DNA of 64,000 bases. It comes from Octopus vulgaris. Taxonomy: Eukaryota. Below the pieces are notes generated by a model. That model was not told where the DNA came from. It did not search any database and saw nothing but the letters and a program-made list of their open reading frames with translations. The DNA is taken from the NCBI GenBank assembly GCA_951406725.2, contig OX597820.1, positions 58,280,001 to 58,344,000 of the forward strand, given 5' to 3'. Position numbers and translations under genes: made by a program. This document shows, piece by piece, positions 1-64,000 of the stretch; positions within the stretch are counted from its first letter, which is position 1, and each line of letters opens with the position of its first letter.

Positions 1-172
1 CAGCAGCATTTTGTCCGTCTTTACATTCTGAGTTCAAATTCCGCTAACGTCGACCTTACTTTACATCCTTTCGGGGTTGATAAAATAAGTACCAGTTGAA
101 TACTGGAGTCGATGAAATCGACTTACCCACTTCACGGAAGTTGCTAGCCTTGTGCCAAAATTTGAAACCAAT
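1..172 (+). mobile_element. tRNA-derived SINE family A, 5'-truncated by the window edge
   Basis: B-box gagttcaaattcc, body catcctttcggggttgataaaataagtaccag, tail gccttgtgccaaaatttgaaacc; same motifs as copies at 6129, 15833 and 44048. Confidence 0.8.
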
Positions 173-1621
173 TATATATCATATAATTCTAGGTATGTTT
201 ACAGACACACACAGAGGAATAATGTGTATGTAGGTATATATATATGCATATGTATGTATACTTTTATATATAGTAAGCGAGTGTGTGCGTTGTGTGCTTC
301 AGTATCTTATGCAGTGTAACTGTGTGGGCGCGTGTCTGTGTCTGCGTGTGTCTGTGTGTACCTGCGTGCGTTTGTGTGTTGGGGCGTGTGTTTATGTAAG
401 TCTTCATTTGTTTTTCTCTATATCCTCTATATAGATATGAGATTAAGCAGTCGTAAAATAAATGGCAGAAATTCACAACACAGACAGACGGCTGTTATAA
501 AACACAAGCTTCAGAAATCGGTTTAACTGATATCAAATCGCAACAGATGACCGAACCATTATTCCGCCGCTACCATCGCCACCACAACTGCCACCATCAC
601 CAACATTTATCGTCATATACAATATTTTTTTTTTTTCTATTTCCTTTTCCTTATGTTATTTTTATTTCTACTTCCTGAGAATTTGCTATGGCTTTCATCT
701 TAGATATTATCTCGTTTATTTTTGGATATTCGTGTTCATTATTATTTTTTGTCATTTCATCTATTTTTCTTATTTTTGTTATGGGGTAGGAGTATTTTTT
801 GTTAGTAAGAGGAAAGGATACTCTGAATGATGGGACAATAACGAAATTCAGACTCTTTCCGTCCTCCATTTCCGGTCCCAATTTTTTTAAATAATTTTCG
901 GGAGGTTTTTCTCGGCTTTGTTTATTTATTCGTCAGTAGACGTAAGTTTTTTTTTATGGGTTATGTTGACGTCAGCTCATCAGAAGACAACGGGTGTGGA
1001 GCAGAAGGGAAAAAAATATGAAATGAGAGGACATTTGGATATTTTATATAAGTGTATATATGTACATATGAGTAACTTTCTTTCGTACTGTAAGATGAAT
1101 CGACATAATCGTTAAAGTGCCGAACAATGTGCATTGCAGTATCTGTTCCGGCTTTTTCTTTACATTCTGAGTGCAAATACCACCGAGGTCAATTTTGTAT
1201 TTCATCTTTTCGGGACCGATAAAAGGAGTTCCCAGTGAAGTACTGGGTTGAAGGTATCGAATAATTCCGCCACCAAAACATTTTTAGTTCTTGTGCCTAT
1301 TCTAGAAACAAAGACCTGGATTGACAGCATCGTTAGAGTGTCCATCAAAATATCTTTCAATATTTTCTTCTAACCCTGAATTCAAATCCTCCCGAGACCA
1401 ACTTTGATTTTTCATCCCACCGACGTCGACACGAAAAAAGTGTAAGGATCTGTTTTTAGACAATTTTTTATTCAACTCTTTTATTGTCTATGATCATGCT
1501 CAATAGAACGACGAAATGCAAACTCCACAACAAACATTCAAAGTGAAAATATTTCTACAGATTTTAAACTCCAAAAGAACTGAAGAAAACTAGCAAAATA
1601 CGGGTACTTTTGAAGACAAAA

Positions 1622-2075
1622 GTGTAGTCATGGCTGTATGGTTAAGAAGCTCACTTTGCAACTAAATGGTTTCGGGTTCAATCCCTCTGCAGGACACATT
1701 GGGCAGTGTCTTCTACCTGGCCGACCGATGCTTTGTGAGCGAATTTGGTTGACGGAAACTGTGTAGAAGTCCGTCGTACATATATGTGTGTGTGTGCGTA
1801 TGTGTATGTGTGTGCGTATGTGTGTGTTTGTGTGTGTGTGTGTGAGAGAGAGAGAGAGTGAGAGAGAGAGAATCTTATTTTTGTCCCTACCCTACCGCTT
1901 GACAACTGGCGGTGGTTTGTTTACAGCCACGTAACTTAGTGGTTCGGTAAAAGAGATCCATAGAAAAGCTACCAGACTTAAAACAAGTGCTGGGGTCGAT
2001 TTTTTTCGACTAAACCATTGAAGGCTGTAGCCCAGCATGGCTGCAGTCCAGTAACTGAAACAAGTTAAAACACAA
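1622..2075 (+). mobile_element. tRNA-derived CORE-like SINE family B with internal microsatellite
   Basis: Head tggctgtatggttaagaagc...cgggttcaatccc, CORE-like attgggcagtgtcttc, (TG)n/(GA)n spacer, 3' half ending cagcatggctgcagtccagtaactgaaacaag. Confidence 0.8.
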
Positions 2076-2089
2076 GAAAGACATTTCTG

Positions 2090-2900
2090 TGGAAAATAAT
2101 ACTATTGGGAGTAGTCTTAGTGATATATTTGGCAAAATAACAACATTAACAACACTCAAATATACAAACAAAACTTTGGCATGGAAAAGTTTCAAAGCGT
2201 GGCAGACGACCAATTTGCTTTTATTGTTTTTATATTATCAAATGTTTTGTATGTTATATTGCCATATATTCACTATATTTCTTTGGTTCATAACAAATTT
2301 TTAATATTTCCATTGAATAACGTCCTAACCACATTAGATCAGCATGCTGAAGCTAACGGAACTGCTTATTGGGATCTCCTTGTTTTTCTTCATTATTAAT
2401 GGTTTTGGGGAGTCGCTATACAACATGAATTGGAAAAGAAGGGGTTTAGCAGGATTAGTTTGTAGATGTGTGTACTGAACAAATGCAAAAGATGGTTCGA
2501 ATAACTTACCATTTGATAACTGTTTGATATAAATAATAACTGGTAACTGGCTCCATTAAAATGGTTCCATCGATATTATACCCAAGAGATAATGGGAGTT
2601 ATTTTTAATCGTGCTGGATAAAAATAGGCGCATGTCGTGAGTATCAAAAGTGATTGACCTTTTGAAATCTGTTGTTTATTGAAGTATTGTTGGGAAAATT
2701 TAGAAAATCTATCTGTCACGACATTCGATAGCGACAGTAATAAGAGGCATCATAATTATCGATTTTCTCAACTTTCACTTACCAAACAAACCCCATCCCA
2801 ATTAATAAAATGTTAGTCTCTTTTACTGAGCATGACTTGCTCCTATTTTCGGTTTCCTGATTAAAAGTAACCTCTTAAGACGCTTAAGATAAAAATCAAT
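2090..2900 (-). pseudogene. highly decayed Penelope-like RT fragment
   Basis: Minus-strand peptides AYFYPARLKITPIIS (like 'fY.lPK..RPIIS') and VYLSVVNVVI (like 'y.RyvDDi') in RT order; many stops. Confidence 0.35.
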
Positions 2901-2951
2901 GGAACCACTTACCAATTAGCATTCTCCCTAAAGAATCGAAATATTCAAGAA

Positions 2952-2991
<40 letters not shown>

Positions 2992-3289
2992 CACAGACAC
3001 AACACATACGCTAATACATGTATGTATGTCTTATGTATGTATGTATGTATGTATGTATGTAGGATGTTTACTTTTTATACACGTACGCATATAAGTATAC
3101 ACACACATAAATATAAATGTGTATGTCCATTTCTTGTTGCGGTGTGGCGGTTTATTGCCACGATAACCCTGAGGTTTATACCAGCAAACCGCAAGTTCCT
3201 GGTAACGCCTCCCATGCTGGCCAGTTCAAACAATAGACGACAGGCTAATGTAGAACACTTCTTCTTAAGGGTAAAAGTAAGTTTACATA

Positions 3290-3460
3290 AGGTCAACGCC
3301 CTTACCGAAAAAAAAAAGCCAAATTACAGAAGCATCGATGGCAATCTGAAACGAACATGACCTGGGAGAAGAAACAGAGAGACAAAACAGCCCAGAGCCG
3401 TGAACGATGGAGAAAAGTTGTCGATGGCCTATACTTCTTACAGAATGAAGAACTTAAGTA
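3290..3460 (+). mobile_element. RTE-clade LINE 3' end fragment
   Basis: cgatggagaaaagttgtcgatggccta (RWRKVVDGL) followed by a gaagaacttaagta tail and a TA repeat. Confidence 0.5.
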
Positions 3461-4199
3461 TATGTATATAGATACATATATATATACACAAACAACAGAT
3501 GCATAAATTTCACCACGCCTTCAATCTGATAGCCCTTGATTTTCCACCATCAGCAAGAAAATTATCTCACTATGGAGTTCTCCCTTCACAAACCCATATC
3601 ACAGGATAACCCAAGCAATATATTATACCAATCGTTCGATGCTCTTTGTGTGATCGATGACCTCAAGTTTCCCATACGTTTATGAGTTTTGTATGTTTAT
3701 CTGTGAATCCTGTATTTTCTCGCTAATTGACTTTAAATGGGAACTGAACGAGTTTAGCTAGTATATATAAACAGATACAACAATCTTTATAACTTATCAT
3801 TTGAGGATCCGAAGTGTGACCTCCAGCAGCTCTCAAAATATTCAGTCTGGGATAAAATCCTTTTTGCTCTACCGAAAAGTATTGAGTGCTTGTTCATATA
3901 ATTGTATAGACAAATGTCTCGATTTAAGTATGGCGTATTCATGTGCATGTATGTATATACGTATATATGTAAGTATGTATGTATATACATATATATGTAA
4001 GTATGTATGTATATATAACTAATATAAACAGCTAAGCGAAATCCGATCCCGTAAAGGAAAAATTCAATTGTCACTAAATGTGACTAAGGGTGCCAAGACA
4101 CCGACAATGCTAGAAATAAGAGTTGAACTACTCTTAATTCTGTAGCAAGAGCGTAAATGTATACATACATGCTGACAGGGGGTTCTAACCGCCCCATCA

Positions 4200-4278
4200 C
4201 CCGACTCGAGAATCACTCAGACTAAACGTTTAGTTTCGCCTATTTCCGTAGGCTTCATCAGTGAGGATAGATGTCGGG
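4200..4278 (-). ncRNA. type I hammerhead ribozyme, canonical core
   Basis: Minus strand: cuca CUGAUGA A GCCUA-cggaaa-UAGGC GAAA CUAAACGUUUAG UC|ugag. Helix I cuca/ugag plus distal atc/gat and cccgac/gtcggg; 14-nt palindromic helix III; GUC site with cleavage predicted between 4220 and 4219. Confidence 0.9.
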
Positions 4279-5067
4279 CAGTTCCGTCTGTCGGTATATA
4301 AGTATTCATCATAGAAATCTATGTGTCATTTAGCGGAATGCTAATGTGTATACAAAAGATTATATATACACCATACATACATTAATTCAAGTAAATGAAT
4401 TAGATAACAGCAATTAATAATTACATAATTATTACATGGCTAACAACGTTTTCGTATCAGTCATGGAAACAGTTGTAGAAAAGATGGTATTTTTGAAATA
4501 TCAATGACGTTGCTTGTTTTCTATGCTTCCTCATATTCCGCTCTGTCCGCTCGTTTTAACCTACTTTAAGAATTTTGCAATGTCGTACCCACTTTACTGC
4601 CACATTGAAGTAATAGTATATTGGAATTGATATATTGGAAAGGATATATTAACGAATTAAGGTCTAGAATCCTGTGTACGTATGTAGGTGTTAGTGTGCA
4701 CATGTAAACGGTGAGACACAGAGAGGGAGGTGCATTTGTGTGTGTGTGTGTGTGTGTTGCTTTTCGCAATTTGAATGCATTATGGACAAATGGTAAAGAA
4801 GTTCGCTTTGCAATCTTGAAGTCTTGGGTTCGATTTCAGTGCGTGGCATCCTGGGTGAATGTCATTTGACTTGAGTCATCCCCAGCTTTGAGAATGACTG
4901 TGGGTTAACAAAAACCGTGTTGGGAGCCAGTGATCATGCTGGTACAGGCTAAGAATTACGCTAAGGGTACTATGTCTGCTAGTTCGATAAGTAGGTACGT
5001 TCATTTATTCGAACAGTGTACTTATTGTCGAAACTGGCTGAGACCGTTTTTTTTTACTTAGCCAATA

Positions 5068-5400
5068 TGGAGTAGGCATGGCTGTGCAGTTAAAAAGCTC
5101 GTTTGCTAGCACATAGCTTTAGATTCAGTCCTACTGCACAGCACATTGGGCAAGTGTTTTCTACTGTAGTCCTGAGGCAACCAATGTCTTGTAAGCGAAT
5201 TTGCCAGACGAAAACTATGAGAAAATTTGCCATATATATATATGTGTGTGTCTGGTGTTGTCCCCCACTCACCTCACAACAGGTTTTCGCTTAAGTCTTC
5301 GTAACATAGCAGTTCATCAAAATATATTGATGGAATAAGTAACAGACTTTAGGGAATGAGAATTGGGATCGATTTTGCTTGACTAAATCCTTCAAGGTGT
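5068..5400 (+). mobile_element. SINE family B copy (diverged)
   Basis: ggagtaggcatggctgtgcagttaaaaagc head, cattgggcaagtgttttctac, internal (TA)n. Confidence 0.7.
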
Positions 5401-5904
5401 GGCTTTGTCTTTCATCTTTTATGGATCAATAAGCACCAGTCAAATATTGAGGTTGATGTAACGAGTAAGAGAGGGAGGGTTCTAAGTGTTCATTCGACTC
5501 GCTAGAAATAGCAACTAAGTCTCTCTCAGATCACACAGTTAATCAAGACAGAACACGTTGGATAATGTAGTCCTAGATATACTATAAGACCCTCTCTTCA
5601 AAATTACATGCCTTATGCCAATATCTGAAAGAATTATTTATAAGGCGGTGAAATTATAACGCGTCAGACAAATTCGTACAGCATCTCTTTTGAATCTTTA
5701 CGTTCTGCGTTCAAATTCTACTGAAATCAACGTTGTCTTTCACCTTTTCGGGGATTACATCGACACTAGTCAAATACCGAAGCCAATGTAATCGAATTGT
5801 CCCCCTCCAACATCAAAATTGTTGGTCCTGTGCCAAAATTAATTTTTTTACTATTATAACAATTCGTGTAATATTATTTATTATTATTACTATTATTATT
5901 ATTA

Positions 5905-6545
5905 AGCTGACAGAATCGTTACCACGCTGGACGAAATACCTAGCGGTATTTCGCCCGTCGCTAAGTTCTAAGTTCAAATACCACCGAGGTCAACTTTGCC
6001 TTTCATCCTTCTGTGGTCGATAAATTAAGTACCAGTAAAACACTGGGTCGATGTAACAGACTAGTCCCCTCCCCACAAATTTCAAACCTTGTGCCTATAG
6101 TAGAAAGGTTTATTACTATTTGTATTAAGGCGGCGAGCTGGCAGAAACGTTAGCACGCCGGGCGAAATGCGTAGCCGTATTTCGTCTGTCGCTACGTTCT
6201 GAGTTCAAATTCCGCCGAGGTCGACTTTGCCTTTCATCCTTTCGGGGTCGCTTAAATAAGTACCAGTTACGCACTGGGGTCGATATAATCGACTTAATTC
6301 GTTTGTCTGTCCTTGTTTATCTCCTTTGTGTTTAGCCCCTTGTGGGTAGTAAAGAAATAGGTATTTCGCCCGTCTCTACGTTCTGAGTTCAAATTCTGCC
6401 GAGGTCAACATTGCTTTTCGTCCTTTCAGGGTCGATAAATTAAGTACCAGTTGAACACTGGAGTCGTCGTAATCGATACATTACCACCTCCCACCCCCAC
6501 CACCAAAAAATAGCTGCCCTTGTGGCTAAGTTTGAAACCATTATT
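5905..6545 (+). mobile_element. cluster of SINE family A copies (monomer about 5905-6110, dimeric copy 6129-6540)
   Basis: ggcggcgagctggcagaaacgttagcacgccgggcgaaatgc head; body repeated twice, joined by the tgtctgtccttgtt...cccttgtgggtagtaaagaaatag linker. Confidence 0.85.
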
Positions 6546-7049
6546 ACTATTCGTATAATATTATTATTACTATTACTAATTATTACTATTATTTATTATT
6601 ATTACTATTCGCGTATGATTTAGGGGAGTCGTAGAGTAATAAATGGTAATGTGAATCCGATTTCAGGTTCATTTTATTTTTTGTGTATGTGATTTCTGAC
6701 AATAGTCAGAAGCCACCAGAAATCTTCGAAACCACCAAGTTGGCTTGCCTACAATACAATACATAAATGAAGTAAGCGACTTTGCAGAAATGCAGAAATT
6801 TATTGTTTTAGCACAGATTCCGGTGGATTTTATTGCGCATTTTGCAACCTTGCTCGGTTTCCGATTCTCTGACTCTATACCACATCCATCATTTTCTTCC
6901 CCCCATACAGTTAAAAACAAATTAAGAACTCTCTGACATTTTCATTGTTTTGAGTGTTTTAACTACAACTGGGGGAATGGGGAAAGGAGGGATAAACCAT
7001 TAATTTCAAAGAAATAAGGAAAACAGGATTATGCTTGAGGTTGTTGCTT

Positions 7050-7562
7050 CTTCTGCTTCTTCTTCTTCTTCTTCTTCTTCTTCCAATCAGGACTCACGCC
7101 ATTAACCACAAAGTATAATCTCTAATTCGAGCCTACTCTAAGCTACTAAGAATGCGTGTGGCAATTTGAAGATCCACCTACCACACGCGATAGACTGGCG
7201 GTTGCACGGGCGCGAAAGCTACGTTGTTATCCTGATTCCGTAAACGGTGGCTTTTAACAGGTGGAGAGCTGAAACATCCTGGGGTACAGAGGATTCGCAA
7301 TCTAGAATAGGGTATGAAAGTTTACCACACCAGAGTGGGTTACTCCATGGTTCCTCTGCTTTGTGACAGAAGTAGGAAGAAAGAGTGAGAGAAAATTGTG
7401 GTGAAAGAGTACAGCGGGGTTCACCACCCCCACCCGCCGGAACCTCGTGGAGCTTAGGTGTTTTGTTCAATAAATACTCACAATGCCCGGTCTGGGAATC
7501 GAAACCGCGTTCTTACGACCGCGAGTCCACTGCCCTAACCATTGGGCCATTGCGCCTCCACT
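7050..7562 (-). mobile_element. tRNA-derived SINE family C with an alternative 3' tail ending in (GAA)n
   Basis: Reverse complement of gtggaggcgcaatggccc...ggtttcgattcccagaccggg head at 7370-7562; tail unlike the other C copies; (CTT)n at 7050-7083. Confidence 0.7.
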
Positions 7563-8399
7563 GAGGTTGTTGCTGTACTCGTCGTCGTCGTTAAGTCCCG
7601 TGGAATTCTTAATCAAGTAGATTTATGATCAAAGGAATTCCTGGTGTGACCATCTTGTCTTACTTTCATTGATGATATACCTAGAACAACATTATCCAAG
7701 TTGTTCTTAGCGTGGCCATCCCCTCTTATTTTCATAGTTTATCTAGGATTATACTATCCAAGATGTTCTACCTTGATTAACTGTATTGTTTGAGAAAGAT
7801 TTGGTTGATACTTCTAACGAATCGAGCGATCATTTATAAACCTCCCTCTCTGACTCATTTTGGTTAATTTTATCTGTTGTGCCACACTGCTCAATCATAA
7901 ATAACAGTTTTTTCAAATTAAATTTTGTGACGTAAAACGTACAGTTCGCTTGTTCCTATTACTAAACAATGTTAAGTTCAAATCTTGATTTTCTGATTTT
8001 CCAGCTGGTTAGTTTTTATTATGGAACAATTATTAATTTTGGGGGAATCGGCTACAACCTCAAATCATATTTATTCCACGAATCTTTCCGTTTCCTTCAT
8101 CATGTCACGTAGCATTTTTATGCAAGTGTTCCTAAACAAAAACGTTTTCAACTCCGTACTTGCATTACTTGGAGGAAAGATTAATGACATACTTTTAACC
8201 CAGATTCTGTTGGCTTTACTTCGTCATAGTAGCATTTGAAAGCTTGCTGGGTTACCTGACTGAATCTGTCACATGCTAACCCGATGCTACAAACTAGACA
8301 AACTAAGTTATGTCCTGGTGCTCTAAAACCTTGGGGAGCCACACACATTCTGAATAACTTAAAGACACTTTTCTTAATCCATCTAAAAACGCGCTATGG

Positions 8400-8706
8400 T
8401 GGCACTCCGTCGGTTACTTCGATGAGTGTTCCAGTTGATCAAATCAACGGAACAGCCCGCCAGTGAAAATAACGTACAAGTGGCTGAGCACTTCACAGAC
8501 ACGCGTACCCTTAACGTAGTTCTCAAAGAGATTCAGTGTGACGTAGAATGTGATAAGGCTGGTCTTTTGAAATACAGGTACTATTCAGTTTTGCCAGCTA
8601 AGTGGACTGGAGCAACGTGAAATAAAATGTCTTGCTCAAGGACAGAACGCGTCGCCGAGAATCGAACTCATGACCTTACGATCGTAAGCTGGATGCCCTA
8701 ACCACT
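8400..8706 (-). mobile_element. tRNA-derived SINE family D
   Basis: Minus head gtggttagggcatccagcttacgatcgtaaggtcatgagttcgattctcgg; tail ...gtaaccgacggagtgcc shared with 24366-24745. Confidence 0.75.
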
Positions 8707-9027
8707 GCGGAAGATCACTCCCGCAACAGAGGCTGACAGAGGACAGGGCTGGAGCGGTTTTATGGCGGTCAAATGATTTGTTGTGAAACTTGAAATTTTG
8801 CCAGATTACAAATTTACATGGTGATGTGTATGTCCTGGGTATGACACTAAACTACATCCAGTAGCAAGAATCCAGTTCGAGAGTTCAGAAATTGTGGGGA
8901 ATGTGGAGTTACCTCTTAGTTGTCACCAATCCCAGGTCTGCTTTGGCCCGGAGTAGTAGTACCTGTTAGGGCCCCATTTATGGGGTTAAATAATTACCTT
9001 ACTAGGGTGGCGCCGGTAAAGTATTGT

Positions 9028-9252
9028 CAGCTGGCAGAAACGTTAGCACGCCGGGCGAAATGCTTAGCGGTATTTCGTCTGCCGTTACGTTCTGAGTTCA
9101 AATTCCGCCGAGGTCGTCTTTGCCTTTCATCCTTTCGGGGTCGATAAATTAAGTACCAGTTACGCACTGGGGTCGATGTAATCGACTTAATACCTATGTC
9201 TGTCCTTGTTTGTCCCCTCGGTGTTTAGCCCCTTGTGGGTAATAAAGAAATA
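9028..9252 (+). mobile_element. SINE family A copy ending in the linker
   Basis: gctggcagaaacgttagcacgccgggcg...cccttgtgggtaataaagaaatag. Confidence 0.85.
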
Positions 9253-10044
9253 GATATTGTCAGCCATTGAAAACAACCATGGTGAGTATACTGAACAGCA
9301 CTAGGGTTAGAGCCCCTAACTATACTGTCAAGGAACAGCTTTGTCGTTATGACTCTGCTGGTTTTGAGCCACAGAGAGGACCAGTGGATGATTCACCAGC
9401 TGTCTCTGAGACAAATATAATGACAGTGATGATGAGGCACAATGACCGCTGGAGAGAACTCGTCTATGAAGAACCCCTAAAAAAGGAAATGTATGATAAT
9501 ACAATTAATGGCTGGAGAAATATGTGGAAAAATTATTAAAGGGGGAGTACAATATAGGACTTGGAGCAGACGGACGCATATTGTAGGATTTGGAGAAAGA
9601 AGCAAACATTGTAGGGCTACCCAAAAACCGTAAGCATCCTGATATCGGCCCTGAACACATGCATCGTTTTCGCCTCCACAGAGTTAAAATGCCTTAAAGA
9701 CTTTCGGGTGGTAGTTGAACGTTTCTCCAACTTGTGTGTGTGTGTTTTTTTAATGAGTTGAACAACCAACCAAGTTCTCAGTTTCCTGCTTTTTTGTCTC
9801 CTTTGCAAAACTATAAGTTCTATAGCTTAATCGGTTTTATGTTTCTCAACTGTCTATAATACTATAATTTTTATGAATTTCTCTCTGTCTAAACTTTCTT
9901 TTTATTAACTTATTCTCAAGGTTGTTCATATAGAAATTTTGCCAACTGATACTTCAGACATGAGTAACAACTCGAGTTCGCTTTTTTGTCATTTCTTATT
10001 CATTCCCTTAAAATACCAATCTTTATCAAACTTTTTCTTTTTGC

Positions 10045-10830
10045 CATATAAAGACGTATCATACTGGGCAGCTGAAATGTTTCTCCAAATTCCCTTCACT
10101 TCTATATCGATAATGCTGTAAAGTATACAATTTTGAGTTCTACACTTATTATGGCCTTCTAACTTTCATGCTATCTCCTTCCGTTACTCGTTCTAGGTTT
10201 AGGATCTTAACAAATATAACTGCACTCCGTCGGTTACGACGACTGGGGTTCTAGTTGAGCTGATCAATAGCTCGTCCACATAGTTATTGGCTACCTATCA
10301 TCATATAATGGAAATCCTTCGACTATTGGATATACATAAGAAATTCAATAGTATCTGTTGAGTTTATATAAATAGATAAGTGATAAAAAATTGAATTAAC
10401 GACATTATTTAAAAATCACTACCATTGTTTTGACACATTCTAAAACCTTTAGTACGTAAGTAAGACGTTGTACAATCATTATCTTACGTCCAAAGTATAA
10501 AATGCGCCTCTTCAGGTGACTGTTTAAATAAGCTCTTCGTTAGGTTCTCTCGCCATTTCATTCGGTATGATGAGGCGTACCTAAAGTGAAGCGACACATC
10601 ACTGTGCCCTGTGATTCTTTCTTGCTGCATTCTAACCACATGTTCTCAATTCCCTGGGCTCGATTTGTAGAAATTCCTTGTCTCCAACCTACGTACCCTA
10701 TCAAGTAACGTTCAAGTATCTTTCGGAGGAACCACGTTTCGTTTGCTTCTATTTGATAATCGAAAATGTGTAACCGACACAGCACAGTTCACAAAAAAAT
10801 CTATGATAAATTAATGTTTTCTCGCGGTTC
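10045..10830 (-). mobile_element. internally deleted DNA transposon, probably Merlin (IS1595-like); second copy at about 12730-13275
   Basis: Two dispersed homologous copies; minus peptides QIEANETWFLRK (like 'vEiDEs.f..rK') and GISTNRAQGIENMW (like 'GvhTn.IE..W'), then aaatggcga (KWR). Confidence 0.5.
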
Positions 10831-11070
10831 CGACGATTAGGGTTCTAGTTTAGCCGACCAACAGAACAGCCTGCTCGTGAAATTAATGAGTAAGTGACTG
10901 AGCACTCCACAGACACCCTTAACATAATTCTCAGGGAGATTCAGCGAGACATGGTTGTCCCCTTTGGATTACAGGTACAACTCATTTTTACCAGCTAATG
11001 AGACTGGATATCGTGAAAATAAAGTGCCTTGCTCAAGGACACAAAACGCTGCTAGAAATCGAATTCGAAA
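10830..11070 (-). mobile_element. SINE family D copy
   Basis: cgtgaaaataaagtgccttgctcaaggacacaa and gtgactgagcactccacagaca motifs as at 8400-8706. Confidence 0.7.
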
Positions 11071-11299
11071 ATCCCCGAAGTAGAAACAGTACTGTTTTGT
11101 ATATCATTTTTACAATTTGTATATATTTATTTTATTATAAATGCAAAACAATACTACAGAGGAATCGACGTAAGCTTAGATAACCGCGATATGGCGAGGG
11201 ATTACTGTATATAGTTTTCTTAGCCACCTCATGACTTTTATCAAATCCGGGAATATTTTTATTCCATGGCTATTCAAAAGTTTCCTTACTCCTTTTAAT

Positions 11300-11517
11300 T
11301 ATTGGTTTTAAATTTTGGCACAAAGCCAGCAATTCCGAGGAAGCGGGTAAGTCGATTACATCAACCCCCCCGTGCTCAACTGATACTTAATTTGTCGACT
11401 TTGAAAGGATGAAAGGCGAAGTCGACCTTGGTGGCATTTGAACTCAGAACGTAAAGACGAACGAAATGCCACTAAGCATTTTGCCCGGCGTGCTAACGAT
11501 TCTGCCAGCTCACCGGC
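11300..11517 (-). mobile_element. SINE family A monomer
   Basis: gaaaggatgaaaggcgaagtcgacc...tttgaactcagaacg...gcccggcgtgctaacgattctgccagctc. Confidence 0.85.
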
Positions 11518-11706
11518 TTACTCTTTTTCATTATTAACACATTTTCTACTGATAAATTTCATTCATCTGTTTTTGAGGTAGAGTTAGTTAGAACGAGAAG
11601 GTTAAATTGTTATGATTTTTCATTAGTAAAAATCTTTAAAACAAAAAGTTAAGCACAATAGGTTTACCAAATGTATATCCAATTAGAAGTTTATTCTACA
11701 ACCTTC

Positions 11707-11784
<78 letters not shown>

Positions 11785-12302
11785 ACACACACACACACAC
11801 ACACATACAAAGCAGTGAACTGTTGATGTAACCATGATATTCTGCTGATCTGATAAACTGGCTTTCTTTATCTGCATTAATGTGTGAATACACAATTGTT
11901 TACTGCTGAGCATACATAATGCAAACATATACGTATAATTCCTTCCATACTAAAATTAACATCACATGAAGAAGGTTGCGAAACAGCCGCAGTCATATGG
12001 AAGACTCGTGGTTAAATAAATCTATCTTCTACTCTCAAACCTCCTGATTTTATACTTCATACATATACATCTTTCTATGTATATAAATGCATTTACATGC
12101 ATAAATGCGTGCGTGTGTGTATGTATTCTGTTATTCATTTACTCTTTTCTTTGTTCCAGCCATTAAACTGCGGTCATGCTAGGGTTCCGCCTTAAAGGAT
12201 TTTAGTTGAACGAATCGACACGATACTTATTATTTTTTTTAAAGCCTGGTATTTATTCTATCGGTCTCGTTTGCCGACCGATTACTAAAGGTTACGGTGA
12301 AA

Positions 12303-12338
<36 letters not shown>

Positions 12339-12387
12339 GCACGCACACGCATGCATACATACATACATACATACATACATACATACA

Positions 12388-12419
<32 letters not shown>

Positions 12420-12420
12420 A

Positions 12421-12726
12421 GTGGAGGCGCAATGGCCCAGTGGTTAGGGCAGCGAACTCGCAGTCGTAGGATCGCGGTTTCGATTCCCAGATCGGGCGCT
12501 GTGAGTATTTATTGAGCGAAAACAGCTAAAAGCTCTACGAGGTTCCGGTAGGGGGTGGTGGCAACCCCTGCTGTATTCTCTTGCCACACCTTTCTCTCAC
12601 TCTTTCTTCTGTTGGCCTGCTCGCGTAGCCAGCGGGGTGACGTCATTTGAAGTCTAAAACAATACGAAACGCATTGTGACCAGCGATGTGTAACAACATC
12701 TGATAGCCTGGTCGGTCACGGTGATA
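12421..12726 (+). mobile_element. SINE family C with RTE-derived tail
   Basis: tRNA head gtggaggcgcaatggcccagtggttagggc...gtttcgattccc; ends gtgaccagcgatgtg...ctggtcggtcacggtgat(TA)n. Confidence 0.85.
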
Positions 12727-14757
12727 TATATATAAAGACGTATCTTATCGGATAGCTGAAAAACACTCAAATATTCCCATAATGTTTCTCCCAATTTTCT
12801 TCACTACTATGTATAGTTAATTAGTTAGTTAAGATTAGGGTAAAAAATCTCGTGGTATACTGTGGAAAGCCCGTCTATAGTTATTGGCTACCTTATGCCA
12901 TCATACAATGGAAATGCGCTTGTTACTCGATATACATCAGAAATTCCATAATATCCATTGAGTTTATATAAATGGGTAAATGATAGAAAATTCTTTATAT
13001 AAAAATCGCTATAATTGTTTCGGCGCATTCTTACACGTCAAGTACATAGGTAAGATGTTGTACAATCATTATCTTACATCAATGCTGTAAAATGCACTTC
13101 CTCAGGTGATTGTTTAAATAAGTTCTTCGTTAGATTCCCTCGCCATTTCATTCAGTATGATAGTACATACCCAAAGCGATGTAGCACATCACTTTGTCCT
13201 GTGATACATTCCTGCTACATTCTAACCATATGTTTTCAATTCCGAGAAACCTATGTTAAATTAATATTTTCTCACATAAGTATAAAACAGAGGATTTTGA
13301 GGGAAACGTATACTGGATAAAATCATACCCGGAACTTCATTGTCATGTATTTCATCGACAGCTGAACGGGGAATGGTAAGGTTGAACTCGGTAAAATTTA
13401 TAGTCAGAACTTAATGAGTAAAACAAATTATTCTTTTTACTACTCTAAGGGCAAGGCCCGAAATTTCTGGGGAGGAGGTCAATCGATACCATCGACGCAG
13501 AACTTGACTGGAACTTTATTTTTTCGACCCTGGAGGGATAAAAAGCAAAGCTGGCCTTACTCGGATATGAACTCAGAACGTAAAGAACGGAAAAAATACT
13601 TTAAAAAAAAAAGCATTTTTCCGAGTCTATTCAGCCAGCTCGTCTTCTTATACGTACAAATATGTACATATAACAATATATTTCTACACACACACACACA
13701 CATATATATATAAGTTCAACAAAATTTAGATTCAGATGAATATGGTACTTTATATATATGAATATGGTACTGTTATATATATATGTATATATATATAACA
13801 GTATTTAGTTATAAATCTCGTGATGATCTTTTAGAATCAATATAATACTATATAGCCGTTTTGATCGACTATTCGGGCCCCCTTTTAGTGGGGAGTGGAG
13901 CGTACCTAACATCACCACCATATGGCTCTTGTATGCCTTTAGCAGATTTTCACTTTGCTGCAAGCATTCAAATCAGGATATCACAGTAGCATCCGGTTTG
14001 AGGATAATATAGCCTCTCAATACTCTACTTCCGGCTTCATTTCCCTTGCTTAAGGCCACTGATTATAAGAAGGTGATAACAACGCACTTATTAGACTGAG
14101 AGATAGACGTATAATGTTTTGCGCTGTATGTCCCAACTCTCTACGCTCTGGGATCAAATCCATTGCATTTCACCAAATTCGGGTCTCGATAAAGTACCAG
14201 TGTAGTACTGGAGCATTTATTTCCCCTCACCCCCATCTGTCTCTCCTTTTCGGAATCATCAAAACTGAAGGAGACAAAGAATACGTGTATGTTCACATCG
14301 TGGCACCACTAATCTTTTCACTGCCACTTAGTGGACTCACTAAGAAAGAGAACACAAAAGCCCACTGTGCCAAAGGCAAGCGTTTCTCAGAGAAGACTTG
14401 TCGCTAAACGCCACAAGAGCTTGAGCTACAGTTCTCTGGAATTTTCAACTTACTTCTGTCATTGTGATGTTTTTGACCCCAGGCCAATCCTGATCCAACT
14501 GATCTATGATCAAAAGTATTGTATTTCAACTGTATTATTCCATCTTCTTTTAAAGATATCCAATGCGTTTTTTTCTTACTTTAAGATTATGATCTGATTT
14601 TTGTATGCATGTATGTATGCATGCATGCGTGCCTACATACATATTTCTAGTGCACAGAATGACTACTTAGGTACTGTATTGGTTTCTTTTGACGTGTCAT
14701 AAAGTCAGCGACAGACTGCATGAATGGGTTACTAGCCTTAGTTTAGAAAACCCCTTA

Positions 14758-14792
<35 letters not shown>

Positions 14793-15192
14793 CATCCATA
14801 CATACATACATACATACATACATACATACATACATACATACATCCGGTGAGAGGATAAAAGTTTGAAAATGGTTTCTATTCACGCCGTACTTCCCATTAA
14901 CATCCTAAATGAAAATAGGCTTTGATCCTTAGAAAAACCTGTTTCCCATGTGTATGATATCAGAGAAAGTAATATTTCGACGGGTTCGGAAGGGTCAGTA
15001 CACATCTACACTCTTGCATACAGACACACAATTTTAAGAGCACTTTAAGTTACTGTAGTATTAATACGCATGTGTTTATCATTAATGATAAACATAGATA
15101 TATATAGATGACTGTGAGTGTATATGCATATGTAAAATGATAAACACACGCACATACAAACACACACACACACATACACACACACACACACA

Positions 15193-15233
<41 letters not shown>

Positions 15234-15406
15234 GTGAGTATGTGTGTATATATGTATAAATGTATATCTATGTATGTATAAGGATGTGCAATATTAAGCT
15301 GATGATATCAGCTTACGGATTAATTTTATTTTGAAATGGATGTATACGTGTGTCTAGATATGTATGTATGTATGCATGCATGTACATGTATGTATATGTA
15401 TGTATG

Positions 15407-15486
<80 letters not shown>

Positions 15487-15491
15487 CATAC

Positions 15492-18070
15492 ATATATAAG
15501 AGTTTATAAGTATTTATACACAGAGAGGTGACCCTTGTCAGGACGCCTTACATGCTAGAAATGGCAGCCAAACCCAATCCACGAAAAAAAGTAATTCCAA
15601 TGAGAATAAAAGCAAAAATTATTTATAGTCCTAACCAAACTCGAGTTTCTGTATTAATGAACAAATAAATTGATTTGTCATCCGTACTTCGTCAGTGGGA
15701 TCGCTAAGACAATGCTTAATTATGCAGCTAATACGTACCGAAATCACACGTGCTTGCTGCATACTTATAGATTATGTTTTCGAATCAACCGCGCAAGTGC
15801 AGTCACATAGTCAACGGTAGTTAATAAAATTATTTTCTACTCTAGGCACAAGGCCCGAAATTTGGGGGGAGGGGGGAGCAGTCGATTAGATCGACGCCAG
15901 TGCGTAACTGGTACTTAATTTATCGACCTCGAAAGGATGAAAGGCAAAGTCGACCTCGACGGAATTTGAACTCAGAACGCAAAGACAGACGAAATACCTA
16001 TTTCTTCATTACCCACAAGGGGCTAAACACAGAGGGGACAAACAAGGACAGACATAGGTATTAAGTCGATTACATCGACCCCAGTGCGTAACTGGGACTT
16101 AATTTATCGACCTCGAAAGGATGAAAGGCAAAGTCGACCTCGACGGAATTTGAACTCAGAACGTAAAGACAGACGAAATACCTATTTCTTTACTACCCAC
16201 AAGGGGCCAAACACAGAGAGGACAAACAAGGACAGACATAGGTATTAAGTCGATTACATCGACCCCAGTGCGTAACTGGTACTTAATTTATCGACCTCGA
16301 AAGGATGAAAGGCAAAGTTGACCTCGACGGAATTTGAACTCAGAACGTAAAGACAGACGAAATACCGCTAAGCATTTCGCCCGGCGTGCTAACGTTTCTG
16401 CCAGCTCGCCGCCTTAGTAAATAAAATTAAGACTGTACGAAAAAGCTTTGAAACCATGAAAATTTTACTGTGAAAATTATAAGGGTAGAATATTTAGAAA
16501 TATTTTCACACCGGTGGCTAGCATGCGTAATAAAACTCAATAGACAACATATTTTCATATATAAGAGTATATAAATATTTACACACAGAGAGTGGCCCCT
16601 TGACAGGACACCTTACATGCTAGAAAGGGCAGCTAAACACAAACCACGAAAAAAAGGCAATTCCAAAGAGAATGAAAAAAAAATATTTATAGTCCTAACC
16701 AAACTCGAGTTTCTGTATTAATGAACAAATAAACTAATTTGTCATCCGTACTTCGTCAGTGGGATCGCTAAGACAATGCATGATTATGCAGCTAATACGT
16801 ACCGAAATCACACCTGCTTGCTGCATACTTATAGATTATGTTTTCAAATCAACCGCGCAAGTGCAGTCACGTAGTCAGCAGTCAATAATAAAATTAAAAC
16901 TGCGTACCAAAGGGCTTTGAAATTGTGAAAATTTTATACGTGCTTGCTGCATACTTATAGATAATGTTTTCAAATCAACCGCGCAAGTGCAGTCACGTTG
17001 TCAGCAGTCAATAATAAAATTAAAACTGCGTACCAAAGGGCTTTGAAATTGTGAAAATTTTATACGTGCTTGCTGCATACTTATAGATAATGTTTTCAAA
17101 TCAACCGCGCAAGTGCAGTCACGTAGTCAGCAGTCAATAATAAAATTAAAACTGCGTACCAAAGGGCTTTGAAATTGTGAAAATTTTATACGTGCTTGCT
17201 GCATACTTATAGATAATGTTTTCAAATCAACCGCGCAAGTGCAGTCACGTAGTCAGCAGTCAATAATAAAATTAAAACTGCGTACCAAAGGGCTTTGAAA
17301 TTGTGAAAATTTTATACGTGCTTGCTGCATACTTATAGATAATGTTTTCAAATCAACCGCGCAAGTGCAGTCACGTAGTCAGCAGTCAATAATAAAATTA
17401 AAACTGCGTACCAAAGGGCTTTGAAATTGTGAAAATTTTATACGTGCTTGCTGCATACTTATAGATAATGTTTTCAAATCAACCGCGCAAGTGCAGTCAC
17501 GTAGTCAGCAGTCAATAATAAAATTAAAACTGCGTACCAAAGGGCTTTGAAATTGTGAAAATTTTATACGTGCTTGCTGCATACTTATAGATAACGTTCT
17601 CAGATCAACCACACAAGCGCAATCACATAGCCAGCAGTTTTAATTTTATTATTCACTGCTGATTACGTGACTGAACTTGTGCGGTTAATTTGAAAACATA
17701 ATCTATAAGTATGCAGCAAGCACGTGTGATTTCGGTACGAATTAGCTGCATAATTATGCATTGTCTTAGCGATCCCACTGACGAAGTATGGATGACAAAT
17801 TAATTTATTTGTTCATTAATACAGAAACTCGAGTTTGGGGTTAACTATAAATAATTTTTTTTTTCATTCTCTTTGGCATTACTCTTTTTCAAGGTTTGTG
17901 TTTGGCTGCCCTTTCTAGCATGTAAGGTGTCCTGTCAAGGGTCACCTTTATGTGTATAAATATTTATACACTCTTATATATGAAAATACGTTGTCTATTG
18001 AGGTTTATTACGCGTGCTAGACACCGGTATGAATTTTTTCATAAATTTTCTACCATTATAATTGTACACA
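15492..18070. repeat. complex foldback repeat: about 480-bp unit in direct copies, 126-bp tandem array, and an inverted copy
   Basis: Direct copies start near 15492 and 16559; 126-bp units at 16815, 16941, 17067, 17193, 17319, 17445 and partial 17571; 17637-18070 is the reverse complement of about 16469-16900. Confidence 0.9.
15833..16413 (-). mobile_element. trimeric SINE family A with 15-bp TSD
   Basis: Body repeated three times at 184-bp period (gaaaggatgaaagg at 15931, 16115, 16299); flanks tagttaataaaatta (15818-15832) and tagtaaataaaatta (16415-16429). Confidence 0.9.
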
Positions 18071-18474
18071 TACATAGACATACACATCTATGTATATGTA
18101 TATAACTGTACATATATATATATATACGCACACATACATACAGCCATGTATATTATATTTTTGTATGTGTATACATATATCCAACACACAGACACACACA
18201 CAACACACACAACTTTCATGATGTGTTTATGTGTGCATAGGAACTTAAGAATAAATATATTTTTTACTTGTTTCAGTAATCGAACAGTAGCCTTGCTGAA
18301 GCACCGCTTTGAAGGGTTTAGTTGAACAAATTGACCCCAGTACTAAGTTACAGAAACGTAAACAAACCAACACTGGATCTTCAGCGGTGGTATATATATA
18401 TACGACGAGCTTCTTTCAGTTTCCGTTTACTAAATCCACTCACAAAGCTTTGGCTGACTGGAGGCTACAGCAAC

Positions 18475-18914
18475 CATTCTATTCAATACCACAGATTTGT
18501 TCGTCAGTTGCTTGACTAACCTTGAGTATGTCCCTTAGTGGCTGACAATATGTGCATCTCTGATCAGGAGCAGAAGTAGTGGGGGAGCATCATAGCCATG
18601 TGTTGAGAGGAAGTTTTTCGGGTTTGGATAATTCACCTCTGGAAACAAGGGCGTTTTGTTCATCATCCTTAAACAAACCTTATTCGGGGACCTTTTGAGC
18701 GGGATAGGCTACTCGACCTGAAGAAAATTCTAACTGAGCCCCACCTGCAAAGTCATGCCTGTTTATCTTGATATGAGATCACTATGTCGCGCACATATTG
18801 TTGTGATGCATGTGCCTGGTGTACCGTTATCAGACGGGCAGCCATGATGAATATACTGGGCTTCGTATATTTTACCCCAATGTCACTTTGATGGCATGCA
18901 CTGCTCTCTCACTC
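18475..18914 (+). mobile_element. non-autonomous retroposon family F; inverted homologue at about 46578-47030 with (AAT)n tail
   Basis: Two dispersed copies sharing gtgcatctctgatca..., gctactcgacctgaagaaaattctaact and the ctgctctctcact end; the second copy runs into (ATT)n. Confidence 0.65.
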
Positions 18915-19347
18915 ATACATACATACATAGCAATATCCTCTTGGAAAAGCCCTTGTGGCCATTTGAAAATACGAAAACCGTTGATATAAGTTTTTATTTA
19001 TTCCTTAAATGTGTTAAAATTCTCATTGCACAACTAGGACCTTGTCACAAACGCAATTCCATTGTAACTGTCTGATTTATTGTAAATAACCATTTATAAT
19101 TTTCAGCGTTTTCGTTTTCCGTTGTACTTACCGACAGAATCAACGTGACATATTTGTGTAGAAATATTGTACCTTCTGAATCATGAGTACAATTCACACG
19201 AAGGGCTTCTATGCAGCTTCCGTCCCCTCAATTTCACACACAAGATATGGACTGAACTTAGGGCATGGAAAATAGCATTAGCTTCAACATGAAACTCACT
19301 AACTCCGAACCCGAGATCTTGTAGTTGCTAAGCGAACTTTCTTACCT

Positions 19348-19389
<42 letters not shown>

Positions 19390-20169
19390 GTGCGTACGTG
19401 TGTGTATAAATAAGAAAGGCAACATAATACAAGTACAAATACTTCACAAATAGCTTAACAATATACAAAACCAAAACCGAGAAAACGGTTACTCTTCTAC
19501 GACTACTACCTTTCGATAACTAAACATATCCTTGTTGGTGTTATCATCTTTGCTAAGCATTTCATGCATTTGAACTCACTTGAAACGGAAGCTATTCTAT
19601 AAACAAAAATTCTCTCTTTTTTTTTATAATAATTTTAAATGGATAAAACACTCTGTTATTACCATGGGATCTAAGCATTCTGTGTTGGCTAGAGTTTTTG
19701 ATAGCATCTATATCATACAGGCATTAAAATTAAATTCCCGTTACTTTAGAACAGTCTTTCGCAAGTCGAAGTTCTGCTTCTCTCAAAAAACTATAAAACC
19801 AAAATCTAATGATTCGTTTTAGATAAAAATCAACATTCACGCCCTTTGTAATGATTTAAGTTTTAAAATAACATTTGAGCAACGCCTTAAAATAGGGAAA
19901 TTTCTAGAGGCAACTGGTAGAATCATTTTATTTTTTTCATCTTATAAGCACATCATTCTGCTTCATCTAAATATAAACATGCCATATACATTAGAAACAC
20001 TGTAATTGTGTCTTCTCTCTCACACACTTTTCTCCTTACTCGTGTATTTTGCTAAGCACGTATGTACTATCATCTCTTCGTCTGTCTTTGTTCCGTAGCC
20101 TTTATAACTATGCTCTTTCATTGAAAACGTTGTGTGTGTGTGTGTGTGTGTAAAGACAGAGAAAGAGAG

Positions 20170-20590
20170 AGAGGAAGGCAGGAGTACTTTTGGGTACGAC
20201 ATCGGCCAACGGAGCAGCAACGGACTGCGAGCTACCGTTGTGTGCCGGCGAGTGGAGACTGTTGCAGGAATGCGGCGGAAGACGCGATAACGACGTCTTC
20301 AGGACGAAAATGCAATCCCAGCGGCGGTGGACGATGAGGCCACATGTATGACAGCAAGGCGGAGGCGAGGAATCCGAGCATGCGAAACGACAAACGAATG
20401 GAGCTACTGCTGTCAACGACGGCGCAGAGCAGGTGAGCACAAACGAACGAGCAAGCGAGTTCGAGAGTGTTTGCGCTTATCTAGTATATATAAATCACAG
20501 TATGTATGTGTATAATGACTAACGCATACATTTCCACAATTCTCAACCGATTTTTACAAAACTTTACGCACACATTACTTATATCCCAAG
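20170..20590 (+). mobile_element. possible Helitron-like non-autonomous 3' end followed by a 5' start
   Basis: GC-rich segment with imperfect hairpin gcaagc...gtttgc then CTAG|T near 20484; followed by tatatataaa...tgtatgtgt...tcaaccgatttt. Confidence 0.35.
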
Positions 20591-20599
20591 AATATCCGG

Positions 20600-20860
20600 G
20601 CAAGGTTGTTTATGGAAGACCAGCAGTCGCCCATGCATACCGGCCTTCCCTCTCCTCGCCACCAGTGTTATCCAAGGGAAAGGCACAGGCCGATACAGCT
20701 TGGCACCTGTGACGTCGCAACTCATTTCTTCAGCTGAGTGAACTGGAGCAACGTGAAATAAAGTGTATTGCCCAAGATCACAACACGCAGCCCAGTCCGG
20801 GATTCGAACTCACAACCTCACCATCGTAAGCTCGCTCTAACCACTGAGACATGCGCCTTC

Positions 20861-20863
<3 letters not shown>
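20600..20863 (-). mobile_element. tRNA SINE with D-type head and a different tail
   Basis: Minus head gaaggcgcatgtctcagtggttagagc...gagttcgaatcccgg, then tttatttcacgttgctccagttcac as in family D. Confidence 0.7.
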
Positions 20864-20902
<39 letters not shown>

Positions 20903-20910
<8 letters not shown>

Positions 20911-21583
20911 CAACAATTGAGGGTAAAATTAATTAATTATTAATCAATTTCACCAAGTATTCAGTATGCAAAGGGACCCTTTAAGGCGAATTCAAATTAT
21001 TACATTATATAAAAGGGCTTAGTAAAATAAATTACTTTGCCACATACTGAACTCATTAGAAATAGCAGCCAAAAAAAACTTTTTTAAAACTATTTCTAAT
21101 ACTTAAAGAAAATCTCTCTCATATAGTGTTTGCTCAATTCAACTCACGAAAGTATGGGGGTAAAGACATTAAAAAATCAAATGCAAAGGTTATTTGAGAA
21201 CGTACGTTTCTAGATTAGTCAAATCGACATTTCTTTCGTCAGCTCAGAACTCCTTGGTTCGGATTTGGAAACACTGAAAGTGGGAGCATACCCTTTCGGC
21301 TTCTTATCGCTTCTGAAGATCTGCTCGAACTATCAGTGCCAGCAAATTCAAAATATGCAAGCGAAGAATTTCTGCTCTCCCCTTTCCACCAGCGTGGGTT
21401 AAAATCAGTAAACACTATGTTTTTTCGGTAAAATCCGAAGCATTAAATAGAGAGAGATGAATTATAATTTCAACAATTGAGGGTAAAATTAATTAATTAT
21501 TAATCAATTTCACCAAGTATTCAGTATGCAAAGGGACCATTTAAGGCGAATTCAAATTATTACATTATATAAAAGGGCTTAGT

Positions 21584-21589
<6 letters not shown>
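20903..21589 (-). mobile_element. 560-bp 1.2-mer (127-bp terminal direct repeats) carrying an HHR, inserted in (TA)n; retrozyme- or PLE pLTR-like
   Basis: 20903-21029 equals 21463-21589 with one mismatch; (TA)n on both sides; HHR at 21195-21246. Confidence 0.8.
21195..21246 (-). ncRNA. type I hammerhead ribozyme variant (long helix II, GUU site)
   Basis: Minus: ugag CUGACGA A AGA aau GUC gauuu GAC uaa UCU A GAAA CGUACG UU|cuca; palindromic ACGUACGU helix III; distal helix I aagg/cctt. Confidence 0.75.
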
Positions 21590-21631
<42 letters not shown>

Positions 21632-22689
21632 TAGAGATAATCACATAGATATATACAACTGGCTTCTTTCAGTTTCTGTCAATCAAATTCACTCACACGG
21701 CTTTGGTAGGCCCGAGGTTATAGTAGAAGATACTTGCCCTAGGTGCCACGCGGTGGGACTGAACCGAGATCATGTGGTTGCTGCTTGCCACACAGCCATG
21801 CCTACGCTCATAAATTGATTATTTTTATCTACTTCTTTAGTTTTACTTACTTCTTATCATTTCTATAATTGTTTTATTTTAAGTTTCTTTTTCGTTTGTT
21901 TTCTCGTGTTTTTTATTTAAATCTTTTTTTTGTTTCTTGTTTTTATTGGGTTTTTTGTTTGCGCTTTTTTCCTCAACTTTAATCTTTTGTCGCAATAGTT
22001 ATTTAATATAACGAAACTTTTTTCATCCTAACGTATCTACGAATGCTTCTGCTGGAATTCATTTCTAATCACTTTCGACATTTTCACATTCTTCCTACTA
22101 ATATTTCTTTTCAAAGTCTTCAACTAATGTTCTTTACACTGACTTCAACATTTGATCAATTCAAACATAAAACTCATATTTTAATCATATTAATAAATGT
22201 TGGGCTTGATTCATATTTATCTCCCTTCCGTTATACATCTTCTTTATTTCTAAACTATTTTGGTATCCCCTTATCTCTTTATGTGCTTTAAGCAAGTTAT
22301 TAATTTGAAACATCATTTTTAAGCCATGCATCTTTCTACCCAAACAATACACTTTAGATTTACTATCTCCACAATGAGAATTTCATCTCATTCTTTTTAT
22401 TTTAACTTTACTCTCATTTTTTATTTTTTTAATGTTTCTTTTTCATATTTAGCGGTTATATTGTCTCATTTATCTATTACATTATACCTTTCAACTCTTA
22501 TCTTGGATGAACGTCTTAAAAATAGACCCCTCTTAGCTTTTTTCTTTCCAATATAACAAGTAATTCTTTGGTTTCGTAACCACACACTCATATATATATA
22601 TATATTTAAATTTGCTCATAAAGACCCTTTTCTCCTAAGAAGAGAATTCTTTTTTGTAACTATCGATTATTCGTTTTCCAATGTCGTGT

Positions 22690-22916
22690 TACTCTTTTAT
22701 TTGTTTCAGTCATTTGACTGCAGCCATGCTGGAGCACCGCCTTTAGTCGAACATATCGACTCCAGGACTTATCCTTTGCAAGCCTAGTAATTATTATATC
22801 GGTCTCTTTTGCCGAACCGCTAAGTTACGGGGACGTAAACACATCGGCATCGGTTGTCAAGCGATGGGGAGAAGACACAGACACAGACACGCACACATAT
22901 ATAAATACATATATAC

Positions 22917-22972
<56 letters not shown>

Positions 22973-23130
22973 GACGAACTTCTTTCAGTTTCTGTCTATC
23001 AAATCCACTCACAAGACTTTGGCTGGCCCGAGGTTATAGTAGAAGACACTTGCCCAATGTGTCACGCAGTGGGACTGAACCCGATACCTAATGGCTGCTG
23101 AGTGAGCTACTTAACCACACACCCATGCCT
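22690..23130 (-). mobile_element. full-length SINE family B
   Basis: Both halves present with internal (TA)n at about 22900-22968. Confidence 0.9.
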
Positions 23131-23195
23131 AACTTTCTGTCCTTTCGCTAATAAATTTGAAAGTTCTTCAAAATCAAACCATCGATTTCTTTTCC

Positions 23196-23273
23196 GACTT
23201 TTTTTCCCTACCTAGGTCGAATGATTACTTAAACTTTAAGTAATCATTCGACCTAGGTAGGGAAAAAAAAGTC
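23196..23273. repeat. near-perfect palindrome
   Basis: 23199-23233 is the exact reverse complement of 23235-23269 (35-bp arms, 1-nt loop). Confidence 0.95.
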
Positions 23274-24134
23274 CTAAAAATAATTCTGAAACTATCCCCA
23301 TTATAGCTAATAACCTGCGCTTTTACTGTTCATACAATATCATCAGATTCGTCAGTTATGCCTTAATATATTTCCAGTTCTCATTTTCAAACTGCATTTC
23401 CTTTTACTTGATCATTTTCTGTTTATTTAAAGTTTATTAGAGTGTACATAAGTTCTATCTATTGTATAATTTTGGAGCTATGATCACCAATATATTTTTG
23501 AAATTTGTTCACTTTCTTATAAACATTTACAGAAGTTGACTTTTATAACCTTGGCATACTTTTATATACAATTATATATTTAAATTTTGCTTCTATTATT
23601 AATTGTGTTTATGTATTTATATTTAAGATTTATCTCTTTTGTTTTCTCCCTAAATATATACACAATTTATTGTATTGCTTCTCATCATATATTTTTTGCT
23701 CTGTACATTCTATATTTATTTAAATACGGTATTCTGTATATAAGCGTATTGTGTATATAAGCGTCTGTAAGCCTAAGTCTTATATGTTTATTTCCGTATT
23801 CACACACACACACACATTTGCGTGTGTGAGTGTGTGTTTAATTAGAGAAAGAAAGGGGGTTTGTTTGTTACATATATATTTATACGTTTCAATAGCTATA
23901 TCAGAATAATATATATAAACCTGGCGGGTGTTTGTGTCTTTATCTATCAATTGTTTTGTAGGAATTGTAAGAATTGACATTTTTATATGCTAATTCTCAT
24001 AGCTATTGATATAATCTGTTAATATTGCCTATAGAGGTATGTTGAGATAAATATATTCAATATATACTTATGTTTATAAACGTAAATTGTTCATTACTTG
24101 TATTTGAAGGTTAGCAATCAGTTGTATACTCTAG

Positions 24135-24212
<78 letters not shown>

Positions 24213-24365
24213 CATGTATTATAGATATGTGTGTGTGTACGTATGCGAGTCTTTTACCTTTTATATTCTACTTATTTCAGTCATAGGGCTGCGGTCACGC
24301 TGGGGCCCCACTTGGACGGGTTGAATAAAACAAATCGACCCTAGTATTTTTCTAATGTGGTATTG

Positions 24366-24745
24366 TGGAGGCAAAATGGCCCAGTGGTTAGGGTAACGGA
24401 CTCGCGTTCGTAGGATCGCGGTTTCGATTCTCAGACCGGGAGTTGTGAGTGTTTATTGAGCGGAAACACCTAAAGCTCTACGAGGCTCCGGCAGAGGGTT
24501 GTGGTGAAGCCTGCTGTACTCTTCCACCACAACTTTCTCTCACTCTTTCTTCCTGTTTCTGTTGTACCTATATTTCAAAGGGCCAGCCTTGTCACACTCG
24601 GTGTCACGCTGAATCTTCCCGAGAACTATGTTACGAGTACACGTGTCTGTGGAGTGCTCAGCCACTTGCACGTTAATTTCTCGAGCAGGCTGTTCCGCTG
24701 GTCGGTTCAACTGGAACCCTCGTCGTCGTAACCGACGGAGTGCTA
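24366..24745 (+). mobile_element. SINE with family C head and family D tail
   Basis: gtggaggcaaaatggcccagtgg head; tail gtggagtgctcagccacttgcacgttaatttc...gtaaccgacggagtgc. Confidence 0.85.
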
Positions 24746-24944
24746 CGAAAGATTGTTTTATGAGTCCCTAGCAGAACCGCTAATTTAAATGAACATAAAA
24801 CCAATACCGGTTATCACACGGGAGAGGGTGGGACACATATACTCATGTATATATTTATTTGACATGTAGAATTGTTAATCCAGACACGTTTTTTATTTCT
24901 CTCTCTCTCCGTTTATTATTTTTTCCTCCATTTTCTTTCCTCAT

Positions 24945-24982
24945 TTTTTCTGTCGAAGAGCGGAGGTTCGAAACGTCAAAGA
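24945..24982 (+). ncRNA. minimal HHR motif with one core substitution
   Basis: tttt CTGTCGA A GAGC ggag GTTC GAAA CG TC|aaag; homologous to 31980 and 34324. Confidence 0.55.
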
Positions 24983-25779
24983 CTTTTCCACTTCACCTGA
25001 GCGTCAAACTAATACACCTTGTTTGATATTCCTTCGCCTGTCTCTGCCTTTTTTTTTTGTACATTTGAGCCATATAGAAATAAGTTCATCATCATCCGAA
25101 AAGTGCTTCCTTTTCAAAAAAGACTTCATGGTTGGAAAGAGGTGGAAGTCAGATGGTGCGTATGCATAAATGTAACATTATATGTATGTATGTCTGTGAG
25201 TCAGTATGTGTGCCTCTATTTTACAAACAGAACTTAGTAAGTATCGTGAGTAGATAAGAAATTATCTAATTTGGCCAGTCAAACCCCAAACTGTTAGAAA
25301 TCTCAAATCTCATCAAGCACGTTTCATCTCAGTTCACACTTTATTATCAGTCTAGCGTTTGGGTGAGGTACGCTAGATCTACGTCGTTCGACGATAAGAA
25401 TTTAGTTGTTTCCTCAATAGAATTGCCTGCCCCTGAATTAAAGAGTAATTGGTTGATCATTCCGCAGATATGTGTGTCCTTAATGTAATTAAGTCATGCA
25501 CAATCAGACAGACACACTACAGGACAAGACTGTACAGTTTGAACTACAAGTACAATCCACGGACAGGCTTATATACAGTTTCTGTCAATAAGATTTAACA
25601 CTCAATGTATGGGTCGACACGAGGCTACAGAAAATGACATTTGCCCAAGATGTCACGCAGAGGGATGAAACCCACAATCGCATGATTGCGAAGAAAACTT
25701 CTTAAACATTTTGTCATACTGTGAGGTATATATAACAACAAACAAGATGGTAAACAGAATATGGTTTTACGTCTGGCTA

Positions 25780-26950
25780 GCCCAAAACTCGCGCTAGTGT
25801 GATATCAATATGAGGTACAGTTGAAATAAAGATAGAATAAAATAGGTTATTAAAGGGAGATAAGCCAAATACAGTTAATGGCTTCGCGAGTTATTTTTAA
25901 TACAATCATTCACAAGACTGTAAATGCTTATTTTCAAATATCTATGAGCTAAAGCAGAGGGAAATAAAGTAAGTAAATAAATAAATATAAAGGGGTTACG
26001 TGGTTATTTATACAAGGCTATTGTTATATGGAGTGAATTCGCGCTTTATTCGAGGGGCGGACTTTTCGATGTCCATGCATTCAAATAGGGACTCTGTGTA
26101 AAGCACCTGTTTAGGAAAACATAGATGAGTTTCTTAGTTCTAAAATGTTAGTGGGATAACGCTGAAGGTGTATGATATAGTGGTTAAAGTGTTAGATGCA
26201 GGAACATAATACCGTGGGTACAATTCCAAGACGGAAATACACGTTATGTCCTTGAGCAAAGCATTTCATTTCGCGTTACCCCCGTCTAGTCAATTTAAAT
26301 TGAGTACCAAGGCAAGTGCTGATGCAGCATTCAGTTTCTCCCTCTCACTAGATATGCTGAAGGGTCAAAGGGTGGGTTAAGTCGAATGGGTGTCTATATC
26401 TGTTCACAACTACATAGACGCCTAATAAAATCAGCGAGAGCTTGTCAGATGTTACCAAGCCATACTTGTTCGTGGTGGCTGGCCCTCGGTGGTATGGTGG
26501 CTAAGGTATATCCTGATCGGCTTTTCTTGTAGACTATACGAGTTCGTAGCAGTTTGTGGCTTATATATGCGCTAGTCCGGTGTGGTATTTTCACTCCTAC
26601 GAACGACTATTCACTATGTTCCATTGCTTAGAGTCTATAAGAAATCATAATCAGCATGTACAATCACCATATGATGGGACAGCAATTGCTTCCTGTTTTT
26701 AAAAATCCGCTTGCGCGTAACCGGTGTTTTTATTCTGAGAGGAACGGGATTTAGAGAGGTTTATGCAGGGTATGGGAATAAGTTAAAAGATATGTTAGTA
26801 AAGGGTATCATGAAGTATGAGCACGGCTTTGCAATAAGGAGAAGGATGAAGTATAGTATATTTAATACCCAGGTTTCGAAGTTATCAAAATAATCGGGGT
26901 TCCCAGGACGCATGTTTGGGTGGACGTGGAATGGGGCGGAAAATGTGGTA
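25780..26950 (-). pseudogene. decayed Penelope-like RT plus GIY-YIG fragment
   Basis: Minus peptides CVLGTP (like aMGtP), RSGYTLATI (like rGYp..I) and KKLIYVFLNRC..PYLNAWT (like LIY..C..YIG.T). Confidence 0.4.
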
Positions 26951-26989
26951 AAAAATGGAGAAGCTATCCCAATAAGAAACTTCTACATC

Positions 26990-29200
26990 TAGTGGCTAAC
27001 AGAGAAGTCCTAAAGAATATTAAGAAGAATGAATATGAATGCATTCTACTTTGAGAAAGGTATGTCCATTACTGCCATAGATGATTAGTTTAATTTCATT
27101 TCAAATATAAAATGTCCACTTAAGTTAAAGACGTGGTAAGATTCCAAAAGAAGTGAGTAAGTTTATTAAAAAATTAGCAAACCAATATTTTCCAAATGAA
27201 TTGATATTTGCCACCCTTCCAAAATTCCAGCAAACTATTTTTGAAAACTAACATAACCAAGAAACTGACAGAAACACTTATAATAGACTTTTATCATAAG
27301 AGATTATTATAAGAAAACAAAACTGTGACATAAAAAAAAACGTATTCAAATATTATAATGATTTTATATACTGATAAAACACTACCTATTCCGTAAACCA
27401 AATGAATATATTAATTGTATAAGCAGAGGCTCTAACAATTCGCTGCAGTTATTAATTATATCACAGGCACTATCAATTGATACATTTCCAATATTTCTTC
27501 AGATAAAAAGTTCGATAAGACCGACTTACACTACAACAATCTGCTGAAGAGATGTGGTTTCGATATGAAAAATTAATTCGACAGTTAATTAGAATTAATT
27601 AGACAGATCAATAGAGATAGCCTTTAGGTTTCATATGGTGCAGCTCAGACAGCATTTGCTAGACAACGACAGCTTAAATAAATATATCAACCAAGTGCTC
27701 AAAAGTAAAGAGAACAGCATACTAAAGAGAGGTAGCGAACTCAACAAAAATTCATTTCCTAGGGGCGTACCATTCTACCCCAGAATTGTTGGACTAACAT
27801 ATGTCACAAAGAGTCACTACAGAAACACTGCATAAAGCACAAAGAGGTTATATTTAGCTGTTTCCAGTATGCTCCAAAGAAATACTAATAGTTCTTTTTT
27901 CTAATTTTGGCACAAGGCCAACAATTTTGAGGAGAAAGGGTTAATCGATACCATCGATCCCAGTACTTTATAATATAGAATCCGAAATGAGAAAAAGTAA
28001 AATTGATTACGGCTGAATTTGACCTTTATAGGCGTAGGAGTGGCTGTGTGGTAAGTAGCTTGCTTACGAGCCACATGTTTCCGGGTTCAGTCCCACTGCG
28101 TGACACATTGGGCAAGTGTCTTCTACTATAGCCTCGGGCCGACCGAAGCCTTGTGAGTGGATTTGGTAGACGGAAACTGAAAGAAGCCCATCGTATATAT
28201 GTATGTATATGTGTATGTGTGTGTGTACGTGTGTGCGTGTATATGTTTGTGTGTCTGTATTTGTCCCCCAACATCGCTTGACAACCGATGCTGGTGTGTT
28301 TACATCCCTGTAACTTAGCAGTTCGGCAAAGGAGACCGATAGAATAAGTACTAGGCTTACAAAGAATAAGTCCTGGGGTCGATTTGCTCGACTAAAAGAA
28401 AGAGCCGGTGCTCCGGCATAGCCGCAGTCAAATGACTGAAACAAGTAAAAGAGCTTACATTATTTCACATCTTAATGATTACACTTCGCAATCCAAGTAC
28501 AAGAGATAGCTTCCAAATCCTAATGTAAAAAATAAAGCGAGAGTAAATCTCTTAAACTTTAAGATCGGCCGACGATGTCAGTTATACCACATTTCTCTGG
28601 AAGATATACGTGAATAGTAGCTGCCCAGAAAATGTCTTGAAGGTACTGCTTTATAAAGCGGTTTAACGTTGTTGCTCAAACAATGCAATACGTCAGTAGT
28701 CGGAAAGACTGCTCTTGGATAAATATCAAGAATATCTTTCCTACAGAATGCATACATGCGATCAAATCAAGGAATATTGGTGGAACATCTCCATCAACAC
28801 ATCTGCAAAATGCAAATATATCAAGCCTGTGCTATATTTATTTGGGACAGAAAAGAAAAATTATGCATTAAATTCAAAAGATATTCTTGACAGTTATACC
28901 AGGACAGTCTTTCCAATAAATAGCATTGTATATTGTTTTTGCAATAACTGCTTTCGAAGGCAGTGCAATCTAGACATTTTGGAAGCAGTTACTGACCACA
29001 TGTATCTTCCACATAATTGATATTTTTGGCACGCAGAGATATCTTTTATATAATAATTCTATTTGAGTTATAACTTTGAGGTTTGCTTTATAAAGCCCGA
29101 CCACCGGTATTGGCTTTCAAATACTACCATTCGACGAAAAAGGATGGCTTTACTGATGATAGAGATGAAAATCTGTAAATATCCGTAAATATTCGATTTA
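26990..29200 (+). pseudogene. decayed Penelope-like element (RT thumb, GIY-YIG and 3' HHR remnant) split by SINEs
   Basis: FYFEKGMSIT, LFRKPNEYINCISRGSN (like yrKPn..Yi..SnHP), *VSYG (like kvSYs), WNISI..TEKKNYALNSK; degenerate tttaCTGATGAt..gtaaa near 29148-29190. Confidence 0.55.
28031..28453 (+). mobile_element. full-length SINE family B
   Basis: ggcgtaggagtggctgtgtggtaagtagcttgc...ccgggttcagtcccactgcg; internal TA/TG tract; ends gactgaaacaagtaaaagag. Confidence 0.9.
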
Positions 29201-29449
29201 TACATAGACTGGTTAAGCGGGCAAGCCAAAATCTCTTCTGAACGAAACACCAGCCCGTCACAGGGCGACCCATTTGCCGGTGAGTGGACTGGAGCAACGT
29301 GAAATAAAGTGTTTTGCTCAGGAAACAAGTCTGGAATCACACTGGAATTTAGGGAAGGGTGGCAAATATTCTTAATTCATTTGGGAAAATATTTGTTTAC
29401 TAAATTTTTGAACAACTAATTACTAGGCCACACGACTTCACTTTCTCTT

Positions 29450-29503
<54 letters not shown>

Positions 29504-29531
29504 CCTTTCTATATCTCTCTCTATCTCTCTT

Positions 29532-29636
<105 letters not shown>

Positions 29637-29856
29637 AGAATCTGATATTCATTCTGTTCCTGTTCGTATTTTCTCACTCGATTACATCTTTCATTGTTCC
29701 TGTCTGAAGTATCGCATCAGGCCAGAAACATTGTGCAGCGACGGAGTAAGTTAGCAATTCCGTACACAGATATTTTAGTAATTCTATTTTTGTCGGGTAG
29801 AGTCCTTTATGTCAATTGTTAAACATGAAAGGTGTTATGTGACATATATATATATA

Positions 29857-31828
29857 TCACCTTGATCACCTTGACCGACCAGTCCGTCAGGCGTCCATTT
29901 GACACCGCTGGTCACAGCACGCTGTCCACTCCTCTCTGGATCGCGCCTTTCTCATCCACGTGATCCCAATCGTCCTCCTGAAATCGTAACTCCACCGTCG
30001 TGGAGGTCTTCCGGGTGGTCTTTTCCGCTCACGCGGGTACCACTCGAAAACTGGGTGCGTCCACCGATTATCGGTGAGCCGGGCGACGTGTCCAGCCCAT
30101 CTATACTTGCTGCGTGTATACTCTGCGATGACATCTCTCACGCCGGACTTCTTTCTGATGATCTTGCTACTTATGTGCTCTCTCAACGAGATACCAAGCA
30201 TTGAACTTTCCATGGCTCTTTGAGCCGTTACCAGTCTTTGCTCTTCTCTCTTTGTGGTAGCCCATGTTTCACTACCATATAACATTGCAGGCAGAACTGC
30301 ACTGTTAATGAGGTTGGCGCGGGTGGTCCTGTCCAACCTTCCATTGAGCACATCCCTTATGCCATTGAACGTCTTCCATCCGGCCCTTACTCTCCGTGAG
30401 ATCTCCTTTTTGATATCCCGGCACATATTTACTTCCTGTCCCAAGTAGACATATTCCCTCACCTCCTCTATTTCATCACAGCCGATCACCATTCTACCTG
30501 TTGGTACATTGTCTGACCGCATGAACTTTGTTTTCATGCGGTTCATCTTGAGACCTACTGCAGAACTTTTGATGTCGAGCTCCGTCAGCATAGTCTGAAG
30601 CTGATCCATGTTTTCAGCGATGAGTACGATGTCGTCAGCGAAACGGAGGTGAGTGAGGAGCTCGCCATTGATGTTGACACCACCTTACCGGTCGATGCCT
30701 TTGATGATCTGTTCGAGACATGCAGTGAAAAGTTTTGGGGAGATTGTATCTCCTTGCTTCACTCCCTTCTCGACCGGCACTCGTATGGGTGATGACAGTA
30801 GAGTTATGTCGGTGGTGCATCCGGAATTTGCCTCTCTGAGCAGCTGCGCATATTGCGCTTCGATTCCTTGCCACTGCAGCGAGTTTAGCACTGCGTTGGT
30901 TTCGATGCTATCGAAGGCCTTCTCATAATCTATAAACGCAACGCAAAGAGGCAGCTTGTACTCATTTGCTCGCTCAAGCAGTTGCGTTAGAGTAAATAGA
31001 TGGTCCATTGTGCTGTAGTTCTTCCGGAAGCCTGCTTGTTCCTTCGGTTGTTGTTCGTCGAGACGACGTGACAACCTGTTCAGAATTATCTTCGTGAACA
31101 GCTTGTACACGTGAGACAGCAGGCATATGGGTCGGTAGTTCTTTAGATCTTCTCTGTCGCCCTTCTTATACAGCAGGATGGTATTTGACTCTTTCTACTG
31201 CGAAGGAATTCTTCCCTCGTCTAGATAGTGCGTAAATCGCTCAGCGAGGATTTTCCAGAGCTGCTCTCTGCCTGACTTTAGCATCTCCGATGTTATACCG
31301 TCTTTCCCTGGAGCCTTTCCGTTTTTCATCGAGCCGATGACTCTTTCAACCTCACTGACAAGGATAGGTGGCACGTTTTCTTCCTGTTGGAGTGGTGGTA
31401 ACGGCTGGACATTTCTGGTAGACTTAAAGAGCTTGGTGTAGAAGTCTTCACAAACTTTTTCCATCTCGCTCTTCTCGTTGACCGGTATTCCATCTGTATT
31501 TTTCAGGGCCGTCACCTCCGATCTATATAGTACCATGTCCCTCTTGCATTTCTTGAGGCTCTTCTTTTCCTCTGTGGCCTTCAAGAGCTTCTCCATCCGG
31601 TATGCCTCAAAGTCTTTCTTTAGTTGCTGACGAATCACTCTGCTGAGAATGGAATATTCAAGGTGATCTTCAATAGTCCTCTTCATATTTTTCCTCTTCT
31701 CGAGTAACTTAGTAGTTTCTTCCGAGATTCTTCCCTTCTTTTCTCTTGGGCATACTCCCTTAGCCTTCCTTAAACACTCCTTCAGTTTCCCTATCAGTGA
31801 GTTGTAGTCATCGTCTATGTCGTCTCCT
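29857..31828 (-). mobile_element. young 5'-truncated RTE-clade LINE
   Basis: ORFs 31195-31686, 30685-31110 and 29887-30609 share one frame split by only two stops; KAPGKDGI, NYRPICLL, QAGFR, DYEKAFDS, GVKQGD, LRFADD, YVYLG, YGSETW, WAGHVAR, GRPPRRW; tail ggtgatcaaggtgat into (TA)n. Confidence 0.95.
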
Positions 31829-31859
31829 ATATATGCATGTGTGTAACATATGTTATGTA

Positions 31860-31913
<54 letters not shown>

Positions 31914-31915
<2 letters not shown>

Positions 31916-32111
31916 CAGTATGTGACCGCGTGAGTATTGTTGGCGATTTTCTTTCTCCGTCTTCCCTTTCTTTTTCTATGTTTCTGACGAAGACTCCGCT
32001 CGTAACGTTAAATCATCCTTCTTTCTTTCCTTGCCTGAGCGTCCAATAACACTATACTTGTTCCACATCCTCGCGTTGTTGTATTTTCTCTTTGTTCATG
32101 TTTGGATTAAC
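31914..32111 (+). mobile_element. about 200-bp HHR-bearing cassette (family E) flanked by (TA)n
   Basis: gttt CTGACGA agac tcc gctc GTAA CG TT|aaat at 31980-32013; homologous to 34221-34424. Confidence 0.75.
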
Positions 32112-32112
32112 T

Positions 32113-32160
<48 letters not shown>

Positions 32161-32164
<4 letters not shown>

Positions 32165-32710
32165 TTGGCATCAAATGGCAGAATCATGTGCTAACAAAGA
32201 TGTCCTCAAGCAAGCAGGAATACCAAGCATGTTTGCACTCCTCACATAAATACGTATGATATGGCTTGGACATGTTAGCCGTATGGAAGATGGCAGAACA
32301 TACTCTACGAAGAGCTTGCTAGGGGCACTAGGTCTGTGGAAGACCGTTCTTACGATACAGGGATGTTTGAAAAAGGGACATGAAGGCCTGTGACGTCAAT
32401 ATTAGCAACTGCGAAGCAGTTGCCAGCAACCGTGAAGATTGGCGATGTACCGTAAAAGAGGGAACACAAAGGAGTGAGAGAGAGAGAGAGTAGAAATGGA
32501 AAGACAAGAAAAGACGTTAACAAGAAACTATGACATTGCAACCAGCCAGGCAAAGTCTTCGCTACATTTGCGGCACCTGTCAGTGTTTGTCCAGGATAGA
32601 ACTACACAGCCACAGCAGGAGATGTATTAGGACATGAAATGTAAAAGCCGGACTAGATTATTTTATGCGCAACCCCATTGTCTCCCGAGACAAAAAGGAT
32701 GCCAACAATA
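32161..32710 (+). mobile_element. RTE/BovB-like LINE 3' fragment
   Basis: ILGIKWQ, NKDVLKQAGIPSM, WLGHVSRMEDGR and C-terminal YICGTCQ..SRIELHSHSRRC zinc-finger-like motif; frameshifted. Confidence 0.85.
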
Positions 32711-32715
32711 CATAC

Positions 32716-32751
<36 letters not shown>

Positions 32752-32757
32752 GGGGGG

Positions 32758-33100
32758 AGGTGCAGGAGTCGCTATGTGGTAAGTAGCTTGCTTACCAACC
32801 GCATGGTCCCGGGTACAGTTCCACTGCGTGGCACCTTGGGCAAGTGTCTTTTACTGAAGCCTCGGGCCGATCAAATCCTTGTGAGTGGATTTGGTAGACG
32901 CGTTTGTTCCCCACCATCACTTGACAACCGAAGGTGGTGTGTTTACGTCCCCGTAACATAGCGGTTCGTCAAAAGATCGATAGAATAAGTACTGGGCTTA
33001 CAAAGAATAATAAGTCCTAGGGTCGATTTGTTCGACTAAAGGCGGTGCTCCAGCATGGCCGCAGTCAAATAACTGAAACAAATAAAAGAATAAAAGAAAA

Positions 33101-33146
<46 letters not shown>

Positions 33147-33292
33147 GCACACAACAGGCTTCCAGTTTACCAAACTCACTCTCAAGGCTTTGATCTGCCC
33201 GAGGCTATAGTAGATGATATTTCCCCAAGGTGCCACGCAACGAGGCTGAACCTGGAACCACGTGGTTTGGAAGCAAGCTTCTTACCACACAC
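32758..33292. mobile_element. SINE family B copies (plus 32758-33095; minus 5' half 33155-33292)
   Basis: ccactgcgtggcaccttgggcaagtgtc and aaaggcggtgctccagcatggccgcagtc. Confidence 0.85.
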
Positions 33293-33329
33293 AATATATA
33301 TATATACATACATGTATATATATATACAC

Positions 33330-33362
<33 letters not shown>

Positions 33363-33414
33363 AAGTTAGGTTTTATATATATATATACATACACACACAC
33401 ATATACATATACAG

Positions 33415-33470
<56 letters not shown>

Positions 33471-33849
33471 ATGCATGTATGTATGCATGTATGTATGCAT
33501 GTATGTATGCATGTATGTATATACGCCGAATGCATGCTATTGGGAATAATTGGGTGTTGCCTGGAGGAATATCTGGGTTAGCCTACATCGTACCACCTAC
33601 TTACTTCTGTTTGTTTACTGGTTTATATATTGTTTATTTTTTTACAGTTTATTATGAGGCGGGAGTTGCATATCTTGCATTCTGTAATGGCATGGTCAGA
33701 GTTTCAATAAACATTGGAAATCCAAGAAATCTGCAACTGAAATGATGGCGAGAAAATAAACAGTAATCGACAACTTTATATTTTTTATCACTTTTCCACT
33801 TCGATTTCATTATAGTTATATACGTACGCGTGTTGTGTGCGTGTATACA

Positions 33850-33853
33850 TACA

Positions 33854-33908
<55 letters not shown>

Positions 33909-33930
33909 TGCGTTCTTGTCCTATTTTGTA

Positions 33931-33974
<44 letters not shown>

Positions 33975-33982
33975 GATAGATG

Positions 33983-34045
<63 letters not shown>

Positions 34046-34152
34046 CGATAGATAGATCGATAGATAGATAGATAGATAGATATGTATATATATATATAAA
34101 TAGATACACACATACATGCATACATATTTATATATATACATACATAGATACA

Positions 34153-34224
<72 letters not shown>

Positions 34225-34421
34225 TAATCCAAACAAGAAACCACAAAAAAAAAACACAACAACGCGAGGACGTGGAACAAATATAGTATTATTGGACGGT
34301 CAGGAAAGAAGGAAAGAAGGAGGGTTTAACGTTTCGAGCGGAGCTCTTCGTCGGAAACATAGGAGAAGGAAAGATCCAGAGAAGGCAAGACAGAGGAAAA
34401 AAATCGCCAACGGTATTCACG

Positions 34422-34506
<85 letters not shown>

Positions 34507-34821
34507 CATAGATACATACATATACATACATAGATACATACATACATACATATACATACATATATATATAGATACATACATACATACATATACATACATA
34601 TATATATAGATATATACATACATACATATACATACATATATATATAGATATATACATACATACATACATATACATACTTATATATATAGATATATACATA
34701 CATACATACATATACATACATATATATATATAGATATATACATACATACATACATATACATACATATATATATAGATATATACATACATACATATACATA
34801 CATATATATATAGATATATAC

Positions 34822-34868
<47 letters not shown>

Positions 34869-35023
34869 CATATATATATAGATATATACATACATACATA
34901 CATATATATATAGATATATATATATATATACATACATAGATACATACATACATATATATATATATACATATATATACATATATATATATATATATACATA
35001 CATACATAGATACATACATACAT

Positions 35024-35055
<32 letters not shown>

Positions 35056-35142
35056 CATACATACATACATACATACATACATACATACATACATACATAC
35101 ATACATACATACAAACAAACAAACACATATATATATATATAT
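33850..35142. repeat. large compound microsatellite ((TA)n, (GATA)n, (TACA)n) with an embedded family E cassette
   Basis: Directly visible simple repeats at 33850-34220 and 34425-35142. Confidence 0.95.
34221..34424 (-). mobile_element. about 200-bp HHR-bearing cassette (family E) flanked by (TA)n
   Basis: Minus 34358-34324: guuu CCGACGA A GAGC ucc GCUC GAAA CG UU|aaac. Confidence 0.75.
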
Positions 35143-35599
35143 AAGCAGATTACTTTGCATTGCCTCACACACCAATTTCTGGTAAAGTTTATAGGAGCGC
35201 AGAAGCATACGATGAACCTTGGGCATTTTTAGATTTTGCGGTTCCAACGCTCTCTAGGACTAGAAGAAACACTGAAAATGGGACAGGAAGAAAGAAGAAT
35301 TGACACCAGTACAGAGCTCGTACTTTATTTATTGGTCACCAACAACCACTCTATGGAAAAGTTTGCTTTTATCTCACTAAAGAATCAATACTACATATAC
35401 CGACTAATTAAACTAAGAGAGTAATTTTCGCGTGATAGTCAACAGAATATACAAAGAGCAGATCTGTCCAGTCTTTCACAATAAGGATCACACTAACATT
35501 ACTTCAATACCATTATGAACAGAATTACAAATCAGACCAACGACTTGCGTAAAAGCATCTCCTGGAGCATAAAACTAAGTTTGACACGCAGAGAAGCTT

Positions 35600-36310
35600 T
35601 CAGACATATAACTTTTTAATACCACCCTCCTACTATTAAACATCCAGTGATCTAACAAAACTATAACTTCGTTGGATCATCACTAATAAGAAATCACTCT
35701 GGAAAATGAAATAGCTCCAACGTTGTTACTCAAGCGTCTCTTTGCGCACATATATACTAGCACATCTGGAGAGTGGCTGAAGTCTTACACAACCCATCAC
35801 AATATCTCGCAAGAGACTCGAGTGGAAAGCTACTACGGCAATAACCAGGATACGTGCTCCATGCACACCCAAGCATCATCAATAGAAGCTGTGAAAAGTA
35901 AACCAACGCCTGGAAGAAGGATAAGAATATATGCCTGGCGTCTCAGCAAGAACAATCAGACTTCCTTATGAAGTTATGCTCCGCCAAAATCATTCTGTAG
36001 TTACAAAGACACCGGAAAGTGGAAATCCATCAGTCTTCCGATGTAATCTGGACTCAGTAGGATCCTGCACATCTTTACTCTTGACGACCGAGAATTCGAG
36101 GCACTTCATTAGAGGGTATCACACTATACCGGAGGTAACTCACTCGAGGGTATCACACTGTACTGGAGGTACTTCACTCGTGGATATCACATTGTACCGA
36201 AGGCACGCGAATGACGCCTTTGATCTGATCTGCTCCAGAAAAGAACCAATGAAATTACATGACATCATCCACACCGTCTACAACAGCATCAAATTCCACA
36301 TCAAACATTC
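35600..36310 (+). pseudogene. decayed Penelope-like RT
   Basis: QDTCSMHTQASSIEAVK (like D..SLyT.vp..eai); LYRRHANDAFDLI...HTVYNSIKFHIK (like Y.RYvDD.F...lN..h.sIkFT.E). Confidence 0.65.
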
Positions 36311-36880
36311 TGCAAGATATATGTGTGTGTGTGTGTCTGCCTGTCTGTCTGTGTGTGCGCGCGCGCGCGTGTGTCTGCGTATGTGTGTGCGTGTGTGCCT
36401 GCCCGGTGTGTATTTTAATATAAACATATATACTATATATGTTTATAAAGTCATATAATTATATATGAATGTATGTGTGTGTATGAGTGTGTCTGTGTGT
36501 GCATACATACCTACATATATGAATGTATGTATGTTTGAATGTGTGTGTATGTGTGTGTATGAATACGTTTGCATATATACATGAATACAGGAAAGAAAAC
36601 AAAACAGGAGAGATTGTTTATATAATGTCTAATTACACCATCTTACGTACGTTTCATTAGCATAAGGTGATTATTATCGGTTACAGAATACAAAATTACA
36701 AATTACAATTAGTATTAATACTCTGTGCATAAATGAATACACAGACACAGGCACACACAGACACACACACACACACGTGTGCAATATATATACATATATA
36801 TGAATATATATACACATATACATATATATGTATACATATTTATACTTACATGTGTATAGGTCTATATATATATGTGTGTG

Positions 36881-37188
36881 TGTGGAGGTGCAATGGCCCG
36901 GTGGTTAGGGCAGCGGACACGCGGTCGTAGGATCGCGGTTTCGATTCCCAGACCGGGCGTTGTGAGTGTTCATTGAGCGAAAACATCTAAAGCCCCACGA
37001 GGCTCCGGCAGGGGGTGGTGGTGATCCCTGCTGTACTCTTTCGCCACAACTATCTCTCACTCTTTCTTCTGTTGGCTTGCTCGCGTAGCCAGCGGGGTGG
37101 CGTCATTTGAAGGCTAAAACAATACGATGTGACCAGCGATGTGTAGCAACATCTGATAGCCTGGTCGGTCATGGTGATCACGGTGATA
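36881..37188 (+). mobile_element. SINE family C with RTE-derived tail
   Basis: Near-identical to 12421-12726; ends ctggtcggtcatggtgatcacggtgat(TA)n. Confidence 0.9.
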
Positions 37189-38064
37189 TATATATATATA
37201 AATATATATATTTCGTTTTTGGCTTTGGTTTGCAAGATTCTTTGTGTGAGTTCGTGTGTTGAAGCATATTCTGTTGTGTCTGGGGAGAGTCAATTATCTT
37301 TTAATGCCTTATAATTTAACATGACTATGAAAGTAAGCAGATAGACATACTGACGGATAGGAACATAGGTTATATGAACAAACAAGCGCACATACACACA
37401 TACACAAATGAAGACTGAAACACATGACCATATACACACGCACTTCACTTCACACAAGAACACATATAGAGACACACGTCCATACATACAGAGAAACACA
37501 TCCATACATACAGACACAGTACATAGTCTAAGAAACCCAAACATACACACACTCAGATATGCTCACACAAGGAGACAGAGAACACACACACACACACACA
37601 TAAAAATACACAAACACATGAATTTTCAGAATACATAGTCAAATTTACACACATACATATATACATATGCATGCATACATGCATACACACACATGCATGC
37701 ATACATACATGTGTATGCACACACACACACTGACCCTCACGCATGCGCACAAACAAACAAAAAGAACGCAGCTGGAATAACGGACAGAGTCGACAACTAT
37801 TGAAAATGTTGCAACGAAATTTTTAGAAAAATAAATAAGTAAATGAGTGGACATTTTGCCGGTGTGTGTGTGTTAAATTATAAGGCACGAAAAGAGAATG
37901 ATTTTCCCCAGACACAACTGCACATATACATATATACACATATATATATATATATATATACATATAAAAACACACATATTTATATATACAGATATATATA
38001 TATTTATATATACATATACATTTTTTTTCAGCTCAGAGCTGCGGCCATGCTGATGCACCGCCGT

Positions 38065-38558
38065 TAAACAGAAAGACGAAATATTTCTAAGCATATCGCC
38101 CGGCGTGCTAACATTTCTGCCAGCTTGCCGCCTTGTTATATATATTTCTTTACTAACCACAAGGAACTAAACACAGAGGGGACAAACAAGGACAGACAAA
38201 CAGATTAAGTCGATTATATCGACCCCAGTGCGTAACTGGTACTTAATTTATCGACCTCGAAATGATGAAAGGCAAAGTCAACCTCGGCAGAATTTGAATT
38301 CAGAATGTAACAACAGATGAAATACCTATTTCTTTACTACCCACAAGGAGCTAAACACAGAGGGGACAAACAACGACAGACAAACAGATTAAGTCGATTA
38401 TATCGACCCCAGTGCGTAACTGATACTTAATTTATCGACCCTGAAAGGATGAAAGGCAAAGTCGTCCTCGGCGGAATTTGAACTCAGAACGTAGCAGCAG
38501 ACGAAATGCGGCTACGCATTTCGCCCGGCGTGCTAACGTTTCTGCCAGCTCGCCGCCT
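38065..38558 (-). mobile_element. multimeric SINE family A
   Basis: Two body+linker units with head at 38500-38558; a second head fragment at about 38070-38132. Confidence 0.85.
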
Positions 38559-38908
38559 TATGTATACATACATATATGTATACATATTTGCATGTATGTA
38601 TGTGCCTTTGTGTCTCTGGTCGTTCCCCACAGCCGTTTGACAACTGGTGCTGCTGCCTTTACGTCACCGTAATTTAGCGGTTCCGCAAAGTGACCGATAG
38701 AATAAGTACCAGGCTCAACAAATAATCAATAATGGGGTCGATTCGTTCGACTTCCAAAATTCTTCAAGGTGGCGCCACACTCTAATGACTGAAACAAATA
38801 AACGATAAAGATATATGTATATACACACGTACATCCACCCATCCATCCATACACACACACACACACACAACAAACACACATACATCCTTACATATGAGTG
38901 TGTGCGTC

Positions 38909-38993
<85 letters not shown>

Positions 38994-39374
38994 CGTTTTC
39001 CATTAACGGATGTCCTTGCGTATAAGTAAGCACAAATTCTTTTACATTCCCTCGATTTCCTGTAACTCAGACCGCCTCATGGTCCCAGTAGACAAAATGG
39101 GGAAGGCGTTGCCCCGAGAATGGAACAGTCTTACACTTACGGATTGCCATATCCACCCCAATAGCGGTGAGCAGGGACATAGGCCGGAGGTCGACAACGC
39201 CGGAGGTCTCCACTTCCACAGACTCTACCATTAGCCTGTTAGAGAGCTACCGATGAACTTCGTCATCCTCCTCTATTCATTTGAAACTTTTCTTGCCCTT
39301 GTCTCTGCATAAAAATGCTACCCTAACTCCAACTGATTAGAAATTTCATCATCCTCCAGTATTCAGAGATATTC

Positions 39375-39768
39375 TTTTCCCCTCTAGGCACAAGGCCCGA
39401 AATTTTTGGAGGGGTGACCAGTCGATTAGATCGACCGCAGTATGCAACTGGTATCTAATTTATCGACCCCGAAAGGATGAAAGGCAAAGTCGACCTCGGC
39501 TGAATTTGAACTCAGAACACAAAGACAGACGAAATACCTATTTCTTTACTACCCACAAGGGGCTAAACACAGAGAGGACAAACAAGGACAGACAAACGGA
39601 TTAAGTCGATTATATCAACCCCCAGTGCGTAACTAGTACTTATTTAATCGACCCCAAAAGGATGAAAGGCAAATTCGACCTCGGCGGAATTTGAACTCAG
39701 AACGTAACGGCAGACGAAATATCGCTAAGCATTTCGCCCGGCGTGCTAACGTTTCTGCCAGCTCACTG
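39375..39768 (-). mobile_element. dimeric SINE family A
   Basis: Tail ctaggcacaaggcccgaaattt, two bodies, head gcccggcgtgctaacgtttctgccagctc. Confidence 0.9.
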
Positions 39769-40379
39769 CTTTGTCTTTCAGTATTCAGAGATCATCACTC
39801 TCTCTCTCCACCAACTATTAACTACACTTCTCTCAACTCACTCCACTTACCATTTCCCACTCAACATATTCTCTGGCAGAGTATTTGGGACGTCAGACAA
39901 AATGCTTAGCGGTATTTCTTCTTGCCCTAAGTTCAAATCCCTTCGAAGTCAACTTGGTCTTTCATCTTTTCAGAGTCGATAAAATGAACTACTAGGTGCT
40001 GGGGGGTCGATCTAAACGACTTGCCCTACTTTCCTCAAAATTGTTGACGCTGGACCCTGCAACGAATCGACATCCTTTTCAAGGAGTCTGTGGAGATATC
40101 AGTAACTTCTACGGCATGGAATCCGGGTTACCAGTCCTATGCCTACGAAACTTTAAGCTACATGGGCCTAATTGAATCAAATTGTTTTAGATAATATGTG
40201 TGTGTGTGTGTGTGTGTGTGTGTTTACACACACATGTACACACATATAGTAATAATAATAATAATTAAGATAGCTAGAGGCAGTTCAAAACCAAAAACGA
40301 AATAATTCATCGTCACTAAAAAATGATGAAGAGTATAGGAAGCACCAGTATTACTAGACATAAAAGTTAAAGAACTTTT

Positions 40380-41080
40380 GGATCTATTCCATTTGACGGA
40401 CAGATATTTTAATAATTTTTTTTTTAATTAAACACTTTGAAACTTAGAATACCGATAGAATGTGTTAGATAGAACAGGGTTTACTCTTGACGTTTTTGAC
40501 AAAATTTTGTATTTTAGAAGTTATTTCGTGTTAAAGTTGTTGTATTTGGATAATTTTAACCAATCAATGACGTGTATTCAGCTAAAGAAAATTACCGTTG
40601 CTGTTTGCGAACAACAACTTCCAGGACCATACCAATGAAAGAGCCTCAACCTGGTCGCTCGACACGCTAAAAATAGCAACCAAAGTATCCCCCTACCTAA
40701 ATCATACGTCCATTGTACATAATGTCCTAGATTAACCCTAAAAAAGGCGGTTTGCTGAAGGCTAGAATGTCTTTGATGATAGGTTTGCTGTATCAGGGTT
40801 AATTTGAGGTTAAATAATTACAAAATTATTACTGAGACAGACCAACGACGGAGACTGAATGTGGTTGCATGACCAAACTTTTCTATGTACAGAATAGAAA
40901 AACCTCTGACACGTTCAACCAGTATCCGAAGTTTCAATTTTTGTTTAACTTTAACACGAAATAACTGCTAAAATGCAAAATTTTATCAAAAACGTTATGA
41001 GTAAACCCTGTTCTATGTGACAGAAAGTGTTTAGTTAAAAAATTTAATCCAAAAATCTGTCCGTCAAATGAAATAGATCC
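40380..41080. mobile_element. MITE with long imperfect TIRs (superfamily unassigned)
   Basis: ggatctattccatttgacggacagat...gttatttcgtgttaaagtt (40380-40538) mirrored by aactttaacacgaaataac...atctgtccgtcaaatgaaatagatcc (about 40947-41080). Confidence 0.85.
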
Positions 41081-41156
41081 GCATTTTTTAGCCAAAGAAC
41101 TAATTTTTTTTTATTTAATGACAGGGGTGACAACTTCCACACGGCAATTGAGTGGT

Positions 41157-41205
41157 ATTAGATTGGCATGCCAATTTTGCATGGAATTTAATGCTCATCA
41201 GTAAT
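41157..41205 (-). ncRNA. type I HHR with a single G12-to-A core mutation
   Basis: Minus: auua CUGAUGA GCAU uaaauucc AUGC AAAA UUGGCAUGCCAA UC|uaau; 14-nt palindromic helix III. Confidence 0.8.
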
Positions 41206-41759
41206 GCTTACCCCACGGCGGGTTGTGAAGCTGAATTCTACCCTGTCAATAACTATATACATATATATATATATATGAGTATATATACACGTAGAGTCCA
41301 TTATGTCTGGGAAGAAAGACGGAATGGTCACAGTTGGGACGTCTTTGATTATATCTGTTCAATCAGTTTCAACTCGGAACTAAACAAGAGGTGACGAAGG
41401 GAACGAGATGAGGCAACGAGAGATCCTTTACTTGGTTGATCGAGTTGCTAGAAAGAGCAACCAAATCTTCCTGACGAAGAGAAAACTGAAATTTCCATCT
41501 TCAAGAAAAAAAAATTAAAGTTTCTATTATTTTATAATGTTCGCTTAGGAATTCATTACTTCAAGAAAAGAATAAGACAAAATAGCCATGGCTGGAACGC
41601 CTTTTCTCATAGATCCATTACAATCAGAGCTATCCTGTGGTTAAAACTATATTCTTCACTGAATGATGAATCAGCTAATATATATATGAGTGAATGGACA
41701 AACGAAAAAATGTGGCACTTGGCACGTTTTGTAGAGCTAAACATATTACTTAATAATAG

Positions 41760-42130
41760 CTTGATTCGGTTCCGTGCAAACTTACGTGGCTTGTAAACGA
41801 ACGACGATCCTAGAATCATTTACCCTTATAACACCGAATTTATAACCCTCTAATTGCAAATTACACAGTCCTCTGCACATCATCTGCCAGCTTTTCCAAG
41901 GCTCTACCATTTTATTATTCTTAAAATCTTCCACTTGAGATTCACTAGCTATACATTTGCAATCATTTCCACAGAAACCTTAAAATTTTAATATCACTTC
42001 AAGTGACCTGCAGCCAACCACCCTACTTTCTCAACCTTCCAAACTCCATAACGGACACCTTTCTTATTATATTTCTTACTCCTAAATTTCCACTCCCTTC
42101 CAAATAATTTTCACTCACAGCTAACCAACC
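41760..42130 (-). pseudogene. decayed Penelope-like GIY-YIG C-terminal fragment
   Basis: NLKWKILRIIK...EDCVICN (like i.W.Il....C.lC); similar to SNLEWKILRK near 50490-50520. Confidence 0.45.
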
Positions 42131-42211
42131 GCTAAATTTCGAGAAGTTTCAACATCCGAGATGCATTTGAAACGAAGCACAATTCAGTTTAGGCAAGTCA
42201 AAGATTTGTGA

Positions 42212-42250
<39 letters not shown>

Positions 42251-42356
42251 CAAGAGAGGGATATGACATATATATGTATTTGTTTGTATACGTAGGTATG
42301 TATTTATATATATAAATACACACACACACACAAGCATGTATATATACATACACGAT

Positions 42357-42412
<56 letters not shown>

Positions 42413-42538
42413 CTCACAAACATGAATGTATATATGTATGTGTTGTGTAAAACCTCATTGTTAGTGAGTGAGAGGAAAGTGTTAGGGATAGGAAGAAGAG
42501 AGGGGAAAGAAGCAGGGTAACAGAAACGACATTACAAA

Positions 42539-42601
<63 letters not shown>

Positions 42602-43002
42602 TAACAACAATAATAATAATAATAATGAGAATTCTAAAACTAACCAGTGCACATGTGGTGTTTCCTGTTTGTAGACGCCTCCCTTCCTTTGGAAATGGTT
42701 TATTGGCGAACAAATCAAAATTATAACTATTCCAACATAAACATACATTTCCACAACGCATATATGCACACATATATAAGGTATATATATACACTCACAC
42801 ATCTGAATGTATATTTGTATCAATATACAAAAATAAATATGTGCGTTTGTGTGCATGCATGCATGCGTACGTGTGTGTGTTCGTACGTGCGTGTGTTCAT
42901 GCGAATATATACGACAATGCATGTATGTGCATGCGCACATACATATACATAAATACTTTACATGCATACATACATAAATACTTACATACATACAAAAACA
43001 CG

Positions 43003-43070
<68 letters not shown>

Positions 43071-43269
43071 TACACATTCGCCTTAAATTTCATCAGGATA
43101 TACTAGAGTTTGTATGAGAGAATGCGGTTTTGGCTCGCGCGCATGTATATAATACATTCATACCCAGATAGACAAACCGACAGATAAATAGACACACGTA
43201 CACATGCATAAACGCATGCATAAATATACGGATAATACACACGTATAACACACATACATTATGATAGTA

Positions 43270-43610
43270 TGCTTGTCCCAGTCCTGAAACTGCAGGATGT
43301 CCTCCACTGAGTCCACAAGTCTTGATAGACTAGCAGTGCGCCGTCGGTGTGTCACGGATATAAAATCCAGGCAGAGCTCTGCCCTCTCTCTGGGTTTGTC
43401 AACTGCATACAGTTGCTGAATGTGTAATGAGTTAAAGACAAAAAGCAACTATCCAGTGCTGAATTGGCATTTTATCTATTCACCTTGAGATGACGAAAAG
43501 CTCTGATCACTTCAGCAATACTACAGCTCAGAGCGCAAAGACCCAGAAGAAGCACCAATTATACATTCTTTTGGCTGCAGTAAACAACTCTGCTATTAGG
43601 CTATCAACAG
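43270..43610 (-). pseudogene. decayed RTE-like RT C-terminal fragment
   Basis: SIAEVIRAFRHLK (like RI..A..AF..L) and VEDILQFQDWDK (like lrrILgi.W.dk). Confidence 0.45.
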
Positions 43611-43621
43611 CGTGGTGTATG

Positions 43622-43707
<86 letters not shown>

Positions 43708-43885
43708 AAATAGAGAACTGGCTTCAGAGAATCGAACAGAACTCACTATAAGCTCTCCCGCTAGGAATCGGTTATCAGTTCACAAAGTAATTAAATTCCG
43801 ATGTAGTTTAATTTATTCATGCCATCGAAAATTCAGGATATGCAAGCAATAAGTACTTCCACGAGGAGTAAATAATAATCAGAAA

Positions 43886-45675
43886 ATAAGGAGGTTTGAG
43901 AGTTGAATACGGATTAACCATTTCCATGATTTTCATATGAGTCCAGCTCTTTCATAATCTTCTCAGTGTAGTATTATTAATGTTAACATTCCAAATTAAT
44001 ATATACATTTAAATATGAATTTTTAGCATTATATAATGCAATTGTAAGGCGGCGAGCTGGCAGAAACGTTAGCACGCCGGGCAAAATGCTTAGCGGTATT
44101 TCGTCTGCCGCTACGTTCTGAGTTCAAATTCCGCCGAGGTCGACTTTGCCTTTCAGCCTTTCGGGGTCGATTAAATAAGTACCATTTACGCACTGAGGTT
44201 GATATAATCGACTTCATCCGTTTGTCTGTCCTTGTTTGTCCTCTATGTGCTTAGCCCTTTGTGGGTAGTAAAGAAATAGGTATTTCGTCTGTTTTTATCT
44301 TCTGAGTTCAAATTCAGCCGAGGTCGACTTTGCCTTTCATCCTTCTGGGGTCGATAAATTAGGTATCAGTTGCGCACTGGGGTCAATTTAATCGACTGGC
44401 CCTTCCCCCAAAATTTCGAGCCTTGTGTCTAGTATAGAAAATAATATTTTCTAATCTAGGCACAATGCCCGAAATTTTGAGGGACGGAGCCAGTCGATTA
44501 GATCGAACCCAATACGCAGCTGGTACTTAATTTATCGATCCCGAAAGGATGAAAGGCAAAGTCGACCTCGGCGTCATTTGAACTCAGAACTTAAAGACAG
44601 ACGAAAGCATTTTGCCCGACATGCTAACGTTTCTTATTTCTGTATTACCCACAAGGGGCTAAACATAGAGGGGACAAACAATGACAAAGGGATTAAGTCG
44701 ATTACATCGACCTCAGTGCGTAACTGGTACTTAATTTATCGACCCTGAAAGGATGAAAGGCAAAGTCGACCTCGGCGGAATTTGAACTCAGAACTTAGAG
44801 ACAAACGAAATACTGCTAAGCATTTCGCCCGGCGTGTTAACGTTTCTGCCAGCTCACCGCCATATGTTTAGCATTATAATTTACGTTCAGCATATTCGCA
44901 TTCATGTTTGTGAGTGTGTACATATATATAAATATATGTGATCGGAGTCGATAAAATAAGTCCCAGTTAAACACTGATGTCGATGTAATCGACTCACCCA
45001 CTTTCCCGGAATTGCTGGCCTTGTGCCAAAATTTGAAACCATTATATAATGCAATTGTATATTACAAAATGATATATAAAAGAGAAAACTGTGTCCGTCT
45101 CTAATTTAATGATAGTCTCATAAACCTTGATGGGTGTGGTTTCCAACTGGGTTTTGTGATGCGAAGATCTTTATTTTTATTTTTAATGATTGACAGCAAT
45201 TGACCTTCCGAGATATATTTTGTTTGTTTTGCATAGCAAAACATTTATAATTTCTTTTGAATATTTTCAGTAAAGCTGCCTGCCATAGGGCGTGTTTAAA
45301 AAGGGATTATTTGATAAAATATCATTTTACAAGCTTATTCACCATTTTCAAAAATAGTTTCCATTACAAATGAAATTATTGTGTCTACTTCCAGTTTTGG
45401 CCTTCCATACATTGTGTACAAACCGAATGGGTTTTGTTTGTGTAACAGAGTTGAAACTTTAATGTATCCATGATGTCCCGATATATATGACCTGATGAAT
45501 TATGCTTCCATACCTAATATACAACTGTATTATATAATGTTAAATATGCAATTGATGTAAAATGTTTGTAGTAATTTGGAATGTTAGAGTTAATAATACG
45601 AGTTAGAGAAGATTACGAAACGGCTGTTATCATATGGAAATAATAAATCTTTATTAACTTTTCAAACCTCCTCGC
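43886..45675. mobile_element. mariner-like MITE with long TIRs hosting a SINE A cluster
   Basis: aggaggtttgagagttg...taacattccaaatta (43888-43997) is inverted at 45572-45673 (ttcaaacctcctcg); similarity extends to about 44046 and 45520. Confidence 0.7.
44048..45039. mobile_element. composite SINE A block: plus dimer 44048-44445, minus dimer 44448-44861, plus tail 44942-45039
   Basis: Tail-to-tail inverted copies; whole block flanked by cattatataatgcaattgta at 44027-44046 and 45040-45059. Confidence 0.85.
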
Positions 45676-46508
45676 AGTAAACGTAATACATGTCTTCGCT
45701 AACGAGATCTAAAAAGCTGGAATTGTTAAAAACTACCAAATATCAAGCTTACTTTTCATTCTATTCTATTTTTAATTCATTTTAATTCCAAGGTGATCAT
45801 CCCTGTCTTTCTTGTCCAGAATTTGTCATTGAGATAATTATTTTGTTGCATCAGAACATTTGTACTTTTGATTAAAATATTTAATTCCTTACATCACGCG
45901 TGTTAACAATCACTTTTCCGTAACGGGAAACATCAAATAAAAACAAATAATTGAATTGATATGAAATACTTGTGGTCGAGAGATGTCAAACGAAGACTGT
46001 ATAAGGCGAGATTTGAACTTAGAACGTATAAAAATTGGAACAAAATCTGCGAAGAATTTTTGTTTAACGTTCTGCAAAAAAATTTCCTCACACAATCTTT
46101 TATTACTTTAAATACTGCGTTTAACTACACATTGTAGTTCTGCAAATCCACTGCTATTACAACTACGACCGATCATAATTATGTTTTTTATTGCCTGCAT
46201 GGGTCCAGAATGTTTGGGACAGTCGAAAGAGGTAATACAAGAATATGGTGGGGAGGATGTATCGAATAAAAACGGAATGAATCAACTGTAATAATGAAAA
46301 GTAATTACTGAAAAAATAACAATGAACTGCTAATGATACCAAGGCACATTCCTGGCTGTATGGTTAAAAAGCTCACTTTGCAACCATGTAGATTCAATCC
46401 CATTGCGCGGCATCTTCAGCAATTGTCTTCTATTATAGCCCTTGGGTTAAACAGTGCTTTGTAAGTGAAATTGGCAGGTGGAAACTATGTGTGTGTGTGG
46501 GGGGGTGG

Positions 46509-46574
<66 letters not shown>

Positions 46575-47033
46575 TTTAAGTGAGAGAGCAGCGCATGCCA
46601 TCAACATGATACTGGGGTGAAATTTACGAAGCCCAATATACCCATCATGACTACCCGTCTGATATCATAGGGAGATAAACAGCGCACGACCTTGCAGTTG
46701 GGGCGGAGTTAGAATTTTCTTCAGGTCGAGTAGCCCATGCTGTTCAAAACGCCCCTGAATAAGGGTTACTCTAATCCTAAAGAATTCCTCTCAACACATG
46801 GCTATTTTGCTCCCCCACTACTTTTGCTCGTGATCAGAGATGCACATATCGTCAACCACAAAGGGACATGGTCAACTAGTTAAAGTCAAACAACTGACAA
46901 GCAAATTTGTGGTATTGAGCAGAATATTTGCTGTAGCCCATCTTTTATACCAAGACAAAACATGTACATAACACTTCCAATCAGTTAAGATCAAAAGCCA
47001 TGAGAGCCAGTGCCTGGTACTGCATCAAGGCAT

Positions 47034-47580
47034 TGGCAGAATCATTGGCACGCCGGGTGAAATGTTTAGCAGTATTTCGTCTGCCTTTACGTTCTGAGTT
47101 CAAATACCGCCGAAGTCGAATTTACCGTTCATCCTTTCGGGGTCGATTAAATAAGTACCAGTTACGCTCTGGGGTCGATATAATCGACTTAATCCGTTTG
47201 TCTGTCCTTGTTTGTCTTCTCTGCGTTTACCCCCTTGTGGGAGCAAAGAAATAGGTATTTCGTCTGCCGCTACGTTCTGAGTTCAAATTCAGCCGAGGTC
47301 GAATTTGCCTTTCATCCTTTCGGGGTCGATAAATGAAGTACCAGTGAAACACTAGTCGATGTAATCGACTAGTCCCCTCCCCCAAAATTTCAGGCCTTGT
47401 GCCTTTAGTAGAAAGGTTTATTATTATCATTATTATTCAAACTCCGCCGAGGTTGACTTTGCCTTTCATCCTTTCGGGGTCAATGAAAATAAGTACCAGT
47501 TACACACTGGGGTCGATGTAATCAATCGATTATCCCCCTCCCCCTAAATTTCAGGCCTTGTGTCTATAGTACAAAGGATT
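47034..47580 (+). mobile_element. SINE family A dimer plus truncated monomer
   Basis: Three copies of catcctttcggggtc with linker and caggccttgtg tails. Confidence 0.85.
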
Positions 47581-48342
47581 ATTACTATTAGTATTAATTA
47601 AAACAGTTTGATTCGATGTGTCTGTGTTTGTCCCAGACACACATCGCTTGACAACTGGTGCTGCTTTGTTTGCGGCCCTGTAACTTAATGGTTTGGCAAA
47701 CAAGAATGATAGCATGTTTATAAGACTTTGAAAAAATAAGTACTGAGACCCAGTTTTTCGATTGAAAAAACTCTCCAAATTTGTGCCCCAGCATGACCGC
47801 AGTCTAATGACCGAAACAACTAGAAAATAATAGAAGATAGGTACAACTTCTCTAATTTGCAATATAGGTACGATCGCTTAAATCAATTCCAATATTCTAC
47901 TGGTAATTTATTTTATCAACTATCCAGGAGACTGAAATGGAAAGTCGACTACGGTAAAATTGAACTCAGAACTTCAAACAACGTAACTAAATTCTGTGAG
48001 GCGTTACGTCCGACTCCCTACCGCTTATAGAGATGGGGGTATTTGGTTGCGACTTGTGATCAAAAATGTCAGAAAGGGATCTTATCTATGCATTTTTACA
48101 GCGGCGGCGCCTGGCGGATTTACATTCTAGACTCAACGACGTTATGCCTGACCTGGATATCAACAGATACCCCTGAGACAGTTAAGATTACCATGTCACT
48201 CTGGCACTATCACCCTACCCCGTTATTTGTTAGGCAGTGTTTACAAAGCGATTTCCCTAACACTTTCACACACACCTCCCACCGTCTGTATGTAATTCTC
48301 TTCCTTCTTTCTCTTTTTGGATTCTCTCTCATCTTTACCCCG

Positions 48343-48378
<36 letters not shown>

Positions 48379-49248
48379 CCTCTCTCTATCTATCTATCTC
48401 TCAATATAATCATATCTTTGATAGAAATATACATAGCGAGAAAGGAATGAAATATTTATACATGCACACATATACATAGAAAGATAAAGGGCATGGCCCT
48501 TTATTCTCTTACCCAATATTCAGAAAGTTCTCAAACCGGATGCTGAGCCCAAGTGTAATACTTGAGATATGTACCAAGTAAAACCCCATAATCTCCCACT
48601 TCATTTATCGTAAAACTAGTGATGTTCAACTGTTACTAAAGATATTGATTTAACTTTGTTCCTTCTCTTGTGGATGTACTGTATGCATTTGACTGAGATT
48701 TTTAAAAATCAAAATGTTGCTTCTTATTATTGTTTTAAAGTCAATAAGAGCGTTTGCTTTTACTCAGACGCTCCCCGGTCAACGCTGAGCGAGAAAACCT
48801 ATGATTAAACGCATTCCACTTGTGACTAAATATAGCAATAGATCCAGGCATAACTGTATGATAAAGAAGCTTGCTTTACAACTACATAGTTTTGGGTTCA
48901 GTGCTATATTGGGTAAGTCTCTTCTACTACAGCCCCAACTCGACCAAAGTTTCGTGAGAAAATACAATAGACGGAAAATAAATGGAAGCTCATAGTATGT
49001 ATGTGTATATGTATATATGTGTGTGTATGCGTGTGTGTGTGTGCGTGCACGCGTCAATGTGTGGATGACTTTGCAACTGTGTTTATCATCCCCCATCCGC
49101 CACTTAACAACCAGTGTTGTTTTGTTTGCATCCCCCATAACCTAGTGGTTCGGCAATAGAAACCTATAGAATAAGTACTACTCTTAATTTTTTTAATGTG
49201 TGCGCTGTAAAGTGTATGTGTGTTGAGGCGCGATGGCATGTACATAAA

Positions 49249-49287
49249 TTATCATCATCATTATCATCATCATCATCGTCATTATTA

Positions 49288-49333
<46 letters not shown>

Positions 49334-49470
49334 CATCATTATTATCATTATTATTACTATCATTATTATTATTATCATTATTATCATTATTATCATCATT
49401 ATTATTATTATTATTATTATCATTATTATTACTATCATTATTATTATTATCATTATTATCATTATTATCA

Positions 49471-49519
<49 letters not shown>

Positions 49520-49566
49520 TATTATCATTATTATCATTATTATCATCATTATTATTATCCTTATTA

Positions 49567-49603
<37 letters not shown>
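49249..49603. repeat. compound (ATT/ATC)n trinucleotide microsatellite
   Basis: About 350 bp of att/atc triplets with internal higher-order periodicity. Confidence 0.95.
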
Positions 49604-50115
49604 CCTTGTTTGGATAGACTGCCCTACGAGTTTTACGTTTACGTTCCAGACTTGCTCGGCAACCTCTTTGCAAACGTTTACTGCAACTGGCAACAGAATG
49701 GGAGAATTCCTAGTTTTATGAGCCGAGTAGCGACTAAGAAAAGACCCGAACAAGGGGGATTGTATCGACAACTTTAGGCAGCTGGTTCCGGGCCTGTATA
49801 AAGGGCCTGGGTCGCTACAATGCACAGTGACATCTGTTCAGTGGTCAGAGTGAACGGTCACTTCTCAGAGCTGTTAAACATCATGTGCTCGGTCCGGTAA
49901 GGTTTCCCCCTTCTTGATTCTCTTGGATGTACTGACTCTCAAGCCGCTACTACATAAACTGGAGGTGTTGAGAGACATCCCGCGTGACCTAGGATATGGG
50001 AGATGCGTGTCGGGATATGCCAACGACGTCACTGTAGTGGTATCGGATCATAAACACATAGGGACTACGAGGTGGTTTAACCAGGAAAAATTAGTGGGCT
50101 TGCGGCTCGACACCT
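49604..50115 (+). pseudogene. L1/Tx1-clade RT fragment with internal deletions
   Basis: PCLDRLPYEFY...DLLGNLFANVYCNWQQNGRIP (like PGlDGlPyEfY) and GYANDVTVVV (like YADDvt). Confidence 0.75.
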
Positions 50116-50399
50116 GGAGACACCTTAAAATTTCAAACAAATTTTAATATAGGGTAGGACCGCCTTTGGCAGTAATTACGGCTTGAATTTACAAATACAC
50201 GCACGCACAGACACACATACACTCACACACAAATCTAATCAACAATCAATATTTAATACACATCAAATCGATCTTCAACCACAGTGTAGTAATTTGTCAC
50301 ACACTCATCGCATCCTCAAAAGGTAGGAAAGTCATAGAAATGTTTAGAGAGACATTTGGCAATTTACTTTGCACACTTATATGACTTTTATAATTTCAC

Positions 50400-51776
50400 C
50401 TTAGGTAATACGAAGTTGAGAAATATAGTAATTAGAGAAGCAACGCATTTATAATATTAAAAGTACTGAATAACTAAATAAGCCATTTTCCGAAGTATTT
50501 TCCACTCCAAATTTGACTACTCAGCGTACCTGCACAATTTATTGTTTCAAACTTTAATTCTTCATTTTTGATATAATTTTTAACCAAGTGATAGGTTCAC
50601 CTCAAATCATATATCTTCGCTCCATAATTTTAAATATTCCAAATACTTTTTTTTTAGTGTATTGTTTAATTATTTACTTTAATCATTTTAGTTTCCATCT
50701 TTACACACATCTTAAAACGCAAATTTCCTGAAGTATTTTTTATTAAATATTTTTAATTTCAATTTAATCCTTCCACTTATTTCCCTTTTACATCTGAATT
50801 CTTTTACTATTTTCTATATTTACTTAACCTAATCTCATTTACATTTTTTCATTTTTCTTTTCTTGCTCCCTATAATACTTTATTAATACTTCAATCATCA
50901 TTTTAATAAGAATAGGTTTAAAAAATTTCCCATACAATCTTTTTTTGTACCTTAAATATTTCATTTAGCTGCATATGTTCTTTTTGTTCTATTCATAACA
51001 AGGCTGTTTAATCCTGGTTTTAATTACAATCGTAATTAAATCTTTTTCTCTTTTATAACTCCTTTATTTCTCAAAATAATGGCTTATTTAGTTATTCAGT
51101 ACTTTTAATATTGCTCATAAATACACTGCTTTTCTAATTAGTATATTTCTCAATTTCGTATTACCTAATCCATTCACCTTTCTTGCTTTATTATGCATAT
51201 ACATTTTCAATTATTTAATTTTAACTTTAACCCCTTGTTTTATGCTTACACTTCCGTTTTCCACGAACTTCCCACAACCTATTCATTCTTCCATAAAATT
51301 CATTTGTGTTACAACTTTTCATCACTATCTTGGCATATTAACCTTTTAGCATGAAGTAATTATCCTAACTCGTTTATATTTACGTTTTCATCATTGATCA
51401 TTTAAATAACTTGTGACAGAATGAGTAAGTCCCAATCTCCAACTCATTGCCTAGGAATTGAACCTGAATCACCCGGACAACAAAATACTCAAAATAACCC
51501 CTCTCTGTCTGCGTGGGTTATTTTGAGTATTGTATTGTCCGGGAGTTTCCTCTTATAGTAGAAGAAATAGCTAAGGTTCTTTGGCTGCTATTTCTAAAGT
51601 TCGGTATGTGGTAAAGCAAATTTTTGCTGAACCCTAATTATAATTATACTCATAATTATAAAATATTGTTTAAGTTTACCGAAAAATGATCCTTTTAACA
51701 TGCCGAATACTACTTGGTGGAATTATTAATTACTAGTTAATTAGTTAATTTTACCCTTTATTATTATTGATTATAT

Positions 51777-51780
<4 letters not shown>
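50400..51780. mobile_element. decayed PLE-like remnant with inverted repeats and a terminal segment homologous to the 20903 element
   Basis: IR 50401-50488 vs about 51077-51168; hairpin 51473-51542; 51570-51760 is the reverse-complement homologue of 20918-21075; minus peptide YAKIVMKSCNTNEFYGRMNRL. Confidence 0.5.
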
Positions 51781-51810
<30 letters not shown>

Positions 51811-51831
51811 GTATGTATGTATGTATGTATG

Positions 51832-51867
<36 letters not shown>

Positions 51868-51897
51868 TATATGTATGTATGTATGTATGTGTATATG

Positions 51898-51928
<31 letters not shown>

Positions 51929-52007
51929 GTATGTATGTATGTATGTATATATATGTATGTATGTATATATATACGTATGTATGTATATACATATAATTAT
52001 ATATAAT

Positions 52008-52101
<94 letters not shown>

Positions 52102-52102
<1 letters not shown>

Positions 52103-52650
52103 CAGGTCACTTTCGAGTGCTACTGGTAACATGTAACCCGGTACAACATGTTGCATGGTCGGGTCGTCGGCGACTAAACCGGCAACCCCACCAAGCTTGC
52201 TTGGTGAAGAGGGTGTTTATTGGACACCCTGCGGGATGAAAAACAAAACCCGTCAAAGGGCGGAGGAACTCTTGAGAGTCAAAGACCATCCAATAAATGT
52301 CTTAGGCTGTATCATGCGCGGGGACATAGAAATAATCGGACTGAATACCCGATCGCGCGGTTAAACCATTGGGAGTGAAGGACTCCTAGCCTTTGTTAGG
52401 GCATCCTTCTAGAAGGTAACTCAGGTAACTGGGATAACTCCGACATAAAACCTGCGGCTCAGTGGTTACCGATGATGTTGACTTGTTCTTCATTTCGGAT
52501 TATGGCTGCTGTTGCTTAGTGAGTGAGATTGACTCAGTGCACAGCATTTCCTCACTAAAAAAAAATCTTCTTGCATAGGCATTGCACGTTAACAACATTG
52601 ATTAAGCTTCGTGCTATGGTCATACTCGATAACGAGGGGGCAGCCACCAT
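52102..52650 (+). mobile_element. structured GC-richer non-coding element, RTE 5'-UTR-like
   Basis: Serial hairpins (caccaagc/gcttggtg, agggtgt/acaccct, actc/gagt, atcgg/ccgat, ggagt/actcc, ccttc/gaagg); flanked by microsatellites. Confidence 0.45.
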
Positions 52651-52663
52651 GTATGTATGTATA

Positions 52664-53799
52664 CACAAGGTTGGACAAAATAATGGAAACACTTCAAAAA
52701 TTTAAAACAAATTTTAATATAGGGTAGGACCGCCTTTGGCAGTAATTACAGCTTGAATTCTACGAGGTATGGACTCGTACAAAGTTTGTTTCCAAAGGAA
52801 TTTTTGTCCATTCTTCAGCTAAAACATTCTCTAGTTCTTGTAGTGATTATGGTGGAGAATATTGACTCCTTGTTTTTCTAAAATATTCAATAATATTGAG
52901 ATCTGTGGACTGTGGTTGCCAGATAAGATGTTCAACTTCACTAAAATGTTCCTTGTGCCATTCAGTAACTACTTCAGTTGTGTGAATTGGTGCATTATCA
53001 TCCTGAAAGATTGCGTTTCAATCCAGAATCAGTTCTGCAAACATAGGATGAATTTGATCAGATAAAATGCTTAAATAGTCTTGACTATTAATTCTGCCAT
53101 GAAGGGAAACAATTGGGCCGGAGGATTTCCAAGATATAGCCACCCCAGATCATCACAGACCCTCCTCCGTGTTTAACAGTTGGAAGAAGGCAGTCTGGGT
53201 CAACTGCTTCTATTGTCTGTATCCACACGTATACTCGGTTGGTGGTCGGAAATACGGTAAAGGATGACTCGTCCGAGAAAATAACATTCTTCCACTGCTC
53301 TAGGGACCAATTCTGTAGGTTTTTACTCCACTCTAAACGCTTTGCAACATTTGTTTTTGAAAGTAGTGCTTTTCTGATTGCAGCCCTCCCGTGAAATCCG
53401 GTTTTGTGCAGCTCCCGGCGAAAAGTTTTTGTGGAAACTGGGTTCTCGAGGTGGTCATTAAGCTCTGCAGTAGTTTTGGGGATTCTGATCCTTTCTAACA
53501 ATTAGTGTATGAGTCCGACGGTCCCTATCTGAAAGTTTGGGCTTTCTTCCGGAGTTTTGTTTCGACGAGGTTTTTTCCTCTTTCTCAAAGGCTGTCATTA
53601 CTTTAGAAACAGCACTTCTTGATACACCAAACATTTTAGCTGTTTTCGTTACGGTAGCGCCTGCCATATGAACACCAACAATTTTACCTCTTTGAAAGTC
53701 CGTTAGATCTGTCATTTTAATGAATTTTAAATATCTTTCTCTGATGATATCAGAAAAGAAACAGCTATCATAGCAAAACATATTAAGCAACACTAATAA

Positions 53800-53830
<31 letters not shown>

Positions 53831-53912
53831 AAACAAGCTTTTGAAGGTTTTATAGATATTTCAAAATTATGATGCTATGATGCTAGGTGTTGCCATTATT
53901 TTGTCCAACCCT

Positions 53913-53916
<4 letters not shown>
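52664..53916 (-). mobile_element. complete Tc1-family DNA transposon with frameshifted transposase (about 53715-52714)
   Basis: TIRs cacaag(g)ttggacaaaataatgg(a/c)aacac with TA on both sides; MTDLTDFQRGKIVG, SGRKPKLSDRD, WKNVIFSDES, PTVKHGGGSVMIWG, C-terminal GGPTLY*; fragment copy at about 50118-50190. Confidence 0.95.
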
Positions 53917-53968
<52 letters not shown>

Positions 53969-54108
53969 TATAGTCAGACAGACAAATAGACAAACAGATG
54001 TAGAGAGAGGGGAAAGTGTGAATACATAGGTGCACAACATGGTGGAGAAAATAATACTGAAATAGAGTAAAATATAGTGTTGCATTGAAGCTAAAATTTT
54101 TCACAAAA

Positions 54109-54144
54109 TGATACTCAGAGTTTCGCACACCCGATCATCAGACA
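54109..54144 (-). ncRNA. PLE-type minimal HHR with weak helices I and II
   Basis: Minus: ugu CUGAUGA UCGGGUGUGC GAAA CUCUGAG UA|uca; downstream of LLNGNEI (like LLN.r.EI) and upstream of (TA)n. Confidence 0.6.
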
Positions 54145-55225
54145 GAAGTGAACTTGTAGAACAATGCAGTTATTTGTTTATATCTGCTTATATAATGTTT
54201 AGAAATGTTCGCAAATGTTTATAAACCACTGTATTGGTCCAAACCGTCACTTCCGTTTGATGAACCGCTTCGTCCAGCACGCGCACGCACGAATTCTTAG
54301 ATGCAGCTCGTATAGGATCTTGCCTTGCATTTCTGTGCGCACATATAGTGTTATGTAGTGCTCACAATTTGCCTCAGACCTGTGACTAATTGTGCATAAA
54401 GAAAAATTTTATTTTTTTTTAAATTTCTGGTTCCGTTGATTTCATTTCCGTTCAACAGTCCCGTTGTATTCGTGATACGGCTATCAGCACATGAACAGAA
54501 AACATTGAAGAGAATGGGAGTTTTTTTTTTCCACCTGAGATATCAACGATAGTATAAGAATTTCAAGTTACACAGAGTTAAGTCCCTTTCGCAACAAACT
54601 TCCCTAATTTATTTAATATATCATGTTATAACATTATTCTGTCACACTTTATGTAAAAAAAAGAAATACGCTGGGGGGAACCGTATTCAAAAGTAAAGAG
54701 AAATCAACAAACAGGGAGGAGAGTGAGAGACAGCAAGAAGATGGAAAAGAGAGAGAGAGAGAAATAGTTAAGCCGACAGAAATAGAAGAGAAAGTGAAGG
54801 GAGGAAGGTAGGGGGAGAGAGAAAGAGAGAGAGATCGGGGTGTTGAGGTTTGGTGGTGGGTAACACCTGGAGAAGGAAAGGAGGTGATCAAAGGTACAAA
54901 AGGTTAGTCAGTGTAAAGTGATATCTGTGAGAATTCCGCGATAACAGATGGCGGTAGCTGCCATTCTTACCCTGGCGTGTGGTAGCATGGTAATATGACA
55001 CAGCAGAGTGTATGTATGTACGTGTTGAATGTGTGTGTGTGTGCGCGTCTGCATGCGAGTGTGTACGCTTTGGTGAAGAAAGATTTGGTTGGAAGTAGAC
55101 TTAAATATGTAAGTTAGTATACATAGCGTTTGTGTGTTTCTCTGTGTGTGGATGAGTAGACAGACGGACAGACAGACAGGCAAGCAGGCAGACAGACAGG
55201 CAGGGAGGCAGGCAGGCAGATAGAC

Positions 55226-55316
<91 letters not shown>

Positions 55317-55394
55317 AAACGTGTGCATACACTCATCCATACATATTCACATGCACACAACTATACATAAACACACACACAAACACACACACAC

Positions 55395-55798
55395 ACATTG
55401 TTAGATTAGGAAAGACGAGCGTTTTGAGACGCAACTAGAAGACTGTATAAGATGCTGGTTGGATGTAGGGATTGGATGTAGGACTGTAATAGGACCAAAT
55501 TGAGACGGTGACTGGTATCAATTGGTGTTGAGCATCGTTAAGCAAACACCATCTTGAAGCGCAGTTAAGAGGCCATCTACTGGATATGGTTGAAAAGGAG
55601 TGGTGAAACCTGGCTGGAGAGGTTATGATCCCGGATCACTAGTCAATCGAAACAGTAGGTGGAGGCCTTACATCAGTGAGGGGAGTCAATGCGCTGTAAG
55701 GCCGTCGAGAGGAAGGCCTCGAAACGGTGCGCATTCTTTCCTGATGGCCCCTGCATCACACTGGCATCTGGTATGCAGAGAAAGCGACTGACTGCACT
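55395..55798 (+). mobile_element. 3' end of an RLE-type non-LTR element (NeSL/Hero-like)
   Basis: LVGCR (like EVGCRG) and EAIYWIWLKR (like aS.WlWlkR), structured 3' UTR, ends in (TA)n. Confidence 0.6.
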
Positions 55799-56050
55799 TT
55801 ATATATATATATATAGTGTAGGTATCAGTTTAATACCTCTAAGGGATAATTAAATCCAAAGTCGCTCCTGGTTATTACCTTGGTAGGTACAGTCTTTTGT
55901 AAGGTTGTACGGAGTAGCAGGTGGTTCTGTTGGTAAACCGTAGTTTAGGTTATATAGGAGAAGAAAATGGATGTAATAACAATGGGAGACTTGTGGTTTT
56001 CGCTGGTATGCCTTTAATTTAATCAAATAGCAAAGAAGGAGGTGAAGGTA

Positions 56051-56101
56051 GCATTTACGATCGTTTCGATTTACTGGTTTAAGTAAATCTCTTCAGAATG
56101 C
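56051..56101 (-). ncRNA. type I hammerhead ribozyme, canonical core
   Basis: Minus: gcauu CUGAAGA GAUUUACU-uaaacc-AGUAAAUC GAAA CGAUCG UA|aaugc; 5-bp helix I, 8-bp helix II, palindromic ACGAUCGU helix III, GUA site. Confidence 0.9.
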
Positions 56102-56339
56102 GAATATAGATAGATGCATCGGTTAGGATGCGAAAATAATTGATACATGTGTGATGGTAATATAAACAAAGGTAATAAGTCTTATATTAAATTTTGTTCT
56201 TGCAGTGGTAAATTCGCTGGGTAGAGGTTTGATTGTGGTCGACTGGTTAGTTTCGTTGGGTAATTAGGACGGAACGAGTATTATTTAGGTGTGGGGTTCC
56301 TAGTTAGATTAAGCACATTTTTTCGCACGTGCCCCACAC

Positions 56340-56475
56340 GGAATTTTGACCCTTTTTATAGTATTATTGAGTGTGTAGTGGTGGGGAGAGATATAAGATA
56401 GTACAAGATAGTACTATCATATATCTCTCCCCACCACTACACACTCAATAATACTATAAAAAGGGTCAAAATTCC
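56340..56475. repeat. near-perfect inverted repeat (65-bp arms, 6-nt loop)
   Basis: 56340-56404 vs 56411-56475, one mismatch. Confidence 0.95.
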
Positions 56476-56718
56476 TGCAAAAACTTAGATCAATTTGAAG
56501 ACTCCACTAGAATGGACGAAAGGGCTATTATATGATATATGATGTATAACAACATGTAACATACTAATAAATATCTGTAAATATAAAACCATCCGGATTT
56601 CTGAGTACCTCATTTCTTCTAATATATAATACCTGTACTTCATCTCCAAACATTCTAATATATATATATAGCCTCGAACCAACCAAAACCTTGTGAATAG
56701 AATTGAAATAAGCCCGTC

Positions 56719-56760
<42 letters not shown>

Positions 56761-56786
56761 ATGTATGTATATATATATAGAGAGAG

Positions 56787-56846
<60 letters not shown>

Positions 56847-57404
56847 GTGTGTGTGTGTGTGTGTGTGTGTGTATTTGTCTACCGCTTTACAACAGGTGAT
56901 GATGTGTTTGCGTTCCCGTATAATAGCCGTTCGTTCGGAAAAAGATCAATAGAGCTAGTACTTTAAAATAAATTAGCACTGGAGTCGATACGTTCGTCTA
57001 ACATTTCAAGGCGGAGACCCAGCATGGCTGCAATTAAAGGACTGAAACAAGTAAAAGACGAAATGAGTGTGTGTGCGTGTGTGTATTTTCTCAACCACAT
57101 GGTTCAAGGTTTAGTCCCAGGTAAACCAAACCCCTGTGAGTGGATTTGATAGACGGAATATGTACGTGTGAGGGAGGGTGCTGCGTGTATGTGCGTGTGT
57201 GTATGTGCACGCGCACGTGTATTTGTCGTTTGTACCTGTTCCCAGCCTATCCGCAATCTTATGACTAACACAAGTGTACGTCCCTTTAACTTAGCCGTTC
57301 GGCAAAAGAATTCAATAAAGTACCAGGTGCCACGCAGTGGGACTGAACCCGGAACCATATGGTCCGTAAGCAAGCTACTTACCACGCAGCCACTCCTACA
57401 CCTA

Positions 57405-57450
<46 letters not shown>

Positions 57451-57454
<4 letters not shown>

Positions 57455-58033
57455 CCTATATAACAGTGCGCGCACGCGCACCGTCCATTTCTATTTCGAG
57501 CGTGCGGTGTTGGTGCCTTCACCAAGGCAGAGAGGAAGGGCCCTCTCGCGCATGCGCGAAGCCCCGGAAGAAGGACCATTTGCCTACGTGGCAGTTAGCC
57601 GAGGCAAGGGGATCGTAGGACGTTGACCACTAGCGTCCAGCAGCAGTCAGCGACTTGAGACAAAGCGACCGAAGGCAACGGACGTATATTTTCTCGCTGT
57701 CCATTTTTGATAGCAGTCGGCTGAAGGCTTTAACCAAATTGTTGCAGACAACATCATCTCCCTGTTCCGGACGCCATCTTTGACCAGTGTCGTTAGCATT
57801 TGAACTTTGTAAATTCTACAGCGATAACGTTCAGCTCTGACACATCTATACCAAAGGGATACCCAGATATACCAATTATCTGTTACTGTCATAAGAGAAT
57901 AAAGTAGATATATATATTTTACGTCTGCGTTTTGTTGTTTCTGACTGGTAGAATCTGGATTATTAAAGCAACGGAAAGTGATTGCTTCTCGCACCCCCAA
58001 AAGGTCCAGAGAAGATATTCACATTTCGTTACA
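57451..58033 (+). mobile_element. putative solo LTR in (TA)n
   Basis: TG...CA ends (tgatcc ... cgttaca), CpG-rich 5' half, AATAAA at 57898, (TA)n on both sides. Confidence 0.45.
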
Positions 58034-58041
58034 TATATATA

Positions 58042-58093
<52 letters not shown>

Positions 58094-58434
58094 AACACAC
58101 ACAAAAGTGCAGGGATATATGTGTATGCCTCAATATGTATCTGTATGCATGCGCTTGCATGTGTGTGTGTGCGCGCGCCTAAGTGTGACGCGCTAGTGTA
58201 TGCGTGCTGACGGTAACGATTTGTCGGAAAAGGTTCTGAAGTATGTATACACGTGTACATCACCGTACACCCTTATCTATATACGTCTCTATCGATGTGT
58301 GTGTGTCTGCAAACAATTTGGCAGGGTAATGTTCAAAGCTATATATGTGAGTATGTTTGTATATCTAAATTCATGGGTAGCTTAGAACCGAATATCGACG
58401 ATATATTATCAGCTTGTTTTGTTTTATTTAAATA

Positions 58435-58511
<77 letters not shown>

Positions 58512-58625
58512 GTGTGTACGTGTGTGTGTGTATGTGTGAGTTAACATGTGGATACATACGTATAGGTTCTTATCTATGTGAAAATGTTTATTTTATGCAT
58601 TGTGGTGTGAATGGATGTATGGGTA

Positions 58626-58917
58626 CTACTTAAGAACAGTGGTCCCGGTGCGCGCACTCGCGTACTCACCCGTCCGCGCTAGCTAGTCATGACTAGTTGA
58701 TCCTTACTTTGTGTTTTTGTTTTATTTACTTTGTATAAAAAATTATTTACCTTGTATTTATGTGTTTTATTTTGTTTAACAGAAATTATTTACCTTGTGT
58801 AAAAAAAATTATTTATTTTGTGTTTTATTTACTTTGCTAGGATCGACTAGTCACGGCTAGCTAGCGCGGATGCGCGAGTACCCGAGTGCGCGCACCGGGA
58901 CCACTGTTCTTAAGTAG
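58626..58917. mobile_element. MITE with about 80-bp TIRs (Kolobok-like if TTAA is the TSD)
   Basis: ctacttaagaacagtggtcccggtgcgcgcactcg... mirrored by ...cgagtgcgcgcaccgggaccactgttcttaagtag; AT-rich core with repeated aattatttaccttgt. Confidence 0.85.
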
Positions 58918-59583
58918 ATGTATGTTTAAAGCAAATCACACATTAACAGTAAAACAGATGCACACACTCACTCACACATGCTTAGATACACACACATATA
59001 TAAGTGCATTTAATGGTATGTTTATGTGTGTTAGTTTGTGTGTGCTTGTTTCTTTCAGTATCATAGGAATAGCAGCAGTCAGTCGGCTGGTCTTCGTGGT
59101 TCCGCGTATTGGTATATATTTCTTTACATATCAGGTTATTGTCGCATGTAATGAATATAGATGCGTCAGTGTATATTAGTTTGTGTTCGTTGTATACCAA
59201 TTAGCTGAGGTTTCTTTATCTATCTATAGATAGATAGGTACTTTATTTTTAATTTTACTATTTTTATTTTACTTTTTTTATTTTACTAATATTCTATTTT
59301 TGTATGCTGTTTATATTCTGAATTTTACTGGATTTTGTACTGGTATTTGGGTTTTTCTTTTTTCTTTTTTTGGTTTCTTGGTAACTTTTGTATCATTTTT
59401 AACTTCTTTGGAAAGTCTGTGGCACCACACATTTATGATTTTATCAATTAATTATTTGTTTGATTTTCAAAAAAATAAAATAAAATAAAACGATGAATCT
59501 TAGTTCTCTTCAGAGAAGACGGAAGTTAAAGTTGAAACTGAAGTTATCCACGCTCAAAGTATCGCCGAACGAAATATTATACA

Positions 59584-59945
59584 GGCGTAGGCATGGCTGT
59601 GTGGTTAGGAAGCTCGCTTTGCAACTAAGTGGTTTCGAGTTCATTTCCACGGCGCGGCATCTCAGGCAAGTGTCTTCTATAGTAACGGACCTACCAGTGC
59701 CTTGTGAGTAGATTTGGTAAGCGGAAACTGTGTCGAAGACCGTCGTATGTGCAAATATGTATGTGTGTAGTGTTTGCCACCCTTGCATTGCTTGACAATC
59801 GGTGTTGGTGTCTTTACGTCCCCTTAACTTAATGGCTTAGCAAAGTAAAAGACTTAAATATAAGTACTGGAAACGATTTGTTCCACTAAACCTTTCAAAA
59901 GCGTACCCTACATAGCCACAATCGAATGACTGAGACAAGTAACAA
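59584..59945 (+). mobile_element. SINE family B copy
   Basis: ggcgtaggcatggctgtgtggttaggaagc head, caggcaagtgtcttctatag, 3' half. Confidence 0.8.
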
Positions 59946-60954
59946 ACAAAAGCATAGAAGATAGGATAAGCCACCCGACTAACAAAGTCATCAGTCTGGC
60001 TGGCCAACATACAACAGTTCTGGTTCACAGACATGATATCTTTTCATTCTGTTCTATCACTATTACAATAGTATCTTGCTATTTCAAGTACAACATCCGA
60101 GTCTTTCGACGCTTCATCATCCATACAGTGCTTCGCCTCCTAATATCCACAGTAACTTCTAGTAAGCCAATCCTTCCTGTCCAGAAGGTCAACCCGCTGG
60201 GAATTCCTTTCACGTCTTCTTTTTCTTTTATCGACGTTGACTAACCGTTGTTCAAGCTGAACATCAACTATATAAATGCCACTGTTCTCGGAGGGCCTGC
60301 TTAGCGTGGTTACTGTCCTATCCTCCTGGCTAAAATATTAATTCATTTCTCTTATTGTTTCGATCAAATTGACGCCATCAAAGTCTTAGTTATTTGCAAA
60401 TAGTAGAATCACATTAAAATTATGCAATATCCAGCTAACATTAACGACAATGGACACTGCAATCTTTGTTTAATCCACGAAATCATATAAAGGTTATAGA
60501 AGAGTTATTTATCAAATCTATCTACCCTTCCTTGTCATAAACTTTTAATCCTTACTCATTTATTACATTTCATCCACTGTCTGCTTTTTCTTTTTCAATA
60601 GATTCCAATTTGCATCCCAGCTTTTCTCATATATACATATTCTACCTTTTTATCGCAGTTCATACTGTAAATGGTTTTTGTTGTTGTTGCTTATCCCAAA
60701 CAAACTATAATCAAAGATGTTCCAGCTTTGACTGTCCCGGCTTACAACACATATTGGATAATGTTTAGAAATACATTACTCAATATTTTCTATTTAAATA
60801 AAAAAATTAACGGTAGGATTTGTGGATGCTTTAGCTGCTATTTCTTGCAAGTTATTCCTTAGTTCATTAATTGCATTACAGGCTTCGAAAGTAGTAGTAT
60901 TTGTTCGACAAATATCGTATTTCGAAATAACTCTATTACAGGTTCTTACAATAA

Positions 60955-61345
60955 AAACGAAGTCATCGGCACTGAGTAGGTCCCACAGGCAACTGGTCTT
61001 AAATTCCTCTGTCATGGCTTGGAGGACTATGAAGAATAGGAGGAGACTGAGAATCGAGCCCTGGTCGACTTCTACACTAAATTTATTGTTGTTCTCGTTA
61101 CTACCTCTCACATGCCTGACGGCGGCCTTGTACAATGCTTGTATATCTCTCACAAGTCATTCGCCTACCCGTAGCTCTCTCAAGAACCTCTAGATCACAA
61201 AGCGAAAGGCCTTGTCTATGGCTTTCTCTAGGTCAACGAATGCTAAGCACAATGGTTTGATTTTACTTAAATAATTCTTTTGCAGTTGCTTTATTAGAAA
61301 GATGACATCAACAGTGCTTCTCCCTGGCACAAAACCAAACTGCAA
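60955..61345 (-). pseudogene. non-LTR (RTE-related) RT fragment
   Basis: LQFGFVPGRSTVDVIF, AFVDLEKAID, VDQGSILSLLLF, LLSADDFV with in-frame stops. Confidence 0.85.
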
Positions 61346-64000
61346 CTCACCTAATTGGTTATATCTAATTGGGTTATAACTCGAAATCATATTTCGAGTT
61401 ACTATCTTACAATGCAATAATTCTTCAAAATTAACTCCAAATTCACCACACCAATTTCAGTCACTCACCTCACCTTTCTGATTCCGCACACACACGCACA
61501 CATTTGTATGTATTTGGAAAACAACTTATAAACCAATAACCGCGCTCAGAAAATGAACTCGAGGCGGAATTAGACGACGAGAATATTATTTTTTGGTTTA
61601 ATTTCTAGTGATTTATGCCAGATGACTATGTTTCACTCACCAACCTCCTACCAAAGATACACTCTTTCCTCATTCTCCTTTTTCCCTTTCTACTACCATA
61701 ACATTTGCTCATCTGAACAAGTACCGAGTTTTTATGTATGTGTTCATGCATTATGGTTTTATTCATTTATTGATTCAGTCACCGGACTGCGACCAAGCTG
61801 GAGTATTGCCTTCAAACCGTTTTAATTTATTATATCGGCCACTCTGTATGTACCTTATTGATGTAGCTTATTCTTCAACGTTTAATTTCTTTTTTACTAT
61901 GTCAGCAAGCCTTCTTACTGTTTATGCCATAAATGATATATGAAAATGTATGAATGTTACAACTTCTATTTCAAAATTCATGTCTATGATAGGAAATTTA
62001 ATTTTCCTTATCCAATGTTTTGCTTATTTTTAATGAAATGTGTTTAAACATTCGCCTATAAAGTAACTTTTTCTTTACTTATTCCCTTTTATGTATTCAC
62101 TCACATGTAACATTATTCTCGTTAATGTGTGTCGGCTGTAGCCTTTTAATAGTTTATTTAAGTGGGTCATTATTCCTCAAGCAATTCACACATATGCATA
62201 CACACAAACATGCACAACACATTAAGGAGGAAAAGCGAAAAGAAAAGAGAGAGAGAGAACGAATGTTAATACCGCACAATCTTGTTCTTGAAGCATTTCA
62301 TTCCTCGAGTTATATACACTTTAAAAGACAACATGAATTCTACCTCAGCAAGCTAAACAGACAATCTGTTCAAACAAATACAAACGGATATAACTTATTT
62401 CAGTTTAAACACGTCTTAATGACTGCATCGAAATATTTCTATGAAAATCTCATTTTTCCTGTAAAGAAGACAACATCCTCCATTGAATGACTGCTTCCCG
62501 TGTCTCCATCTTAATCACTGTCTGTACTCGATAGTGTTGCCATTGCTTCGAATCCACAGGACATCCGGCCAGGGTTGGGTTACCAAATTTAGTCACTGGT
62601 CTCGAACGAACAGAACTGTAAAAAGCTCAAGAGCCAGGAAATTAATGTTTGATGTTTAATTACTTTTAGATGTCTAAATAGCTGCGAATAAAATTTAATT
62701 ATTTATATATTTTTTTATCTTTTCATAATCGCGTAACTGTTATAAATAAAATAATTGAGAGATGTGGATAAATAAACCAAACCATAAATAAATTTTTTTT
62801 CTCTCCTTATCACTTTTTCCTACCCTCTTTCCGCCTCCCTACCACCGTCACCCCATCTTCGTCTTTATCCGATTTGACAAAATATAGCGGACATTAGTGA
62901 GGAAAGACGGACTGAAATATGCCTCGTAAGGAAGAAACTTTTCCTGAATAGGAAATTAAGTCCGACAGGAAAACTAGATAAGAATTATTCCCAGCAGGTT
63001 GTTTGTACAAACAGAAAGAAGGAAAGAAAAAAAGAAACAACTCCTACTATAGCAACGATACGCTACAGTCTGCCACAAATTATAAACCGTCTAAAACAAT
63101 ACTGTCCATATCATAACAGCCTGTTCATAAACACACACATACGCACAGATTTCCAGACTTAGATACACATTAGCTATTTCCTCAACTTCGTCACAAACTA
63201 ACATAAATCATATTTCTGAAGTTTTATTTTGACTCTTGCCCACCCAACCTGTTGCTAGTCTCCTCGAATTTTTCTAATTATACATAAATTCAAAAAAAAA
63301 AAAGAAAAAGAAAAGAGAAATTCCTAAGACATATGAGGGTAGAATGTATAATTATTGCCTATTCCATCCCACGCAGCTTCTGTAACTCCAAGTTTACTAC
63401 TTCTAAATGCCTAGCCCCAAGCAAGGCCACAGCCTTTGGGCTGAAACGCATAAAAGAATATACATATATGGGTTGACGAGGAACCCTCTTTATCAAGCTT
63501 TTTCGAGAGTCAGGCCGCACAAGATATCGCTCATTATCAGGCGGGCCGCACAATTAAAAAAAAATTCAAGGTAGATTTTCGCTAGGTGCATTATTCAGAA
63601 AGTCCTCAAAGTTGCTGTTTACTCTTGACTACAGTTGCTTAACCTATTAGAATTGGTTGCCAAATTTCCTACTATTGCTACAAAACGTCTTTAAAAAAGA
63701 GAAGATAACGTAGTAGATCTTCCCTTTAAGCGCTGACCCGGAGGATAGCAACACCAAACTAAATACAGCATTACTGTACTATAACGCCGTTTTTGGAATT
63801 CAGTATCTCTGCCATCCCGATCCAAACTCACATACATACATACGTCTCAGTGAATAAAATGTAAACGTAATAGACCAGACAAAGTTATTTGAGACAGAGA
63901 AAGGAAACTATGCACAATCGCGAAAATCAGCTACCCAGCTGATGTCAATATAAAACTAAAGATCAGTGAAAAGGAAAACACGTGCGCCAAACTACAAAGA

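Follow-up and report, generated by a model that had tools for sequence, protein, structure and literature searches.

A solo, decayed copy of a ~350-nt hammerhead ribozyme repeat in Octopus vulgaris, likely derived from a non-LTR retrozyme

The closest described relatives in kind of the locus analyzed here are the animal non-LTR retrozymes, with units of 350–390 bp in Mytilus and 330/350 bp in axolotl (Cervera and de la Pena 2020, PMC7229834). Solo retrozyme monomers were described in a survey of 31 vertebrates, three insects and a coral, and were suggested to be offspring unable to transpose (Li, Clavereau and Pollet 2026, 10.64898/2026.07.22.740005). The same preprint derives the retrozymes of Xenopus from pseudo-LTRs (pLTRs), and Penelope-like elements (PLEs) are the leading candidate source of the reverse transcriptase (RT) that copies retrozyme templates (PMC7229834; 10.64898/2026.07.22.740005). 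PLE insertions are recognizable by truncation at the 5' end, by partial tandems and inverted 5' copies, and by their targeting of microsatellites (10.1101/2021.04.23.441226), and PLE hammerheads are among those with an extra nucleotide after A9 (PMC4209133). The (+) hammerhead of CChMVd likewise has an extra A, A10, between A9 and G10.1; it tolerates A there and is faster with U (PMC3705267).

In a 64-kb stretch of Octopus vulgaris DNA (the whole stretch analyzed, hereafter the window) we find on the minus strand what is very probably a solo, decayed copy of a ~350-nt non-coding hammerhead repeat, likely a non-LTR retrozyme pasted in by a Penelope-type enzyme and likely functionless at this locus today. 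The family shares with the animal non-LTR retrozymes a type I hammerhead, a non-coding unit of ~350 nt with GC below 45%, head-to-tail junctions, a strongly self-paired predicted circle and the presence of PLEs in the same genome; it differs from them, as described in PMC7229834, in sequence, in its old copies of mostly 1–1.6 units, in the nucleotide after A9 and in a stable 5-bp palindromic helix III. This likeness is drawn from sequence, circles and cleavage being predicted. As in the solo monomers of Li et al. (2026), the window copy is one full-length unit away from arrays, to which it adds a 12-nt deletion in helix I. We class it as a solo monomer within a retrozyme-like family rather than as an active retrozyme. 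Unlike the PLE pseudo-LTR hammerheads of PMC4209133, it has no adjoining RT/GIY-YIG ORF, its helix II has 5 bp rather than 7–8, and its helix III is fully formed. The A/U preference in CChMVd matches the use of A and U in the octopus family (PMC3705267); CChMVd, the RNA of a plant viroid, shows no sign of being related, and the resemblance is one nucleotide. Literature searches on hammerheads in octopus and cephalopods and on octopus Penelope elements brought up no description of such a family. With it the known animal retrozymes gain an old family, while the locus itself matters little.

An intact hammerhead core in a damaged repeat copy

Positions 4265-4216 of the minus strand form a complete type I hammerhead in which core bases and all three helices are intact. 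The features of the copy are as follows, with motifs and helices read from the sequence:

4216..4265, minus strand: type I hammerhead core, 0/50 differences from the subfamily consensus
4265-4262 (CUCA) with 4219-4216 (UGAG), minus strand: helix I, 4 bp
4261-4255, minus strand: CUGAUGA
4259, minus strand: core G5; A (G5A) in the orthologous contigs of runs X4, X5, X7 and X10
4254, minus strand: extra A, lying after A9 and before G10.1; most family copies have A or U here, and some have C
4253-4249 (GCCUA) with 4242-4238 (UAGGC), minus strand: helix II, 5 bp, loop CGGAAA
4237-4234, minus strand: GAAA
4233-4222, minus strand: helix III (5 bp) and loop 3, a perfect 12-nt palindrome
4220/4219, minus strand: GUC site, predicted cut after C17, which is replaced by U in the X4, X5 and X7 orthologous contigs
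4010..4357, minus strand: solo monomer of the ~351-nt retrozyme-like repeat, from the post-junction start to the family's main fixed 3' end
between 4269 and 4268, minus strand: deletion of 12 nt from the distal 5' strand of helix I, shared by the orthologous contigs
4200, minus strand: inserted G, lacking in 20/20 other aligned copies and in the orthologous contigs of X4, X5 and X7
near 4185, minus strand: added A relative to the consensus of 12 related loci
4172..4178, minus strand: 3' arm of the outer stem, a worn remnant of a longer family stem
4288..4294, minus strand: 5' arm of the outer stem; changes at 4293 and 4295 relative to the family break pairs on the ribozyme strand
3940..4015: TA/TATG microsatellite abutting the 3' end of the element, probably the target of its insertion

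The invariant core (C3 U4 G5 A6 G8 A9 G12 A13 A14 and the A15.1-U16.1 pair) is present in 11/11 positions, with C17 at H17. The topology is that of type I, three helices with helix I open-ended, and in the window copy this fold has predicted competitors. The palindromic helix III and loop 3 would permit a dimeric hammerhead in tandem transcripts (PMC4209133). The initial annotation had pointed to a canonical CUGAUGA/GAAA core and a GUC site, which is borne out, and to an extra A, which is indeed at 4254 but is family-wide and already in print. Its remark that no ORF is nearby also holds, no ORF of at least 120 aa lying between 3361 and 20107 of the window.

A full hammerhead descriptor matched twice in the window and twice in 200 mononucleotide shuffles of it; at 0.01 matches per shuffled window, the hammerhead is more than chance. 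Rfam gave no hammerhead family at gathering score in the whole window, or at E up to 10 within 3800-4700, so the call rests on the descriptor together with family covariation; an Rfam match is a library score and not a defining biochemical feature of a hammerhead. A 29-nt pattern of the subfamily core had its one exact match in the genome at the window copy.

Outside the core the copy is worn. Consensus positions 3-354 of the repeat align to 1704-1361 of the fetched window locus (L001), making the window copy one unit from ~4357 to 4010, and the ~120-nt cassette first proposed is the central part of this ~350-nt unit. Relative to the consensus of 12 related loci it has 28/289 substitutions and three indels outside the core. 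The 12 nt missing between 4269 and 4268 are present in almost all aligned relatives, which continue with the deleted letters at 4267, and their absence is common to the orthologous contigs, so that the deletion predates that split. Ancestrally, the deleted strand paired with the 3' helix I extension; what remains of helix I in the window copy is the proximal 7 bp and a U bulge. The term "intact" therefore fits the core and not its surroundings, where these 12 nt are lacking.

This history also changes how the pairings around the core are read. Both atc/gat and cccgac/gtcggg can pair in a constrained fold, but they are not a designed helix I extension: the former is a remnant of the ancestral helix and the latter a shifted register left by the deletion, which needs the added G at 4200. 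The outer ends ctgacag/ctgtcgg, said to close a rod, form 6/7 pairs with a C.A mismatch on the ribozyme strand, and the tatata that follows is present but belongs to the longer outer stem of the family, here worn. An intact, purpose-built rod with loop 2-helix I contacts is thus unsupported; the rod is a segment, damaged by deletion, of a 350-nt mobile repeat, and that reading of it is further weakened by a weaker predicted hammerhead fold than in the consensus and by G5A and C17U in the orthologous contigs. The hammerhead is nevertheless the most complete one in the window and, by prediction, a fair in vitro candidate, which is the part of its proposed rank as best active-ribozyme candidate that stands. 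No target-site duplication of the window copy was recognizable by eye, both flanks being TA-rich.

The repeat family and its ends

The genome search suggested for the cassette, run with 4150-4310, gave 40 scored matches out of 54 candidates on many contigs. With 4020-4360 as query there were 1433 first-look candidates, the scored copies being 70–85% identical, and with a relative as query 893; the best 40 candidates were scored in each DNA search (of up to 1433). Non-self matches among the scored copies were 70–89% identical, none near-identical. A consensus unit of 352 nt was built from 71 distinct loci out of 94 fetched, which were picked by similarity to two queries, so that the counts below do not describe a random sample. 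The unit is non-coding, carries a type I hammerhead and, at 351–352 nt and 41.6% GC, lies within the ~170–400 nt and below the 45% GC of non-LTR retrozyme units.

Head-to-tail junctions were found in the 31/71 loci longer than one unit, and the same junction occurs in contigs of other organisms. The 5' starts of the 71 loci are scattered over the whole unit. At the other end, 43/71 stop within ~12 nt of the unit's terminus; in 37 of these 43 a microsatellite follows within 30 nt. Among 90 segments, 51 have their 3' end at unit positions 340–360 and 18 at 290–319, a weaker second cluster. An adjacent inverted arm is joined at the 5' end in 10/71 loci, and in 4/10 of these two-armed insertions one arm ends at each 3'-end cluster. 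L043, L021, L041 and L052 are head-to-head and two-armed, their two arms ending near unit positions 350 and 300, respectively. Together, the main fixed 3' end, the second end ~50 nt earlier, the inverted arms and the microsatellites lend modest support to a dependence of retrozymes on PLEs.

An array of two full units was found in 0/71 loci, the longest being 571 nt. Young arrays were absent among the best 40 matches of each of three DNA searches and from the matches to two exact patterns (1 and 3 matches). No active master thus came to light. By the definition of Li et al. (2026), an active retrozyme is a run of two or more consecutive units whose hammerheads are complete, and the window copy is one unit. 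A partial dimer at L025:1430-1992 (region G000:C1:74724275) has a pair of hammerhead cores separated by 331 nt; one retains every invariant base and has a GUU site, and the other is broken. The loose ends of a 660-nt contig of depth 34 from run X24, guessed to be RNA, match this locus by eye. L025/X24 is the best lead for an expressed family member, and it may be DNA or a passing transcript.

The hammerhead is a property of the family. In 21 aligned copies, the 14 core pairs were formed in 88.1% of cells, a value reached by 0/500 shuffles and compared with 21–38% in slid controls, and stem pairs were swapped between subfamilies in all three helices. Two-sided changes were found in 4/14 core pairs, a pair count that does not beat shuffles (147/500). 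All 11 invariant bases and H17 were kept in 22/69 hammerhead-spanning segments, and 6/69 passed the same full descriptor used for the window, which indicates that intact cores persist among decayed copies; a seventh match (L081) was an unrelated hammerhead. The family hammerhead was presumably under selection in its masters.

The history of the window copy may be sketched on the model of animal retrozymes in print (PMC7229834; 10.64898/2026.07.22.740005). Ancestral active masters would have been transcribed as tandem RNA, in which each hammerhead would cut its own GUC to give monomers that are then circularized. A Penelope-type reverse transcriptase/GIY-YIG enzyme would nick TA-rich microsatellites and copy the template from a fixed point, continuing across the junction, which would leave 1 to 1.6 units and in some cases an inverted arm. 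With its single unit and hammerhead, the window copy would allow at most one cut in a passing transcript and release no circle.

Predicted folding and the orthologous locus

The subfamily unit (351 nt, 41.6% GC) has a circular fold with z = -5.0 against 60 shuffles, and its consensus folds into an extended rod that, at minimum energy, has the hammerhead at its end. RNAalifold on 21 copies recovered helices II and III alone, and missed the long rod because the copies are too decayed; the extended family rod is a prediction from folding a consensus. In ViennaRNA, the probability of the full hammerhead was 0.002–0.071 for the window copy in seven contexts vs 0.13 for the subfamily consensus, and 0.003 vs 0.21 under a looser constraint. 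Since ViennaRNA omits core and tertiary contacts, these values are underestimates in absolute terms and useful only comparatively. For 4300-4165 the predicted minimum-energy rod disrupts the hammerhead, which is still the minimum-energy fold in the shortest context (4280-4205). In vitro cleavage by a trimmed transcript of the window copy is predicted to be plausible, somewhat better than an even chance in our judgment. In the 2026 preprint, 8/9 tested dimer elements failed to cleave in vitro (10.64898/2026.07.22.740005), which calls for caution in reading activity from sequence.

Runs X4, X5 and X7, with three organism labels and from three studies, each contain one contig over 4109-4720, with 16–19 differences in 611–612 nt (~3% diverged) and one gap. 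All three have, in plus-strand terms, C4259T and G4220A, that is, G5A and C17U on the ribozyme strand; they do not have the G at 4200, and the 12-nt deletion is present. A 234-nt contig of depth 2 from X10 also has G5A. Rather than a hammerhead conserved by the host, the orthologues thus show G5A in 4/4 runs and C17U in the 3/3 that cover the site, and G5A is a standard inactive hammerhead control (PMC4075628). The four G5A runs share other differences and so probably represent one lineage with one event per site. Two changes in the orthologous core compare with 1.3 expected (from 16 in 611), which fits no constraint. At the level of sequence these changes show loss in that lineage, and they bear on the window's own lineage indirectly. 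Two runs of organism F gave no orthologous contig, an absence that proves nothing, and two runs guessed to be RNA gave no contig from the locus, which is evidence neither for nor against its expression.

Alternative explanations and neighboring elements

In favor of a retrozyme pasted in by a Penelope-type enzyme, an RT element with a C-terminal GIY-YIG domain is abundant in the genome (148 GIY-YIG matches among the best 150 scored), with many 781-aa frames; L101, for instance, has RVT_1 and GIY-YIG. In one alternative, the unit is the pseudo-LTR or 3' end of an autonomous PLE surviving only as truncated copies, instead of an independent retrozyme. The family shows the PLE hallmarks listed above, with its 5' truncation, its partial tandems, its inverted arms at the 5' end and its microsatellite targets (10.1101/2021.04.23.441226), and this alternative also gains from the pLTR origin proposed for Xenopus retrozymes (10.64898/2026.07.22.740005). 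However, what continues upstream of the unit is the tail of the same ~350-nt unit (31/71 loci) and not an ORF. The consensus has no similarity to two full RT/GIY-YIG (Penelope-like) loci, so that a partner element was not identified. Only 1/30 GIY-YIG loci held a family copy, on the opposite strand and ~1.3 kb away, and no copy joined to an RT + GIY-YIG ORF was found at the window copy, at the 30 GIY-YIG loci or at two longer loci. The 5-bp helix II and stable helix III are also unlike the minimal PLE hammerheads described in PMC4209133. On this evidence we regard a pseudo-LTR origin as improbable.

At L137:1266-5070 and at L138 lies a young PLE, RT followed by GIY-YIG, with 781-aa frames in many copies; two of its copies share 93% identity across 3.9 kb. 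A hammerhead-like motif lies near the 5' part of L138.

Another alternative is co-option, in which the host keeps the hammerhead for cutting a through-running transcript and the deletion and inserted G build a new helix I. Put as a domesticated relic, the core would be kept under selection, the stem rebuilt by insertion and a host transcript cut, the sister lineage having lost this function through G5A. The 50-nt core has 0 changes where ~5 are predicted from the copy's own rate outside it (28/289; P = 0.006); ten subfamily peers have 4–10 changes per 50, and at their mean the window core's 0 has P about 0.0005. The exact match to the subfamily core pattern, the only one in the genome, and the inserted G, which completes a 6-bp stem, point the same way. 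Against this, the ~3% diverged orthologous contigs have G5A and C17U, the predicted fold is weaker than that of the consensus, and the 6/69 family segments passing the descriptor mean that intact cores occur among decayed copies. Moreover, the window hammerhead was chosen for looking intact, and its unmutated core, which runs counter to a relic, is explained only by having selected, from many copies, the one that looks best. The locus is unlikely to have a function; co-option as such, and its domesticated-relic form alike, we hold to be very improbable, more so than a pseudo-LTR origin. Were the ribozyme co-opted, a mobile ribozyme would have been turned to host use recently and in one lineage, a rare case for which a close relative supplies a natural G5A control. 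Under the preferred reading of a solo, decayed retrozyme-like monomer, the lesson is that function can hardly be read from one repeat copy whose core looks intact.

A chance hammerhead match in repeat-rich DNA, in line with the lack of an Rfam match, is refuted by the family evidence (the 22/69 relatives that retain the invariant bases and H17, and the covarying helices) and by the 0.01 descriptor matches per shuffled window.

Several other features were seen in the window and in fetched flanking DNA. A second, unrelated minimal type I hammerhead, with a long helix II, a short palindromic helix III and a site ending in UA, lies at 56100-56051 on the minus strand (within about 55830-56330). It belongs to another dispersed repeat of ~530 nt, with 688 candidates, best copies 82–90% identical and several inverted arms; 8/12 fetched loci of this repeat passed a loose descriptor, and no linked ORF was seen at these loci. 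More unrelated hammerhead-like motifs lie in flanking DNA at L081:2659 (plus-strand offset) and L098:690 (minus strand). On the minus strand of the window, 29887-31914 is a non-LTR retrotransposon reverse-transcriptase region, which we take to be RTE-like, split by stops into three in-frame pieces, and 53088-53874 has two overlapping frames that presumably represent a frameshifted Tc1/mariner transposase.

Follow-up and report, generated by a model that had tools for sequence, protein, structure and literature searches.

The window, meaning the whole stretch of 64,000 nucleotides of Octopus vulgaris DNA analysed here, carries at 20903..21589 a single-armed insertion comprising 1.23 units of a 560-nt repeat, with its RNA sense on the minus strand. 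Family RNA is numbered from the predicted hammerhead cut (position 1 is window 21198); in these terms the copy starts at site A (position 296), runs back through 1 and 560, and reaches about position 170, where it was 5'-truncated during a second pass. The 127-bp terminal direct repeats (RNA 170-296) lie on the minus strand at 20903..21029 (the 3' copy) and 21463..21589 (the 5' copy, an overrun beyond one unit) and differ solely at 20979/21539; the mismatch, at 20979, is private to the 3' unit (1 of 135 unit segments). Such terminal repeats are not LTRs, because their length varies with 5' truncation. The (TA)n target extends over 20864..20906 on the 3' side and 21587..21628 on the 5' side, and the first four bases of the element, TATA, are common to element and flank. 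A sequence-only reading had described direct repeats with one mismatch, a 560-bp period, pure (TA)n on both flanks, a single hammerhead in the unique middle and no open reading frame; all of these hold, the longest stop-to-stop frame inside the element being 70 aa. The (TA)n flanks adjoin very high-copy short repeats, as judged by depth, at 20600-20863 and 21650-21800, which are likely SINEs.

The hammerhead (21195..21246, minus strand, outside the repeats) is a minimal type I motif with a CUGACGA and GAAA core, a 4-bp stem I and a 2-bp stem III with a palindromic loop; the predicted cut follows GUU, between 21199 and 21198. A search of the window with Rfam returned nothing at gathering score and no hammerhead even at E<=10, so the call is based on the motif itself, covarying stems in a sister family, and constraint. 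The motif is present in 129 unit segments of the family. Inherited alleles occur at none of the 11 core sites; with the stems included the count is 2 of 26 sites, compared with 165 of 477 sites outside (p=0.002, in a test picked after seeing the data). The first pair of stem II (RNA 524/548; window 21235/21211) is non-paired in 72 of 84 loci; among the 84 it is T.T in 53, A.A in 18 and T-A in 11, both sides changing without pairing. With its GUU site, its unpaired stem II start and the silence of Rfam, the predicted ribozyme looks weak on paper. The family RNA, folded as a circle, has z=-5.4 against 40 shuffles. Because it has one hammerhead, the window copy would be unable to release its own monomer. 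Other hammerhead-type motifs with palindromic stem III loops were seen at L240, L159, L251, L246, L249 and L170, some in pseudo-LTRs and some in perfect inverted pairs.

A similarity search of the 2.8-Gb genome gave 2190 first-look candidates, of which 40 were scored, the top matches being 96-99% identical. The longest family arrays have 14 units of 560 nt. The earlier description of the element as retrozyme-like, ORF-free and multimeric is supported. Exact junction patterns on the forward strand matched site A 758 times and a second fixed end, site B, 535 times, with no matches to reversed controls; reverse-strand junction counts are inflated by overlapping matches, and the family size of about 2,000 loci is an estimate made by doubling the forward counts and subtracting pairs. 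The family is young. We mapped the window copy and 114 loci (about 6% of the family). Two similarity searches supplied 54 of these, a set biased to close relatives and to site A; the other 60 were taken from junction lists for one contig (C1), and each has at least one canonical end by construction. The mapping leaves out L086 (a near-duplicate of L085), the second copy at L207, and L070 (which overlaps L046), and variant counts leave out homopolymer and end positions.

The 3' ends of the arms are fixed, and the 5' ends are scattered round the unit. Site A (RNA about 296; 20903..20912, minus strand) is UA-rich and joined to (TA)n, with 90 mapped arm ends at exactly RNA 296, and is taken here to be a start of reverse transcription. 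Site B (RNA 193-209, mode 198) corresponds to 20990..21006 on the minus strand, a segment in which the window copy has no end. The sites are internal and 98 nt apart, and since both are UA-rich they would be able to pair with the target. In the similarity set (n=91 arm ends), 44 ends are at A, 38 at B (counted over RNA 190-209) and 9 elsewhere; TA repeats adjoin 80 of these 82 A or B ends, at loci not picked by their ends. The 98-nt "tail" between the sites contains a predicted 15-bp AU-rich hairpin (20922..20954, minus strand), a putative protein-binding region, within a core of about 170 nt kept in sister families. Arms from A stop near B more often than elsewhere: 10 of the 51 arms at risk do so, compared with 0-10% for the other 30-nt bins, and TA microhomology may contribute to these stops. 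Where an arm exceeds one unit, it continues into the unit again. The genome-wide alignment that had been proposed to decide between a circle and a pseudo-LTR yields the pattern of neither: 3' ends are fixed at two sites, 5' ends vary, and none of the 114 loci is joined to a reverse transcriptase.

Most insertions consist of two inverted arms with their 3' ends outward. The C1 set includes 44 such insertions, 41 of them pairing A with B, none A with A, one scored as B with B (L195, a complex locus with a detached A piece) and two with one odd end. In the similarity set 27 of 33 two-armed insertions are A+B, four have one odd end and two run beyond the fetched stretch, with no A+A or B+B; raw junction lists (41 A and 34 B junctions) contain 20 A+B pairs and none of either like kind. 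These inverted A+B inserts are the "tail" signature of Penelope elements on a non-LTR retrozyme. In 14 of 63 simple A+B inserts (a count that omits four pairs with a middle piece), the stops of the two arms fall no more than 10 nt from a common RNA position, compared with a mean of 2.7 and a maximum of 11 in 20,000 permutations; two of the 14 are ambiguous, their stops lying within the RNA's own hairpin. This co-termination suggests that both arms come from one template, and run-off at the 5' end of a linear RNA fits it too.

The second arm could also arise at the DNA level, one arm being reverse-transcribed and the other being copied from this first cDNA by fold-back and departing for the target at the remaining UA-rich site. 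Fold-back would likewise yield A+B pairs, and many junctions are near-perfect palindromes, some at self-complementary words or at an RNA hairpin (L187, L196, L062 and L055). We consider this origin unlikely: single arms in the C1 set are A-only in 14 cases and B-only in 6, so both sites act as starts; 44 of the 63 arm-arm junctions join positions more than 25 nt apart; and L227 is a blunt palindrome without overlap.

Passage through the cleavage site bears on the form of the template. Fifty of 52 arms run through it; of the 188 5' ends, 5 are found 10 nt or less from the site, where 6.7 would be expected. Cleaved linear monomers are thus not the usual template, because arms pass the site without stopping; a cleaved monomer was rejected as template for want of a 5'-end pile-up at the cut, exact template jumping remaining compatible. 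When laps within arms were compared (88 arms, 20,721 sites), a family allele was common to every lap in 401 cases and mixed in 41, of which L091 supplied 10; for private alleles the corresponding numbers are 20 and 84. Median divergence is 0.47% between laps and 0.44% between arms (p=0.81, n=42), tenfold below the 4.7% between loci, so the laps date from insertion; this rejects arrays built mainly after insertion. The pooled figures that accompany this per-locus comparison, 0.43% and 0.94%, are driven by L046 and L084. Between arms, comparing the same unit or different units gives no per-locus difference (p=0.90, n=33), and same-unit sites are discordant in 48 cases and shared in phase in 2; the pooled version is significant (0.60% against 1.26%) from L046 alone, and without that locus the counts are 70/12,779 and 64/10,386.

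Taken together, lap agreement, independence of unit position, constraint on the ribozyme and passage through the cut site favour a single unit copied again and again, as would happen on a circle, and on this family-level evidence from genomic copies the template was probably circular. The 1.2-mer in the window is by itself no proof of a circle, because its left end is the fixed priming site A; of the earlier proposal of a circularly permuted copy, the circle thus gains support at the level of the family, and random permutation does not stand. Unit variants shared by a subset of units in L091, L061, L058 and L046 count against a circle, since a single monomer circle cannot yield them without later conversion or expansion. 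In the 14-unit array at L046 (1279-8932), unit variants recur roughly every third unit, which may reflect a trimeric template or later unequal exchange; in L091, two haplotypes of the unit alternate from arm to arm with a one-unit shift, and a mixed template or gene conversion may be responsible.

With the element and its two priming sites unchanged, the template could instead be linear and uncleaved, transcribed from a tandem array that is young and uniform; arrays would then be renewed by template jumping, or by unequal exchange after insertion. A common linear 5' end would account for arms that co-end after more than one lap (L187, L091, L062, L041 and L213); two alleles that are in phase between arms and are not in all units (L061 and L091) and the subset-shared variants of L046 point the same way, and uncleaved RNA was the main substrate in vitro in the portion of PMC11167929 available. 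We judge a linear template somewhat unlikely in view of the discordance of same-unit sites and their per-locus equality with different-unit sites, the equal age of laps and arms, and the constraint on the ribozyme core; moreover, with arms of 245 nt at the median, arrays copied solely from linear RNA would lose length in every round.

A source of reverse transcriptase was sought beside the element and across the genome. The sequence-only reading placed a decayed reverse transcriptase at 21850-23750 and considered that the element might belong to it. That stretch is Pfam-negative in the three minus-strand frames, and tblastn with two Penelope-type proteins and eight LINE-type frames of the same genome gave no match; a separate search gave two 15-20-residue matches at E~0.01. 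The segment 21800-22700 is single-copy in the genome and has single-copy depth in sequencing runs of two other organisms. Neither claim is supported. None of the 114 family loci is joined to a reverse transcriptase.

Penelope-type elements are intact in this genome: 16 of 150 scored GIY-YIG matches (of 6136 candidates) lie in 781-aa frames. Eight 781-aa elements are 95-100% identical to the query and encode RT and GIY-YIG, mostly with (TA)n ends, one having a tail of about 40 nt. This young element (L157 944-6160; L154-L161) also has a second frame, upstream and overlapping, that reaches 479 aa and matches no Pfam family convincingly, and its pseudo-LTR lacks a canonical hammerhead core. Despite its abundance it was rejected as partner on account of its different pseudo-LTR and its tail of about 40 nt. 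Matches to the core profile near Penelope frames are separate (TA)n inserts (L163 from its sequence; L131, L150, L042 and L246 by position). L106/L234 was likewise set aside, since there a sister copy abuts an element that is 5'-truncated and has no core at its own 3' end; at L234 (2299-4432) the B end of the sister-family insert abuts the 5'-truncated Penelope-type RT, possibly as a nested insertion or through template switching. Across about 70 Penelope-type loci, most of them taken from the 150 scored GIY-YIG candidates (of 6136), no pseudo-LTR matches the core. Because the pseudo-LTRs examined do not match, the mobilising enzyme is inferred from end structure.

These data bear also on a reading in which the repeat is the pseudo-LTR of an autonomous Penelope-like element and the loci are its 5'-truncated tandem or inverted copies. 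According to PMC8557442, Penelope-like elements typically have tandem and inverted arms, a one-end tail and (TA)n targets. We regard this reading as very improbable: arms that exceed one unit re-enter it; within the 6% of loci mapped, a Penelope protein match is found at one of 114, and 3.2 kb away; and the neighbouring stretch has no RT signal and is in part single-copy.

The family is of a known kind, a retrozyme type with Penelope-type ends, and both the class and the circle model are already published. In the text consulted, PMC7229834 defines metazoan non-LTR retrozymes, detects circles by northern blot and proposes their reverse transcription by Penelope enzymes; PMC7761336 gives a model of multimers copied from circles and states that such repeats carry no motif that would point to their partner. 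A preprint (10.64898/2026.07.22.740005) links retrozymes to pseudo-LTRs in vertebrates through co-occurrence and phylogeny, and the word "priming" was absent on a word search of its available text. Like the retrozymes of PMC7229834 and PMC7761336, as far as those sources were available, the octopus family consists of short, non-coding tandem units with one type I hammerhead each, low in GC and dispersed as arrays in a genome with Penelope-like elements. It differs in its 560-nt unit, compared with reported units of about 170-400 nt and a range of about 150-450 nt from PMC7229834 (which is descriptive and no definition), in its minimal hammerhead, and in that fixed priming sites, inverted arms and (TA)n targeting have been mapped; its circle is proposed from genomic copies. 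The number of hammerheads expected of a non-LTR retrozyme is found at 14 of 60 C1 loci; the window copy, with one, falls short of it.

The family also resembles Penelope-like elements as described in PMC8557442 and PMC11167929: these have partial tandems with an inverted 5'-truncated arm, an extension (30-40 bp in PMC8557442) that is often confined to one end, targets that are AT-rich or (TA)n, and a hammerhead near the end. PMC11167929 describes a tail delimited by two internal starts, reports that both strands are cut and extended, and predicts a dimer; for one Penelope element in vitro, the ribozyme was dispensable and start sites were alike on both strands, which counts against the reading favoured here. 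The octopus family shows two features expected of a non-autonomous Penelope-like element, namely tandem and inverted structure with a tail at one end and AT-rich or microsatellite targets, and lacks the RT and GIY-YIG frame between pseudo-LTRs of an autonomous one. Unlike Penelope-like elements it has no ORF, and its tail is about 98 nt instead of 30-40. It starts at UA-rich sites that resemble the target; the anole Penelope element of PMC11167929 starts instead at a non-homologous AC-rich stem-loop, with no difference between strands; one-A-one-B pairing and co-termination have been counted in the octopus family. Chlamys elements such as MRC1 (PMC8557442, as accessible) are also non-autonomous, Penelope-type and inserted in head-to-tail multicopy form; they resemble their autonomous partner at the 3' end, whereas the octopus family matched none of about 70 loci, and the Chlamys clade, unlike this family, lacks canonical hammerheads. 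The additions made here are the long unit and tail and evidence, in counts, for priming of the two target strands at a pair of fixed sites on one template. Our literature search on twin priming, circle templates and end mapping in such elements found nothing closer; older work may describe the pairing rule, and supplements may already list these families or the one-end tail rule.

In L1 twin priming, two target strands prime on one RNA, giving an inverted arm. The octopus family is unlike L1 in that its second site is fixed, its arms overlap in the template and they can exceed one unit.

We therefore favour, as probable, a reading in which the window holds one insertion of a young, protein-free 560-nt family, written into (TA)n by a borrowed Penelope-type RT-endonuclease from a one-unit RNA that was likely circular. 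The two alternatives of the earlier reading then look compatible, the element being a retrozyme moved by Penelope-type machinery. Arrays with at least two hammerheads would release monomers, which a host ligase would close. A Penelope-type protein, perhaps a dimer, would bind the conserved core and cut both (TA)n strands, which would then prime on a single RNA, one at A and one at B, and each cDNA could continue beyond one unit. Joining of the two cDNA ends would give a two-armed inverted insert; joining of one arm alone to the target would give an insertion of the window type. The more specific proposal, that a Penelope-type dimer primes both TA strands at two fixed sites on a ribozyme-made circle and runs round it, is put forward tentatively; if true, it would explain the Penelope tail, the inverted arms and the retrozyme arrays in one mechanism. 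Priming and integration of animal retrozymes are called open in PMC7761336 and PMC7229834, as is the origin of tandem and inverted Penelope inserts with a one-end tail in PMC8557442. A young, ORF-free, high-copy family offers countable footprints of these steps (two fixed starts, strict pairing, common stops and single-haplotype laps) and names exact RNA sites and a 560-nt substrate for in vitro work.

Several related families have in common the core of about 170 nt upstream of site A. A sister hammerhead family (L105-L123; 2664 first-look candidates) has a unit of about 500 bp, a long stem II and a GUC site, and shows the same two-end, inverted pattern; its hammerhead stems differ in sequence yet stay paired. 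A truncated copy of this family, with the common 3' core, lies in the window at 51500..51770 (plus strand) and ends in (TA)n at the equivalent of site A. The T-rich stretch beside it (50250-51500) was Pfam-negative, and 50400-51499 matches only itself. Further families with the core occur at L163 (6350-6650 and 7440-7690), L131 (2500-2800), L042 (6254-6701) and L246 (6450-6621), several of them as short inverted inserts in (TA)n. The window also contains a 126-bp array of 6.5 copies at 98% (16815-17638), two 184-bp tandem repeats (15880-16366 and 38143-38507) and decayed pieces of LINE-type reverse transcriptase on the minus strand (30067-31353 and 60962-61231).

What the first reader, a model, noticed from the sequence alone, without database searches (positions are those of the whole stretch)
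31914..34424. Family E: about 200-bp minimal-HHR cassettes whose copies each carry a different core mutation
Seen: copies at 31914-32111 (+), 34221-34424 (-) and a diverged one near 24860-25050. Core defects differ (GUAA for GAAA; CCGACGA; CUGUCGA), so the consensus CUGACGA-A-GAGC-loop-GCUC-GAAACGU(U/C) is intact. Helix III is only ACGU, so it could form only in a dimer. Two copies sit in pure (TA)n. No tRNA head, TIR or ORF. Inference: a tiny ribozyme-bearing non-autonomous retroposon that targets microsatellites.
Basis: partly seen in the sequence, partly recalled or inferred. Interest (0 to 1): 0.75.

Follow-up and report, generated by a model that had tools for sequence, protein, structure and literature searches.

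The report
Short Penelope-derived repeat with hammerhead ribozyme
This is a short, abundant jumping-gene fragment of an animal genome that carries a minimal self-cutting RNA of a type already known from Penelope-like retrotransposons; its one unusual trait is that many copies share a core change expected to weaken cutting.

Summary
The repeat is real: two ~200-bp copies (31914-32112 +, 34221-34425 -), each between (TA)n tracts, carry a minimal type I hammerhead of the kind described in Penelope-like elements (PLEs). Copy 3 (core 24950) is only a distant sister, without TA flanks. Laying public contigs on copy 2 gave 5,202, 17,874 and 6,013 contigs in three runs (three species labels). The same core spelling lies 71-677 bp downstream of PLE RT/GIY-YIG coding sequence in 18 of 85 metagenome loci. 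It is 72-76% of laid depth (about 47-61% after allowing for clipping bias), while copy-2-private changes read 99-100% 'other' and CpG decay 2-11%. The family also has GUU at the cleavage site. The predicted cut lies mid-element, and tandem joints were seen only in single contigs. Best reading: a non-autonomous PLE derivative with a defined 5' end, inserted at (TA)n by a PLE enzyme from uncut RNA. No autonomous partner was found. Minimal hammerheads, dimer cleavage, TA targeting and non-autonomous pLTR elements are all published: new member of a known kind.

The parts
31914..32112 (+). Copy 1, apparently full-length unit (its 5' end matches the family 5' end seen in loose ends of laid contigs)
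31980..32013 (+). Minimal type I hammerhead of copy 1: helix I 31980-83/32010-13, canonical CUGACGA 31984-90, inserted A, helix II with one G lost, A13U at 32003, CG palindrome, GUU; predicted cut after 32009
31873..31913 (.). (TA)n tract at the 5' end of copy 1
32117..32162 (.). (TA)n tract at the 3' end of copy 1
34221..34425 (-). Copy 2, about 11 nt shorter at the 5' end than copy 1
34324..34358 (-). Minimal hammerhead of copy 2: helix I GUUU/AAAC, CCGACGA (U4C at 34353, a major family allele), inserted A, 4-bp helix II with UCC loop, GAAA, CG palindrome, GUU; predicted cut after 34328
34190..34220 (.). (TA)n tract at the 3' end of copy 2
34425..34502 (.). (TA)n tract at the 5' end of copy 2
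24946..25061 (+). Copy 3: sister-family remnant; core 24950-24977 with A6U at 24953, GGAG loop, GUC; weak likeness to copies 1-2 only from the core downstream; 5' boundary not defined; no TA flanks

Best explanation
Family E is a ~215-bp non-autonomous derivative of the 3' end (pseudo-LTR) of an endonuclease-bearing Penelope-like element. Inferred cycle: a short RNA with a defined 5' end (possibly from the internal pLTR promoter) keeps the PLE 3' recognition end; a PLE reverse transcriptase/GIY-YIG protein supplied in trans nicks (TA)n and copies it by target-primed reverse transcription, giving dispersed monomers with a fixed 3' end against TA. The inherited minimal hammerhead could fold only as a dimer, and at least one highly amplified master carried U4C plus GUU. 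Inserted copies span the cut site, so the template was uncut or re-ligated: cleavage is probably weak and not what defines the unit. Shown: anatomy, high copy number, shared CCGA allele, TA flanks, PLE linkage of this core spelling in other animals. Inferred: partner enzyme, promoter, mechanism of insertion, ribozyme activity.
For: Hammerhead matches all four extra traits listed for PLE min-HHRs in PMC4209133: consensus families with covariation, inserted base between 9 and 10.1, G10.1-C11.1, palindromic 15.2-16.2. Same core spelling in 85 metagenome loci; 18 of 85 have PLE protein similarity, all 18 on the same strand, ending 71-677 bp upstream (4 of the 18 are the query loci, some loci are duplicates); RVT_1 E 5e-8 in L018, GIY-YIG E 0.0018 (below cut-off) in L044; CxnCxxC linker of Neptune/Nematis type; 18 of 85 show the inverted upstream partner typical of PLEs. 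Helix I, not in the search pattern, covaries: 39 of 48 Watson-Crick pairs against a shuffle mean of 23.5, 0 of 5000. Thousands of contigs in three runs; depth in the TA bin past the 3' end is 35-44% of the adjacent bin, against 0.6-2% at the 5' joint of copy 2; loose ends run about 11 nt past copy 2's 5' end, as in copy 1, then turn AT-rich and mixed (agreement 0.53-0.74). TA targeting and non-autonomous pLTR elements are described in PMC8557442.
Against: No autonomous PLE with this 3' end was found: no PLE coding remnant in the window (best tblastn E 0.51), no likeness to the 85 loci beyond the core, no whole genome held. Only the best-supported loose ends were shown (426 not shown), so a rare conserved upstream extension could be hidden. 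The one raw-read run (X21, same species label) gave depth 0-2 over the core; its six listed loose-end strings lack G, which suggests a base-converted library, but this is inference. No Rfam hammerhead model hit, even at E up to 10. Helix II and I have low probability (at most 0.18 and 0.06) in whole-monomer folding. No evidence of transcription.
Confidence: 0.6

Rival explanations
1. The copies are the 5'-truncated 3' ends or solo pseudo-LTRs of an autonomous PLE; there is no separate non-autonomous family.
For: This is the normal state of PLE hammerheads: 67 of 85 loci had no PLE coding similarity; PMC4209133 says most motifs are single and probably truncated PLEs. Laid depth falls steadily toward the 5' end and copy 2 is 11 nt shorter than copy 1.
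Against: Listed loose ends share a 5' terminus followed by AT-rich mixed sequence, not by one conserved upstream sequence, in three runs; copy 1 ends at that same point against TA. Part of the 5' depth fall is due to copy-2 differences near that end.
Confidence: 0.25
2. It is a non-LTR retrozyme in the strict sense: tandem masters are transcribed, cut by hammerhead dimers, circularised and reverse-transcribed; these copies are solo offspring.
For: Size and ORF-less state fit (PMC7229834); solo monomers can dominate some families (bioRxiv 2026.07.22.740005); two head-to-tail joints seen, one contig each in X4 and X11.
Against: Those joints are at single-locus depth; no abundant end-to-start joint listed; ends lie about 96-98 and 103-108 nt from the cut site and are shared, not permuted; the core is minimal with U4C and GUU, and PMC7229834 assigns retrozymes to canonical hammerheads. 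Short contigs cannot show tandems joined through long TA spacers.
Confidence: 0.1
3. A SINE-like repeat moved by a LINE such as RTE, with a vestigial or chance hammerhead and TA tracts grown after insertion.
For: Copy 1 lies between two LINE fragments (RVT_1 hits); TA tracts are common here (74 tracts of 10 bp or more) and flank other repeats.
Against: No tRNA head or Pol III boxes; core spelling is tied to PLE coding sequence elsewhere; TA lies on both sides of both copies.
Confidence: 0.05

Closest known systems
Minimal type I hammerheads in PLE pseudo-LTRs (Cervera and de la Pena 2014, PMC4209133; Lunse et al. 2017, seen only as cited in PMC6765202)
   Same: Inserted base between 9 and 10.1, G10.1-C11.1, short helix I, palindromic 15.2-16.2 that needs a dimer, dispersed single motifs in consensus families.
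   Different: Helix II is 4 bp; the U4C allele is shared by a large part of the family (the parts of PMC4209133 that I read name U3-A8 as the core variant); no flanking ORF shown in this host.
Neptune/Nematis-type EN+ PLEs (loci L018, L056, L044, L006; clade traits from PMC8557442)
   Same: Same core spelling, hammerhead near the 3' end, GUU in 10 of 85 loci, microsatellite bias reported for Neptune and Naiad.
   Different: No ORF; no sequence likeness beyond the core; inverted partner not seen for these copies.
Non-LTR retrozymes (PMC7229834; bioRxiv 10.64898/2026.07.22.740005)
   Same: Short, non-coding, type I hammerhead, proposed PLE-derived and PLE-mobilised; solo monomers are known.
   Different: Defined by tandem units with hammerheads and, where tested, circular RNAs; here tandems were seen only as single joints and RNA was not shown.
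Non-autonomous Chlamys elements such as MRC1 (PMC8557442)
   Same: Non-autonomous PLE derivatives sharing the 3' end, microsatellite-biased clade.
   Different: Green algae; mostly lack canonical hammerheads; often multicopy head-to-tail.
Natural U4C viroid hammerhead (as cited in PMC3088659)
   Same: Same core change; said to lower activity in vitro yet allow infectivity.
   Different: A viroid variant, not a genomic repeat allele.

Membership tests
Minimal type I hammerhead of PLE kind | CUGANGA and GAAA boxes with NUH site | tested here: inconclusive
   GAAA and G5-A9 show no other letter at 5% or more in laid contigs, but U4 is C in 72-76% of depth; each window copy deviates
Minimal type I hammerhead of PLE kind | Inserted base between 9 and 10.1; G10.1-C11.1; palindromic 15.2-16.2 | tested here: met
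Minimal type I hammerhead of PLE kind | Helix I and II pairing with covariation | tested here: met
   4-bp helix I and II in copies 2 and 3; helix I covaries across loci with this core (several of the 16 groups are variants of one family)
Minimal type I hammerhead of PLE kind | Self-cleavage as dimer, not monomer | not testable with these tools
   needs in vitro assay
Rfam hammerhead families | Covariance-model match | tested here: not met
   0 hits at gathering; no hammerhead among 74 hits at E up to 10; none of the window's perfect-core motifs hit either
Autonomous EN+ PLE | RT plus GIY-YIG ORF upstream of the pLTR | tested here: not met
   no PLE protein similarity in the window; flanks are TA
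Non-autonomous PLE derivative | 3' end shared with an autonomous PLE of the same host | not testable with these tools
   no genome held; no match of four motifs in the PLE supplement of PMC8557442
Non-autonomous PLE derivative | High copy, no ORF, fixed 3' end, microsatellite target | tested here: met
Non-LTR retrozyme | Tandem units each with a hammerhead | tested here: inconclusive
   none in window; two single-contig head-to-tail joints; short contigs cannot cross long TA spacers
Non-LTR retrozyme | Unit-length linear and circular RNA | not testable with these tools
   RNA status of run X11 is a guess; contigs show no strand or ends
tRNA-derived SINE | tRNA head with A and B boxes | tested here: not met
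MITE | Terminal inverted repeats | tested here: not met
   only the TA tracts are self-complementary

The most novel reading that the evidence does not exclude
A PLE-dependent, SINE-like element with its own fixed 5' end reached thousands of copies from a master whose hammerhead was doubly damped (U4C and GUU) and inserted uncut, beside a sister subfamily with the canonical core. The two subfamilies would then be a natural paired experiment on whether PLE hammerhead cleavage helps, hinders or is irrelevant to retrotransposition, and the motif may have been kept as a fold for the reverse transcriptase rather than as a nuclease.
Probability: 0.3. Interest if true: 0.6.

Novelty: new member of a known kind. 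Interest (0 to 1): 0.3.

Why it matters
The role of hammerheads in Penelope-like elements is still open (stated in PMC8557442 and PMC4209133). A small, very abundant family with a canonical-core and a U4C-core subfamily gives a cheap way to compare cleavage rate with amplification success. Otherwise it is a routine repeat-library entry.

Tried and rejected
Own genome: none held. Rfam: no hammerhead hit; other hits were microRNA models on simple repeats. CCGA-form core pattern in viral contigs: 0; copy-2 motif in prokaryote genomes: 0. Earlier findings: nothing in 3 look-ups. Raw-read run X21: uninformative over the core. Identity with the Octopus Naiads of PMC8557442: none of four element motifs found in its supplement (line breaks in the file could hide a motif). 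Lunse et al. 2017 not held. No passage on GUU in PMC1636495, so the slower cleavage of GUU is recalled only. In-window cis dimer of copies 1 and 2 rejected: they are on opposite strands. CpG decay as the source of CCGA rejected: decay runs from CCGA to CUGA, not the reverse. B-box-like string in copy 3 rejected as a by-product of the core (no A box). Protein homolog searches were not run because they give no DNA context.

Full report
Setting. The window is non-coding animal DNA rich in microsatellites, SINEs and LINE and transposase fragments. Its repeats look to me like those of octopus genomes; this is recalled and was not tested, the runs that hold the element are coded as organisms A-D, and octopus papers are used below only as conditional context. 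No whole genome is held.

Observation. Copies 1 (31914-32112, +) and 2 (34221-34425, -) are homologous over their whole length: 79.9% by blastn, score 232 against at most 47 in 500 shuffles. Both end at the same 3' point and lie between (TA)n tracts; a random segment of this size does so with frequency 2.6e-4. Copy 2 lacks about 11 nt of copy 1's 5' end. No tRNA gene, Pol III box, TIR or ORF over 30 aa was found. Each has a type I hammerhead skeleton: 4-bp helix I, CUGANGA box, one inserted A, 4-bp helix II, GAAA, CG, then GUU. Copy 3 (core 24950-24977; A6U, other loop, GUC) resembles the others only from the core downstream (0 of 500 shuffles) and not upstream (64 and 53 of 500) and has no TA flanks: a sister family.

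Abundance and alleles. With copy 2 as query, 21 of 24 listed runs, from 11 studies and four species labels plus one feces metagenome, hold its words (15 sampled words). I laid 4 of the 24 runs. Three contig runs gave 5,202 (X11), 17,874 (X4) and 6,013 (X17) laid contigs. Two copy-2-private changes (34299, 34386) read 99-100% 'other', and seven CpG positions 2-11%. At 34353 (U4), only 26.9, 27.8 and 24.0% of summed depth shows the canonical base. Mismatching contigs lose depth by end-clipping, and the query favours its own subfamily; doubling or tripling the 'other' depth still leaves CCGA at 57-61% or 47-51%. The tool warns that summed depth is no copy number; dividing the CCGA depth in X4 by a single-locus depth near 50 and by 31 for word overlap gives roughly 2,000 as my own crude floor. 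Neutral CpG decay turns CCGA into CUGA, not the reverse, so CCGA must have been in an amplified master (inference). No other core position, nor U17, shows another letter at 5% or more. So GAAA is the family state, but the claim that each defect is private and the consensus canonical does not hold for U4. Against: the only raw-read run (X21) barely covers the core; its loose ends lack G, which points to a base-converted library, unproven.

Ends and tandems. Depth in the TA bin beyond the 3' end is 35-44% of the adjacent bin; at copy 2's 5' joint it is 0.6-2%. Listed loose ends there continue for about 11 nt as in copy 1 and then become AT-rich and mixed (agreement 0.53-0.74; 426 further loose ends not shown). 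This suggests a unit of about 215 bp with a defined start. Head-to-tail joints appear in one contig each in X4 and X11, at single-locus depth. The predicted cut lies about 96-98 nt from the 5' end and 103-108 nt from the 3' end, so the inserted DNA spans it. Copies 1 and 2 are on opposite strands and cannot form a cis dimer.

Link to PLEs. The canonical spelling of this core was found at 85 metagenome loci (some are the same locus in different assemblies). 18 of 85 have tblastn similarity to five proteins taken from four of these loci; in all 18 the nearest match is on the hammerhead strand and ends 71-677 bp upstream. L018 has RVT_1 (E 5e-8) and L044 a sub-threshold GIY-YIG hit; the proteins carry a CxnCxxC linker that PMC8557442 gives for Neptune and Nematis. 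18 of 85 have an inverted partner just upstream, a PLE hallmark. Helix I, which the pattern did not constrain, covaries (39 of 48 pairs; shuffle mean 23.5; 0 of 5000; inflated because several groups are variants of one family). These loci share nothing with Family E beyond the core, and the window holds no PLE coding remnant, so the actual partner is not identified.

Mechanism. Shown: anatomy, abundance, allele structure, TA flanks. Inferred: a short pLTR-derived RNA, perhaps from an internal promoter as reported for Penelope (PMC2377424, abstract only), is copied in trans by a PLE RT/GIY-YIG protein at (TA)n. The hammerhead needs a dimer, and U4C lowers activity though it can suffice in a viroid (PMC3088659); that GUU is slower than GUC is recalled. 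Cleavage is thus probably weak and does not set the unit's ends. I give this 0.6, truncated autonomous PLE 0.25, strict retrozyme 0.1, LINE-driven SINE 0.05.

What is known. PMC4209133 (parts 1-2 of 4 read: abstract, results, discussion, start of methods) describes these minimal hammerheads, their dimer requirement, low activity and dispersal as single motifs. PMC6765202 (passages) reviews this and cites Lunse et al., which I could not read. PMC8557442 (passages and supplement searches) reports (TA)n targeting, non-autonomous pLTR elements, Octopus Naiads at (TA)n, and that hammerhead function in EN+ PLEs is unclear. PMC7229834 (passages) and bioRxiv 2026.07.22.740005 (parts 1-3 of 5 and a term search; supplements not seen) treat short hammerhead repeats as non-autonomous PLE derivatives with solo monomers; the latter names no mollusc. 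PMC13282606 (passages and a supplement search) gives 190 Penelope-like families, 6.83% of the O. vulgaris genome, with no mention of hammerheads; its repeat library was not visible and may already hold this family. PMC3088659: passages and section 8. PMC8967140 and PMC6962438: passages. Eight searches of the library listed no paper on this family or on a U4C allele in a PLE hammerhead; subscription journals, Repbase and Dfam were not searched.

Verdict. A real, abundant, ORF-less repeat with a PLE-type minimal hammerhead: a new member of a known kind. The part worth following is the amplified U4C/GUU core. Interest 0.3.

Noticed in passing
window 15410-18126: A second hammerhead family: three cores (15695 -, 16759 -, 17778 +; long helix II, 6-nt palindrome), with an inverted copy, a run of 126-bp head-to-tail partial units (16812-17638, 94-98% alike) and (TA)n at both outer ends: typical PLE tandem/inverted anatomy, no PLE coding match.
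   Followed up: partly
window 4261 (-): Perfect hammerhead core with 5-bp helix II and a 12-nt helix III hairpin that could fold as a monomer, UC at the cut.
   Followed up: no
window 56096 (-): Perfect core with 8-bp helix II, 6-nt palindromic helix III and 5-bp helix I.
   Followed up: no
window 41201 (-): Hammerhead-like motif with one mismatch in the GAAA box and a 12-nt palindrome, near a TA tract.
   Followed up: no
window 29887-31830 (-) and 32163-32640 (+): RTE-like LINE RT fragment (RVT_1 E 2e-21 and 2e-8, broken by stops) left of copy 1, and a second LINE-like fragment right of it (judged by eye), 5' ends facing the TA tracts.
   Followed up: partly
window 53088-53874 (-): Tc1/mariner-like transposase fragments (judged by eye).
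   Followed up: no
window 32757-33293, 15834-16416 and many others: Abundant SINE-like repeats, some internally duplicated and often next to TA tracts.
   Followed up: no
L008, L013, L015, L041, L057 and others: Very short inverted 5'-truncated partners directly upstream of the hammerhead (18 of 85 loci); many loci of this family share a 3' end about 60 nt after the cut with an optional ~45-nt tail (by eye).
   Followed up: partly
run X21 laid on 34210-34435: Run labelled WGS whose loose ends lack G and which barely covers the element; possibly a base-converted library.
   Followed up: no

What the first reader, a model, noticed from the sequence alone, without database searches (positions are those of the whole stretch)
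41119..41249. Second rod cassette with the same tgacagggg...ctgtc ends but a fully different HHR sequence
Seen: tgacagggg at 41119 and ccctgtca near 41241-41248 bracket an HHR, as at 4173 and 4288, yet helices I, II and III are all different in sequence while still pairing. The only core defect is GAAA to AAAA, consistent with CpG decay. Inference: natural covariation supports selection on RNA structure and a conserved closing stem that may be the RT recognition signal.
Basis: partly seen in the sequence, partly recalled or inferred. Interest (0 to 1): 0.75.

Follow-up and report, generated by a model that had tools for sequence, protein, structure and literature searches.

The report
Decayed hammerhead retrozyme with internal stem
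This is one worn, interrupted copy of a roughly 340-base protein-less repeat that carries a hammerhead (predicted self-cutting) RNA motif and is likely moved by Penelope-type jumping genes, a known kind of element; its shared stem lies inside the repeat and likely stalls the copying enzyme rather than attracting it.

Summary
A type I hammerhead lies on the minus strand (core 41201-41162) inside a 130-nt rod. A12 is CpG decay: 20 of 37 family copies keep CG, 8 read CA, 6 read TG.

The two 'cassettes' are not separate elements. They are diverged subfamilies of one ~344-nt non-coding unit (six subfamilies, roughly 5,000 copies). Helices I-III covary between subfamilies (82 of 84 cells paired), and helix III is a 12-14-nt palindrome in each, which points to dimeric cleavage. 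Single copies simply decay; the window copy is 5'-truncated and split by a ~700-bp inverted-repeat insert.

The closing stem is not an element end. Copies end ~150 nt further on, at (TA)n tracts, behind a better-conserved structured 3' domain that is the likelier RT signal. Instead, 5' truncations and inversions pile up at the foot of the rod (25 of 76 at risk).

(TA)n targeting, head-to-head inversions and more-than-unit lengths fit a Penelope-mobilised non-LTR retrozyme; no autonomous partner was found. The kind is known, and this scan noted similar retrozymes elsewhere in this genome.

The parts
40262..41257 (-). Whole inserted copy, subfamily B: 5'-truncated (unit columns 59-343 of 344), split by a later insertion
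   Evidence: profile mapping; homology to other loci
41241..41248 (-). 5' arm of the closing stem (UGACAGGG on the RNA strand)
41202..41207 (-). Helix I, 5' strand
41195..41201 (-). Hammerhead core CUGAUGA
41179..41194 (-). Helix II, 4 bp with 8-nt loop
41175..41178 (-). Core GAAA read as AAAA; A12 at 41178 is CpG decay
41162..41175 (-). Helix III, perfect 14-nt palindrome (predicted dimer interface)
41155..41161 (-). C17, predicted cleavage site (41161/41160) and helix I 3' strand with one broken pair
41119..41126 (-). 3' arm of the closing stem; foot of the rod, where 5' truncations and inversions of other copies cluster
41089..41096 (-). 5' strand of helix P1, which opens the 3' domain
40380..41088 (.). 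Later ~700-bp insertion with ~150-bp inverted ends (MITE-like, high copy) that splits the 3' domain
40262..40379 (-). Rest of the conserved 3' domain (P2, conserved single strand, P3, P4 hairpin, P1 3' strand) and the integration end, running into (TAA)n/(TG)n
41258..41290 (.). (TA)n tract at the truncated 5' junction
4018..4360 (-). Subfamily A copy, one unit long; intact core 4261-4221, 12-nt deletion in the rod, rod arms at 4173 and 4288

Best explanation
The feature is the hammerhead-bearing rod of a decayed copy of a ~344-nt non-coding repeat unit, likely a non-LTR retrozyme that a Penelope-like element's enzyme wrote into (TA)n tracts. Shown: unit structure, six covarying subfamilies, microsatellite junctions, 5' truncation, more-than-unit copies, head-to-head inversions, decay of the copies. 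Inferred: source copies with two or more units were transcribed; paired ribozymes joined through the palindromic helix III and cut out monomers, which were probably ligated into circles; a PLE RT/GIY-YIG protein bound the structured 3' domain, primed at a nicked (TA)n tract just past helix P1 and copied towards and often through the rod and the former cut site, sometimes for more than one round. The closing stem seals the rod into its own folding domain and acts as a barrier where RT drops off or switches template.
For: Copies across the genome (41 and 40 matches; 700 exact hits of a 19-mer against 0 for the control; about 4,800 copies estimated from 11 exact in 76). Unit spacing 281-363 nt in 34 loci. 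Pairing 82 of 84 cells over six subfamily majorities, shuffles mean 58.6, maximum 70 of 10,000 runs; helix III including its would-be loop covaries (0 of 500 shuffles). 53 of 65 canonical 3' ends have a microsatellite within 30 nt, 40 of 65 (TA)n, background 0.17-0.19 and 0.10-0.12. 47 of 149 copies exceed one unit by more than 20 nt with no fixed 5' start. 7 of 149 5' ends lie near the cut site, no excess. 25 of 76 at risk stop at the foot of the rod against 0.05-0.16 in other first-round bins (Fisher p 5e-6). 20 head-to-head inversions in 125 loci, 11 with an arm starting at columns 186-201. Young Hydra-type and Neptune-type PLEs ending in (TA)n exist in the genome. For the B core the dimeric hammerhead equals the two-strand minimum-energy fold.
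Against: No autonomous PLE with this unit as its terminal repeat in 92 PLE loci of three families. No long tandem arrays seen; only a few two-ribozyme copies (L009, L043, L060). One exact match of the intact B core in the genome, so no young source copy. The same-template test was inconclusive. The pile-up is not significant in the cassette-selected set alone (10 of 66, p 0.14), the window was chosen after looking, and both arms of inverted copies were counted. RNAalifold gave no consensus fold for the 3' domain on the decayed copies. The dimeric hammerhead is not the two-strand minimum for the other five subfamilies. The rod folds about equally well on both strands in three of six subfamilies. 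Cleavage and expression are untested.
Confidence: 0.8

Rival explanations
1. The unit is the terminal repeat (pLTR) of an old autonomous Penelope-like element, and the copies are its 5'-truncated leftovers.
For: PLE pLTRs carry type I hammerheads with palindromic helix III (PMC4209133, passages). PLE fragments lie within 1.5 kb in 13 of the loci. In L025 a Hydra-type RT fragment directly follows the unit's 3' end.
Against: Wherever homology continues upstream it is the unit's own 3' end, not an ORF. In the five loci read where a PLE lies upstream in the same direction, its own 3' end and a microsatellite or unrelated DNA separate it from the unit. No profile match at PLE 3' UTRs.
Confidence: 0.1
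2. One reading: the conserved closing stem is the RT recognition signal and the rod is the mobile cassette.
For: Six pairs of the stem are kept in all six subfamily majorities with almost no sequence change, while inner helices change; predicted pairing probability about 1. Sequence invariance can mean protein recognition.
Against: The stem is internal; 46 of 57 copies extend to the 3' domain; many copies contain only the 3' domain and begin at or after the stem's 3' arm; no target duplication flanks the rod, the flanks are element sequence.
Confidence: 0.07
3. A DNA element (MITE with TGACAGGG ends, or a Helitron-like rolling-circle element) that happens to contain a hammerhead-like sequence.
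For: Inverted ends, a small hairpin near one end and partial tandems also occur in such elements (recalled); the rod folds on both strands.
Against: The catalytic core and three covarying helices are kept on one strand across six subfamilies; one end is clustered and the other truncated at random; ends pile up before the rod, not after it.
Confidence: 0.03

Closest known systems
Metazoan non-LTR retrozymes (Cervera and de la Pena 2020, PMC7229834; abstract, passages and Discussion read)
   Same: Type I hammerhead in a non-coding unit of 150-450 nt (mussel 350-390 nt); co-existence with PLEs; proposed RT of a circle giving tandem copies.
   Different: Described families form dimers to 62-mers and are expressed as circles; here copies are old, mostly 0.3-1.9 units with one ribozyme, and expression is unknown. 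In the parts read the paper maps no RT start, 3' domain or stall site.
[quoted passage not shown]
   Same: Type I topology, palindromic helix III, extra nucleotide between 9 and 10.1 (subfamilies A, A2, A3), many covarying families per genome, dimer model, more-than-unit RT proposal.
   Different: There helix III is 1-2 bp with a 2-4-nt palindromic loop, or absent; here the palindrome is 12-14 nt and sits in a 130-nt rod with no ORF.
   Same: Solo 'monomer' copies dispersed over chromosomes; PLE origin proposed; most tested genomic copies inactive (1 of 9 cleaved).
   Different: No mollusc is among the classes named in the text; there 24 of 57 families matched a known element, here no pLTR match was found.
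Hydra and Neptune PLE clades (Craig et al. 2021, PMC8557442; passages and section 11 read)
   Same: (TA)n target bias, partial tandems, inverted 5'-truncated copies.
   Different: They encode RT and GIY-YIG; their 3' UTRs in this genome do not match the unit.

Membership tests
Type I hammerhead ribozyme | CUGANGA, GAAA and NUH core | tested here: met
   All six subfamily majorities; the window copy has G12A
Type I hammerhead ribozyme | Three helices around the core, open at helix I, with covariation | tested here: met
   82 of 84 cells paired; helix III on 44 copies
Type I hammerhead ribozyme | Site-specific self-cleavage | not testable with these tools
   No bench assay; no RNA reads
Non-LTR retrozyme | Non-coding unit of 150-450 nt with a type I hammerhead | tested here: met
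   Unit 281-363 nt in 34 loci; no ORF continuing into the unit
Non-LTR retrozyme | Head-to-tail repeats with two or more ribozymes | tested here: inconclusive
   47 of 149 copies exceed one unit and a few carry two ribozymes (L009, L043, L060), but no long array was seen in the loci fetched
Non-LTR retrozyme | Expressed as linear and circular monomer RNA | not testable with these tools
   No RNA holder listed; genomic footprint fits a circle or an uncut multimer
PLE-mobilised element | Insertion into microsatellites, mainly (TA)n | tested here: met
   53 of 65 and 40 of 65 against 0.17-0.19 and 0.10-0.12 background
PLE-mobilised element | 5' truncation, partial tandems, head-to-head inverted copies | tested here: met
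   (20 inversions in 125 loci)
PLE-mobilised element | Homology to the pLTR of an autonomous PLE | tested here: not met
   92 loci of one Hydra-type and two Neptune-type families; Naiad, Poseidon, Nematis and older lineages not sampled
PLE-mobilised element | Optional 30-40-nt tail beyond the 3' end | tested here: inconclusive
   Two extensions of 18-20 nt and a few of 55-116 nt among 152 ends
MITE / DNA transposon | Inverted repeats at the element's ends, flanked by host DNA | tested here: not met
   Both flanks of the rod are conserved element sequence

The most novel reading that the evidence does not exclude
The unit is a two-domain circular RNA whose non-ribozyme half is a compact multibranch fold (P1 with three compensatory changes, P2-P4 and an invariant single strand) that recruits a Penelope-type RT in trans and sets the priming point about 10 nt past P1, much as a boundary helix does in telomerase RNA. 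The hammerhead rod, held shut by the closing stem and switched on only through a 12-14-nt palindromic dimer, is the main RT barrier and a snap-back site that explains the head-to-head inversions typical of PLEs. This would be a defined cis signal for PLE reverse transcriptases, which I did not find in the papers searched.
Probability: 0.3. Interest if true: 0.62.

Novelty: new member of a known kind. Interest (0 to 1): 0.33.

Why it matters
As a locus it is ordinary: one dead copy among thousands. As a family it is a useful natural mutagenesis set. Six diverged subfamilies separate what must be kept as structure (helices I-III, P1, P3) from what is kept as sequence (core, closing stem, a single strand in the 3' domain). 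The ends of the copies map where reverse transcription starts and stalls. That makes the open question of how PLE enzymes recognise and copy retrozyme RNA testable, and it redirects the test from the closing stem to the 3' domain.

Tried and rejected
Rfam scan of the window: only microsatellite-driven miRNA hits among 150 of 181 rows shown, no hammerhead family.

Autonomous partner: a young Hydra-type PLE (717-aa ORF), a 781-aa Neptune-type family and a second Neptune-type family do not carry the unit. A 10-12-nt motif shared by the stem's 3' arm and that second family's 3' UTR was seen after the fact and has no profile support. Pfam gave no family for either PLE protein.

Same-circle test: duplicated or inverted 3' domains within one locus differ by 0.22-0.25, the family level, and are rarely each other's nearest match (3 of 39, 0 of 24). 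The copies are too old to tell a circle from a multimer.

RNAalifold on 56 3' domains: no structure. The named structure did exceed shuffles for cells paired and two-sided changes (0 of 500) but not for the number of covarying pairs (124 of 500); P1's three changes lie on one lineage split.

Selection on single copies: non-CpG substitution is 0.10 in the core, 0.13 in stems, 0.15 in the closing stem and 0.16 elsewhere. The core deficit is significant, but 'elsewhere' includes hidden subfamily differences, so I do not read it as selection after insertion.

Expression: no RNA holder listed, no evidence either way. Contigs of four DNA runs show G12 in paralogous contigs; they cannot settle whether A12 is fixed at this locus.

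The window-copy line started at a wrong position and was discarded (redone). One search stopped with an error after four families (redone). Lunse et al. 2017 was not held, so its helix III lengths are unchecked; supplements of all papers were not read and may list octopus or similar families.

Full report
OBSERVATION. A descriptor scan of both strands gives four hammerhead-like sites, all on the minus strand; two are these (41201 and 4261). At 41201 the RNA reads helix I, CUGAUGA, a 4-bp helix II, AAAA in place of GAAA (A12 at 41178), a 14-nt palindrome, AUC and helix I, with the cut predicted at 41161/41160. The 130 nt fold as a rod closed by the 8-bp stem (minus strand -37 kcal/mol, z -1.9; plus strand z -3.5). 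The hammerhead fold of this copy lies 5.4 kcal/mol above its minimum.

WHAT IT BELONGS TO. The window lies in a 2.8-Gb, microsatellite-rich animal genome; octopus-like by my recollection of such genomes and by earlier AI notes, not established here. Both cassettes are repeats: 41 matches for 41119 (77-88% identity apart from itself; 40 of 110 candidates scored) and 40 for 4173. Homology runs on at both sides, and the two families share those flanks. A 19-mer from the shared flank has 700 exact matches (control 0). As 11 of 76 independently collected copies keep it exactly, there are roughly 4,800 copies. In 34 loci two copies of this flank are 281-363 nt apart, which defines a 344-column unit: linker (1-66), closing stem 5' arm (67), core (114-153), closing stem 3' arm (about 189-197), spacer, conserved 3' domain (about 215-337), end (344). 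The window's B copy covers columns 59-343. It is truncated at a (TA)n tract near 41257 and split at about 40380-41088 by a ~700-bp element with inverted ends. The A copy is one unit long (4360-4018).

COVARIATION AND DECAY. Clustering 93 ribozyme-bearing segments gave six subfamilies of 4-37 copies and 8 left over. All six majorities have the full core. Over 14 pairs of helices I-III, 82 of 84 cells pair; shuffles average 58.6 with a maximum of 70 in 10,000 (registers were set on these majorities and the subfamilies are related, so this is no probability). Helix III is a 12-14-nt self-complementary string in all six (perfect in four majorities, one CpG-type change in two), and its central positions, a loop in the monomer fold, change together. 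That matches the published dimer model (PMC4209133, passages), with a longer palindrome than described there. For B the dimeric hammerhead is the two-strand minimum (-35.2 against -29.8 for two monomers); for the others it is 2-16 kcal/mol above it. A and B are thus not 'fully different': they share 2 of 6, 3 of 5 and 2 of 7 pairs in helices I-III and 7 of 9 in the closing stem. Only 25 of 85 copies keep the core, members differ by about 25%, and the intact B core has one exact match in the genome: the family looks extinct, and selection acted on the source lineages.

THE CLOSING STEM. It is real and nearly invariant (predicted pairing about 1 in all six), but it is not an end. Of 57 copies picked by cassette similarity alone, 46 run on to column 280 or beyond and 5 end at 190-235, one of them the window copy cut by its insert. 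Of 152 3' ends, 131 lie in columns 281-20 and 65 in 335-8; 53 of these 65 run into a microsatellite and 40 into (TA)n (background 0.17-0.19 and 0.10-0.12). The 5' ends spread from about 100 to 650 nt, 47 of 149 exceed a unit by more than 20 nt, and only 7 of 149 fall near the cut site. The template was therefore a circle or an uncut multimer, not a cut linear monomer; the copies are too old to tell which. The 5' ends do cluster at columns 185-210, the foot of the rod: 39 of 149, with no sense-strand rod upstream on reading them. The stop rate there is 25 of 76 against 0.05-0.16 in the other first-round bins, and 9 of 20 in the second round, where the next bins are also high on small numbers (p 5e-6). 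In the cassette-selected set alone the excess is not significant (10 of 66). Twenty of 125 loci are head-to-head inversions, the PLE hallmark (PMC8557442 and PMC3846280, passages); by my count of the printed rows 11 have an arm starting at columns 186-201, and L007 and L126 switch exactly at the stem's inverted repeat. The simplest reading is a barrier and template-switch site for RT.

THE 3' DOMAIN. The part next to the integration end is the most conserved (71-93% between subfamilies, against 49-82% for the rod interior; the motif used for collection lies here, which favours it). It can form a multibranch fold: P1 (GUGGC/GCCAC in B, C/E and D; ACAGC/GCUGU in the A group), a hairpin P2, a conserved single strand, P3 with compensatory changes and a GUCAC/GUGAC hairpin. 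On 56 copies three neighbouring P1 pairs change on both sides in 10-13 copies each; 82.6% of cells pair and 55 cells change on both sides against 22.6 in shuffles. Those three changes lie on one lineage split, and RNAalifold predicted nothing on these decayed copies. P1 closes about 10 nt before the usual end, so this domain is the better candidate for the RT signal (inference).

WHO MOVED IT. The genome holds a young PLE with the Hydra-clade motifs RWK, DKT and CxCX5C (717 aa, ending in (TA)n) and Neptune-type families. None of 92 such loci has the unit as its 3' repeat. PLE fragments near 13 loci are mostly separate insertions into the same tracts. In L025 the unit's 3' end joins a Hydra-type RT fragment directly, a single case that may be a template jump. 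PLE mobilisation is thus inferred from the footprint, and the partner is unnamed.

COMPARISON AND VERDICT. The element works like, and largely qualifies as, a metazoan non-LTR retrozyme (PMC7229834; bioRxiv 10.64898/2026.07.22.740005). Untested: cleavage and circular RNA. Not met: homology to a sampled pLTR. Seven literature searches showed no description of this family or of an RT signal in retrozymes; supplements were not read. Earlier notes of this scan describe palindromic-helix-III hammerheads and young retrozymes in the same genome. New member of a known kind; interest 0.33.

Noticed in passing
window 56096 (minus strand): Another type I hammerhead with an intact core (CUGAAGA, 7-bp helix II, 8-nt palindromic helix III, GUA site), not of this family.
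   Followed up: no
window 34354 (minus strand): Minimal PLE-type hammerhead with a CCGACGA core variant, next to long (TA)n tracts.
   Followed up: no
window 40380-41088: High-copy ~700-bp element with ~150-bp inverted ends, inserted in the retrozyme; relatives in L110, L113, L135, L163.
   Followed up: partly
L091 (G000:C1:57208000-57217900), L083, L092, L093: Young, abundant Hydra-type PLE: intact 717-aa ORFs in ~2.58-kb tandems and inversions, 3' UTR with a variant hammerhead (CCGAAGA core), ends in (TA)n; 6,549 first-look candidates.
   Followed up: partly
L170, L175 and L184, L195-L224: Two Neptune-type PLE families; the 781-aa one has a 3' UTR of short internal repeats, the other ends in (TA)n and has a divergent minimal-hammerhead-like motif.
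   Followed up: partly
L025:1736-2133: The unit's 3' end is joined directly to a Hydra-type RT fragment that begins just before the YRDD motif; possible template jump.
   Followed up: partly
window 16815-17638: Near-perfect tandem of 6.5 copies of a 126-bp unit, lying between 342-bp inverted arms at 15491-15832 and 17641-17982.
   Followed up: no
window 15880-16366, 38143-38507, 6123-6485, 44045-44397: Dispersed SINE-like repeat with a 184-bp tandem unit, on both strands.
   Followed up: no
window about 29890-31914 (minus strand): Fragmented LINE-type reverse-transcriptase reading frames.
   Followed up: no

Follow-up and report, generated by a model that had tools for sequence, protein, structure and literature searches.

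In the 64-kb window of Octopus vulgaris DNA analysed here (the whole stretch of 64,000 nucleotides), we found an 843-bp segment, 55816-56658, that probably represents the debris of Penelope-like retroelements (PLEs), with the Hydra clade as its most likely source, and that comprises two 5'-truncated 3' ends placed head to head. Between 55800 and 56670 the order is (TA)8, a left 3' end, a palindrome, a right 3' end and (TA)6 (Table 1), and by this layout the object is a pair of 3' ends in head-to-head arrangement, 843 bp long. The layout, the palindrome, the ribozyme core, the (TA)n run at each outer end and the dissimilarity of the two halves are directly established, and the single unusual point is that the sequence of the halves differs. 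The Hydra clade is indicated because a hammerhead and (TA)n occur together. Judged from its letters, the fragment should be called Hydra-like rather than a member of the clade, as the CxxC and CxH sites of Hydra elements were not found and a reverse transcriptase (RT) is absent; the RWK, DKT and CxCX5C motifs of the clade would fall 5' of the truncation point. The original prediction of a PLE 3' fragment agrees with published PLE anatomy in its ribozyme, its (TA)n and its joint palindrome; it covered half of the object and omitted the second, opposite segment and the 10-nt duplication at the apex of the palindrome.

Table 1. Features of the head-to-head pair and of its (TA)n borders, in positions of the window
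Feature	Position	Strand	Basis
(TA)8 that ends the left minus-strand segment on its 3' side; probable site of priming	55800..55815	.	sequence
235 nt 3' of the ribozyme, putative 3' part of a pseudo-LTR	55816..56050	-	sequence
Type I hammerhead	56051..56101	-	descriptor search, shuffles, folding
145-nt spacer from putative stop to ribozyme, presumptive 3' UTR; G ~8%	56102..56246	-	sequence, composition
Broken frame resembling a Hydra-type GIY-YIG C-terminus; identity tentative	56247..56339	-	translation, motif score, by-eye comparison
Palindrome left arm (65 bp)	56340..56404	.	hairpin search and fold
Palindrome apex, exact tandem 10-mer duplication	56395..56414	+	sequence
Palindrome right arm (65 bp); in outward direction rich in C and poor in G (6%)	56411..56475	.	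hairpin search, composition
Second unique segment, outward to (TA)6; AATAAA at 56566	56476..56658	+	similarity, composition
Decayed hammerhead-like core: UUGAAGA, C, 4-bp stem II, C, GAAA	56495..56527	+	relaxed descriptor
(TA)6, continuous with the TATA inside an older SINE	56659..56670	.	sequence

The core of the left hammerhead is complete, with CUGAAGA, a 5-bp stem I, an 8-bp stem II carrying G10.1-C11.1, and GAA. Its stem III, ACGAUCGU, is a perfect 8-nt palindrome, and the cut expected at the GUA site falls at 56056/56055, exactly where it had been placed beforehand. On both strands of the 64 kb it is the sole match to the descriptor, for which shuffled windows gave no strict match in 100 and 0.01 loose matches per window. 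In Rfam it was listed neither at the gathering score nor among the 30 matches at E<=10; Rfam 15 is thus blind to this complete motif even at E<=10, counts of PLE-type ribozymes based on Rfam will come out too low, and the locus has the practical use of demonstrating a ribozyme type that Rfam leaves undetected. The description of this motif as canonical and intact holds for all core bases, but an extended stem I is missing and the hammerhead fold has a probability of 1.3% in the monomer, the best single-copy fold (-8.6 kcal/mol) being a non-ribozyme structure. With two copies the minimum-energy structure is a double hammerhead (-28.2 kcal/mol). On these folding predictions a lone copy is probably nearly inert, and its activity is predicted to be low. 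A Type I hammerhead on the sense strand of the terminal repeat, as EN+ PLEs possess, is present here, and the full core sets the fragment apart from Naiad elements, which have no canonical hammerhead and carry the RT at the C-terminus.

Downstream of the ribozyme, the roughly 240 bp of untranslated sequence followed by (TA)n that had been proposed come to 235 nt and (TA)8. Upstream, the letters of the proposed GIY-YIG tail peptide are present, in the position and on the strand expected for a PLE tail, but its identity is doubtful, with a stop in the frame and no relative found. The frame has its E at 56324, an in-frame TAA at 56306-56304 and the next TAA at 56249-56247. Six Hydra consensus tails were translated by eye and a rule-defined motif derived from them was used for scoring; the peptide reaches 28.6 bits, rank 8 of 127,996 window positions. 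When the 500 nt that precede the ribozyme are shuffled, this score is attained in 25 of 3000 cases, or in 114 of 3000 without the columns of the palindrome arm (p ~0.008-0.04 by position). A first version of the motif, for which the peptide stood at the top of the window and above all 5000 shuffles, was dropped, as it held residues absent from the six published tails, and two of the residues so added are matched by the peptide. Two of the nine residues invariant in Hydra-clade tails are retained, together with the Glu-to-Asn spacing, and by eye 10 of 21 ungapped positions are identical to the best of the six published tails. Hydra tails have a CxxC before the conserved Glu and a CxH after the conserved Asn; in the peptide the CxxC site reads S-V-W-G, no C or H follows the Asn, and the second Glu is missing. 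Both missing Cys codons are one base away from a Cys codon, so that decay is possible.

Comparison of the read-through peptide with protein collections, covering longer proteins only, gave no candidates, nor did the frame across the left junction or the antisense frame of the right segment. Pfam held nothing for the peptide or for the six frames of either half, and the PDB nothing for the peptide. Two matches in a representative protein library were rejected, both being tandem-repeat proteins that score by summed repeats. A motif scan of the window detected no PLE RT remnant, the fragment itself being too short for an RT ORF, and a DNA search of prokaryote genomes and phages returned no relatives, the expected outcome for animal DNA. 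A GIY-YIG tail is plausible from its position, and its sequence is only suggestive. The idea that the locus links an intact ribozyme to an autonomous PLE family is not supported, because the frame is interrupted by a stop, seven of the nine invariant Hydra residues are lost, seven window positions outscore the peptide and no protein relative was found in the databases searched.

Given these weak peptide statistics, the left segment might instead be an isolated unit from a non-LTR retrozyme or from another non-coding ribozyme repeat, with a peptide likeness due to chance. Molluscan Type I hammerheads often lie in repeats of 350-390 bp (PMC7229834), and solo retrozyme monomers are described as common (bioRxiv 10.64898/2026.07.22.740005). 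We nevertheless hold this explanation to be very improbable, as there is no tandem array at the locus where retrozymes form tandem repeats of ~150-450 bp, the left segment is 524 bp long or more, its ribozyme combines a long stem II with a short stem I, as in PLE motifs, instead of following the canonical 6-bp/4-bp build (PMC4209133), and the segment ends in (TA)n as Hydra elements do (PMC8557442).

The near-perfect 136-bp hairpin at 56340-56475 reported previously was verified: its 65-bp arms pair at 64 of 65 positions with one mismatch, the loop is 6 nt, and pairing ends at both edges. Its folding energy of -111 kcal/mol (z -22) was equalled by none of 200 shuffles, and it has the best score among the 19 hairpins listed for the window, a set that includes 14 simple repeats. 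Rfam microRNA families matched in this region, but the matches are the hairpin itself, all under the gathering score, and were discarded. If one copy of the 10-mer at the apex is taken out, the remaining 126 bp form a palindrome that has no loop and a single mismatch. By simple arithmetic, the chance that a 6-nt loop repeats the six preceding bases is about 1/4096, so that the apex probably preserves the trace of a strand that turned round and slipped, or of a nick beside the centre that was filled in. The arms diverge at 1 of 65 positions (95% interval 0.04-8.6%). As palindrome arms can undergo homogenisation, arm identity need not indicate youth.

We interpret the hairpin as most likely a scar left by snap-back. 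That it marks a truncation junction, as had been suggested, is right insofar as a palindrome stands at the joint, but it is not simply a 5' edge, since it joins two segments that point outward. It is highly improbable that an independent MITE or fold-back DNA element inserted at the joint and gave rise to the hairpin: other short non-microsatellite palindromes do exist in the window, for example one with perfect 35-bp arms at 23199-23269, but no target-site duplication of 1-15 nt flanks the hairpin, the window holds no second copy of it, the symmetry reaches the very centre with its 10-nt duplication, unlike terminal repeats around a spacer, and the head-to-head joint persists once the hairpin is removed. 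As to which side the snap-back arm came from, our own estimate somewhat favours the right segment, leaves the left cDNA as a less likely donor, and makes a shared or other origin unlikely. The right segment is preferred because the arm, read in the frame of the peptide, contains a stop and has no conserved Trp, and because with 6% G it resembles the untranslated stretch (8%) and not the putative coding stretch (18%). The arm thus probably does not stem from the ORF of the left-hand parent, as far as its sequence indicates; a Tyr within the arm at the conserved -13 position runs counter to ownership by the right segment.

The right segment (183 bp) has no significant similarity to the left one and is probably the 3' end of another PLE. 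Its core has a U at position 3, and a pyrimidine mismatch precedes the 4-bp stem II, a feature common among Hydra ribozymes (PMC8557442); stems I and III are broken and can be restored only with mismatches. A hammerhead-like core arose in 9 of 10000 shuffles of 56411-56658, with a descriptor that was relaxed after the site had been seen, and this relaxed descriptor finds three cores in the window, the intact ribozyme included, compared with 0.86 per shuffled window. Where the right segment looked by eye like terminal motifs of Hydra elements, the stretches were too short to count. The two cores, intact on the left and decayed on the right, lie on opposite strands ~390 bp apart. Both halves show an outward skew of C>G and A>T, and they share only the 65-bp arm. 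Elsewhere, 123 of 500 shuffles score as high as the two halves do, and in an anchored left-versus-right test 154-1620 of 5000 shuffles were as good. The apparent resemblance of the beginnings of the two halves was set aside, being non-significant in two of three scoring schemes and marginal in the third. No parent or second copy of either half was found in the 64-kb window, where nhmmer gave one weak AT-rich match to the right segment.

Both ends of the object lie in (TA)n, (TA)8 on the left and (TA)6 on the right, as insertions of Hydra elements do; (TA)n runs are very common in the window, which makes this feature a weak one by itself. Beyond (TA)6 follows an older SINE, which we take to belong to an octopus family, without its first ~100 nt, and the missing part was not found nearby. 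The left flank, 55398-55799 (+), reads like a decayed LINE 3' end aimed into the same (TA)8; a peptide in it near AIYWIWLKR presumably recalls the tails of HERO-type restriction-like endonucleases, this left-flank peptide had no relevant match in Pfam, and the 3' part holds a stem-loop with a GAAAC motif at ~55690-55737. The flanks do not rejoin as one target, with a LINE-like end on the left and a SINE without its 5' part on the right. Such a mismatch would also result if the fold-back joint were a sequencing or assembly chimera of two loci, and structures of this kind are known to cause assembly trouble (PMC8557442). We regard a chimera as extremely improbable, as just 65 bp are mirrored, the arms differ at one base, and two halves running outward into (TA)n are a known biological layout (PMC3846280).

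The window as a whole has ~37% GC and is dense in microsatellites and SINE-like repeats. Other relics in it are a LINE remnant at 29887-31914 (-), consisting of three open pieces (RVT_1, E 2e-21 and 2e-8) and broken by (TA)n near 31860-31913, and a remnant of a Tc1/mariner-type transposase at 53088-53874 (-), with HTH_Tnp_Tc3_2 at E 3e-11 for 53088-53501. A rearranged SINE at 57070-57404 has forward 3' pieces directly followed by an inverted 5' piece and ends at (TA)21; the inverted piece, 57327-57404, is 91% like the copy at 28029. At 58626-58917, two 79-bp GC-rich repeats, apparently inverted, stand ~135 bp apart and are possibly a MITE or a DNA-transposon relic. The palindrome at 23199-23269 has a 1-nt loop and lies in AT-rich sequence that is unique; neither a ribozyme nor (TA)n adjoins it. 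Tandem arrays at 16815-17638, 15880-16366 and 38143-38507 comprise one of a 126-bp unit (6.5 copies, 98% identical) and two of a 184-bp unit, a dispersed repeat; the hammerhead descriptor has no match in these three arrays.

The pair of 3' ends could have arisen as follows. A PLE RT-endonuclease supplied from elsewhere would have nicked the (TA)n at 55800-55815, and ~525 nt of RNA, the left segment, would have been reverse-transcribed from there before synthesis stopped. The partner DNA end would have lain in an older, oppositely oriented PLE 3' end; it may have snapped back at its tip and copied ~60 nt of itself, with one slip duplicating 10 nt, and would then have been joined to the left cDNA. 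The sequence between the two break points would have been lost, the 5' part of the SINE included. In the parent RNA, cleavage by the ribozyme is predicted to proceed in a dimer formed via the palindromic stem III, or with assistance from protein. The lone copy probably cannot move by itself. The literature offers parallels: PLE insertions have often lost their 5' part and bear an inverted truncated copy at that end (PMC8557442), head-to-head PLE structures with junction palindromes are abundant and were ascribed to self-priming (PMC3846280), pairs of PLE hammerheads on opposite strands 100-700 bp apart have been reported (PMC4209133), and in R2 insertions the cDNA end, or target DNA close by, was directly seen to snap back (PMC11371274).

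The 843-bp unit might also be one copy of a non-autonomous PLE-derived family that is mobile as a whole, in which the peptide was already broken in the parent and the hairpin was a fixed part. A decayed parent would account for the contrast between a perfect ribozyme core with arms of 1/65 divergence and an adjacent peptide that misses seven of nine invariant residues, and non-autonomous PLE derivatives have been argued for (bioRxiv 10.64898/2026.07.22.740005). We think this improbable, given the single copy in 64 kb and the LINE-like left flank and SINE without its first 100 nt on the right, which do not form one target; arm identity, being open to homogenisation, is no firm sign of youth on this count either.

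A further variant of a single insertion would involve two different PLE RNAs, one family being primed on each strand of (TA)n and the cDNAs being joined via snap-back. A dimeric PLE RT-endonuclease cleaves and extends both target strands in vitro (PMC11167929). In the inverted PLE structures described in PMC8557442, the inverted copy is of the same family, and the nested insertion of one Penelope family into another in opposite orientation has been reported (PMC3846280); the statement in the latter source that there is no cross-mobilisation concerns EN+ versus EN- elements. Literature searches of a broader aim yielded no report of two-family head-to-head PLE joints from one event. We consider the two-RNA variant quite improbable, and keep to a left insertion that was joined to an older PLE end.

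Truncated PLE ends with such ribozymes occur by the thousands in animal genomes (PMC4209133). As these ends and inverted palindromic joints are already known, the locus as such matters little. It may serve as a marker of one or two PLE families not included among the Hydra and Naiad elements published so far, and a loop-less palindrome with a 10-nt duplication between unlike halves would be a clean footprint of how a PLE insertion is completed. Should two-family joints recur genome-wide, they would show cross-family co-mobilisation and would record second-strand completion in PLEs.

Several known systems resemble the locus in part. Non-LTR retrozymes (PMC7229834; bioRxiv 10.64898/2026.07.22.740005) likewise carry a Type I hammerhead in low-GC, effectively non-coding repeats, but the locus is non-tandem, longer than typical monomers and equipped with a ribozyme of PLE build. 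The R2 snap-back junctions (PMC11371274) are likewise marked by an inverted copy of cDNA or nearby target DNA, placed where a target-primed insertion meets its 5' flank; R2 is another retroelement class, studied in engineered insertions, and offers a mechanism, not membership. The Penelope elements of Adineta vaga (PMC3846280) have a head-to-head arrangement and a palindrome at the inverted junction as found here; the palindromes quoted there are 18 and 38 bp, compared to 136 bp here, and inserts often have 8-10-bp target duplications.

The left ribozyme agrees with the minimal PLE hammerheads (PMC4209133) in a stem II of 7-8 bp, a 5-bp stem I, G10.1-C11.1, a palindromic stem III and predicted dimer folding, and differs in the absence of the extra unpaired base at A9/stem II and in having a 2-bp stem III with a tetraloop where those motifs have none. 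Among the animal PLE ribozymes of that study, a single motif gave no cleavage and dimers gave only low cleavage, while the anole PLE ribozyme cleaved only with the PLE protein and was dispensable for insertion in vitro (PMC11167929).

Hydra-clade PLEs, with canonical hammerheads and nearly all in (TA)n (PMC8557442), come closest; one of them, Hydra-1_Obim, is from Octopus bimaculoides, and in Octopus vulgaris itself PLEs are numerous and recently active, with 31 families and 336 recent insertions (PMC13282606). By eye, the nucleotide sequence shows no likeness to the 3' end of Hydra-1_Obim, five Naiad consensus sequences from cephalopods have 3' ends unlike either half, and of four short motifs sought in the supplement of PMC8557442 three were unmatched and one occurred, probably by chance, in a record of the Chlamys file. 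Penelope-13_HM carries an inverted 5'-truncated copy (PMC8557442), whereas the inverted partner here is a different sequence and not the same end, and unlike Hydra-clade PLEs the fragment is without RT, CxxC and CxH and has an in-frame stop. In common with Hydra-1_Obim, Hydra-2_Ajap and Penelope-13_HM (PMC8557442), it has a sense-strand Type I hammerhead near the 3' end, and further the (TA)n target, an A/C-rich sense strand and, in the putative tail, an E-to-N spacing of 14. The distance from stop to ribozyme (145 nt) falls within the 45-170 nt counted by hand in four Hydra elements, that from ribozyme to 3' end (235 nt) within the ~30-350 nt counted by hand in Hydra consensus elements, and four published Hydra ribozymes possess, like the left hammerhead, a stem II of G-C plus 7 bp (PMC8557442).
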